This document shows positions 1-64,000 of a DNA stretch of 64,000 nt, piece by piece. The position numbers and the translations under genes are program-made. The number at the start of each line of letters is the position of its first letter. Within the stretch, counting starts at the first letter, position 1. The notes beneath the pieces were generated by a model. That model was given only the letters and a program-made list of their open reading frames with translations, searched no databases and was not told the DNA's origin. The DNA is from Octopus sinensis. Lineage: Eukaryota. The DNA is taken from NCBI RefSeq assembly GCF_006345805.1, contig NC_043004.1, positions 16,988,001 through 17,052,000 of the forward strand. The letters are read 5' to 3'.

Positions 1-365
1 ACCAACTTTGATCTGTATACATATTTTAATTCACAATTACATCACTACATATTTATCCCCACTAAATTAGTTTTCGAATTTTTGTGTATATATACATTTC
101 CTCAGCCCATCGAAAGCTGAACAGTTATTTCCCCTGCCCACAATAATAACGATAACCAATTACCTCCCCTGAGATTTTTCTACTTGTTGAATCATTCACT
201 TATAAATTTCATGCACAACATGGACCAAAACATTTGTTAAGAGCATACGTATTTAAATAAATGTTAATGTCATGAATAGACAAAGTGAAACCGGTCGACA
301 AACACAATACAAGATATATTAAAAATGATATTATTAAAACGATGTAAACTGTGTGCATTTTTCTT

Positions 366-369
<4 letters not shown>

Positions 370-434
<65 letters not shown>

Positions 435-525
435 TATATATATACATACATACTTATATACATACATACATATATATACATATATATGTGTGTGTGTGTC
501 CATATATACGCCTATAACTTCTGTT

Positions 526-597
<72 letters not shown>
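370..597. repeat. (TA)n/(TG)n compound microsatellite, representative of dozens in the window (e.g. 8200-8610, 12810-12910, 30970-31210, 35790-36460, 42020-42225, 57300-57450)
   Basis: Dinucleotide runs read directly; they explain the [12 protein letters not shown] ORFs. Confidence 0.99.
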
Positions 598-600
<3 letters not shown>

Positions 601-1212
601 ACAGGTTATAGTCGTAGCATTTTGCCTTTAAATCAACGACACAAAATATATTACATATGGAATGTTTTAACTTAACTATGAATGGTAATATACCACGTCA
701 GAAATTGTAGCATACAAATGTATATTTGGACACATGCCTAAATTATTATCTTTCTTTGGGTCATTGGTATTTCCCATAATTCTTATTTCGAAATAGCTAT
801 TATATCAAAATACATTAAGCGAAAACCCATAAGTCGTTGCTAGGTATTTTCTTGAACAATACATAATTAGTAATTATTTTCTCTACTACCGTAAATAATA
901 CGAACTGGCTGATTTCCAATGAACATAATACATCGATACACAGAATTCTGAAAAAAATTCAGTCTGCTCTTAGTTTTCTAGTTTTAAATTCATTGTGAAA
1001 GACAGCTAAATCCAACAACACAATTCTCACATTAACGTTAATATCTGTATTAATAATGAACAGTCATGAATATTTAAGGAACATCAAGTCTTGCGAAGTG
1101 GTTTGAATTAGTTGGTGCCATATTGTGTCCCATATGTCTGGCGTAAATGGACATTCATACGCAAATACAGATATCTTAATACGATTTGTACTATCTCTTG
1201 TATTTAATCTGT

Positions 1213-1625
1213 TACTTGTTTCAGTTATTGGATAGCGGCCATGCTGGGGTACCACTTTGAAGAGTCATTTTAGTCGATCACATCGACCACAGTGCTTATT
1301 TATGCCTCGCACATAATTTATAGACCTCTTTGGCCGAACCGCTAAGTTTCTGAGATGTAAACAACCAACACTGGATGTCAAGCTGTGTGGAGGACACAAA
1401 CACAAACACAAAGTCACACATGCACATACACACACATATACACACGCGCGCACGCACGCACACATACCGTATACACACGAGGGATTTCCTGTCTGCCAAA
1501 TTCATTCACAAGGCATTGGTCGACCCGTGACAAGGAGAAGAACTTGGCCCAAGCTGCCACGCATTAAAACTGAACCTGAAACCACATTGTTGCAACGCTA
1601 GTTTCTTAACCACATCCTCATACCT
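1213..1625 (-). mobile_element. SINE family A (tRNA-derived, CORE-like; octopus OR-type), diverged copy
   Basis: Colinear with other copies: ttacttgtttcagt..gcggccatgctgg..ccgaaccgctaag..ccaaattcattcacaaggc..aaccaca. Confidence 0.8.
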
Positions 1626-1688
1626 ACGTCAATAGATGAAGGTCTCTTGAATGAACTTGTAAATGGCTTTCAGAAATATTACAAAAAG

Positions 1689-2205
1689 TAGGAGTGGTTG
1701 TGTGGTAAGTAGCTTGCTTACGAACCACGTGGTTCTGGGTTCACCTTGGGTAAGTGTCTTCTACTATAGCCTCGGGCCGACCAAAGCATTGTGAGTGGAT
1801 TTGGCAAACTGAAACTGAAAGAAGCCCGTCGTATATATGAATATATAAATGTGTGTGTGTGTGTATATGTGTTTTGTCGATGCCCCCAGACGATGAAGTA
1901 GTCTAGCCCAATACGTAGATATAGAGGGAGAAGACTAGAGCTTAAGCAATCGGAGTAGGAGCAGAGAGTAGTAGTAGAGGTCATCGGAACGTGCGACATA
2001 ACAATATGTTTGTGTGCCTGTGTTTGTCCCCCCAACATCGCTTGACAACCGATAGTGGTGTGCTTACGTCTCCGTAACCTAGCGGTTCAGCAAAAGAGAC
2101 CGATAGAATAAGTACTAGGCTTCCAACGAATAAGTCATGGGGGACGATTTGCTCGGCTAAAGGCGGTGCTCCAGCATGGCCGCAGTCAAATGACTGAAAC
2201 AAGTA
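1689..2205 (+). mobile_element. SINE family A, full length, interrupted by a 134-bp insert
   Basis: tRNA-like head taggagtggttgtgtggtaagtagcttgcttacgaaccac..ggttc, CORE-like ccttgggtaagtgtcttc, internal (TA)/(TG) tract, 3' part ending tgactgaaacaagtaaaaga. Confidence 0.9.
1870..2003. mobile_element. 134-bp solo-LTR-like element (TG...CA) with 5-bp TSD
   Basis: Starts tgttttgtcg and ends cgacataaca (9/10 inverted match); flanked by atatg at 1865-1869 and 2004-2008; absent from other family A copies. Confidence 0.7.
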
Positions 2206-2531
2206 AAAGAGTAAAAGAGTTATGCAAGAGTAGACTTTTCTATTTATTTTACTCTGTAAAGCGGTTCGGCAAAAGAGACCGATAGAAAAAGTACCAGGCT
2301 TTAAATAATAAGGACTGGTGTCGATTCATTGGATTAAAATTCCTCAAGGAATGGCCACAGTTCCATGACTGAAAAGAAGTAAGAGCTAGAAATTCAACTA
2401 ACGACCGTGTATCTCAGAAGATCCAGGTTTCGTATTTTACGAGTTAGCTTTCAGAAAACGTACCAATTCCTCTAATCAGTGTCATTAATTCATAGACAGT
2501 TAAGGAATTATTTGTTACGGCACTTATATAA

Positions 2532-2621
2532 TTTTGAAATCAAGTTGAAAATAATAGTAAAATCCGTCGTAACACTTATATGAACACGGTTTTTACTATT
2601 ATTTTCAACTTGATTTCAAAA
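2532..2621. repeat. Inverted repeat / hairpin, 36-bp arms
   Basis: ttttgaaatcaagttgaaaataatagtaaaatccgt pairs with acggtttttactattattttcaacttgatttcaaaa (1 mismatch, 18-nt loop). Confidence 0.9.
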
Positions 2622-2644
2622 CATTGGTTACTCTTTTACTCTTT

Positions 2645-2832
2645 TAATTGTTTCAGTCATGTGACTGTAGCCATGCTGGTGGAGCACCGCCTTTAGTCGA
2701 GCAAATCGACCCCAGACCTTTTTCTATCGGTCTCTTTTGCCGATCCGCTAAGTTATGGGGACGTAAACACACCGGCATCGGTTGTCAAGCGATATTGGGG
2801 GATAAACACAGACACACCAACATACACACACG

Positions 2833-2888
<56 letters not shown>

Positions 2889-3060
2889 TATATACAACGG
2901 GCTTCTTTCAGTTTCCGTCTACCAAATCCACTCACAAGTGTTTGGTCGGCCCGAGGCTATAGTAGAAGCCACTTGCCCCAGGTGCCACGCAGTGGGACTG
3001 AACCCGGAACCATTTGGTTCGTAAGCAAGCTACTTATGACACAGCCACTCCTACGCCTAT
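2645..3060 (-). mobile_element. SINE family A, full length
   Basis: Reverse complement of the 1689-2205 pattern; head at cacagccactcctacgccta. Confidence 0.9.
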
Positions 3061-3069
3061 GGATGGAAA

Positions 3070-3162
3070 GACGTTTACAGCACCTAGGTTTTCCAAGCGG
3101 TTACCCATCTAAGTACTAACTAGGCTCGACTTTTCTTAACTTCGGTGATCGGACGAGAACCG
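3070..3162 (-). pseudogene. 5S rRNA pseudogene, 5'-truncated
   Basis: Minus strand cggttctcgtccgatcaccgaagttaag..gtcgagcctagttagtacttagatgggtaaccgcttggaaaacctaggtgctgtaaac matches metazoan 5S rRNA from about nt 29 to the 3' end, with several substitutions. Confidence 0.88.
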
Positions 3163-3994
3163 AAGCGTAATTTTCAAAGTTCCATTTTGTCTGTATTAGT
3201 GCATAGGAAAACATTATTTCAGTGTGGCATTTAGTAAGGATAATACCAAGAGAGTTAATCACACCTTAAGAATGGTTAGAGCAGAATATAAGTGGCATTT
3301 ATCAACCACCATATTGTTTGCTAGTAATAAGCATTGCAGTACAATAACTTTTGGTATGTAAGATTCATTACGTTTCTCTGGAAATATTCTAAAACTTCTC
3401 ACGTTGATGAACCTCGTAAATTAGTTTATCTTTAACAAATGTTTTAATAATATGGAACAACTGGGATGAGGATACTCAAACTGTGTGCTTCATTTCTAGC
3501 AATTAATTCTCCAGAGTCATCAATTATAATTAGTGACATTCGTGTCTTGGAGGATCCGAATTCTTCCTGCTACACTACTAATTATCATTGATAACAATTG
3601 AACGCTTGGCAATTTTGGTCAGTAAATCAAATCACTCAGAAAAATACATAAATTGGTTGTTCACATTTGATATTTTTAGATTGGTACTTTGTTTACAGAT
3701 TCTGTCTTCCATTCGAATTGATTGCCAAAATAAAAGTTTCATCCCCAACAGATGCCATCAAAATGTTGCCAAACGTTTAGAGCCACAGAGAACCACATAG
3801 CTACACAAAAACACATACACACGTACGCACACACGCGCTCTCTCGCGCACGCATATATACACATTGTTGAGATCATAACAAGTTTATAAACCTCGAGAGA
3901 ACGTGAAATAATTTGCCCATCTCCCAAGAGACAGTATAGCTGAAATCCAAACTATAGAAAAATAGGAAGCCGCAGATAAGCTTTAGTATATTTT

Positions 3995-4319
3995 TATTTA
4001 TTTATTTATTTATGCGCCCTTTTCATGCCTAGCCAGGCTCTTGGGCCCGGTTTGCCGGTTTCTGTGGTGTATGTGTTCCCCTCCCCAGCTGAAAGGGGCG
4101 CCAGTCAATCGCAGCGTTACTCAAGAAACAAGAAGAAAGAGTGAGAGAAAGTGGGGGCGAAAGAGTACAACAGGGGTCGCTACCACCCCCTGTCGGAGCC
4201 TCGTGGAGCTTTAGGTGTTTTCGCTCAATAAACACAGACAACGCCCGGTCTGGGAATCGAAACCGCGATCCTCTGACCGCGAGTCCGCTGCCCTAACCAC
4301 TGGGCCATTGCGCCTCCAC
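3995..4319 (-). mobile_element. SINE family C (tRNA-derived, V-domain-like centre) with (TAAA)n tail
   Basis: Minus strand gtggaggcgcaatggcccagtggttagggcagcgg..ggtttcgattccc (Pol III A/B boxes), then gctgcgattgactggcgcccc..gaaaccgg; other copies at 19150-19398 and 34397-34480. Confidence 0.85.
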
Positions 4320-5184
4320 CTTTAGTAGATTTAAATGATGTAATTGAAATCCTTATCATGCAAAATAATGTGGTTGCTTCATGATATATTATCTGAGTAC
4401 ATAGCTGATATATCGAAAGATCTTAAGACAGCATATGACTGCAACTTTAACAAATGAACCTTTCCCATCCACGAAATCATATATTGCGTATTGTAGAAAG
4501 CATATTAGAGATACTGTTGTACATCATACAGAATGGTTGGAAGTCTTCAAAATCACGAAGGAACACTATTGTTCTCAAATAATTCTTATACGTAAACACA
4601 CTAATCTTTCTATTATATAACTATCTTCATACAAGGAAATCAATGAATTCCCATGACACGGGTTTATTGATACAAATAGAAACATCAATTGCGATGTATA
4701 GAGTATTAAAGACGTTAATATGAAAATGAAAATAAAATCTCCGTTGGAAGCCGATTAATTTTCTTTCGACTTTTTAAAAGAAATTTTGTTTACTGTTGTC
4801 AAAATTTCTAAAAATTGTGCACTAACAACGCTTTCTTGATTCAAGATATATACCATTTCTGAAGCCATCAAGACACTCGTCATATCAGTCAACATGCCGC
4901 TCAAAGAACAATACAGATTGGCCTCTCTCGGTTAAAACTGTATATCAATTGATAAGTAAACTCACTAATGATTATCAAATATTTCAAGGAGAAACAAACA
5001 AGCAAAAAACAAGAATTGCCATTAACGCTTTCCTTCTCACTACAGGTATATTTTCATCTGTTTAAAACATAATCTCGACTTACTAAATCCGGTATATTAG
5101 CCCATTCTAAATGTATCACAGACTGGCAAAGTTTATATAACATTATGATTTTACTGTGTCTATATCTTGTATGATTTATCTTGT

Positions 5185-5532
5185 ATCTTTTACTTGTTTC
5201 AGTCATTGGACGGCAACCATGTTGGGGCAATGCCTTAAAGGGTTTAGTCGACAAGATTGACACCAGATTTTCTTTAATCTGGCACTTATTCTGTCGGCCT
5301 TTTACACCGAACCTCCAAGTTACGGAGACACGAACGGTGAAACACAAGAACACTTATACATGTATAGAGGACGGGATTTCAAAAGATTTCCGTCTACCAA
5401 ATTCATTCACAAGGCATTTGTAGGAACTGGGCTCCAATAGCATATATTTGCCCAACGGGTTGCACTGTGACTGAACCCGATGCTGAATGGTTGCAAAGCA
5501 AGCTTTTTAATCACTCAGTCATGTCTGCGCCT
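5185..5532 (-). mobile_element. SINE family A, diverged
   Basis: ttacttgtttcagtcattg..ttccgtctaccaaattcattcacaaggc..gactgaaccc. Confidence 0.8.
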
Positions 5533-5747
5533 GCGCAGTCATGCCTGGGAAAGAGTTTGAATACAGAATATACCTACAACAAAATATTAGGAAAAGGAAA
5601 ATGTTATCAGCACTTTCACCAAAATTTGCTTTAATTTGACCTCACTGCTTTCAGCCCTCCTGTGTGACAAGGTGGTGCTATTGTGGTTATGTAACGGAGG
5701 TTTGATCTTGATCGCTCCAGCTTTCTTCCTTGCGACACAGAGTAAAC

Positions 5748-6795
5748 ATGGCCGCTACGCTGGCAGTGCGTACCAAGGAAGAATAGAGATCGGTGGTCCT
5801 ATTTCTGTGGTCTGAAGGTGTATCGGGGGTTGAAATTCATCGCAGGCTTTCAATACAATATGGGGAAAGCGCTCTACCACTTAGAAGTGTGTATGAGTGA
5901 ATCTACAATTTTAAAACAGTCGGACATGTATGAAGCACGAAAAGGGGACGAGATACCCAACAACCTCCACCGATGACGTGAAGATTCAACAACCTCAATA
6001 GATGATTCCGGCGAACCGACGACTAACCATCGATGAAATGGCATATTCTCTGCAAATTAGTCATGGTTTTGCACACGAAATCATTCACGTCAGTCTTTGC
6101 TTCGTGATATGGTTGCTTAAAAGAGCTTACCGAAGCGCATAAGCACAATCATGTGGAGATCTGTCTACAATTACTCGACAACTGCAGTGATGAAACCGAT
6201 GCCTTTGTGGAGAGAATAGTCACGTGAGATGAGATCTGCGTTCGTTACTTTGAGCCAAAATCCAAATGGTAGAATGTGGAGTGGAAACACCGGAATCTCC
6301 AGCAGAAAAGAAATTTAAGACAACTTCCTGCAGGAATAAGCGATGCTAGCCCTCTCGGGGGACGCTAAAGGGTCTATACTGGAACATTATCTGAAAAAGA
6401 GATCTACAGTCACCTGTGTAGACTACAGTGAAATGCTGGTTAACAAACTGAAACCAACAATTTTCACCAAATGTCGAGGTCTACTATCAAGTATTATTGT
6501 TGCACGACAATAGACACCCTCACACAGTCATCCACACACTTTTAAAATTGAGTTTCGTGTTGCTGGAACATTCTGTATACAGTCCATATCTTGTCTCTTC
6601 AGACTATCGCCTCTCCGGGACACTCAAACATGCTTTACAGACGAAGAAAACCTCCGATGGAATAAGCAAACTTGTGGACCACTGGAAGAAGTGCATCGAA
6701 AAGCAAGGAGACTATGTCGAAAAACGGTATAATTGTTCAACCCACTGCTTTTATTTTAATACATTACAGAAACAAGAGTGCGAATAATTTTCATA
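5748..6795 (+). mobile_element. Degenerate mariner (Tc1/mariner) transposase pseudogene
   Basis: Across stops and frameshifts: MAATLAVRTKEE*RSVVLFLWSEGVSGVEIHRRL (HTH), RIVT*DE (first D), LLHDNRHPH (second D), EHSVYSPYLVSSDY (YSPDLAPSD motif), KLVDHWKKCIEKQGDYVEK terminus. Confidence 0.88.
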
Positions 6796-8194
6796 AGAGA
6801 TATAACACAACTAAACGCTGCTGTCTTCCGTACCAGTTATACCTTGCAGTAGTTACATATCTGGGAAAGAATTCACTCATTTCAGACAATACTCTAGAAA
6901 CCAACAATAAATTTTATTTCACAAAACATCACTTAAACACTGCAACTATCAACCCAACGTTGAGCCGTAGTCTCTCTCTCTATCGTTTCGACTGATAGTA
7001 TATCTGTCTTCACTTTCTCAATAAAACATCAGTGTATTAATTCTCCACCTAATTTAACTCAACACACCTATCTCTCTAGTTGCCAATTTCTATTACATCT
7101 CAGTAACAAAGTCTGCACTAAACTATTGCTGAAATGGTTCTACATTACATTGAACCTCTCACTAGAACACATTTCAATAAATTTCTACTACTCAACTCTA
7201 CTTTAATTGTTTAACCTGAGGAGCTAAAATAATAGTTTTCGTAATGTTTTCAAAAGAGGAAATAGGAAAGCACGCTTTTTTGTTGCAGGAATAGAAAGTG
7301 TATTAAGATATCAGAAAATATTTAAAGAGGAGAATGTTTACAACAACGTTGACTCTACTAAGAGTAATTAGTAGCTAGGAGGTGGTGTTAAACTATGAAG
7401 TCTACCACTAAACTACAATGCACTTTGCCTATAAGAATTTGAATAGAAAATTCCGCTTTACTTCGGCCTATTACCCTATATTTGGTGCTCAAGAAAACCA
7501 GAAAAGATATGAGCACCACCCTTTCATCTCGGACTGAGAAAACATACATACATATATACACACATATATTTTTTTTAAACGGATGATATTGGTGGATGTA
7601 GAAAATGAAAGTTATATTTGGTAAAACTTACGTTGTGCAAAGCAGGAAGAAGAGAGAAAGGTAAGGAGAACTATCATAAAACTGAACTTCATGTTGTAAT
7701 GAATACTGATCTGAAAATAAAGAATTAAGAGATTGTAAGATTGGAATTTAAATCGTAGAGGAAATATAATACATCACATTATAAATATCTCTAGTTGCAA
7801 AACCCAATAGATATGTATCTAGATACAAACATTATACGACCTTTTACTTTTCTTTCCTTTCAAATATCTTGATAACAAAACTTCTAAATAGCTTCTTTTA
7901 AAACACTTTTACGAAGTTACATTGTGATTGGAAATTCAATAAATACATGTAATGAAAATGTTAGAAAGCTTGCTTCATTGAAATCATGATTTCTACGAAT
8001 TTTAATGGAGCCACGCTTTCTTTAAGTTTCTGTTAGTTTTGAAAATATAAACAAATGCTAAATATTGATTTATTTTGATTATGTAACAAGTCAATTTGGT
8101 TTAAAAAGATCTAACACAATAGCACAATGAAATAGTAGTATGTAGCAACATTTAAGATCATTATTCATATCAAATACACCCATACACATGTGTG

Positions 8195-8281
<87 letters not shown>

Positions 8282-8307
8282 CAGACATACATATATATGT
8301 ATGTATA

Positions 8308-8361
<54 letters not shown>

Positions 8362-8537
8362 TAATATATATATATATATATATATATACATAAACATATA
8401 TATATGTATATATATATGCACATATATACATATATATATACATAAATACATATATACACATATACATATATACGTATATATACATATATATATACACATA
8501 TATATACATATATACATACATACACACACATAAACAT

Positions 8538-8602
<65 letters not shown>

Positions 8603-9085
8603 TATATATATACTCATATTGATCTTCTTGAACTATTGTCTTCGATGGACTAGATGCGAATGATCTTCGGTAATTGATGCATGGCTCCCCCAAGAGAGCT
8701 ATTACACTCACTTTTTGAGTCGGAGCTCTATCATAATTTTAGATAAGGATGTATGGTGATATTATGTGACTGTACTGTGGTATCAGATAAAACCCGTACG
8801 TCAGGCTAAAATACATTATGAAAATTTGTAAATACATTCTCGAGTACAAGTGAGTGTAGTGAATACGATGAGTAGATCGAAGATATACGTTGTTAATGTG
8901 TGTGGGGGGGGATTAATATTACTACGTTTTCATTATTTGAAGGACATTTTAATCATATCTATGGGGAGAAGATTCATCAAGTAGAAACTATTGGAATGAA
9001 TGGGTTTTTTTTTTCAAGTGCTCAATGATCTAATTAGTATGAAACTTAAACTTATAATAATTCATGTGAATATAGATACAGATAG

Positions 9086-9156
<71 letters not shown>

Positions 9157-9165
9157 TAGATAGAT

Positions 9166-9219
<54 letters not shown>

Positions 9220-9363
9220 GAGAGACGAAGACAGGCAGACAGACAGAAAGATAGATAGACAGAAGACAGACGGACAGACTTATAGATAGATACATTCAGA
9301 CAAGCATACAAGCGGACGGACGGATGGACAGACAGGCAGACAGATAACTAGATAGATAGATAG

Positions 9364-10477
9364 ATCATCATCATCATTGTTCGACCGTGGTCGAGACAAT
9401 GGAATTTACCATGCTACGCCAGACTTCACGGTCCATCATGGCATTACAGAGGTCCTGTTGCTGGATGCCTGTATCCCTGGAGATTACATCACGGTAGGAG
9501 AGTGTGCGCCCTCTGGTATTGCGAGTAGATGGCTTCCAGAGGAGAAGAGTAGAAATTACCTCTTTTTCAGCTCTACAACAATGTGGACTCTCAACAAACT
9601 GGACTCTCCTACCTTTCACAAGAGATGACACAAGTGGTAGTTTCCCATATATTTGCATTTTGGTTGGATGGCGCTTCCACGAGAGATTTTGAGCTCTCAT
9701 AAGGAGGCGAGTGTAGGTTCCATCCAACCGCCTCTCAAGCTTCTTTGATAACGTCCAGGTTTCTGAGCCATATAATAGAATTGGTTCGACTGTGGCTTTG
9801 AAGATTTCAAGTTTGAAGTCTCTACTTAGATTTCATGACCAGATCTTATGCATGCCATTACAGGCTGACCAGGCCATACCCTTTCTAGTTAGAAAATATT
9901 TTCCAGATGATGATATGTATGACCCAAGATATTTGTAATCAGAAACCATATTTAACGGCGCATTGTTGAGAGTATGGATGATGCAATCACTGTTGGACAG
10001 GCCCTTGTTTATATATTCAGTCTTGGCCTCATTGAGGTAAAGACCTACACAATTTGAGGCTTGTTCGAGAGATTTTAAAAGAGACTGGGCATTGGAGAGA
10101 GAATCACTGATAAGAGCGATGTCGTCAGCAAAGGCAGTGTCTGTCAAGTATTCAGCTGGGTGTCTGGAACTTCTTCTTGGTTTTATTTTAAAGCCCTTGC
10201 CAGAGATGGTATCAACTGACATACGTAGCACATAGTCAACGACAATGATGAAAAGAAATGTGGCGAGTGTGTCTCCCTGCAGTATTCCGGCTTTGATTGA
10301 GAAAGATTATGCTCCGTCAGGGGTTAAGATGGTTGAAGACGTATCTGTGTAGAGGACCTTGATGGCAGAGATGATTTTGTCTGGTATCCCATAGAGCTTA
10401 AGGATTTCAAACATCTTGTACCTATCTACAGAATCGAACGCTTTAGAAAAGTCTACAAATAACATTGCAAGATCGCG
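9364..10477 (-). mobile_element. 5'-truncated RTE-clade (RTE/RTE-X-like) LINE: RT domain plus C-terminus, (TGA)n tail
   Basis: FVDFSKAFDSV, GILQGDTLATFLF, TAFADDIAL, YKYLGS, DGTYTRLL..DREVWRSMV; stop codon runs into tgatgatgat; (TAGA)n on both sides. Confidence 0.9.
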
Positions 10478-10478
10478 A

Positions 10479-10598
<120 letters not shown>

Positions 10599-10744
10599 AC
10601 ACACGCACACAGGCAGAAAGACAGAGAGAGAGATTGACAGACAGTCAGACCGAGAGGTAGATGGGTATTAAGAGAGGGGTGGGAGGGGAGGGAGGGGGAC
10701 GGACAGACAGATAGACGGATAGATAGATAGACAGACAGACAGAC

Positions 10745-10866
<122 letters not shown>

Positions 10867-11239
10867 GCTGCGCATGGAACTTTTTTTTTAAGTTTGGCAT
10901 CACTATTCGTTGATTTATCTTTGTAATTTCTGGAGCCATATGAAAAGGAAGAAATATTGTGTATTTGTGAACCGTTACTTAAAGTAGACATTAACGTTTC
11001 AAGATAAGTCCTTCATGAGAAAAGAAATCTTCTTTGTATTATTGTTGCCACCGAGGTCGACTTGCCTTTCATTTTGTCGGGGTTGAGAAAGTAAATACCA
11101 ATTGAGCACTGGAGTTGATATATAATCGACTAACCCGTCCAAAGAATTTATGCTGTTTTGGATATCTTTATATCTGTCTGTCTTTCTCTTCCACTCTCTG
11201 TCTCTCTTTTTCTTTTCTTTTCTTTTCTTTTATTTATTT

Positions 11240-11466
11240 CACTCATTTGACTGCGGCCATGCTGGAGCTCCACCTTTAGTCGGGCAAATCGACCCCAGGA
11301 CTTATTGTTTGTAAGCCTAGTACTTATTCTATCGAACTCTCTTGCCGAACTGCTAAGTGACGGGGACGTAAACACACCAGCTTCGGTTGTCAAGCGATGT
11401 TGGGGGGACAAACACAGACACACGAACACATACATACACACACACACACACACAAACACACATATG

Positions 11467-11498
<32 letters not shown>

Positions 11499-11665
11499 TA
11501 TACGACGGGCTTGTTCCAGTTTCCGTCTACCAAATCCACTGACAAGGCTTTGGTCGGCCCGAGGCTATAGTAGAAGACACTTGCCCAAGGTGCCACGCAG
11601 TGGTACTGAACCCGGAACCATGTGATTGGTGAGCAAGCCACTTACCACACAGCCACTCCTGCGCA
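11240..11665 (-). mobile_element. SINE family A, full length
   Basis: catttgactgcggccatgctggagc..ttccgtctaccaaatccac..cttaccacacagccactcctgcgc. Confidence 0.9.
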
Positions 11666-12819
11666 TGTATCTATCAGTGTGTCTGTCTTTCTATCTATCT
11701 ATCTAACTATCCATCTGTCTGTCTTCTGTCTATCTATCTATTATATAACGAGTCTATAAACTTGCAAGTTTCGTTCTGTTTTTGATAAAACACTCAAAAT
11801 TAATTACTAAATATGCTGAGCTCAAAAATCGATCCGATCCAGTTATCACCCTAAGAACATCCAAAGAATTAACTATCAAGACATTCAAATAAAATGTAAC
11901 ATACTGAGGTGATAATCCCCAAATAAGCAAGTTCACAGAATTTTGATTACATTCAAAAGGCTATAACAACTACAACTTTCCATTTATTACTCACGCTAAT
12001 GCTAAACTGTGATGATTCAACCATCATTAGTTTCATACTTATGTTTGTTAATGATGTTTGTCTCAAGTTCAGAAACCGCATACTTATCCGAACGAGAAAT
12101 GCCTTTCTCAAATGATGTAAAATCTACGCTTTTCTATGCAAGGTGATAATCAGTTCTTGTTTAACCCGCGCACTACATTCCAGTTTGTAGATTTTATGAT
12201 TTTTCTTTTCTCTTTAGTTCACAATTTGCTGTGCAACTAATATCCTAGTTGATAATATGATACGAAGAAGCTAACTTTCTGATATACTTTAATTGATTTA
12301 GAAACAAAAATAATTTCACCAGAACTGATAATTATAAGAATATTTGGTAGGTGGTAAGCCTTCCCAATCACTATCCAGATAACAAAGATACCTATCAGAA
12401 AAATTAATGGTTTCTTGGGCATATAGCAAGCAGAAGGCCATATTAAATTACACATGATGGGTTACAGGAGGTTTATTATAATGAAATCTACATTTCTAAG
12501 CAAGCAAATTCCTTGTGGGAATTGTTTCCAAAAGAATTGGTCTTACACTTCTCTGGTCAATAAACTGCAGTAATGATGTACGTAGCGTTCATTACAAGCA
12601 GGGTTATCTTTCTTTTATTTTCTCTCTCTGCTCTTACATCCACTAATTCTAACAGTTTTCATTATGTATACATATGTGTGTATATATGTATATGTTTGTA
12701 TTCTTGTCTATCTACAGATATCTGTCCGTGTATATATGTGCGAGAGTACGCGTAAAATATATACATATGTGTGTGCATGTTAATGTGTGTATTTGTGTGT
12801 ATATATATATATATGCATG

Positions 12820-12912
<93 letters not shown>

Positions 12913-13218
12913 TGCATATTTGTGTGTGAGAGAGAAAGTCAGAGAAAGGGGGAATAACAATAGTTGGACCCTTAAGCTAGAAGTGCATCTTCGTTTAAAG
13001 TTCTCTTTCCAAGAATCAATGCTAAGGTAGGAGGTAGAAATATGTTACTACATTATACACGCATATACACACGCATAGACAGACAGACAAACCGGTAGAC
13101 ACTCATACACACATGGAGACACACACATACATATTCACAGCCATATATATATATATACAGAGAGGGGGGAAATAGACTACTTCCATATCAATAAATTCCA
13201 ATATAAATATAAATAGCT

Positions 13219-13276
<58 letters not shown>

Positions 13277-13301
13277 TATGTATTCACACACACATATTGT
13301 C

Positions 13302-13355
<54 letters not shown>

Positions 13356-13753
13356 CCCGCTTCGTAACCTCTTTCGACACAGAAGGTCTTTTGGAATTCC
13401 AATTTTCTTTATAGAAATCGATGCACCAGCATTTCCACATTTCTCCATGGTTCGAACCAAAGAAACAACTAATAAACTATGTTATTAATTTTCTAGGAGA
13501 AAAGAATTCAAAATTCCCAGAGGATTTTATGGCTCTGAAGGAAATCTTATTTTCTCTATGGAAGCTGAATAATTATTTCATATCATTCTATAAGAATAAT
13601 TGCGAATTGTAGAACTGATAAGTGATGTAGAAATTAAACCTAATTCGTATGCTTCCAGGGCCGAATCTCCTTCTTAATTGTGGAAATGATTTGAGCAAAT
13701 AATCCCCTTTTCAGTTATGTTGCAACCTGTATATGGATGGATAGATAGATAGG

Positions 13754-13829
<76 letters not shown>

Positions 13830-13957
13830 AACCGCCTGCGAACAGAAAAGAATTATGAATATAAAGCGTATTATTATCTAAAATCAATTATGTACATGTG
13901 TATGTGTGTACGTTTGAATAAATTTGTGTACATATGTATCAATACACACATACATGC

Positions 13958-13990
<33 letters not shown>

Positions 13991-16484
13991 AATATATATA
14001 TATATACATATATTATGCATGTGTATATATATACACACACACAAGCACATACATTTGTCTGTCCACACCCGGACGCATGTGTGTGTATGTGCAGCCGCGC
14101 GTGTGTGTACATAGAGTGTACGTAAGCGTGTCTGTATGGAATTGTGTGATTGTACATAAAACACTGATAATGTGATTCGCTGTGAAAAGTTCATTAGTCT
14201 GTTGTTCATAGATCAACGGGTAATAATTGCCAAGGAATAACAAAGCTTATTAACAGTATTGAGATGAAGGATTTCATCGTTAATCGGCTTCGTTTTATGA
14301 AGATGTTACTCAATAGTAATCTTCTATCTAAATTGGGTCTTTTTCCTTCCGCTTTAATTATTTTATTGCTCCTCTTGTTTTTTAATCTATTTCTGTAATT
14401 ATGAATTATTTTTAATCGATTGGTAACAATGGCTCAGATACCTTTAATGTTCTTTATAACCTGGTTAGAATGATGATTTCTGTTGAAGCTTCACAATGCG
14501 CCAACTCACAAATACTATAAAATCTGTGTTCCAATAAAATTCTTTTATGTATTTTTGCATCCTACTCACTGATTCGACGCATATAATTTTTGCTCCCCCA
14601 CTTATATCATAGAGGTATTTACATTAGAAGTAAAATAAGTGGATTCTGACACCTAAATTCATGGTAACATTATTTTGTATTTACAGTTCTTAACTTGTAA
14701 CTAATAAGTAACGATGGGCCCCTTGTATTTGTCAAACCATAGAAATGTCGAAGTCTGAGGAGATAATCTTCACGTTATTGATATTTCATAGATGCGGATA
14801 ATATAATCTGTTTCGTATTAGCTTCATTTCAAGGGTTTTAGGAATAGCCATCAACACTCAAAATTGTGAGAAACCGTTCGAGAATATTTCCATTATAATC
14901 AAAATCTATTTCATAAATATATTATGGTTATGTAGGTTTATAGTAGAAGTATTTTATTAATGAAATTGATAGTTTGTCTAAGCTGGTTGTTTAGTATGTT
15001 AGCAACATTAAAACGTGTATAATTTCTATGTTGATATATCTTCTAAAATTGGTTTCGTAAAATACGAAGATACTCACCGTAAAGTGATGCAAAATATAAC
15101 GATGTAAAACATGGCTATATATTTATAATTTTCAAAATTGAGCCTTTCCTGAAGTCATAAAGGGTTAGATTAAATACCTTACAGTATTTAATGATATCTT
15201 TTTTATGTCTGAGGTTCGAATAACGTTGCAGCTAGATATACTATTCGTCCAGCTTAGTAAATATTATAACCTCCATTCTAACCAGTCAAATATACCACGC
15301 GTATATCCGCAAATATTTTCCCTTTGACATATTAAAAGACATCAGAAATAATAATCGTCAATTGCTGACCTTTCCATTTGTGTTTCATTCAGTGCCAAAA
15401 ATTGGGTATAGAATGGAATATTTTGTGTTTATCATTACAATTCTAATTCAAGAATGTATTTATTTGAATTTTCTTTAAACTCTCGATGGTTAAGCCAGCT
15501 ACGTTGTCATTTTTCTTTTCTCTAATCTTAGTCAGTGTATTTCAGTAAAACTGCATTGATTATTATACAATACCAATTCCTGGCATGAAACGCATATCAA
15601 GTTTTATATGTCTGCTTGGAGAGCAAGCTTAGATTTTGAAAAGTATAAAAGGAAGGGGTCAATCATCAAGACATAAAACATAAGATGATCCTTGTGAGAT
15701 TTTAGATAGGAGCCCATATAGATTAAGTTAAATACTAAACTGCATTGGGCCAGCTCTCTAACATTTTGTTCATATTCTTTATTTCAATTTGTATCGTAAT
15801 GCAATCAGTGTTTCTTGATAACCTTGATACAGGATCTAACAGCCATAAAATCATTTGAGTGAACTACATAAAACCTGATCTGTATCTCAGACAATCATAC
15901 TTCTTGGATGATCGTGTTCTACTGGGAATCATGTGCTTTCTGAAAACATACTTCTATTTCAGTATAAGCCTAAATACTGTCATCAAAATAAGTTTATGTA
16001 CAAGCATTCAAAGACATATTTGGTCCTGCTATTTCTATTAAGGAGGTCGCAGTAACTGATGCGAACAGTAGATAAGACCACTTCCATTTTCTCTAATTTA
16101 AATATCTTGTTTTGTAACAGACAGCATACTGTAACTTAAAGGCAGCTAATAAGCTCATTTAACTTGTATACTTTAGCAGACATAAAGTGGTTTTTGATTA
16201 CTTGAAATGTATTTCTAATTCATCATACTTTGCCAAGGTAATATTGCTTTCTTGGCACAGAGCATCAAATTTGCTGGACTGGGTTTCAATTATTCAGTAG
16301 CAGAGAAAATTAATTTACAAACAAAATCTTATCTTTTGAGTTGGCAGAGAATCCGCTACCATTCCGAAACAGATCCTTTAACACAATGAAGGATTAGAAA
16401 CTCATGGATTTTGAATATTCTAGAGCCAGTGTTTTCTAAAGAGTTTAAACACCTTGATAAATCAATATTAATATACATTCAAAG

Positions 16485-16698
16485 AGACGAACTGGTAGAA
16501 ATGTTAGCACGCCGAGCCAAATGCTTAGGGGTGGTTCGTCTGTCTTTACGTTCTGAGTTCAAATTCCACAGAGGTCGACTTTGCCTTTCATCATTTCGGA
16601 GTCGATAAATTAAGTACCAGTTGCGTACTGGGGTCGATCTAATCGACTGGTCCCCTCCCCAAAAATGTCGGGCCTTGTGCCAAGTGTAGAAAAGAATA
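16485..16698 (+). mobile_element. SINE family B (tRNA-like head; gtcgactttgcctttcatc core)
   Basis: gacgaactggtagaaatgttagcacgccg..ttctgagttcaaattcc..gtcgactttgcctttcatc..gtcgataaattaagtaccag; partial copies at 11045-11145, 21105-21240, 25245-25400, 27230-27325(-), 33915-34090, 58770-58982(-). Confidence 0.85.
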
Positions 16699-17059
16699 TT
16701 CATATACATTCGTTAATATTTCACCTTTAAACTTCCCGTGATTGTATTCCACCTCAGCATTCATTGGAATCGTTTGTTTACAGTTACCTTTGCTTTTTAT
16801 CTTTTACTTGTTGTAGTCATTGTATTGCGGCCATGCTGGGGCACTGCCATGGAGGGTTTTAGTGGAATAAATGCAACCCAGTATTTATACTCTTAAATCA
16901 GATATTCTATCGTTCTCTTTTCTCGAATCAAATCAAAACTTTTCTCGAATCAAAACTGGCTGCCAAGTGGCAGGGGATAAAGATGGACACAAAGACACAC
17001 ACACATACACACAAAGACACACAGATATGTACATACACACAAACATACACACACCGCTT

Positions 17060-17249
17060 GTACCGTCGGCGATTTTTTTCCTCTGTCTTCCCTTCTTTGG
17101 ATCTTTCCTTTTCCTATGTTTCTGACGAAGAGCTCCGCTCGAAACGTTAAACCCTCCTTCTTTCCTTCTTTCCTGAGCGTCCAATAATACTATATTTGTT
17201 CCACGTCCTCACGTTGTTGTGTTTTCTCTTTGTGTTTTCATGTTTGGAT

Positions 17250-17255
<6 letters not shown>
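17060..17255 (+). mobile_element. Penelope-like element terminal-repeat (pLTR) fragment
   Basis: Pyrimidine-rich segment containing a minimal hammerhead, ending in (TA)n; inserted in the microsatellite of a SINE. Confidence 0.6.
17118..17152 (+). ncRNA. Minimal type I hammerhead ribozyme
   Basis: gttt-CTGACGA-a-gagc(tcc)gctc-GAAA-cg-tT-aaac: stem I gttt/aaac, stem II gagc/gctc, palindromic stem III aacgtt, GUU triplet. Confidence 0.8.
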
Positions 17256-17296
<41 letters not shown>

Positions 17297-19149
17297 GTAT
17301 ATGTATATGTATATATATTCATATATATACGATGGAATATCTCAGAGATTCCGTCAACCAAATTTCGGCTCATGGCATTGATTTACCCATGGCTACTAGA
17401 AAACTTTTACTCAAGGCGCTACGCAGTTAAACTTACTCAAAACCACGTCGCTGCAAAACGAAATTCTTAACCACACAGCCATGCCTGCGCCATTTTGGCG
17501 CAGTTGTGTTTTTGCTATCACTGAAGGAGTTAACTTAATTAATAGCAATATATTTCCTGGGGAAATAATATTTTAGCTCGACGTATATTATTTCGATCTG
17601 ATGTAGGCAAGTAGGGATGACAACTGTGGGCATGTTTTGCTCTTATTAGACTTCCTCAATGACAAAATCCTTCTCAATATTCACCACATCAGTGATAAGA
17701 GAATCGCTATATTAATGCACAATGCGTAATAGACAGATTACCAAACAGCATTCAGTATACGATAAATCAAGCCGTTGAAGAATCTCATGATTAGGATAAA
17801 CTATGATATATATCTATGAACTTGTGTTTATTTGCTATTAATATTATATAATCTATCACTTGCTTTCTTACTCTAATAATATATAAAGTGATTAACGACA
17901 ATCATTGTTTAGTGCTGCAATAATATCAAATTTCATATATCATTTATAATGTATTATGAAACAATATTTCTTCTCTCAAAAGAAACATTATTTAATGCAG
18001 CTTCTTATGTGATACCACATTTTGCTGTCTCATATAATACATAACCAGAGAAGCAGGCATCAGCATAAGTTTCCCCGCTGGTGTTGATTAATGGAATCTA
18101 ATGCAATCGGCCCACATTATATTTTTATCATGACAATTTATCAAAAGTATGTTTATTCAATGTTCCATTTATGAAATTCATCTCTGAGTATCTTCGTGAG
18201 GAGATAACAAACTCGTGTGGCAAATTACTTCATGACAGATTAGGATATCAAACATAAGACTACACCAGAGAATATTTAGAAGTAACTGTGTAAAACATTG
18301 CTCAAAATGATTTATCATGGAATCAAAGAAATATTCTTGAATGTTTTCTTCGCAAATAAATATAATTATCTTCATAAAATGATTATATTGATGGGGAAAA
18401 TGTATAAGCTTCTTGATTAAAATTGGTATGATACATATATAAACATACTTTGCTCGGATCTTCTTAATCGTTGATGCCTCAGATATATCTAAAGGTAAAA
18501 TTACGAATCCTCATCAGCAGCATCGTTGGGAATAATTTCCTCTGGAAACGAAAACTACATAGTATACTTCGAAAGCTCAATTATATATACAACTAGGAAC
18601 AAAAACAATATATATAAATAACGCTCCAAACTTCAAAGCAATTTGTAGTCAATTAATATGAGGAATCGGATTTTCAATAAAATCTTCAACATTAATACAA
18701 AACGAAGCAACTAATGTTACTTAATTAATGAAAACAATACCGCTATATATTTAGAGAGAGAAATGTTATGTGATTTTATAAATTGCTCATGTTAACCATT
18801 TTATATTAACGTTACGTATCGAATATTAGACACAGGGATAATCCAAAATTTATGAAGAAAAGCAATGAATGACGAGTCATCCTTAAGAAAAACTTTAATT
18901 TACATTGCTCTCGTGTTGAAAGTCAACCTGTTAGAACCTACGAATTTTTTCTACTTACAGGGAATAGTGATGTCGACCTAGTGGGAATATAAATTCAGCT
19001 GAAATAATTATTCTAGTCAACAAAACCCATAGAAGATTGTAGCGACAACTATTTCTTGCCTGTTGATATACATAGACATGTGTATGTATGTTTGCATATC
19101 TATATATACACGTGTATGTGTGTTTGTAAGTATGTATATATTTTTTTTT

Positions 19150-19398
19150 CGTCCTTTTCAAGCCTAACCAGGCTCATGGGCCCGGTTTCCCGTTTTCTGT
19201 GACGTATGTGTTCCCCCCAGCTGAGAGAAAGTTGAGGCGAAAGAATACAACAGAGGGTCGCCACCACCTGCTGTCGGAGCCTCGTGGACCTTTAGGTGCT
19301 TTCGCTCAACAAACACACAACGCCCGGTCTGGGAATCGAAACTGCGATCCTCCGTCCGCGAGTCCGCGGCCCTAACCACCGGGCCATTGCGCCTCCAC
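19150..19398 (-). mobile_element. SINE family C, internally deleted
   Basis: Matches 3995-4319 (ctgtcggagcctcgtgga..cgcccggtctgggaatcgaaac..ccattgcgcctccac). Confidence 0.85.
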
Positions 19399-19876
19399 AT
19401 GTATGTATATGTATATATATGCGTGTGTGTGTGTGTGTGTTGTGTGTGTGTGTGTGTGTGTGTGTATGAACCACTCCGAGTGAAAATGATTCAAAGGAAG
19501 CTTATCAGATTTGGTTCAAATAAAAGTGCAACGTTAAAATTTTAATTGGACCGATTCGCTTAAGCAGCATAAACGCCATGACACATTCCACCAGCACTAA
19601 GAGTAAGAGGAGCATCGTCCTGGCCAGTAAACATCAGCAGCAGCATATATGAGATGCAGCATCTTCGAAGCTACATTTCCTAATCTTAATATCCGCTCTT
19701 TTTGTCATCTGTCACAAAATATAATTCATTATTGAGAAACATGTCAAATTATACGAAAACTACCACAAATATCAGAATAACGTAGCTACCACCATCATCA
19801 GCAGCAGCAACAGAAGCAGCAGTATGATGGCCATTGTCGACATCAGCTTTACCATGTCATCGTATTATTATTATTA

Positions 19877-19932
<56 letters not shown>

Positions 19933-20685
19933 AGGCAGTGAACTGGCAGAATCGTTACCACGCTGGGCGAAATGTTAAACGGTATTTCGTCTACCGTTAC
20001 GTTCTGAGTTCAAATTTCGCCGAGGTCGACTTTGCCTTTCATCCTTTCGGGGTCGATAAATAAAGTACCAGTTACTCACTGGCGTCGATATAATCGACTT
20101 AATCCGTTTGTCTGTCCTTGTTTGTCCTCTCTGTGTTTAGTCCCTTGTGGATAGTAAAGAAATAGGTATTTCGTCTGACATTACGTTCTGAGTTCAAATA
20201 CCACCGGGGTCTACTTTGCCTTTCATCCTTTCGGGGTCGATAAATAAAGTACCAGTTACTCACTGGCGTCGATATAATCGACTTAATCCGTTTGTCTGTC
20301 CTTGTTTGTCCTCTCTGTGTTTAGTCCCTTGTGGATAGTAAAGAAATAGGTATTTCGTCTGACATTACGTTCTGAGTTCAAATACCACCGGGGTCTACTT
20401 TGCCTTTCATCCTTTCGGGGCCGATAAATAAAGTACCAGTTACTCACTGGCGTCGATATAATCGACTTAATCCGTTTGTCTGTCCTTGTTTATCCTCTCT
20501 GTGTTTAGCCCCTTGTGGGTAGTAAAGAAATAGATATTTCGTCTGACATTACGTTCTGAGTTCAAATACCACCGGGGTCTACTTTGCTTTTCATCCTTTC
20601 GGGGTTGATAAATTAAGTACTTGTTTTGTACTGAGATCGATCTAATCGAATGAACTCCCAAATTTTAGGCCTTGTAGAAAGGATT
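19933..20685 (+). mobile_element. SINE family B with a 184-bp internal tandem amplification (~3.7 units)
   Basis: g(g/a)tatttcgtc recurs at 19981, 20165, 20349 and 20533; near-identical units. Confidence 0.9.
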
Positions 20686-20782
20686 ATTATTATTATTATT
20701 ATTATTATTATCATTATTATTGTTTTTGTTGTTGTTGTTGTGTTGTTGTGTTGTTGTTGTTGTTGTTGTTGTTGTTGTATTT

Positions 20783-21100
20783 GTCTTTGCACAGCTTCTA
20801 ACGTTGAAAATGTACTACGGTGTCAGCTGTTCACTACCACTGAACATTCCGCAGAGGTCCGTTACACTTGTGTGGTATATATTCTTTTTCACTGAGTTGT
20901 TATTCAATGTCTAGTCCTGATTAGGCTTTCAGTATTCTTTTTTTTAGGTCACCCTTGTTGAGCCACTTTCATGATGCTTCCTGATCTTTTAATTTGTTGG
21001 TTTCACGGTGGAACTGACCATGTAATTCCATATGGAGCAGGGTTTCTTCTCTCTCATTGACTGTTCTTGATCGGAACTGTGTCCATTTCAGGATGAGTGC
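20783..21100 (-). mobile_element. Dong/R4-like LINE relic (post-RT fragment plus 3' UTR)
   Basis: Minus strand LLHMELHGQFHRET..S*KWLNKGDLK..TESLI; UTR shared with 21727-21843. Confidence 0.65.
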
Positions 21101-21267
21101 CCAAGGACAGCGAGCTGGCAGAACCATTATTCTGAATTCAAATGCTGCTTGGATCGACTTTGCCTTTCATTCTTTCAGGGTCGATAAAATATATGCTACT
21201 TGAGTGTTGGGATCGATGTAATCGATTATCTCCCTTCTCCAATTATTATTATTATTATTATTATATT

Positions 21268-21668
21268 TTCTTCTTCTTCTTTCAAATTTGCTTCCATATC
21301 TTGCCGAATGTCTTCTCGACTCCTAGGGCAAAGAAACTCATAGTATACATTGGTAGGCCATTAAACTAAACTCACTAGTTCGTTCATTTTTTTTTTTTAA
21401 GTTAAATTAAAATACATGGGTAGTAATAGTTCTTACATCGACAATGCTCTTCTCAATACGTGTGATGTACCAGTTAAGACAATCTTTTGCGCTTCTTGCA
21501 GGGATGGTAAGTCAGGGATCATTCCCATATAATTTTCGGTTCCCTTCTTGATCATTCCTAGTGCTCCTACGATCACTGGTATTGTAACCGCCTTGAGATG
21601 CCACATTTTCTCAATTTCAATGAGCAGGTCTTTATATTTTCTGAGCTTGTCAAACCCTTTCGCCGATA
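21268..21668 (-). mobile_element. Dong/R4-like LINE 3' end (restriction-like endonuclease C-terminus)
   Basis: Minus strand KLRKYKDLLIEIEKMWHLKAVTIPVIVGALGMIKKG..QKIVLTGTSHVLRRALSM*; (ATT)n on both sides. Confidence 0.85.
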
Positions 21669-21682
21669 TATTATTATTATTA

Positions 21683-21726
<44 letters not shown>

Positions 21727-21727
<1 letters not shown>

Positions 21728-21843
21728 CCTTTGCACAGCTTCTAACGCTGGAGATGTACTACAGTGTCAGCTGTTCACTACCAGTGAATTAAGGAAACAC
21801 CTCTTACTTTTCGAGCACCTTCCGGAGTATTCGAGCGGTTCCA
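21727..21843 (-). mobile_element. Very short Dong/R4-like 3' end
   Basis: Minus strand GTARILRKVLEK* plus UTR, embedded in (ATT)n. Confidence 0.7.
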
Positions 21844-21844
21844 A

Positions 21845-21879
<35 letters not shown>

Positions 21880-22059
21880 TATTATTATTATTATTATTAT
21901 TATTATCATCATATTTGCTGCGGAACACATCGGACATATTTTCGAACGCTCCAAATAAGTTCAGTTCAAAATATTTATTTATTCCAGGATTGTTATTTTT
22001 CTTTTTTGTAATAATTGTTTTATTCTAAGTTGTGAAATAGAAGCACCAGGAACTTATTG

Positions 22060-23150
22060 GTTTTAATGGTTGTGTAGCCCCCAGAGGGGCGATTTTCAGC
22101 CCACCAAGTAAATTCGGTGAGTGTTAAAATTTAATGGAATCAATACAACTCAACAAGACGGTGGAGCGCGTCTTGAAAGAGTTAAGGAAAAACAAAACAA
22201 ACCCTCCTACTAATATGGTAATGGATGAAGACTTCTTTCCCCTTCCCTCTGTTACGGACAACAGTACAGGGGAAGGGGAAGAGGAGAAGAACAAGACTGT
22301 CATGTTACAAAGTACAACGAAAAGAAATAGCAATAGTAGCAGGATCACTAACAGCGGTAGAAATGACAACAGCAGCAGCCGCAACAGTAGTAGTGGTGAG
22401 AGCAGCAACAACCACGAAAAAGAACACAACAGCAGTACCAAAAGTGACGAGAGCAACAACAACAAAACCAATACTTATTTCTTTACTACCCACAAGGGGC
22501 TAAACACAGAGAGGACAAACAAGGACAGACAAACGGATTAAGTCGATTATATCGACCCCAGTGCATAACTGGTACTTAATTTATCGACCCCTAAAGGATG
22601 AAAGGCAAAGTCGACCTCGGCGGAATTTGAACTCAGAACGTAGCGGCAGACGAAATACCGCAAAGCATTTTACCCGGCGTGCTAACGTTTCTGCTAGCTC
22701 GCCGCCTTAGCATTTTACCAACCTCATCGCTAAGAATGACAACAGCGGCAGCAGCAGCAAAAGTGACAACAACAACAAAAACGATAGCGAAAACAATACA
22801 AATAAAAATATCAAAAATAGATTTGCAGCAGCCAAGACCAAACACTGATGTATCGTAGACCTAAGAAATAGGGAGATGGCCGCTCCCAAAGGCATGGAGA
22901 CCAATTAAAGAAGAGGAAAACTGGGCAAATCTGACTGTCTCATCAGAGGCAGTTGAAGCATTCGAGAGAGGAACGGTACTTTTCAAATGCATCTCAGCAG
23001 ACACAGAAAGAGCGGCTTTGATAGCCCAAGTAGATATTGAGGCGGCGTAAGGTGCATAGGTATTGACATCGAATACATAGCGAGGGGCATTTATGTTCCC
23101 ACCGTGGGCAATATTGCCTTTCATCTATTCAAGGTCACTAATCACCTGCG
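22060..23150 (+). mobile_element. Decayed LINE ORF1-like (5') region, split by a SINE
   Basis: MESIQLNKTVERVLKELRK..DFFPLP, T/A/S-rich linker, then RWPLPKAWRPIKEEENWANLTVSSEAVEAFERGTVLFKC..; stops and frameshifts; intronless. ORF1 identity is recognised from memory, not aligned. Confidence 0.5.
22470..22707 (-). mobile_element. SINE family B, full length
   Basis: ctttactacccacaaggggctaaacacagag..ggatgaaaggcaaagtcgacctcggcggaatttgaactcagaacg..gctcgccgcc. Confidence 0.9.
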
Positions 23151-24599
23151 TCTAAAATTGCTGGTCTAAAATTTGAAATATTTTTTTTTTATATTTGTCT
23201 GTTATTCATGGAAGTGTTACAAAACTCTGCTACACTTTTATGATTATCAACAATTTTTATAGGAGGAAAGTTATTTCTTTTGGGATTATTTCACGAACTG
23301 GAGACATTACTGTCTGTCAACAGAAGGTCTGTGTTTAAGCGCAAATATATATATATTTCTTCCTGACGTTTATTTTGTTTACAACAATTTCCAATGTGAC
23401 TTCTACTTCTACAACAGGAATGATAAGAAAGGAATTAGCAAGAAAGGAATTAGTAGTGTATACACGTCTCTGAAAATGAAACAGTCACCTAATCTTCGAA
23501 CACACGTAAACAAATTTAAAAGAAGATAAAGAAAAACTTTTTGACGATAATCGGGAGAAAATGAAAATAAAACATATATTCTTAAATACAATCTCAATTT
23601 AATATTGAATAATGCAGACTTGAACGTCGTAGAAGAAACAACAATAACAATAGTATACACACATACACCAGCTTGTCAAATAAAGAAGATATTAAATAAG
23701 CCAGTAGTTTAAGCGTTGCTATTACTGTCAGTGACAGGCAGATATTGAAAATTAACTACTTCGCCGAGAACAAATTCCTCGGCAATATTTTGTAAACAAA
23801 GAGACATCTCTTTGCCAGAGCCTTTCATTCGAGAGCTGAGAGATTAAGAAAATTACCAAACGCTGGATCTCTTAAACGACAGGTTTTCTCATGCTCTTAA
23901 AGGAACGATCAGTAGCGAAGTATTTTAATTAGTCGAGGAAAGGGGTACGGAGACGTATGTCTATTTGTCACACTAAGTACGGTGGGGGAGAAAGAAGACC
24001 AAGCTGGCGTGTCATACATTCCCATACGACAGAGCCATAATGATCGCGTCGATTAAATATGAGGGTTACATTAAAACACATTTAGATGGTCGTCATCTTT
24101 GTAGAACTGTACTGACAGATTATGAACTCTGAGGTGGCCAGGAATGACAAGTGGTCGAGCCAGACCTCAAAGGACATGTAATTTCTAGTGATTCCTTGAT
24201 ATCATTAAACTATACTGGATGCGTCATGCCAAGGGTAAAAGTGAGTTCCTGATCGCGAGAAGCAGAAGGCCTGGCTACTGTGCAGAATGAATGCTCTCAT
24301 ATGGCTCTTACAGTCTATGGTTGTAAGAGTGAGAGGGAGAGAGAAGGGCGAAGAGAACAGCAGCAGCCTAGCAACAGTAACACCTAATCTGCGTCTGTTA
24401 TAATAGTTATCCATAATGTTCCAGCCATTAAACCACACCTGTATGTAGCTATGCATGCGTTTTTTGAACATTGTTGAATCCAGAAACTTTCCATTTACAT
24501 ATTTTTAATGCATATTTTTCATTTTCTCTACAGCAATATATACCATTACCTTGGCATGTATTCCTTTGCACTTTTAAATTCCTGTACCGATCCGACTTA

Positions 24600-25000
24600 C
24601 AGTGAAATTTCTTTACTCCAATTATCTAACAAAAAGGTCCTTGCTGATACAGCACTTAGTATATCATTCTCTTGATGTTCATTCCTATTGTTCAGCTTTT
24701 GACAAAATTTCCTTTCATTATTTCTGAAGAACCTGCTCAGATGATGTTCGTTTATTCATTGTTAGCATCTAATTTTCCTGGTTTGTTTTTACCTTACTTG
24801 ATTTTGCCTTAATTCTTTGTCTTATCTCTAGCTAATCCCCAGTGGATCTCGTTCCTATGACTTTCCTTTGGCGTCTTCATTTCAGTTATAGCATTTGTCC
24901 TTTCAAGATCTCTAATCAGCCGTTCAATTTGATTCTCAAGTATCCATTTCCGCCTATGGTGCAAATTCAGGTGCTGCACAGTATATGGTCATTTATATGT
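24600..25000 (-). mobile_element. Dong/R4-like LINE N-terminal relic
   Basis: Minus strand, frameshifted: KWILENQIERLIRDLER..LEIRQRIKAKSSKV..FFRNNERKFCQKLN..NWSKE, resembling the pre-RT region of R4/Dong. Confidence 0.5.
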
Positions 25001-25470
25001 TACATGGTCAACTTTAATAGTTTAAACAGTATCTTTACTGCTTCGTGCAGTTTTTAACTTTCAATTCCTCTGAAAGTAAACTGGTTTTATTCCCAATTCA
25101 TAGGACATAAGATGGGATACGGTATCGAATTTTTAACTTACCCTCACATATATTTTGTATAATGTTTTTATCCTTTATTTCTGTTTTATGTAACTTTATT
25201 TGTTTCTTTCGATATATTTTGTAACCCTTGTAAAAGTTTGGAAGGATAGCAGATTCGTTAGTTCGTCGGAAAAAATGCCTTGTGATCTTCTGGTTCTCTA
25301 TGTCTAAAGTTCAAATCTCATCGAAGTTACCTTTGGTTTAATCTTTTTTAGGTCGATAAAATAAAGTACCAGTCAATTATGTGATCAAATGTTCCTTTCT
25401 ACCGAAGTTAACTTTTTACCTATATCAGAAACTATTATTATTATCATTATTATTATTTTTGTTATTATTA

Positions 25471-25518
<48 letters not shown>

Positions 25519-26339
25519 TATTATTATTATTAAAGTTATCATCATCATCATCATCATCATCATCATTATAATGGTAATGACAGTGAAAGCAATAGTTGCT
25601 GTTTTCTATTTCTTTACATTGAATTTGTACCCAGCAAGCAATACAATAGCGCAACTCCATAAGAATTCTTACAATTACATATTTCTATTATGTGCAGAGA
25701 CTTCACATTAGGATTTTTTCTTTCATTTTTCAATTGTTGAATACAATTTCACTTGTTTAATGTGTATTTTGATTTACACAAGAACATCTTTACATTGTAA
25801 TATATATTTGAGAACAGTTTTCATTTTTTAACACGTGATTGTTCATTTTTTTTATATAACATTGCAGCAACTATAATACATTAGGAGGTTAGTTTAATGT
25901 TGTTTCATTTCAATTCATTTTGATGTAATTTCTTCCAAAACATAAAGGAACTGGTACAAACATAATGTCGGATTAGATACCTTCAGGTATATATATATAA
26001 CTATATATATTCTGCGTGTTTAAAATTCATTAAATTTTACTTTGCTTATCGTTCCTTTACAATTGACAGACTATCAATAACAGAAGTGAAGCTTATTCGA
26101 TTAACTATACCTGTTCCTCGCAGCCTTATATCAATGTTAGATATAAATGTAATTCTTTTCATAATACGATCAGTCAAAGGAAGTTACAGCACTTGGTACG
26201 AACTAGCTTAGTCCTGACTGAGTAGGTCAGTTAACGAGAGTGTTACCGTTATGATGATCAGTTATATACTGGATCAAGAACTGGGCTACCCCTTTTTTAA
26301 ATAGTGTAGTGCAGGAAGAGCCAATCACAATCGAGGGGG

Positions 26340-26962
26340 CATCTGTGTAAGACGTTAGTGAGTTTGTCTATCTTGGCAGCAAGATCACCAAAATCAGGTG
26401 AATCAGACGAGTACATCACAGCAAGAAGCAAGAAGGCTTGGCAAGCCTTCGCTATTCTTCGGCCGGTATTGAAGTCCACTGCCATCTCAACTCGAACTAA
26501 ACTCCGCTTATTTAGTTCAAACGTAAAATCTGTACTTTTGTATGACTCTGAAACATAGAGATCCACCTGCAGCAACTACAAGAAGATCCAGAGCTTCATC
26601 AACAAAAGTCTCCGGCAGATCCTCCATCTGAAGTGGTTCGACAGAGTGCCAAACACCGATCTGTGGAAAAGGGCCAACCAGGAACCCATACATGTTCAGA
26701 TTAGACGAAGGAAATGGAGATGGATCGGGGACACACTGCGGAAAGAACCCTCAAATATGACACGACATGCACTTGGCTGGAACCCGCAGGGGAAACGGAA
26801 GCGAGGACGCTCGAAGCAGACATGGAAGCTGAGCATTTTGGACGAGCTCAGGGCCACCGGCCTGACATGGGAAGCAGCTAACAAACATGCCAATGACCGC
26901 AAAAAGTGGAAAACAACTGTTGAGGCCCTATGCCCCACAAGGGGCAAAAAGGATTAAGAAAA
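26340..26962 (+). mobile_element. RTE-clade LINE 3' fragment
   Basis: ARSKKAWQAFAILRPVLKS..TKLRLFSSNVKSVLLYDSET*..IRRRKWRWIGDTLRK..WNPQGKRKRGRSKQTW..DRKKWKTTVEALC. Confidence 0.88.
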
Positions 26963-27329
26963 AGTGTGATTTGATGGCGATTTGGTTGATATTTATTGCA
27001 GGTCAATTACCTCAACATACTCCTCCCTTTTGACTCGGTCCCCAGTGTATGGAGCAGTCAGATATATTTATTGAATACTCTTCACATTCTAGTAAATTAG
27101 TGATATTTTATAAGATTGGAGAACAAGCAGTAGCCTTTTATTTTAGATTTCTAAGGCCGATTAACCGGCATCCATGTTGTATAAATATCCAAAAAGGCAA
27201 CAATCTCCTTGAATGGGAAAGCCAGCAATTATAAGAGGCGGTGACAGAACAATTACATCGAGCCTAGTACATGACTAGTATTTTATTTCGTTGACCTCGA
27301 ACGGATGAAAGGCAAAGTAGACCTCTTAT

Positions 27330-27715
27330 TACAGGCATGACTGTCTTAAAAAGAAGCTCTTTTTGAAACATATCGTTTCAGGTTCGGTCCCACTGTACGG
27401 TACTCTCAGAGCCCTGGCTGACCAATGCCCTGAGAAAAACTCTGGAATTTCATTGAATATATATATGTGTGTGTGTGCCTCTGGTTGTGTTCGTCGCATT
27501 TATATGTGTATCAGCGTTTGTCCCCCCCCCACCCTCGCTCGATAATCTATGCTGGTATGTTTACGTCCCCGTAACGTAGTAGTTCGGCAAAAGAGACCGA
27601 TAGAATAAGTACTAAGCTTACCAAGAATAAGTCCTGGAGTCGATTTGTTCGACTAAAAAACCCTTTAAGGCTGTGCTCCAGCATAGCTGCAGTCAGAACA
27701 AATAAGAATAAAAGA
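27330..27715 (+). mobile_element. SINE family A, diverged
   Basis: ggttcggtcccactg..tttacgtccccgtaac..ggcaaaagagaccgatagaataagtact. Confidence 0.8.
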
Positions 27716-27783
27716 ATATATATATATATATATTTTATCAATGGCCAGCATATTAAAAAATACCTTCAAAGGTTAAAATTATA

Positions 27784-28429
27784 AACAACTTATAAATAAG
27801 GGCAAACGAAAAAATTTCTGATGCCAAATATGCCAAAAATTGGACATATTGTCCATTACCAAATAATTTTTCACAATACGCACGCTACTCGGAAAAAAGC
27901 CGACAGAAATTTCTAAAAAATTCCATTATTACCATATCGGACCGATTTCAGGGTTAGTTCGTTTTCCCTTATTTATAAGTTGTTTATAATTTTAACCTTT
28001 AAAAATTTCTTTTCGAAAAAATTTTATCCTACATTAAATATAAATTTAAGTGTTCACTTCCGGACTCTCTCACTCTATGAGAGTCTCAGTTCAAATCGCA
28101 CGTGTCTTGAATGGGCTGGGATATTTCTATTTTGCATGTATTTGGGGTACTTAATTGTGCTCATGATTTTGTGTTTTGCTTCTTCCATGGGTATGAGTAA
28201 GTATCTCATTTATTTCTTTGCCACATTTATCACTGACGAAGGGAGGGTTCTTACGAACTAACCCTGAAATCGGTCCGATATGGTAATAATGGAATTTTTT
28301 AGAAATTTCTGTCGGTTTTTTTTCGAGTAGCGTGCGTATTGTGACAAATTATATGGTTAATGGACGATATGTCCCATTTTCGGGATATTTGGCATTAGAA
28401 ATGTTTTCGTTTACCCTTATTTATAATTT

Positions 28430-28431
<2 letters not shown>
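27784..28431. mobile_element. Penelope-like inverted pLTR pair (~180-bp arms, ~290-bp spacer)
   Basis: 27784-27963 is the reverse complement of ~28252-28431; the right arm continues upstream into a hammerhead core. Confidence 0.75.
28228..28280 (+). ncRNA. Type I hammerhead ribozyme motif (slightly degenerate)
   Basis: tatca-CTGACGA-aggg..gttc(ttac)gaac..ccct-GAAA-tcgg-TC-cgata; stem II aggg/ccct; A.C mismatch at the base of stem I. Confidence 0.6.
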
Positions 28432-28483
<52 letters not shown>

Positions 28484-28672
28484 TGAGAGAGAGAGAGAAA
28501 GGGGGAGATACATACATGCATACATACATATATATAAAAGCACTTTTTATCTTCATTCTCTCTGAGATTGCTAATATTCGTGGTTTGGGTTTTGATTGTC
28601 TTTTCTAGCGTGTAAAGTGTTCTTTCAAAGGTCACCTCTTTCGTGTATAAATACTTAATTGTTTGTACATAT

Positions 28673-28731
<59 letters not shown>

Positions 28732-29554
28732 ATATATATATGTCTATACAGTGCACTTCCACACAGCACACCTTCCGTCTACTAGCTCATCTACGAGGTA
28801 TTTGCCGGCCCAGGATCATTGTAAAAGATATTTACCGTGCATTAGTACTGAACACATAAGTATGTCGGTTCAAAACGATCTTCTTAACGACATACCCAAA
28901 ATAAATATGACAGTGGAAGTATGTAGTTTATACATCCAAATATATTGAGACACAGAGAGAGAAAGAGAGAAAGAGAGAGAGAGAGAGAGACCATCATGGT
29001 TCTTTCTGCTTTCTTTTTCTCTAGGCAAACTTTAGAAAAGCAGGTTTTGCGATGTTCGAAAATAAAATATCAAATTGTGTGCGCAGCCTTAAAGATACGT
29101 CATTAAGCTGTGTTAGTTATAAACTGGTATTTTGAATCTAAAATAAAAGCATGCACAGAGGTAGTTTATTTCGCTCGCAATCAATGCACAACACTATTCC
29201 AGTGAATTCCCACTCAAAAACACATCCATCTTTTCTGAAGTAGAATACCCTGGGATTTCACTCTACTTCTAGATCTTTCTCTACGTTTTTTTTTTACTTT
29301 TACAAGATTTTCAGGGTTTTCTTTCTTTTTACAGTGGTCCTTTCTAAAGCTAATTGTTTTACAATATTTTGCATACTCATACACACACACACACACGCAC
29401 ACGCACACGCACGCACAAACACATCCGCGCGCACACAAACACGCACGTACACACACATATACATGCATACATACATATATATACATATAAACATATATAT
29501 ATATAATATATATACATATATATATATATTCATGTATTTATTTATTTATTCATT

Positions 29555-29733
29555 TACTTGTTTCAGTCATTTGACTGCGGCCATGCTTTTAGTCGAACGA
29601 ATGGTCCCCAGGACTTATTCTTTGTAAGTCTTGTACTTATTCTATCGGTTTTGGCGAACCACTAATTTACGGGGACGTAAACACACCAAGATCGGCTGTC
29701 AAGCGATGGTGGAGGGGACAAGCACAGACACAC

Positions 29734-29782
<49 letters not shown>

Positions 29783-29920
29783 CGACAGGCTTCTTTCAGT
29801 TTCCGTCTACCAAATCCACTCACAAAGCTTTGATAGGCCCGAGGCTGTAGTAGAAGTTGAACTAACCTGGAACCAAGGGGTTGGGAAGCAAGCTTCTTAC
29901 CGCATAGCCACGCTGCGCCT
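29555..29920 (-). mobile_element. SINE family A
   Basis: ttacttgtttcagtcatttgactgcggccatgc..ttccgtctaccaaatccactcac..cgcatagccacgctgcgcc. Confidence 0.88.
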
Positions 29921-30966
29921 ACACATTTATATATATATTTGTATACATGTATGTATGTATATGTGTGTGTGTTTATTTCTCTACATATCTCTTATGATAT
30001 CTATCAACCTGTCTGTCTCTCCTTTTTCAGATTGGATGTTTACATCGAGGCTTTTGATGTTCACATTAATATTCCGCAAGTTGATGTTTGTAATAAAAAC
30101 GTACCCATGATGGAAGTTTCAAAGAGATACAGTTCAGTCAGGTTTTGAATGAAGTCTTCAGAACGGATCTTAGCTTAACACAAAGCAAAGATAAAAAAAA
30201 ATAACAGGAGGAAAGTGGGACAAGAATTGCATTAAAAGCAATGAAATCAAACGTGTAGAGTGTTTGGCGATAAAGTTTTGACACTCAGACAAACAGTACT
30301 TTATGTGAGTTGTGATACAGAATAAAATATTGTGTAGCATAAGCACCGACCCAAATATATATAAGGTACTCGAATACGCCCACGTGGTTCTTATGGCGTT
30401 GAATAAAGGAATTTTCGCATCCATTTTTGTCAGTGTTATATAATAATTCAAAGATGAATAGGCGGTAAGAAGTCTATTTCTTAACTTATATGGTAGCTTT
30501 CTTGGATTGTAAACAAATAATCTTCACAATGTGGCACGATGTATTGATCAAGCATGTCAGTAATTTCTTGGAAATATACTCATGCATAAACTTTTTTCAA
30601 ATCTGTTGAAGTACACTTGTTCAGCAGTTGAGGACCACACGATACGTTATCGAGAATTGAGTACTTCCTAACGAATTATTCTTCACTTATACGGTGTTGT
30701 ATTTCTTTAGTATTCGGTTGATGTATTCGTTTTTATTATAGTTGTTCCGAAGATGCTATCTGAATGCTTCAATATATTCGTATGTATGCTTCCACTGTTT
30801 TTAGTATTTGTCAACAATAGAGGGAAATGCATCTCCAACCCAGAAACGAGATCCTTTCATTGCAACACTGAAACCAACTAAGTAGGCATGGAAGAATTTA
30901 TGTATTCATACATATACCAATGTGTGTGTGTGTTTGTGTGCCTCTGTGTGAGTATATGAGTGTTTA

Positions 30967-31013
<47 letters not shown>

Positions 31014-31039
31014 TATATATATATACATACACACACAGG

Positions 31040-31127
<88 letters not shown>

Positions 31128-33234
31128 AAGAGAGACAGAGAGAGGTGTGTGTGTATATGTATGTGTATGTATATATGTATGCATATGTATGTATGTATGT
31201 ATGTATGTATCTGCAAATATATATACACAAATGCCATTACTTGTGTGAATTGCTATGGTTTCATTCATGAATGTGTATGTATGATACGTATTCGTATGCC
31301 TATACTCATGTGTATATACATACTATTTCTGAGAGTTGTTCAAATTCTTCCCAGAATTCAAACCTATCACTGACAAAATGACAGGTCTTATTTGTGTCAA
31401 GACAGTTCCAAGGAACTCTGTGTGTGTGATGTGCGTGCGGCGGTGTGTGCGGCGGCGTGTGTGTGCAAAATTATTCCTTTCGCTATCAGTTCCTTCCTCT
31501 TCCCCTTCCTCTTCCTCTTCGTAGCAATCATCATTTTTTCTCAGTTCACCTTTCGTTTTGTTTTGCTTTCTCTTTTCAATCTTATCACATTCTTGTTCAC
31601 CTTTTCTCTTATATACATTTTATTATCTTTACCTTTATTTTTTTTTTACAGTCATTGTGCAATATTTTATTCATAACTTAATTTTACACCTGTTTCTCTC
31701 CTCTGATAATTCACCGTTGTCGAATGGTGTGAATATCTTCCCTATTACCTATAGTTTACAATTGTTTCTAGTATTCTCGTACACACTCCACATCGTTCTC
31801 TTATCCCCTTTCATTTTCAAAAGTTCTCTCTCGCTCTCTTTATCCCCTCTCTCTCTCCCTCTCTCTCTCTTTATTTCTCTTAATCTATTTCCCTTTGCAT
31901 GATCATTATTTCTTTTAACACTTAACTCATCTCTCCCTCTCACTTTACTTCACTCTCTTTCTTTCTTCATTTCTCCCTTCCTCCTTCCTTCTGTCTTTGG
32001 TACCTCAATTCTTCTTTGTATCTCAATTCTCCATCTCACCTTCACAATTACAATTATAACTTTAGCATTTCCTTTGTTTTAGCTTCTTTATGTCTTCTCT
32101 TTCTCGAGAAAAATTCCTATATTTTACTACAAAAACTAATTAGAAACATTACATTGGAAAATTATATTTAATAATTACAAAATGTCTCTAAATATATTTA
32201 TTAAATTGGACAAACATTTGCTGATGAAAATTACTTTTACACACACACACACACAAACATATATATATATATATATATATACATATGCACATATTATGCT
32301 GGAAGGGAAATTTTACAAGCTTATCACATGCGTTCAGAGTTGCTGTAAATATTTGTTTTATGTAAACAAAACAAGAATGCATATATAAGAACAGGAACAA
32401 GAAAGAAAACTGCATTGTTAGAGAGAAAATAAAGAAATATATTAAAGTAAACATGATTTTTCTCCATTATGGTTTCATGTATTTCAATAGTTTATGAGAA
32501 AGTATATTTATGTTCATATTCATATACGGGTGTGTGTGTGTGTGTGTGCGAGCGTGTGTGTGTGTGTGTGCGAGCGTGTGTGTGTGTATGCGAGCGTGTG
32601 TGTGTGTATGTATGCATGTATATATACATACACATGGTATTATATATATATGTATATATATACATATACATATATATATATATATATATATAAAGTGTTT
32701 ACGTATGTTGTAGATATGATTATATGCATGATTATAAGTGAGTGTATGTAATAATGTACACACACAAACAAACACACTCACACACACACACATATATATA
32801 TATATGGTGTGTGTGTGCATATTATGTAAATAGATAAATCAACAAATAGTTACATCGGTAGATGCATGTATGCATATACGTAGATAGGATAAATATAGAT
32901 AGATAGATATAGGTATATATATATATATACATACATACATACGTACATGCCGACATACATACTTATACACATACATATATACATACATACATACATACAA
33001 CATACATACATATAGCATACATTCATACATAAATACTTGTAGACATACATACATATACACATGCATACATATACACATACGTACACCATACATACATACA
33101 TACATACATACATACATACATACATACATACAAACATACGAGCAACAATACATGAGAAAAATGAATAAAATAAAAAAGCGATAGAATGATTTTTGTTAAG
33201 ATTATTAGTCTTCTTCGTATTATTATTATTATTA

Positions 33235-33269
<35 letters not shown>

Positions 33270-33320
33270 GTTATTGTATTATTATTATTGTGTTATTTAT
33301 TATTATTATTATTATTATTC

Positions 33321-33376
<56 letters not shown>

Positions 33377-33391
33377 TATTATTATTATAGA

Positions 33392-33912
33392 GTGAGAGAG
33401 CAGTTCATCCCATCAAAGTGACACTGGGGTAAAATATACAAAGCCCAATATACCCATCATGACTACCCGTCTGATAAGGGTACACAAGGCACATGCATCA
33501 CAACCATATGTGCGCGACATGGTGATCTCATATCAAGATAAACAGCAAATGACCTTGCGAGTGGAGCCCAGTTAGAAATTTCTTCAGGTTGAGTAACCCA
33601 TCCCGCTCAAAAGGTCCCTGAATAAGGGTTGTTTAAGGATGTTGAAAGAACCACCCATGTTTCCAGAGGTGAATTATTCAAACCCCAAAGAATCCCTCTC
33701 AACACATGGCTGCTCGTGATCAGAGATGCACATATCGTCAGCCACTAGGGGACATGCTCAACTGGTTAAGGTCAAACAACTGACAAGCAAATCTGTGGTA
33801 TTGAGCAGAATATTTGCCGTAGCCCATCTTTTATACCAAGACAAAACAATGTACATGATAACACTTCCAGTCAGTTAAGATCAGAAGCCATGAGAGCCAC
33901 TGCCTGGTACTG
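33392..33912 (-). mobile_element. Probable retroelement 3' region abutting (TAA)n
   Basis: Higher-GC non-coding block ending sharply at a long (ATT)n tract; single copy in this window, family not assignable. Confidence 0.4.
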
Positions 33913-34396
33913 CAAAGCTGCCAGTATCGTTAGCATGCCGGGAAAAATGCTTAGCGGCATTTCGTCCGTCGCTACGTTCTGTGTTCAAATACCGCCGGGT
34001 TTGACTTTGCCTGCCATTTCTTTGATGTCGATAAATTAAGTATCAGTTGAATACTATGGTCGATCTAATCGACGCATCCCCTCCCACAAAATAGCTACAT
34101 TATTACCATTATTGTTATTATTATTTTTATTTTTATTCTTATTCTTATTATTCTTATTCTTCTTATTATTATTATTTTTTTTATTTTTATTATTTTTATC
34201 ATTATTATTATTATTATTACTATTACTACTACTACTATTGCTGCTGCTGCTGCTGCTACTACTACTACTATTGCTATGACAGCCACTGCTATAATAGTAG
34301 CAGTTAAAAAGTAAGGAGTTGATATAGTTGTCACCTTTTTATTTTTATTTTTATTGTTGTTGTGTCTGTTATCGTTGTTTATATTACTATTGCAAC

Positions 34397-34480
34397 GTGG
34401 AGGCGTAATGGACCAGAGGTTAGGGCAGCGACCTTGCAATCATAGGCTCGCGGTTTCGATTCTCAGACAGGACGTTGTTT
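34397..34480 (+). mobile_element. SINE family C 5' head, cut by the gap
   Basis: gtggaggcgtaatggaccagaggttagggcagcg..ggtttcgattctcagac. Confidence 0.75.
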
Positions 34481-34481
34481 A

Positions 34482-34581
34482 NNNNNNNNNNNNNNNNNNN
34501 NNNNNNNNNNNNNNNNNNNNNNNNNNNNNNNNNNNNNNNNNNNNNNNNNNNNNNNNNNNNNNNNNNNNNNNNNNNNNNNNN
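34482..34581. other. Assembly gap (100 N)
   Basis: Run of n. Confidence 1.
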
Positions 34582-34877
34582 AGCTCTTCGCTGACTATTG
34601 ATGATAGACATCATGTTGTTTTGGAGTTTATGTTTTTTAATCTCTAGCGACGAGATGGCAGTCAGGTTGGTGTGTTGCTGTTGACGTATTTCAGCATATA
34701 TATATATTATATATATATCTATATATATATATATTATATTATATAGTAACCAGGCTGTATATTTGTTTCGAAATGAAGTTACACAAACAATATATATACA
34801 TACACACACACATATATAGGCATATGTAAGTGAGCATGTCTGAATGTGCATATAAATTTGTGGTGTCATGTATATAT

Positions 34878-34911
<34 letters not shown>

Positions 34912-34980
34912 CATATAATATATATATTGATGTGGGTGTGAGTGTGTGGGTGTATATTTTAGAACTCGAAAGTAGATAGT

Positions 34981-35046
<66 letters not shown>

Positions 35047-35187
35047 CGCAAGCAGGCAAGACGACAGACAGACAGATAGATAGACAGACAGGCAGACAGA
35101 CAGACAGGCAAAGAGACAGGCAGGCAGACAGACAGGCAGATAGATAACTTTCTTTATTGGCCACATAGGGCTGAATACAGAGGGGAC

Positions 35188-35260
<73 letters not shown>

Positions 35261-35848
35261 CCGATTTCTATACTATAAAAACGAGAAGCAAAAACACGAA
35301 TGAAATAAGGTTGAAATGAAATTTCAACATTATTCCACTCCGGTTTTTTTTTTCTCAATTTTTTCGGTTGCTTTGATTTCTTTATATTATTTTTGTTATT
35401 TTCATTTAACCTTTGTTACTGTTTCTTACAATAAAGTTCCTTGAAATGTTTACATGATCTTTGTGTAGTTGAAGCAAACTGAGAAAAAAAAAAACGAAGA
35501 ACAAAATGTCAGTATATAAGTAAAGGAAAACAACCTGCCCAAAAGACTGTGACTTAAGAGCGCCGAAAGAGAAATGTATGTGCAAAAAGTAAAAAGAATA
35601 TGTTAAACTTAACATATACGTGTATCCACGTGTTAAGAATTCTTTGTGTGTGAATCATATATTAGACAACACATGTGCTTATGTGAATATTTTTATAACC
35701 ATAGAAATAAGTGAAATTATTCCACAATATATCAGCAAATGACTGAAACAAGTAAAAAGATACATGTACAAATATATGGTGTGTGTTCTGTATATATATA
35801 TATTATATATATATAAATATAATATATATATATATATATAATATTATA

Positions 35849-35886
<38 letters not shown>

Positions 35887-36041
35887 ATATATATATATAT
35901 ATATACATACATATACATATATATATATATTTATATATATATATATATATAATTATATATATAACATACATATACATACATACATATATATATATATATC
36001 TATATATATATACATACATATACATACATATATATACGTAC

Positions 36042-36083
<42 letters not shown>

Positions 36084-36187
36084 CATAAATACAATATATA
36101 TATGTATGTATGTATATTATATATATATATATATATACATACATAAATATATATATATACATATATATATATTATATACATACATAA

Positions 36188-36224
<37 letters not shown>

Positions 36225-36296
36225 ATATGTATGTATGTTATAAATTATATATATATATATATATTATATAATATATATATATAATAATATATATAT

Positions 36297-36437
<141 letters not shown>

Positions 36438-37191
36438 TATATATATATACTATATATATGTACACGCACATACATGTATATTACACAAACACACACGGTA
36501 TTATGTGTATCATTGAGCATGTGGGCTGTTACAGTGCGCACGTACGTTTCTGCTTGTGTCAATATCTTTTGCATTTGTTACGTGTATGTTTGTGTGCGTG
36601 CATGTTAATATTCATGTGCATTTTTCTATTAAAGTGCAAATTGTATAAATATAAATACAAATACTGAATACGAAACGTATAAGTATGAATATAATATATA
36701 TAAGTATAATATAAGCATAATTTCGAAATACAGTAAATAAGAAACAACGGTTGGAATTTGAGAAAAATCAATGATGGGAAAAGCAATACTGAAAACTGTC
36801 TTAAACTGATAGACTTTTCTATAAACATATAGATAAATGCCTTGACAAGATTTTCTACATGTTTCTGAATTAGAACGTGTCACTATGTGAAGCTTTGTGC
36901 AACTCAGCTAAAGTAATAAATGATACCCTCGAGTAAAAGCCTATCAAACTGTAACTGTTTTGTCATATGCTTGATAAATATCTTCGAGTTTTTTGTAGTG
37001 TAAATATATCTATTTGATACAGTTCTTGAGATAATATTATTAAGGTACTACTTCATTAAATGTATCATTACCGAAAGATTTAATACTGGGCATCAATCCA
37101 TATAGCATTTCCATCACAGTACACCACTATAAACTACACATATGCCTGCCACATATACAGTCTGTATACATATACAGTGTGCACGGGCTCG

Positions 37192-37335
37192 TTAGCCTGT
37201 CATGGGATTGACTATGAAACAAAGTCACTCACAGACGTCCCAATGGACCCAGGGCAAATGAGGCATTTCAGCTCTTTAGTGGCTCCTGTAAGAGAAGGTT
37301 ACTCCATACAAATCCTGCACCCTGATAACTACGAT
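37192..37335. repeat. Old dispersed repeat, homologous to 39595-39735
   Basis: Shared ttagcctgtcat..aagtcact..ctctttag..aagagaaggt.actccatac..cctgataactac. Confidence 0.65.
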
Positions 37336-38003
37336 TCTTGTGACATTTGTTGCATTAGACCAATACAAATCTTGAACTAGCTCTACAAAAAGCATGCACA
37401 CAATAATATTTATTGTATCTCTGAGTGTCTCAGACAACTTCGTCTCTCTTCTTATTGTCGTGATGGCCCAGCGGTGAACGTCACTTTGAAGTTGCTTATC
37501 GGTCACTTTTGCATCCAGTTGATTCTGTGATGCTATCCTATGTAGTGGCCTTCAGTCACTTTTATTAACCCATCACATAATGTGGAGATGAATCTTTTAT
37601 ATCCAAAATCTCCATTCTCTCATGATCACTTCATCTTCAGAAAAATGTCGCAAGAAGAATGCATACTGGTTTAGTTACCTTCGGTTCCTAAATAAGAGAA
37701 GCGCTTTCAGATTGTTCAGCGATCGTGCAATGAGCCACGATGCATACGCAATTAACATTTGTTTTCGGATTAACTGTATTGTTGACGAATCCTTTGATGG
37801 GCATACTTTGATGAAAGGCGTTCCAGATTGTGACCACCCAACCTATTAGTGCGTGTATTTCATTTGCTTTTGTCTTCTTACGTCGTTTGTCTTTCCTGTT
37901 AACTACAATCCCCATTGAATAATTTGAAAGATCTGACTGCCATTCTTAATAAATAAGACGAGACTGCTAATTCGAAGGACTTGGTAAAGATAGACCATCT
38001 ACT

Positions 38004-38087
<84 letters not shown>

Positions 38088-39169
38088 ACGATTAATGTGC
38101 AATATTAAGATTACAGAAGGCCTGTGTCAGTTGATTTATTTATGAGGATTGCTTTTATTTTTTACTTTTTTCCTCGGAAGGTAACTTTCAACAAAGAGGC
38201 GAGTTACTCTGTGAACTATTTAAACTGTTCTATTTTTATGTATTTTAATATGTTAAATTTATGTTCTTTTCTTTCGCTTTTTTCTTCGCCATAAATTTGC
38301 CCAACGCTGCTCGTCTTATCGACAGTTTTCTGCCATTAAATTCATGAATTATAATTGTCTTTTCGACAATTTTCTTTTGTGAAGCTAATATCGATAGATC
38401 TAACTCTCTTTAAATGCATATCAGACGAAGAAAATTCATAAAGATTGGTCCCGATTACCTACTATGAAATTTAAATGTGTCTTATTAATGTGCAGTTTTT
38501 CACATTAAAGAAGTTACTTTGATATCATCATATGACAACAGCAAATTTCTAGGCTCCCATAGATATAAACTTTAATATCTATTCAGTTGTTTACTGTCGT
38601 TGTTATTGAAGTTGTTTGTAAGCAATAATTCTTCATTATATTTACCAGTGATATGTAATAAACTATACTTGGCTAAAAGGATGATATATCAGATGTAAAT
38701 GTAACATTCTGTCATGCTTTAGTTAAATGACATGCACGAATGATGTGTCTGGTCTTTTTTGTCTATACATAAATATATCTGCCTTCCCTTCGCCAATCAA
38801 ATTCATACATTGCCCAGTAAAAATGCAGTCTAAATACTAGACAATGCATGGCGGGTCGATCTGCGGATGTAAATGTGTTTTTTAGGTATAAAGTTTATAT
38901 ATACGTATAAAGTTTATATATACGTATATAATCTCTGCACATTTGTAAAAGAAATTAAGTGTGCAGATTTTTGTACAAATGACAGTTTTTTTCTCTCGGC
39001 CAGATATATATTTTACGGTGACATAATTTGGTTTGAATTTCAGAAAAAAAGCTTTACTATATTCGTTCCATCTCTAGTCATTATAAACAATTTACACTGT
39101 CAATTTTTGCCTTTCGTCCTTTCGCAGTTGAGGAATAAGAGAAAAGTTCATCTCTCTCTCTCTCTCTCC

Positions 39170-39217
<48 letters not shown>

Positions 39218-39234
39218 ATATATATATCTTTGTT

Positions 39235-39265
<31 letters not shown>

Positions 39266-39339
39266 TTCTTTCTCTGTGTTTATCTATCTATCACTTTCTC
39301 TCTCTTCTAACTAATTCTCCTTGGAAGAAACCGGTCGGG

Positions 39340-39960
39340 ATCGAAGCTGGAGAGGGATACGCACCACCAGGTTTAAATTTCCCAAGACACACCACCCGTA
39401 CGACTCCACCAGAAGTTGAGGCGTGAAGGAAGAGAGGTATATTTAGCTTGGGTATGGATATCCGGTACATCCACTAGTTGATGAGTTCCAGGATTTAGAG
39501 GAGAGTGAAAACCAGCCAACTTAGCCACTATGGTTCCTAGGTTTACTCTGATCCGGAATAACAGCATCTGCCACGGTCCCAGCGATTGGTTAATTAGCCT
39601 GTCATAGAAATGCCTCCGAAAGAAAGTCACTAACAAACAACCCAACGTATCCAAGGCAGATGAGATACTTCACCTCTTTAGCAACTCATCTAAGAGAAGG
39701 TAACTCCATACATATTCTGCATCCTGATAACTACTGGGCTCATGGTACGTGTTTGAACCAGACCAGTTTGTAGGACTTGGGAGTGGGAATGATTCTTCAC
39801 AAGCTTTGCCCATTATAATGATAAACCCCTGATGCTTTGAGGGGTAATATATAGAGCATTTGAAAAGGATTGAGATAGTAAACCCCGATGGAAAAATTCG
39901 GAGGACTGGGAAGATCCTAATGTAGATATGTACGGTTATGATTAATCTGGGACAAGACAC
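39340..39960. mobile_element. Degenerate retroelement-derived block (RTE-like 5' region suspected)
   Basis: Elevated GC; contains the repeat shared with 37192-37335 and gcaactcatctaagagaagg; no intact ORF. Confidence 0.35.
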
Positions 39961-40861
39961 TTGCTTTTAAAAACAGCTTAGGCACAGCAGAAGGGGTTCA
40001 AATACTATCTTTGCAATGCCGTCGACCAACAGAAAAAGGGCCAACCAAACTATATTTAGTGCTTGTCCACACACACCTAGTTGCGAAATGTACTTTTTGA
40101 CAACCGTGTGGATGACAGAAATGTCAAAACATTAAACTATATGTGGATCATACAAAATGTCTAATGTATATTTTATGTGCAAAGCTAATACACTTGCAAT
40201 AGATGCAAAAACGTTTCGTGTAAATGAAACACATATGTATTCAATTAATCTTAAAATATTTGAAATCTGTATCACTAAAAATCTTGTAACGACCAGCTTC
40301 ATGAACAGACAAATAATCTTATTTACTGTGGTTTTAATTAGATAGTATCGTATAGAATTTAGAAGAAGGTTTTGAAGGAAAACTGCTGTGCTTTGAAATT
40401 ACACAAGAAACATATTTATATACAATGATACTAACTTGAAATCTATTTATATGAAGACACAGTTGTTATAGTCCAAATATGGATAATTTCTTCTCCAATC
40501 TGAAAAAAAAAGAATATGTACATAAATAAATGGATGGGTTCAGATATGTATACGCATATTAATATGCGTACGTTGGTGTGTGTTTGATAAAGTGGTAGAG
40601 AGGCAGGGTTCTACATACACACACACACATATATATATGTATATATATATGCGTGTGTGTGGGTGTGTGTACACATATATACATATATTCGTATAATAGG
40701 CATGGAGAAAGATGATTCAGTAGGGGATAAAACGAAAGAGACGAAGAGTATGCGGCATATATAGCTAATTACATAGAATTTAGTCAATCAAGAAGGCAGG
40801 CTGACAAACAGATAGACAGACAGAAAGACATTCAGACAGACAGACATTCAGACAGACAGAC

Positions 40862-41092
<231 letters not shown>

Positions 41093-42052
41093 CAGGTTAA
41101 CGCTTAAGCAGGGATGGTAGGACAACATTCATGTCTAACTGCAGTTCTTCAAAGACTGATGATGTGAATAAGTAGGAAACGGCTATATTCTTGCGTTGCA
41201 GGAGAGACGTATAATAATATTGAATTATTTCCAGACAAAAAATCTCACCTGAATGCTCGCGTCAGAGTGAACCTCTAAGGGCACCCATGTGCTAAGCGGA
41301 GGTGTTAAACTGCATTGAGCATTAGTTCTGACACTCAAGATCAGATAGGCTACATCCAAATGGACGCCACACAGTTTCATAGCGCTTGGGTTACACTATA
41401 GAAAAATACATCTATCTTCAGTCAGCACTGATTTACTCATCACTCATTCGGAATAACACGGTACGTTGTGTTTCGTGTCGCGCTTATTACGAATAGATCT
41501 GGGATAAAACTGGTCGGCGATCAATCGAAGATTCTGCTTGGATCACAAAAGCGCGCCATAGCAACGTTCCACAATGCTCAAGGCAACTTGGCGTTTCAGG
41601 TCGAAACATATTTAGTCCAATATGTTCTATTATTCATTTATCACTGATTCGTTTAACACGATGTATTTATGTTAAATCAAACATCCGTAATAAACGAGGA
41701 TATATAATATAGTATATGTTTAACTGCATTATTATATTAGCTTCTTCAGGAGTAATTTGAAGGCATTTAAGTCTCTGCCTCTTGGCCGTTTAAAAGCTCT
41801 TTCATTAGCTTAAAATGTACGATAATCGATGATGTTCTGATTTAATTCATTGATCACGATGTTATTTGAAAACAAACACGCATGATGAACGAGGATAGAC
41901 GTACTAGAAATCACGTGAGATCGAAACTGGAACCATGCGAATCGAAGCGAACTTGTTAATCACACAGACATGGTTTTGGTACGTGAGGAATAAAGTAATA
42001 AAGAAACAAATAAACATCATATATGTATATACATATATACATATATATACAC

Positions 42053-42087
<35 letters not shown>

Positions 42088-42139
42088 CATATATATAAAT
42101 ATATAAATATATATATACATATATATATATACATATATA

Positions 42140-42174
<35 letters not shown>

Positions 42175-43162
42175 ATATGTCATATTATATATATATACTT
42201 ATATATATGCATATATATAAAGTATGTGTAGTAAAATAAGTCAAGGAGCATAAAAACAACAATAAACAATGCAACGTTTGATAAATGCGACCAAAAAACT
42301 ATTTTAACAGAAATGGATCTATTTAAAATAAAAATGTATTGAGTTATGTTCACTATAACAATGAAACGTGTTATATTGGATATGGTGTAGAAATATTCTT
42401 TAGTGTTGGTCTTCAAAATGACTAAAGTACTCTTAACATAGAATTTATTCTAAATCATTGGTTCTTGACATAAAATACCACTTTATTGCTAATGTTATAT
42501 GATTTCCCCAACACTTTTTTTTTATATTTTTTCTTGTTGAATAGATTCTTGTGATACTGGTTACAGAATTCTCATTTACATAAGTTTATACGTTCTAAGA
42601 GAGTTGGTAGGTAGTTATCTGTTTTATATGCCTGATTTTGTGTTGTGTCTCGTGTGATGTCTATATCTACCTCAGGTTTTATATTGGTATTATATATTTA
42701 TATTTTATCTCCTACGTACTCCGCTTGATCTAGCTTTTTATTTCACTATTTATATGTATCTTTATACACGTATACATAAATGTATATATACATACATAAG
42801 TATGTATGTATCTATCTATGTATGTATTGTGTTTTAGTGAGTGGAAATTTTACACCGAATGTATGACGTGTGCCTGTGTGTTCCATTGTATTTGTTACTA
42901 TTTATGTGTATGTCTTTGAGTGGCTTGCGTTACAAACTCTGGACATATGATGTCCTCGCAACTAGTAAACTTCTGTCACAAGAGATGTGATACGTTTATG
43001 AGTATGAATGTATGCCTGTGCATGTAAAAATTTATGTATGTGTATATGGATGCATTTGTGAATAGTTATATCTACTCCATGAATACGTATAAATCCTATT
43101 AACGCACATGGCGTAAACCGCGATAACACATACATACAGAGCTAAGACTTAGCAAGTGCTAA

Positions 43163-43288
<126 letters not shown>

Positions 43289-43798
43289 CTGCGGTGTGTG
43301 TATCTACATATAAACAAACAATATATATAAACTATGATTGAATGTAAATAAATATATTTTTATATATGTGTAAATGTGTTGATGTAAATGTAACTAAAAT
43401 ATACTTTTAAGTATATGGACATATGTGAATATGAATGCATATATATACATATGTATGTGTGTGTGTGTCTGTGTATGTATGTGTGTATGTATGTATGTAT
43501 GTATGTATGTATGTATGTATGTATGTATGTGTGTGTGCGTGCGCGTGTGTATGTGTGTGTGTGTGTTTGTGTGCGCGTGCGGTTTGCGCGTAATTGTGCG
43601 TTTCGAGGCATCCTATTGCTCTGTGATCAATATTTATTCTTCAAATCTCAAAAAAAATATACATATATATTGATATATTTTGGTCGCGAGATCTATCCAT
43701 GTTCGTGTCTATCTACAATTTTCAAAAACAATTGTTGCGGACACCGCGAATTCATGCCTCACTTCAACCAGGTATACATACATACATACATACATACA

Positions 43799-43828
<30 letters not shown>

Positions 43829-43830
<2 letters not shown>

Positions 43831-44121
43831 GTGGCGGACTGGCCAGGTTGTCAGCTTGCCCGATGGCAAGTGGGCCGCTGCGTCATTATAATCCATATAA
43901 CTAAAGGGCCCATACCCTAAAGTTTGACAATTTTTTATTCACTCCTGGAAGAGTGCATTAATTATTTCAGCCTGGCCGTGTTTGAAGACAGTTGTAAAGA
44001 ATACTTTTAACAAAAGAAATTAAATGATAGCATTGTAGTTGCGGGTGTGGCCCTATTGTAGTTGCTGGTGGGCCCACTTAGTCTCCTAGCAACTAATATT
44101 TTTAGACTCAGTCCGCCACTG
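43829..44121. mobile_element. hAT-type MITE
   Basis: TIRs tagtggcggactg / cagtccgccactg (12/13); 8-bp TSD catacata / cttacata; non-coding. Confidence 0.8.
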
Positions 44122-44562
44122 CTTACATACACACATGCATACATACATACACTCACAAACATATACATAAACACGCGCACACACAAACACGCACACACAT
44201 ACATACATACATACATACATATATAATACATACATACATACATGCATACATACAGGCATACTTCGCATTTGCCTCCTATCCAACGAATATAGCAACTTTA
44301 TGATGGGTTTTCGACTAACTCTCCAACTGCTTTTTCGTGCATTCCTATATGCCCCCCTACCCCGTCTCCTATGACCTACAACTCTTGTTTTGACGCGTTT
44401 GGTTTTTGGTCTTGTTTTTGGACTTTATCTTGCTTAGTCCACCGCATGATCGTTCATGACTAATTAATCCCGTTTTTTTTTTATAAGAACTGGCAAAATA
44501 CCCATGAATCCTCCATCACGAGGCAATTGTTCTCGCTTTAGAATAAACAAATTCATTACAAA

Positions 44563-44715
44563 TACGAGGGGATACGTTAATGATGATTTTATCCAACATT
44601 ATCCCCTCAGATTCACACACTTATAGCAGCGATCCTTCAGTTTTTCTAAGCCTTGTAAAAGAACTCGAAAGTTGGCCCTTTCGTGATACCCTTAAAACCA
44701 GGACCTTCTCAGCAC
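44563..44715. mobile_element. Mariner-type MITE remnant, same family as 59430-59630
   Basis: tacgagggg start; shared cagattcacacacttat.gcagcg..cagtttttctaagcctt.taaaag..acccttaaa.ccag.acctt.tcag. Confidence 0.6.
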
Positions 44716-44726
44716 ACATACATACA

Positions 44727-45000
44727 TATTCATACCAATGATAATTGGAGCACTAAGTTTTGTTAGTAAATGCTTAAAGAAGAATCTGGATAAACTGGGA
44801 TTTTCAGAAAGAGAAATTGACCCGCTGATTCGTACAAGTTAAATCTGTGAGAGGAACAGTAAAAATATGCAAGACTTTTCTCAAGTTCCAAATGTGAATT
44901 TGTCTGTGTTAATTACATCCCAAAGATGGAGACTTGTATCCTTGTTGGAAACCGGCTCCCTCCTCAGTGGAAGATTCATTATAATTTAAAAATAGAAGAG
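44727..45000 (+). mobile_element. Dong/R4-like LINE 3' end, copy 1, ending in (CATA)n
   Basis: Paralogous to 45720-45985 (ataattggagcactaagttttg..ttccaaatgtgaatttgtctgtgtt..cctcagtggaaga). Confidence 0.8.
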
Positions 45001-45239
45001 ACATGCATACATACATACATACATATACATACATACATACATACATACATACATACATACATACATGCATACATACATACATACATACGTACATACATAC
45101 ATACATACATACATGCATACATACGTACATACATACATACATACATACATACATACATACATACATACATACATACATACATACATACATACATACATAC
45201 ATACATACATACATACATACATACATACATACATACATG

Positions 45240-45985
45240 GAGTAAAGTATGTCTGAAATGAGGCTCTTAGAGAGAGAACGGAAATCCTTAATTCATAGGC
45301 TACAAATGACCACGATACATGGGACTATAAAATCACATTACGCATGTGATTAGCAGCTGTCCTAAAATGCCGTTATGATACTACTTCCCTATACAGCAAG
45401 ATGTTGCTAAAATAATTTACAATGCCATCTGCAAAGAAGACTGTCCTGAAATAAACTTAGAAAATCCCTCTGTTATGGAATACATTCCTAAACACCAACA
45501 CAAGGAATACTGGTGGAATATTCCCATCAAAACTTCTCTCAAATGTAAGCCTAACAGGCCGGATATTGTTGTTTGTGACAGAGAGACAAAGGTATGTACC
45601 ATCATAGAGGTTAGCAGCCCTGCAGATTTAAATATCTTTTTGAAAATCAAACAAAAAGATGATATCTATGGACGACTGCTTCGAAATCTCCAGCTTCTAT
45701 ATCCAGACTATGTATTCATATTCATGCCAATACTAATTGGAGCATTAGGTTTTGTTCGTAAATGCTTAAAGGAAAATCTGAAGAAACTAAGATTTTCAGA
45801 AAAAATAACTGACCGACTGAATCGTACTTTACAAGTCTAATCTGTGAGTGGAACAGTAAAAATATACAAGTTCCAAATGTGAATTTGTCTGTGTTAACTA
45901 CATCCCAATGATGGAGCCTTGTATCTTTGTTGGAAACCGGTTCCCTCCTCAGTGGAAGACATATAATAATTAAAGAATAGAAGAG
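45240..45985 (+). mobile_element. Dong/R4-like LINE 3' end with PD-(D/E)xK endonuclease, copy 2
   Basis: HVISSC (end of zinc knuckle)..EYWWNIPIKT..NRPDIVVCDRETKVCTIIEVSSP..IFMPILIGALG; flanked by (CATA)n. Confidence 0.85.
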
Positions 45986-46090
45986 ACATACATATATACA
46001 TACATACATACATGCATACATACATACATACATACATACATACATACATACATACATACATACATACATACATACATACATACATACATA

Positions 46091-46192
46091 GCCTGTTGTT
46101 GATGTTGAAATTGCAATGAAGGAGCCTTGGATTTAGGTTAGAAACTGGCTCTTTCCCTATTGGTAAGAAATCTTGAAATAAAACGGAAAATG
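46091..46192 (+). mobile_element. Short LINE 3' UTR between (CATA)n tracts
   Basis: atgaaggagccttggatttaggttagaaactggctc resembles atgatggagccttgtatctttgttggaaaccggttc of copy 2. Confidence 0.55.
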
Positions 46193-47977
46193 ACATACAT
46201 ACATACATGCATACATACATACATGCATACATACATACATACATACATACATACATGCATGCATACCACATACATGCATACATACATACATGCATACATA
46301 CATACATACATGCATACATACATACATGCATACATACATACATACATACATACATACATACATACATACATACATACATACATACATACATACATACGTA
46401 CATACATACATACATACATACATACATACATACATACATACATGTAGATATGACTGGCTCACGCTCAGTTTTCACCTACCTAGTTCTGCTCTCAAGGTCA
46501 ACCAAATCTACAAGTCGCTGCACGAAGGGATCGAATCCAGACCCAATTGTTGCAACGTTAACATTTTAAGAAACGTATATACACCTACCAGCTGTTATAT
46601 GACGTCATATTATTATGATAAACAAGAATTAATATTCTAATTAGGGAGAGATGTCAGTCGCAGCAAACAATATCTGATGAGGGAGTGTGTTGGTGTTGTG
46701 TATGTGTTCTCTTTCACACACACACACATAAATATATATATATATGTGCGACGCGTGTGTCTGTGTACATACATACATACATACAGACAGACAGACAGAC
46801 AGACAGACACTTAACTCGATGGATAATTTTTTTCATCCTGCCCTTTGTCTACATCCTCTTTCTTTCCCTCCTCACCTCCTAATCATTATCATCTACATTG
46901 CCATTATCATCCTCGTTGACGTCAGTGTCATAATCATTATAATAAACATTATTTTTGTAACAATGTCTGTTAATATTGCTTATTGCTGCTTTTATTAATT
47001 ATGAGTAATTACCAAGTAAAAACCAGTTACGAGAAAATTTGCCGTAGTCTACATCAAAATAGTTCGCACAAATTTGGATAAATTCATCTGCCGATAGGAG
47101 AATGAAGTTTTTTCAGCAACGAGTTTCATCAAAAATAGTAAAAACGTTTCTACTCAGAGAATATGACTTTGATGAAAATGGTCTGCAACAAAGATATAAC
47201 GAAGCGGTAGATGTTATATCTCTCTAACTGAGAGAACACAACCTCACAACCTCCTTTTCTCTCTGATGTTAAGGTGTTGCTCGACACATTATTCTCGTCT
47301 TCGAAATTTTACAAACTTTGTTGTAGGTAATTAACTTAGTTAAGGTGTTGCATTCCTGAGGAATATTATCAGAGAGCAGAGTAGCTGCAGAGGTTCCACA
47401 CTTACATATGTTTGTTGTTTGCGTTCAAGTGAGTTTCAATAAAACCATTTGAATAGTATTTTGCGAGTGTGGTTGGTGAAGAGATTGACAGAGCAGCAAA
47501 TTCACAATAATACATTGATGGGAAGTAACAACGAACGTCACTCATTCAAATTTCAGCTCGTATCTTTGACCTTAGTTCTTCCTATATATCCACCTCATTC
47601 CAGTCTCCATTGTCCACGATTGACCAAATAGCTTTTTCAAATGCCTTTCATCTTTATCCTTTAAAATACATTTTATTTATTTATTTATTTATTTATTTAC
47701 ATGTTCATTTTTTACTTTTCTTTTTGATTCATCCATTCATTCATATATTTATCCACCATATATATTCCATCATTTTGGCTTATTTATTTATTTAAGAATT
47801 TTTTTTTTTCTGTTTATGTAAGCATTCACTTTATATATTCTCTCACCTTTTATTTATCGTTTCAATTATACGTTTATTCATCTATATATTTACTTACTTT
47901 ATACATTCCTTTATATCATTTCCGCTTTACTCTCATTTATCTCGCCACACCGTTCCCCTATATCGAATCCATTTAAC

Positions 47978-48390
47978 AGGCGCTGGCATAGCTGTTTGGT
48001 TAAGAATCTCGCTTTGCAGCTACGTAGTTTAGAGTTCAGTCTCACTGCGCGACACCTTGGGCAAGTACCTTTTGCTATTCTGCAGGGTTCATCATTGCCT
48101 TGTGAATAAATTTGAGTGCTGGAACCTGTCTGGAAGCTACTCCTATAAGTGTGAGCGTCTTTGTGCCTGTATTCGTACCCTCCACCCACACTACTTGACA
48201 AGTGGTGTTGGCTTGTTGGTTTGTTGGCTTGCTGGCTTGTTTACATCCAAGTAATATAACACATCCGCAAAAGAGACAGATAGAATTAGTAGCATACTTT
48301 GAAAATAAGTACTGGGCCGATTTGTTAAACTAAACCCTTCAAGGCGCTACCTCAGCATGTCCGCAGTTGAGTGACTGAAATATGTAAAAG
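47978..48390 (+). mobile_element. SINE family A, diverged
   Basis: caggcgctggcatagctgtttggttaag..caccttgggcaagt..gtgactgaaatatgtaaaag. Confidence 0.8.
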
Positions 48391-48700
48391 AAAGGATAAA
48401 ATATTTTAGGTAAACCACTCTAATTCTCCTTACAACACTTCAAAGAATTCTTTTCTCGTCTTATTACCTCCTATCATCATATCATTGAAAATGTATTAGT
48501 CTATCAGCCTTTTCCACAAAGCAATTGACCATGTCCGCAAATACAAATCAACTAGTCTCGTTCAAAACCATTTGAACAAAAGCATATTTCAATGAGGATC
48601 GACTACAGCTAATCCGCTCTCGGATACATCCTTCAGCAATGCAACAGAAGTTCTCCTGTGATAGCCACTGATCTTTACTGTCAATATATCTGTTTGATGA

Positions 48701-49265
48701 AGGCAGCGAGCTGGCAGAAACGTTAGCACGCCGGGCGAAATGCCTAGCGGTATTTCGTCTGCCGCTACGTCCTGAGTTCAAATTCCGCCGAAGTCGACTT
48801 TGCCTTTCATCCTTTCGAGGTCGATTAAATAAGTACCAGTTACGCACTTGGGTCAATATAATCGACTTAATCCGTTTGTCTGTTCTTGTTTGTCCCTTCT
48901 GTGTTTAGGCCCTTGTGGGTAGTAAATAAATAGGTATTTCGTTTGTCTTTACGTTCTGAGTTCAAATTCCGCCGAGGTAGACTTTGCCTTTCATCGTTTC
49001 GTGATCGATAAATTAAGTACTAGTTGCGTACTGGGGTCGATCTAATAGACTGGCCCCCTCCCAAAATATTTCGGGCCTTGTGTCTAGAGTAGAAAAGAAT
49101 CGTTAGCACGCCGGGCAAATTGCATCGCAGCATTTTGTCTGTCTTTATGTTCTGAGTTCAAATTCCAACGCGGTCGATAAAATAAGTACCAGTTGAACAC
49201 TGGGTCAACCTAAGCAATTAGCCACCTCCCTTGAACTTGCTGTCCTTCTGCCAAAATTTGGAACC
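48701..49265 (+). mobile_element. SINE family B dimer plus a further partial copy
   Basis: ggcagcgagctggcagaaacgttagcacgccgggcgaaatg; core repeated at ~48930 and ~49100. Confidence 0.88.
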
Positions 49266-49407
49266 AATATATCTTCTTAATACGCTGATATGTTAATTTA
49301 ATTAGGATTTCCTCCATTTCTAACGGATTTCTAACTATATATAGAGATAGATTTATAACTAAATATATATGTGTCTACGTATATGTGTGTATAGATAGAT
49401 AGATAGT

Positions 49408-49511
<104 letters not shown>

Positions 49512-49869
49512 AACAGACATATCGAAAAGTAATAGATACCACCTCATTATCCCGGTCTATCTGCACGGACACTACTCATTAGCGCAATGTCCAAAAGGGT
49601 TAAATCACTAAAACCCGCTGGAGATATGTCTACTGCATTCTAGATAATAATTTAAATGCCTCAAATGACATTATTTTGTTTCTAGAAATATTTTTTTTTC
49701 AAAAATACACATATATATACGTGTGTGTGTGTTTGTGTGTGTGTGAACGTATATGTATCAATTAAATCAAAAACAGAACACAAAGGATATCGCGGTACAC
49801 GTGTTTAAAGCTTCATAAACAACTCGTTCTTACATCAGTATATATATGTGTGTGTGTGTGTATGTGTGT

Positions 49870-49902
<33 letters not shown>

Positions 49903-50039
49903 AGTGTGTGTGTTGTGTGTGTGTGAACGTATATGTATCAATTAAATCAAAAACAGAACACAAAGGATATCGCGGTACACGTGTTTCAAGCTTCATAAAC
50001 AACTCGTTCTTACATCAGTATATATATGTGTGTGTGTGT

Positions 50040-50123
<84 letters not shown>

Positions 50124-50239
50124 TGTGTGTGTCTGTGTAATTAAAACTCAGTTGAATTAAGTACTTAAATTGAGGGTCCTTGCGAGTTCGACAGAATCTG
50201 CACACCCCAATAATATTATTTTAATATTGACTATTAAGA

Positions 50240-50670
50240 CACCATGTAGGAGTAGTTAGTAAACAGTTTATCACATTTGTTTACCAAAGTCGATATGGTT
50301 GCCCAAAACAGGAGTAAGTTGTGAATGACGAGAAATGGGATGGAGTTTGGGAACTAGTAGCAGATTTTGGAGGCTATGAGCGCCTTTTCCCTATACCAAC
50401 AAAAAAGAAGCGGATATGACAATATGGTGTGAGGAACGTAAAGTAATCACCTTCTTCAGTTAACTGTTCCACATGAAAACAATATAGATGCAGCTCAGGT
50501 TGGGAAAGACGAGCGATAGGAGATGCTACGAGAAGATTGTACAGATGCAGCTCGGAATGGAGTACACTTCATGTAGAAGTTAGATAGTAGCAGTTTTATT
50601 GAAACAGAGTAAAACGGTGACTTCTATCAACTGGGTTAAAAATCGGAAAGAAAACGCTTTCTTGAAAGAG
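50240..50670 (+). mobile_element. HERO/NeSL-like RLE LINE endonuclease relic, copy 1 (frameshifted)
   Basis: Same as 51980-52400 with single-base deletions. Confidence 0.65.
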
Positions 50671-51790
50671 ATAAATTTCGCCCGGCGTGCTAACGTTTCT
50701 GCCAGCTCGCCGTCTTAGTCAGGCAATATTTTATTAATGGTATATAATAGGTTAGAATGGTACCGTCGGTTCGTGCTGTCTATTGTAACTGACAATGTTG
50801 ACGATTTTTTAGATATGTTAACCGGAACACTGTGGCCAGCTATACGCCATATCCAATAATTTACAACATTAAGAAACATAATTGCCATATTTCTCATATA
50901 GAGTGTGCTGCTTTTCTGACTTATGGGCAACTAACTGATTATATGTGTATGAAAGACAAGAAGGCAACTATTTATTTGGCTGTTGCTTCATACTCACACA
51001 TTACTTCTATGTTTTGAAAATATAATGAATATATAATTTTAATGGTGAACTGTATAATAATATCGACGAAATACAACATAACTCAGATCCGTAAATATCT
51101 TAGTATATTTCTCTAACACACCGAATCTGGAAAATAGTGATTACAGATGAAATTGCATTTTCATTAAATAATTCTTCGATTTTATTTTGCATTTTGTTTC
51201 GGTTTTTGTTGCGTATTTTTGCTGGTGTCTTTTAAATCTGCTAAAAATTGCTGACAGGATATCAATGGCTTCGGACCTACAGATTAAACATTATAGCTAT
51301 TTTTTTTTTTAATTTGAAATTAAGACACGCGTAATAAAAACAATAACAAAAACATGTGTATTTTATTTGAAATTCAAAACATGAATGGAATTAACCCAGA
51401 CAGTCACGTTTATACGTCTGTTTCATCACTTTTCCCAGAGGTGGTGATGTTTCTATTTTCTAGCTTCTTTTTTCTATATTCATAAAAGATGGAGTCGGCT
51501 GTTTAAAAACAGTGTCTGTGTGTGTATGTTTGTACATTTTTTAGGTATATCGTTGTATGTGTGCATGTATTTTAGTTTGTGTATGTGAGTGTATGTATGC
51601 ATGTCTGTGTGTGTGTGTATGTGTGTGTGTGTGTGTGCGTGTGTGTGTGTGTTGTGTGTGTGTGAACGTATATGTATCAATTAAATCAAAAACAGAACAC
51701 AAAGGATATCGCGGTACACGTGTTTCAAGCTTCATAAACAACTCGTTCTTACATCAGTATATATATGTGTGTGTGTGTGTGTATGTGTGT

Positions 51791-51845
<55 letters not shown>

Positions 51846-51979
51846 TGTGTGTGTCTGTGTAATTAAAACTCAGTTGAATTAAGTACTTAAATTGAGGGTC
51901 CTTGCGAGTTCGACAGAATCTGCACACCCCAATAATATTATTTTAATATTGACTATTAAGACACCATGTAGGAGTAGTT

Positions 51980-52400
51980 AGTAAACAGTTTATCACATTT
52001 GTTTACCAAAGTCGATATGGTTGCCCAAAACAGGAGTAAGTTGTGAATGACGAGAAATGGGATGGAGTTTGGGAACTAGTAGCAGATTTTGGAGGCTATG
52101 AGCGCCTTTTCCCTATACCAACAAAAAAGAAGCCGGATATGACAATATGGTGTGAGGAACGTAAAGTAATTCACCTTCTTCAGTTAACTGTTCCACATGA
52201 AAACAATATAGATGCAGCTCAGGTTGGGAAAGACGAGCGATAGGAGATGCTACGAGAAGATTGTACAGATGCAGCTCGGAATGGAGTACACTTTCATGTA
52301 GAAGTTAGATAGTAGCAGTTTTATTGGAAACAGAGTAAAACGGTGACTTCTATCAACTGGGTTAAAAATCGGAAAGAAAACGCTTTCTTGAAAGAGATAA
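51980..52400 (+). mobile_element. HERO/NeSL-like RLE LINE endonuclease relic, copy 2
   Basis: WELVADF..KKPDMTIWCEERKVIHLLQLTVPHENNIDAAQVGKDER*..HFHVEV, matching the RPD..ELTVPWE..VEVG pattern. Confidence 0.7.
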
Positions 52401-54363
52401 ATTTCGCCCGGCGTGCTAACGTTTCTGCCAGCTCGCCGTCTTAGTCAGGCAATATTTTATTAATGGTATATAATAGGTTAGAATGGTACCGTCGGTTTCG
52501 TGCTGTCTATTGTAACTGACAATGTTGACGATTTTTTAGATATGTTAACCGGAACACTGTGGCCAGCTATACGCCATATCCAATAATTTACAACATTAAG
52601 AAACATAATTGCCATATTTCTCATATAGAGTGTGCTGCTTTTCTGACTTATGGGCAACTAACTGATTATATGTGTATGAAAGACAAGAAGGCAACTATTT
52701 ATTTGGCTGTTGCTTCATACTCACACATTACTTCTATGTTTTGAAAATATAATGAATATATAATTTTAATGGTGAACTGTATAATAATATCGACGAAATA
52801 CAACATAACTCAGATCCGTAAATATCTTAGTATATTTCTCTAACACACCGAATCTGGAAAATAGTGATTACAGATGAAATTGCATTTTCATTAAATAATT
52901 CTTCGATTTTATTTTGCATTTTGTTTCGGTTTTTGTTGCGTATTTTTGCTGGTGTCTTTTAAATCTGCTAAAAATTGCTGACAGGATATCAATGGCTTCG
53001 GACCTACAGATTAAACATTATAGCTATTTTTTTTTTTTAATTTGAAATTAAGACACGCGTAATAAAAACAATAACAAAAACATGTGTATTTTATTTGAAA
53101 TTCAAAACATGAATTGGAATTAACCCAGACAGTCACGTTTATACGTCTGTTTCATCACTTTTCCCAGAGGTGGTGATGTTTCTATTTTCTAGCTTCTTTT
53201 TTCTATATTTCATAAAAGATGGAGTCGGCTGTTTAAAAACAGTGTCTGTGTGTGTATGTTTGTACATTTTTTAGGTATATCGTTGTATGTGTGCATGTAT
53301 TTTAGTTTGTGTATGTGAGTGTATGTATGCATGTCTGTGTGTGTGTGTATGTGTGTGTGTGTGTGTGCGTGTGTGTGTGTGTGTGTAGTGGCATGGGACG
53401 GAACAGTAAGTGGCCACTGTAGCTGGACTCTATGAATAATTATCAAGAGACAAAAACAAATAAACTAAAACCTCGAGAGGAGACATGTCTGTTAACTAAA
53501 ATATGGCAAGTAATTGGTCGCCTTCGAAGTTGTGTGGTAGAAATCATTGTTTTAAATCATCGATCTTTGGTCGATCGTCACAGCTGGATGAAATGAAACC
53601 CAGATAAAAAAAAATGTTTAAAAATAACTACTATATAACATAGCAAGAAGTGTGAAAAGCTATGTATTTTTATTAGATTTCCATTGATTACGTCGGTGAA
53701 CTATATTTGTTGTTGTTGTATTGTCGTTTATGTCGTTGTTGTTGTTGTGTTGTTGTTGATGTTTTTATTTTCCATAGGCTTGGAACCATTGAATGATAAA
53801 AAGAACATTATCAATGAATATTCGTTATGTTGGGTGAATAAAGAACTGTCGAGAGTCTGCTGTAATGGCATCACACATTATCAGGAAGTAATGATACTAC
53901 TTTTTCGACTAAATACTGACAACAACACACTAATGGTATGACGTATTATATTAGAGCAACGATACTAGCACGGTTGCCAAAAGTATTTGATACAAATAAT
54001 AATAATATAATAGTAATGACACGAAATGGAACAGTTATGATATTCGTGCACAGTAAACACTATTCGAAATCGTAATATCAGAGACATATTTTGTTTGCAA
54101 TATAATCATATCGTTTACTATAGCACCAGTACGATACCATTCAAGAGTGTAATACCGTTTTGCAATGTGGTACTTTTATGAAGATATATCACGTCAACAG
54201 AAGTGTATCGTTCAGTATAAGATAATACAGCATAAAGTTCATTCATCATCACAATGCTATACGGTGTAGTAACAGAGAGACACAAGAACTCAATATTTAA
54301 AGCATAAATTATGTATCTTAATATATACATATACACTCACATACATAATTATATTTATATATA

Positions 54364-54394
<31 letters not shown>

Positions 54395-54414
54395 CTCTTT
54401 TTACTCTTTTACTC

Positions 54415-54610
54415 TTTTACCTGTTTCAGTCATTTGACTGTGGCCATGCCCATGCTGGAGTACCGCCTTTAGTCGAGCAAATCGACTCCAGGACTTATTC
54501 TTTGTAAGCCTAGTAATTATTCTATCCGTCTCTTTGCCAAACCGCTAAGTTACGGGAATGTAAACACGCCAGCATCGGTTGTCAAGCGATGAAGGGGGGA
54601 CAAACACAAA
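54415..54610 (-). mobile_element. SINE family A, 3' half
   Basis: tgtttcagtcatttgactgtggcc..ccagcatcggttgtcaagcgat. Confidence 0.85.
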
Positions 54611-54924
54611 CACACAAACATATATACACACACATCTCTGCGAGTTTATATTGCTGTCTCTTTACTCTTTTGTGTACAGGACTTAAATATCTGCTTGTCT
54701 TTTGTCCATCCACCCATGGAGTCGCTGTTGACAGCTGTTAGATGAAGAGACTTGGACACTTCCCGTGTCCATCATGGATTTTGCCGAGTCCCAAAACATT
54801 TGCTTTTTTATGATAACAGACTCAGGCTTGTACTCAGGGAACAGGGACACATACCAAATTCAATGGCTTATTTACATACATGCATACATATATGTGTCTC
54901 TCTCTTTTTTTTTCTCTCTTTTAT

Positions 54925-55256
54925 TTGTTTCAGTCATTTGACTGCGGCCATGCTGGATCACCGCCTTCTAGTCGAGTAAATCGACCCCAGGACTTATTCT
55001 TTGTAAGCCTAGTACTTATTCTATCAGTCTCTTTTGCTGAACCGCTAAGTTACGGAAACATAAACACACCAGCATCGGTTGTCAAGCAATGGTGGAGGGA
55101 CGAACACAGACACACAAACATATACACACATACATATATATACATACGACGGGCTTCTTCCAGTTACCGTCTACCAAATCCACTCACAAGGCTTTGGTCG
55201 GCCCGAGGCTATAGTAGAAGACACTTGCCCAAGGTGCCACGCAGTGGGAATGAACC
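54925..55256 (-). mobile_element. SINE family A
   Basis: tgtttcagtcatttgactgcggcc..cacttgcccaaggtgccacgcagtggga. Confidence 0.9.
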
Positions 55257-55305
55257 AATGTGTAAACATATTCTTTTATGTATATATGTATGTGTATACA
55301 TACAC

Positions 55306-55415
<110 letters not shown>

Positions 55416-55550
55416 GCGTCTCCATCGCCTCCATCTTTTATTCTCTACATCAGTGGCATGGAACGAATATATTTACGTTATTATCTTACCCACAGTAAGG
55501 TTTTCCAATATTTTACGTTTATTTCATTTTTTCTGATTTATGCAGTTTTG

Positions 55551-56121
55551 TATTAGGTTGTCCGGAAAGTTCGTACCGATTTATAGTAGCTTACACTTCG
55601 ACTTATTTTAGAATATGGTTGAGTCCAATAAAATAGGATTTGACTACACCTCCATTTAGAGCACAGTTTAAGCTATCTTTTCGTGGAAGAAGGTTTATGT
55701 TCCTATAACTTGTGTTAATTCTGTAACCCTTTAAACTGAAAGATAAGAAAGTTCATTTTCAGCACTTGATACTTTGGAAACCAGACAAAAATTACTGCAG
55801 CTCGGCTGGGATGTGTTACCCCACCCTCCATATTCACCAGATATTACTCCTTCGGATTTCCAATTATTCGGGTCTCTGCAGAATAGTCTTAATGGTAAAA
55901 ATTTGAATTCCTTAGATGACGTAAAAAGATACCTTGATAAATTCTTTGCCATGAAAGCACCTCAATTCTGGGAAGAGGGTATTTTCAAGTTAAAGGAAAG
56001 ATGGAGACGCATTGTGCAACAAAATGGTACATATTTTGTTAATTAAATAATGTAATAGCAAGTATTTATTGACCTTTTTCTTTCCTTTAAAAATCGGCAC
56101 GAACTTTCCGACAACCCAATA
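55551..56121 (+). mobile_element. Internally deleted mariner with both TIRs
   Basis: TIRs tattaggttgtccggaaagttcgtaccgattt / aaatcggcacgaactttccgacaacccaata (TA ends); retains the C-terminal ORF LGWDVLPHPPYSPDITPSDFQLF..RWRRIVQQNGTYF. Confidence 0.92.
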
Positions 56122-57294
56122 CCTAAAATACATACTGTATCATTTGAGACGAAGCGTCAAAGCACAAATATGCAAATTAGGTTACCGACTTATATAGTAT
56201 CCTAATGTATTACAGCTTTTTATAGCAACTGAGCTACGTTACTGATTGAAGGAAACGTGACAGAAAGAAGCATGACGCATTATCTCGGAGGAGCGATCAA
56301 CCGATTGTGAAACGGTCCGCCAGGAGAGCTTAATACATTTTATTTTATTAAATATGAATATTTTGAATTATATGCTAATATATCTTAAAGATTTTATGTC
56401 GTCCTTGAATGTCAGACGAATGTCTTTAGTACAATGTACATTGGATCTTTTATAACATGACTTGTACTGTAGTGGATCGCTTGAGATCGTGTGCAGATAA
56501 AATTCTACTACCTTGCTTTTCTTTCATTCATAATAAATTAATGAAAGATTATCATCGAGGATTCAATCAAATATACTTTTCCTTTGCTAAATGCAAGGGA
56601 AGAATAAGATGCCATGATACAAATAAGGTATTTTCTAAATGTAAGTTGAATGATAGTTAGCATCCGATATGAAACGAAACACTTTCCTTGAATATACTAA
56701 ATCATAGAGGAATATATAAACGAATATATTGGCAAGACCTACTGAATTTACTGTGATGTTTCATTGATTACGAGGGTTGAGCATTGGCATGATTAATGAC
56801 CAACATCGAACAAACGTCATTTAGATTGTTGGGAAGATTCTAATAAATCATTTCTCAGTAATGCTTTAATTGTCTTTGACATGAGAGCGTATCTGAGCCC
56901 GAACTAAATCGGAAATTAAACTCCACGAATTTTAGTCAACCAGTGTTCCCCACATCATACCACCTCCATGATCACTTCCTACAAAATTTAAACAACCTTA
57001 TCTATAAAAGCTTTTTTTTTTAAGCCATGACTTTGTAGGGCGAAAAAGGTAATTGGTTTTAAATGAGACTAGTCTTGCTTAAACTGGCACAGATTTTCAC
57101 ATCGAATGAGAGATTTATTATTGTTAAATTTTCCCAGTCGATTTTTCACTTGCGGCAAAGTAAGGAACTTCATGAATTTATATCCCCCATCATCCCACCC
57201 CATTGTCATTGTATTCAGTTCTATTCATTTAGAATCTGATCTCTCCAGCTATCATAGGGGCACCCTTTGTTCTTTTTTCCAAAAATCGTACCCT

Positions 57295-57329
<35 letters not shown>

Positions 57330-57340
57330 CATACATACAT

Positions 57341-57450
<110 letters not shown>

Positions 57451-57487
57451 ACAAAGTGAAGTTTTAAGGTACCGCACGACTGGAAAT

Positions 57488-57597
57488 ATATATGAAAGAA
57501 GGTTTGAAAATGCAATTTTAAAAGAATAAACATGTTTTAAAAATTTTATAGATGTTTGTTCTTTTAAAATTGCATTTTCAAACCTTCTTTCATATAT
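57488..57597. repeat. Hairpin, 46-bp arms
   Basis: atatatgaaagaaggtttgaaaatgcaattttaaaagaataaacat / atgtttgttcttttaaaattgcattttcaaaccttctttcatatat (1 mismatch). Confidence 0.9.
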
Positions 57598-57841
57598 ATA
57601 TATATGAGAAAGCCCAAAAGACGAACGCTTGATGAGACCAAATAATTTTCGAGAGAAGCATTTAACTTGAGTAAAAATGTATTGTTGTTAAATCATTTCT
57701 CTCAGACTTCAGCTTTTCCAAAGACATTAAATGAAGTACGAATGGCGTATGCTCTTAAATGTCTTTTTTTTTTCTACAATCCGTCGCAAGGAAAATAATT
57801 GTTCTGCTGCACCTCTTCCAGGATGGTAGAAAGCCTGAGAA

Positions 57842-57902
57842 CAAGAAAAGCAGAAGTAGAAACCTCTTTAATAAAAAGAGGTTTCGACTTCTGGTTTTCT
57901 TG
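57842..57902. repeat. Hairpin, 28-bp arms
   Basis: caagaaaagcagaagtagaaacctcttt / aaagaggtttcgacttctggttttcttg (2 mismatches). Confidence 0.85.
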
Positions 57903-58499
57903 ATCATCATAGCTTCTCTTATAGAAGAGACGCTATGAAGGTCAAGAATGATTTGTAGTTGGGACTTGGAAGTCTCACTGGTCGATAGCTTTTAAACTTG
58001 ATTTGGTTAATCTTTTGGAAATTTACAGTAATGTGCTCTCTTTTGAAAGAAGATGGTTTATCACTGATTTTCATGATGCTGTTAAAATTTTGAATGTTTT
58101 TGGATGAATCTCGGTCAGACTGAAGCAAACTTATACAAAATTTATCAAAACCAGTGCTTTTTACTATTTTGAGTTCAGTAACAGATCCTTCTACCTCAGA
58201 TAATATTTTAGTATTGTGTTAAATCCACGTCTTTGTTGTTTTATGAGGGATATATAACTCAGTATGCTACTCTTAGTAGATAGCTGGCCAACGTTCAAGG
58301 ATATCATCCTGATTTCACTATTAATTCAACATTTCCAAGACTTAAGTTCTTCCGATGCTTTCGAGTTTGACTAACTTTCTTCTCTAGTTTAATTTTTTAA
58401 TTTTTTTTTTGCTATAACTATCTATAACTATTTTGTTACAGCTTTAACTCCTCAGTGAGGCTGTCACCATATGACTTCCGAATAAGCTAGTTTTCTACT

Positions 58500-58654
58500 G
58501 GCAGAGCTGTGTGGTTCACGCGTAAGTCTTGCAGCCAGGTGGTTTTGCCTTCAGTCTGATTATGTAGTACATTGAGCAAGTGCCTTCTACTATAACCATG
58601 AATTCACCAATGTTTTGTGAGTGTATTTGGTAGACAGAAACTGTGTGGAAGCCC

Positions 58655-58660
<6 letters not shown>
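58500..58660 (+). mobile_element. SINE family A, 5' half
   Basis: gctgtgtggttc..ttgagcaagtgccttctactata..tttggtagacagaaactg..gaagcccgtc. Confidence 0.75.
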
Positions 58661-58718
<58 letters not shown>

Positions 58719-59429
58719 ACTTATAATAATAACACATACTCGCTACACATAGCTTATAATTATAATGATGGTTTCAAATTTTAGCCCAAAGCCAGCAATT
58801 TCGGGAGTGATATTAAGTCGATTACATTAATTCCAATGTTCAACTGATACGCATTTTATCGACCCCGAAAGGGATGGAAGGCAAAGACGGCCTTGGCGGA
58901 ATTTGAACTCAGAACGTAATGACAGACGACAACTGCTAAGTATTTGCCTGGCGTGCCAACTATTCCACCAGTTCAGCGCCTTACAACTAGTAATTAATAA
59001 CGAAGAGCATTTTAGTTTGCTTGAGAGATTGTGATGATAAAGCAGAATAACAAAGACAGAGAAAGAGAGCTTCTTTCAATCCAAGGGAGAACGTTTTAAA
59101 ATCCCTTCATGTATTCCAGCCGTAAAGGCCCACCTTCAGAAGTACACAGCTAAGCAATGTCAGTCTACTTACATCCCGCCATAAAGCGGACATTTGAAAC
59201 CTGAAATATGTGGAGGTTTTTTAAACTATCCTCCTTTGCATAATAACAAGTTTCCTTTCTTTTCGTTTATTTTTAAAATAATTTTATTGTTTATTCTCTG
59301 TCGCCTTCCTTCCGAGTCAACTTACGAGGAGCGTATTGTTATATTTATCACTGTTGTCCGAGTGTGTGTGTGTGTGTGTGCGTGCGCGCGCGCGTGTGTG
59401 TGTTTGTGTGTGTATAAATATATATATAT

Positions 59430-59630
59430 TACCCTGGCTTTGGGTAAAAGAAAATACAGGAGGACCAGTTAATTCAACATATGGTTATATTCAACATATT
59501 CCTCTCTGAGATTCACACATTTATTGCAGCGGTCAGTTTTTCTAAGCCTTATAAAAGTACTTGGAATATTGGGCCTCCAGCCAGGCCTTTCGCGACACCC
59601 TTAAAGCCAGAACCTTTTCAGTAACCTTTC
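59430..59630. mobile_element. Mariner-type MITE remnant
   Basis: cctggcttt ... aaagccagaacc inverted ends; internal match to 44563-44715. Confidence 0.6.
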
Positions 59631-59700
59631 ATATACATATACATACATACACAAACACACACACACACACAACACACACACACACACAACATATATATAC

Positions 59701-59731
<31 letters not shown>

Positions 59732-60221
59732 TGTGCATATATATATATGCAAGACTATAAATTAAATTGACTATAAATTAAAAGACTATAAATTAAAAAC
59801 GCTATAAATATAAATTAATTGACCAAGACTATAAATTAAATTAAATTAAATTAAATTAAGTGAAAAGCTAGATCTCTAACAATTTTTTTTCCTGATACCT
59901 TAATTGCTTCTAAGCTGAAATGAAGACAGTATGATTTTTGTATATCTCCTTATCTCCTTAAGTAAAATTATACTAATGTGTCCATCTGTTTTAATTTAAT
60001 TCAATAATTCTGTTATAATTAATTTAATAATTCTATGTATTTATGCAGTTGAGGATTGCTCTGCATTTAAATTGATGTAAGTGTTGCATTCTTCAATTAA
60101 ATGGAGTTGCTTGAAACGAACGTACTACATTACCTCTGGATAGCCTGTTGTTTATTTTGACTTTAATCATCTTATTTTGAAACTGTACTAAATTCTGGTG
60201 CCTCAACTTAAGTAGCTAATT

Positions 60222-60419
60222 CATTGTGTATTAAAGCTACCATTGGTTTCATGTTAAAGAAATTCTCAACAATTATTCCAACCAAGCATTTAGTAAAATT
60301 GGTCTTTGTCTCCATTTTGGATTAATGGAGACAAAGACCAATTTTTCTATATTAATGGCTTGAATAATTGCTGGGAATTTCCTTAACATGGAACAAATGG
60401 TAACCTTGATACACAAATG
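60222..60419. repeat. ~200-bp imperfect palindrome (MITE-like)
   Basis: Perfect core aaaattggtctttgtctccatt / aatggagacaaagaccaatttt with diverged outer arms (cattgtgta..caattattc / gaataattg..tacacaaatg). Confidence 0.8.
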
Positions 60420-60559
60420 GAAAATCTTTATCCACCAATGAGGTGTTGAATACTCATGCTCACTATTTATTTATCAATCCATCTACCTATCTATCTTTGT
60501 CTGTCTGTTTCTCTCCCTCTCTCACTCTCTCTATATACATACATATATATATATATATA

Positions 60560-60687
60560 ACAATAATAATAATAGGGATTTACAAATATATGCATATATA
60601 TATGTATATATATACATATATATATGTGTGTGTATGAACAATCATAGCAATAATAAGGTTCTACATATATATATATATATATACATG

Positions 60688-60720
<33 letters not shown>

Positions 60721-60843
60721 ATATCAACAATCATAACAATAATGAGGATCTACACATATATATAATATGTATATATATATATGTATAATATATGTGTGTG
60801 TGTGTGTGTGTGTTTATCAACAATCATAACAATAATAAGGATC

Positions 60844-60877
<34 letters not shown>

Positions 60878-60986
60878 TTATATATATATGTTGGTGTGGT
60901 GTATATATTTAAATAAATATAATATATGTGTGTGTGTGTGGTGGTGTATCAACAATCATAACCAAATAAGGATCTATATATATATA

Positions 60987-61020
<34 letters not shown>

Positions 61021-61030
61021 ATATATATAT
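60560..61030. repeat. Compound minisatellite: aacaatcataacaataataaggatcta plus (TA)n(TG)n, ~5 units
   Basis: Motif at ~60560, 60637, 60725, 60818 and 60950. Confidence 0.8.
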
Positions 61031-61326
61031 ATAATATATATTATAATAATTAATTATAAGGGTGAAAGAATAGATACTAATTTAATAGCAATTTTATTCA
61101 ACACCAAGTGGCCTAGTGCTACGAGAAACCTGATTATTATAATATTTTATAACATATTATAATATTTTTACAAAATAAATATAAGAGAGTGGTCAATATA
61201 TTGCTCACTCTAGCACAGTTAATCCAAAAGTTTCAACCACGAAGATACATGTTTCCCATGAAAGCCAGTACGACTGTTAGCTCACACGGACAGGGCAAGT
61301 AAAAAATAACAAAAATACAGATTATT

Positions 61327-61403
61327 TTGGGACAATTGTTTCGCTATTAATGAATTAAATGTAATATACTTACAAAAAAATCCATTTGTAGCTCGTCAGC
61401 CAA
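61327..61403 (-). ncRNA. Type I hammerhead ribozyme, copy 1
   Basis: Minus strand ttgg-CTGACGA-gcta..tagc-GAAA-caattg-TC-ccaa; cleavage predicted after C at 61331. Confidence 0.88.
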
Positions 61404-61858
61404 GACTATCTGGATGAAATCCACTCAATCACACGCCAGATTTTACCATAACGATAAATACGCGTGTGGTTCAATTGATTACATCCGACGTTATAATTCA
61501 AATGCCCCAACCAACAGCGCGCCAAACTTTCACGGAAAACAAATACAGCATTTAGAAATAAATGCAGCATAATTATAATTAGTTAATAAGGGTGAAAGAA
61601 TTAGATACTAATTTAATAGCATATTTATTCAACACCAAGTGGCCTAGTGCTACGAGAAACCTGGATTATTATAATATTTTATAACATATTATATATTTTA
61701 CAAAAATAATATAAGAGAGTGGTCAAATATTGCTCACTCTAGCACCAGTTAATCCAAAAGGTTTCAACCACGAAGATACACATGTTTCCCATGAAAGCCA
61801 GTACGACTGTTAGCTCACACGGACAGGGCAAGTAAAAAATACAAAAATACAGATTATT

Positions 61859-61936
61859 TTGGGACAATTGTTTCGCTATTAATGAATTAAATGTAATATT
61901 ACTTACAAAAAAATCCATTTGTAGCTCGTCAGCCAA
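61859..61936 (-). ncRNA. Type I hammerhead ribozyme, copy 2
   Basis: Same motif; cleavage predicted after C at 61863. Confidence 0.88.
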
Positions 61937-62624
61937 GACTATCTGGATGAAATCCACTCATCACACGCCAGATTTTACCATAACGATAAATACGCGTGTG
62001 GTTCAATTGATTACATCCGACGTTATAATTCAAATGCCCCAACCAACAGCGCGCCAAACTTTCACGGAAAACAAATACAGCATTTAGAAATAAATGCAGC
62101 ATAATTATAATTAATTAATAAGGGTGAAAGAATTAGATACTAATTTAATAGCATATTTATTCAACACCAAGTGGCCTAGTGCTACGAGAAACCTGGATTA
62201 TTATAATATTTTAATATTAATATAATTATTATAATATATATACATGTATCTTCGTGGTTGAAACCTTTTGGATTAACTGGTGCTAGAGTGAGCAATATAT
62301 TGACCACTCTCTTATATTTATTTTGTAAAAATATTATAATATGCTATAAAATATTATAATAATCCAGGTTTCTCGTAGCACTAGGCCACTTGGTGTTGAA
62401 TAATATGCTATTAAATTAGTATCTAATTCTTTCACCCTATTAATTAATTATAATTATATGCTTTTTTTATTTCTAAATGCTGTATTTGTTTTCCGTGAAA
62501 GTTTGGCGCGCTGTTGGTTGGGGCATTTGAATTATAACGTCGGATGTAATCAATTGAACCACACGCGTATTTATCGTTATGGTAAAATCTGGCGTGTGAT
62601 TGAGTGGATTTCATCCAGATAGTC

Positions 62625-62701
62625 TTGGCTGACGAGCTACAATGGATTTTTTTGTAAGTAATATTACATTTAATTCATTAATAGCGAAACAAATGTCCCA
62701 A
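62625..62701 (+). ncRNA. Type I hammerhead ribozyme, copy 3
   Basis: ttgg-CTGACGA-gcta..tagc-GAAA-caaatg-TC-ccaa; cleavage predicted after C62697; one change in the stem III palindrome. Confidence 0.82.
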
Positions 62702-63150
62702 AATAATCTGTATTTTTGTTATTTTTTACTTGCCCTGTCCGTGTGAGCTAACAGTCGTACTGGCTTTCATGGGAAACATGTATCTTCGTGTTGAAACCTT
62801 TTGGATTAACTGGTGCTAGAGTGAGCAATATATTGACCACTCTCTATATTTTATTTTGTAAAAATATTATATGTTATAAAATATTATAATAATCCAGGTT
62901 TCTCGTAGCACTAGGCCACTTGGTGTTGAATAAATATGCTATTAAATTAGTATCTAATTCTTTCACCCTTATTAATTAATACATTATGCTGCATTTATTT
63001 CTAAATGCTGTTTTGTTTTCCGTGAAAGTTTGGCGCGCTGTTGGTTGGGGCATTTGAATTATAACGTCGGATGTAATCAATTGAACCACACGCGTATTTA
63101 TCGTTATGGTAAAATCTGGCGTGTGATGAGTGGATTTCATCCAGATAGTC

Positions 63151-63228
63151 TTGGCTGACGAGCTACAAATGGATTTTTTTGTAAGTAATATTACATTTAA
63201 TTCATTAATAGCGAAACAATTGTCCCAA
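63151..63228 (+). ncRNA. Type I hammerhead ribozyme, copy 4
   Basis: ttgg-CTGACGA-gcta..tagc-GAAA-caattg-TC-ccaa; cleavage predicted after C63224. Confidence 0.88.
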
Positions 63229-63382
63229 AATAATCTGTATTTTTGTTATTTTTTACTTGCCCTGTCCGTGTGAGCTAACAGTCGTACTGGCTTTCATGGG
63301 AAACATGTATCTTCGTGGTTGAAACCTTTTGGATTAACTGGTGCTAGAGTGAGCAATATATTGACCACTCTCTTATATTTAT

Positions 63383-63432
<50 letters not shown>

Positions 63433-64000
63433 CATATATATATATATGCCTGAATGTGTTTGATGCGCGTGAAAGAGAGAATATGTGAGAGTCTCTGGAG
63501 ACTACTTCTGTATATTACACCTATTATATCTATGATGTGGGCAAGATTTCAACCGAGAAAGGCGAGGCCCGAAACTAGAGCCGAATACTCCCTGAAGCGT
63601 CACCTCTGTAACGACAACAATAAGATTATATCCGAAAGCGAGAGACTGTGTCTAGTTGGATTAATCTAGAATCTAACCTATCTAATCTAGTTTGTGTAAT
63701 TTGGCGTACAAATTATCATTCGGTAAATATAATTGAACAATCCCTCAGTAATCAGGAATGAATTAAAACTCAATCATATAAATATTAATGATGATATAAT
63801 TTAATTTCACTGTGATTATGTCAAACTTGCAAGTTTGATTTAATGAATTTTTCGATCATTCTTGATCTCATTAAGATTCGATTATTTACGAAAGATACCC
63901 AATATATTGTGAAAGCACACTAAGTCGATAAAACAAATAAGTCGATAAATTTATCACATTTGAAGCGTAAAAGTATAGTAGGCATCCTAGTATTTCTGAT

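What the first reader, a model, noticed from the sequence alone, without database searches (positions are those of the whole stretch)
61048..63383. Tandem ~530-bp non-coding array with one complete hammerhead ribozyme per unit: a candidate cephalopod retrozyme / circular-RNA system
Seen: a ~530-bp ORF-less unit in near-identical tandem copies. Each full copy has an intact type I hammerhead with stem I ttgg/ccaa, CUGACGA, stem II gcta/tagc, GAAA, stem III ACAAUUGU and a GUC cleavage triplet. Cleavage sites are 532 nt (61331/61863) and 527 nt (62697/63224) apart. Known: Penelope-like elements carry type I hammerheads in their pLTRs, and non-autonomous metazoan retrozymes (e.g. newt satellite 2, schistosome Sm-alpha) are tandem HHR repeats processed to monomeric and circular RNA. 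Inference: read-through transcripts self-cleave into ~530-nt monomers that may circularise and be copied by a Penelope RT in trans. The unit is longer than most animal retrozymes I know of, and I am not aware of a characterised cephalopod example.
Basis: partly seen in the sequence, partly recalled or inferred. Interest (0 to 1): 0.88.

Follow-up and report, generated by a model that had tools for sequence, protein, structure and literature searches.

The report
Hammerhead retrozyme with Penelope insertion footprint
This is one of at least about 600 young genomic insertions of a 535-base, protein-free repeat that carries a self-cutting RNA motif; the shape of the insertions points to a borrowed Penelope-type reverse transcriptase that likely copies one RNA circle round and round from both ends of a DNA break, sometimes likely writing RNA edits into the genome.

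Summary
The four hammerheads and their spacings are real, but the array is a palindrome: about 2.2 units on each strand, head to head, inside a TA microsatellite. The family is young and dispersed (1,582 exact cut-site copies, 592 exact end junctions). Insertions end at two fixed sites, A (~290 nt after the cut site) and B (~160). Of 100 loci, 69 have one A and one B end; none has A+A. Autonomous Penelope-like elements here show the same layout. Arms run through the ribozyme cut site without stopping (3 stops in 111 passes, 3.2 expected), and both arms of a locus share one haplotype (96 of 96 columns). This fits a single circular template. Related 503-546 nt families show compensatory stem changes; no ORF-bearing member or helper element was found. 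Probable RNA runs show clustered A-to-G changes on both strands, and locus-fixed variants lean A-to-G in an ADAR-like context. Cleavage and circles are not shown. Verdict: a new member of the known animal retrozymes, probably octopus, with strong genomic support for the proposed Penelope/circle mechanism. The scan noted such families before on other DNA.

The parts
61048..62241 (-). Left arm: about 2.2 units, from a truncated 5' start (unit position ~150-180) to the fixed long end A (unit ~290) at ~61048
62242..63383 (+). Right arm: about 2.1 units, from unit position 79 to the fixed short end B (unit ~160) at ~63383
61327..61403 (-). Type I hammerhead 1, predicted cut after 61331
61859..61936 (-). 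Type I hammerhead 2, predicted cut after 61863
62625..62701 (+). Type I hammerhead 3, predicted cut after 62697; one change in the palindromic stem III
63151..63228 (+). Type I hammerhead 4, predicted cut after 63224; extended stem II, self-complementary stem III
61331..61862 (-). Full monomer, cut site to cut site (532 nt)
62698..63224 (+). Full monomer, cut site to cut site (527 nt)
61048..61110 (-). End module A: predicted hairpin closed by GGUG/CACC, then CUUAU; inferred start site for reverse transcription
63345..63383 (+). End module B: predicted hairpin closed by AGAG/CUCU, then CUUAU; inferred second start site
60975..61045 (.). (TA)n target, left half
63374..63447 (.). (TA)n target, right half

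Best explanation
The array is one insertion of a young, protein-free 535-nt hammerhead retroelement (animal retrozyme) that lands in TA microsatellites as two head-to-head arms with two fixed ends, and was likely copied from a single circular RNA by a borrowed Penelope-type reverse transcriptase/endonuclease. Shown: the architecture, the fixed ends A and B, one haplotype per locus, read-through of the cut site, the covarying ribozyme, and the same layout in autonomous Penelope-like elements of this genome. Inferred: (1) multimeric transcripts self-cleave, probably as paired hammerheads through the palindromic stem III; (2) a host ligase closes the monomer, in which the lone ribozyme is predicted to be misfolded and so stable; (3) a two-subunit Penelope protein binds the two hairpin-CUUAU modules, nicks both strands of (TA)n and primes one cDNA at A and one at B; (4) both cDNAs roll round the same circle and drop off at random; (5) the two truncated cDNA ends are joined at the centre.
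For: Ends: 32 of 40 top-scoring loci have one A and one B end, 0 A+A, 0 B+B, 6 single arms, 2 unclassed. In 60 loci picked only by the A end: 37 B, 18 single arms, 5 other, 0 A+A. TA follows 36 of 36 B ends. Autonomous RT+GIY-YIG elements here also end in (TA)n with two ends 33-45 nt apart; L339 has the long end on the inverted arm and L340 on the direct arm. This matches the published Penelope inverted-copy-plus-tail layout and the two internal initiation sites seen in vitro. Template: 111 passes of the cut site give 3 stops against 3.2 expected; 5' ends are uniform round the unit (KS p=0.78); 265 of 292 cut-site junctions are exact and the printed rest show small local differences; 60% of A arms exceed what a linear monomer allows, the longest is 9,242 nt. 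One template per locus: 1.5-1.6 substitutions within loci against 5.6 between; private substitutions 12 fixed in all units, 0 partial, 55 singletons; 96 of 96 columns with two or more copies per arm agree across arms. RNA structure: circular fold -149 against -107 +/- 6.6 kcal/mol, z -5 to -9 in five units of four families; 9 of 19 ribozyme pairs change on both sides.
Against: No cleavage assay and no direct sign of a circle; contigs cannot show one. In the one purified Penelope system, hammerhead mutants inserted normally and unprocessed RNA was the main substrate. Only 1 of 9 predicted Xenopus retrozyme dimers cleaved in vitro. No helper was identified: no homology to the Penelope families examined; the best candidate was reached by 7 of 300 shuffles. 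The 130-nt gap between the ends exceeds the 30-40 nt published tail. The wider count has 30 partial-variant entries beside 433 fixed events, 11 of them in one 17-unit array, and 70 of 371 cross-arm columns disagree when single copies are allowed. The covariation rests on three families, so on few independent events.
Confidence: 0.72

Rival explanations
1. Same Penelope-driven insertion, but the template is a linear, uncut multimeric read-through transcript of a donor array. The ribozyme is slow or acts at another stage, and arrays regain length by local unequal exchange.
For: Unprocessed RNA was the main substrate for the anole Penelope protein in vitro. The monomeric ribozyme is predicted not to form stem III. 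A homogeneous donor gives homogeneous daughters. Local amplification is the model favoured for vertebrate retrozymes. The 17-unit array L168 has partly shared variants.
Against: Each new haplotype must pass from one unit to all units of both arms; private variants were 12 fixed and 0 partial. Arm lengths fall off smoothly from 26 nt to several kb, as from one drop-off process. Whole-unit length and a strong circular fold are kept across families only 49-79% identical.
Confidence: 0.16
2. The template is the cleaved linear monomer, and the reverse transcriptase jumps from its 5' end to the 3' end of the same molecule at each round.
For: It also gives one haplotype per locus, and stem I holds the two ends together.
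Against: No excess of stops at the cut site and exact junctions in 265 of 292 cases; end-to-end jumps are usually imprecise (recalled).
Confidence: 0.07
3. The unit is just the terminal repeat (pLTR) of an autonomous Penelope element that I did not find, and the arrays are its truncated debris.
For: Same end layout and ribozyme type as Penelope pLTRs; only 100 of at least 592 loci were examined.
Against: No Penelope ORF match joined upstream of any of 60 A ends; arms of up to 17 units hold no ORF; sister families of 503-546 nt are unit-only in the loci fetched.
Confidence: 0.05

Closest known systems
Metazoan non-LTR retrozymes (coral, mussel, axolotl: PMC7229834, passages and Discussion read; vertebrate survey bioRxiv 10.64898/2026.07.22.740005, parts 1-3 of 5 read)
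   Same: Tandem ORF-less low-GC units (33% GC) with one type I hammerhead each; strongly self-paired predicted circle; proposed Penelope dependence; length within the 51-972 bp range.
   Different: Dispersed head-to-head arrays with two fixed internal ends in (TA)n, which the parts read do not describe ('inverted' and 'target site' occur 0 times in PMC7229834); 42-43 nt extension of stem II; no cephalopod example in the parts read; circles and cleavage untested here.
Endonuclease-bearing Penelope-like elements, Neptune/Nematis type (PMC8557442 passages; PMC3846280 passages; PMC11167929 parts 1-2 of 4; PMC4209133 passages)
   Same: Inverted 5'-truncated copy, tail at one end only, AT-rich or (TA)n targets, two internal start sites, hammerhead with palindromic helix III.
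   Different: No ORF; the unit repeats up to 17 times; the distance between the two ends is ~130 nt, not 30-40; the ends lie 160 and 290 nt past the cut site; canonical C3-G8 core, whereas the autonomous families seen here carry U3-A8.

Membership tests
Metazoan non-LTR retrozyme | Tandem units each with a type I hammerhead | tested here: met
   101 of 116 full units have an intact core, stem II and stem III; covariation. Rfam models do not hit.
Metazoan non-LTR retrozyme | No protein coding, no LTR | tested here: met
   Longest ATG frame 54 codons; no attached Penelope ORF in 60 of 60 loci.
Metazoan non-LTR retrozyme | Dispersed and mobile | tested here: met
   592 exact end junctions; listed hits 94-100% identical on many contigs.
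Metazoan non-LTR retrozyme | Transcribed | tested here: inconclusive
   Runs whose RNA status is a guess hold the unit and show clustered A>G and T>C changes; strand, level and promoter are unknown.
Metazoan non-LTR retrozyme | Self-cleavage of the RNA | not testable with these tools
   Only folding predictions.
Metazoan non-LTR retrozyme | Monomeric circular RNA in vivo | not testable with these tools
   Indirect genomic evidence only.
Penelope-like insertion (non-autonomous) | Inverted 5'-truncated copy with a tail at one end only | tested here: met
   69 of 100 loci A+B, none A+A.
Penelope-like insertion (non-autonomous) | AT-rich or (TA)n target | tested here: met
Penelope-like insertion (non-autonomous) | Shared terminal sequence with an autonomous partner | tested here: inconclusive
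   No significant match to the families examined; only a short CACC-CTTAT-like resemblance at two families' long ends.
Autonomous Penelope-like element | RT plus GIY-YIG ORF between pLTRs | tested here: not met

The most novel reading that the evidence does not exclude
A Penelope protein dimer loads on two look-alike hairpin sites of one 535-nt RNA circle and runs two rolling-circle reverse transcriptions at once, one from each nicked strand of a TA repeat. Some of those circles were A-to-I edited first, so ADAR edits become fixed in every unit of new genomic arrays: a working route from RNA editing to heritable DNA change, and a driver of this family's evolution.
Probability: 0.33. Interest if true: 0.85.

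Novelty: new member of a known kind. Interest (0 to 1): 0.62.

Why it matters
How animal retrozymes get back into the genome is proposed, not shown: PMC7229834 names Penelope elements as a 'strong candidate' and circles as templates. Here hundreds of young insertions record the steps: Penelope-type ends, strict one-A-one-B pairing, read-through of the cut site and one template per locus. That also bears on how the Penelope inverted-plus-tail structure forms, since the two start sites appear to be used in a coordinated pair. The system is testable with a defined 535-nt RNA and intact local RT/endonuclease ORFs. The palindromic insertions would form long double-stranded RNA when transcribed, and the hint of edited templates would be a rare natural case of RNA edits written into DNA.

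Tried and rejected
Rfam at gathering and E-value thresholds: no hammerhead hit; the long stem II probably explains it. First idea that the window is an L1-type 5' inversion with complementary breakpoints: dropped, because both outer ends are fixed across loci. Helper search: GIY-YIG and RT searches and 100 fetched Penelope-bearing stretches (L071-L120, L301-L350) gave no DNA homology of a Penelope terminus to the unit; unit-like hits there were separate insertions. A z=6 match to the 782-aa family on 20 shuffles fell to 7 of 300 with another copy. Sister-family searches gave unit-only families. The homologue search gave no clade or host names of use. Target-site duplications cannot be read inside (TA)n. 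Sequencing runs: no RNA holder listed as on record; contig depth was not used. An A>G excess was not visible in the first small set (1 A>G, 3 T>C) or among strictly private fixed variants (9 and 10); the uncorrected 26 against 12 was rejected for polarity problems. The taxonomy look-up did not bear on the source. Not found in print in searches (listings only; subscription papers missing): a cephalopod retrozyme, retrozyme insertion-end analysis, or edited retrozyme copies. PMC13282606 (passages) has no 'ribozyme'. Supplements were not read; those of PMC7229834 and the bioRxiv survey could list further species.

Full report
Observation. A motif scan of both strands finds four type I hammerheads at the stated places, two on each strand. 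The array is a palindrome: a minus-strand arm (61048-62241) and a plus-strand arm (62242-63383) meet head to head, between TA tracts at 60975-61045 and 63374-63447. One copy has a changed stem III. Rfam misses all four. Positions below count from the cut site in a 535-nt reference unit taken from locus L035.

Family. The genome G000 (2.72 Gb; octopus-like by recalled size and by unchecked scan notes) gives 912 candidate places, of which 40 were scored, with listed hits 94-100% identical. Exact patterns give 1,582 cut-site copies and 592 long-end/TA junctions, with controls 0; both are lower bounds. In 116 full units from 40 loci the substitution rate is 0.66% per site, and the core has 1 substitution and 3 deletions in 1,276 cells.

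Architecture. In the 40 top-scoring loci (biased to long arrays) the outer ends fall at two sites: A at ~290 and B at ~156-163. There are 32 A+B, no A+A, no B+B, 6 single arms and 2 unclassed loci. I then took the first 66 listed A-end junctions less 6 already sampled. Of these 60, 37 have a B end (one aligned to 203), 18 are single arms, 4 have a second arm that ends elsewhere, 1 runs off the fetched stretch, and none is A+A. This sample cannot show B+B. Centre junctions vary and are mostly blunt or have a few bases of overlap. Each end is preceded by a predicted hairpin followed by CUUAU, kept in four families. Published Penelope insertions have an inverted truncated copy and a 30-40 bp tail at one end (PMC8557442, PMC3846280, passages). 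The tail equals the gap between two internal start sites for reverse transcription, and the protein is a predicted dimer that extends both strands (PMC11167929). In this genome, RT+GIY-YIG elements with the zinc-finger-like motif described for the Neptune and Nematis clades show the same thing: TA targets, two ends 33-45 nt apart, long end on either arm. Mobilisation by Penelope machinery is therefore well supported, though by inference.

Template. A cleaved linear monomer primed at A could yield 290 nt at most; 60% of A arms are longer and one reaches 9,242 nt. Arms do not stop at the cut site (3 stops in 111 passes, 3.2 expected), and 265 of 292 junctions are exact. All units of a locus share one haplotype: within-locus differences are 1.5-1.6 against 5.6 between loci; private changes are 12 fixed, 0 partial and 55 singletons in 20 loci; 96 of 96 well-covered columns agree across arms. 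Against this, the wider set has 30 partial entries beside 433 fixed events, and 70 of 371 cross-arm columns disagree when single copies count; many of these are probably assembly errors. A circle explains all of this in one step; a linear multimer needs a separate homogenising step. Neither is shown directly.

Ribozyme. Stems I and II fold with high probability, but stem III does not form in the monomer; the core instead pairs with the cut site. Two copies of the stem III palindrome form an 8-bp duplex of -6.4 kcal/mol. This is the dimer-type arrangement described for animal hammerheads (PMC4209133, passages). Sister families of 503-546 nt, 49-79% identical, keep the core and stem III and change both sides of 9 of 19 pairs in the three families aligned. 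All five units folded as circles beat their shuffles (z -5 to -9). So the whole unit has evolved as a structured RNA for a long time without an ORF in the loci examined.

Helper. Not found. None of the Penelope termini examined is significantly similar. Two families have a CACC-CTTAT-like word at their long end, like end A; this is a lead only.

Transcription and editing. No holder run is on record as RNA. In runs X1 and X6, whose RNA status is a guess, loose contig ends compared by eye with the window show clustered changes: 6 A>G in 17 nt before 61993, 4 A>G after 61455, 4 T>C before 61445, and 4 A>G in 30 nt before 61907. No genomic unit of the 116 has more than 3 such changes in 20 nt. The six loose ends shown for the genome-sized run X15 lack them, but 44 rows were not shown and the animals are not matched. 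Changes on both strands suggest hyper-editing of hairpins formed by read-through of the palindromic loci; they do not show a circle. Separately, variants fixed within loci lean A>G on the ribozyme strand: 19 against 11 T>C (p=0.025, 69 loci, 12 subfamily-diagnostic columns left out), 19 of 19 with a 5' U or A against 73% background; the T>C control has 7 of 11. Locus L187 carries six rare A>G changes in its full passes on both arms. The 5' preference fits ADAR (recalled). The signal is modest, came after several looks at the data, and was absent among strictly private variants; transcription-linked mutation bias is an alternative.

Comparison and verdict. It meets the sequence-level definition of an animal non-LTR retrozyme (PMC7229834; bioRxiv 10.64898/2026.07.22.740005); cleavage and circles could not be tested. 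The class, and the idea of Penelope helpers, are known. The searches listed found no cephalopod example and no reading of the mechanism from insertion ends. Scan notes describe the same layout for other octopus families and for probable copies of this one; they are unchecked, and I reached the architecture and template reading before opening them. Class: new member of a known kind. Interest 0.62.

Noticed in passing
window 27913-28430: A separate short inverted insertion of another hammerhead-bearing family (core at 28233, plus strand, palindromic stem III), ending at TA repeats; a related copy lies in L105.
   Followed up: partly
window 3075-3195 (-): Degenerate 5S rRNA-like sequence (51.8 bits), possibly a pseudogene or the head of a short repeat.
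   Followed up: no
L105, L334/L345, L339/L340, L346 (3' ends): The hammerhead-like motifs of several autonomous Penelope families here read UUGAnAA, a U3-A8 swap of the usual C3-G8 core pair, in all copies printed.
   Followed up: partly
L105:1174-4874: The 781-aa RT/GIY-YIG frame is preceded by an overlapping 479-aa open frame with no Pfam match; published Penelope elements are described with a single ORF.
   Followed up: no
L128, L124, L150, L234, L251, L271-L300: A clade of at least five retrozyme-like families (503-546 nt) shares the long stem II; 721 matches to a core-plus-loop pattern against 4 in the control.
   Followed up: partly
unit positions ~335-370 (window ~63030-63060): A GCG-rich word followed by (T/C)TTGAA is kept in the five units aligned; it resembles cell-cycle promoter elements (recalled) but may only reflect pairing. 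Untested.
   Followed up: no
L187 (G000:C2:8129300-8134300): The first-copied terminal piece lacks two of the A>G changes (243, 256) that all later passes carry; unexplained.
   Followed up: no
L168 (G000:C1:95539000-95548999): A 17-unit arm with several partly shared variants; either noisy assembly or later local amplification.
   Followed up: partly
L103:8286-9228: Another inverted hammerhead insertion with a 42-nt stem II loop and palindromic stem III, not similar to this family.
   Followed up: no
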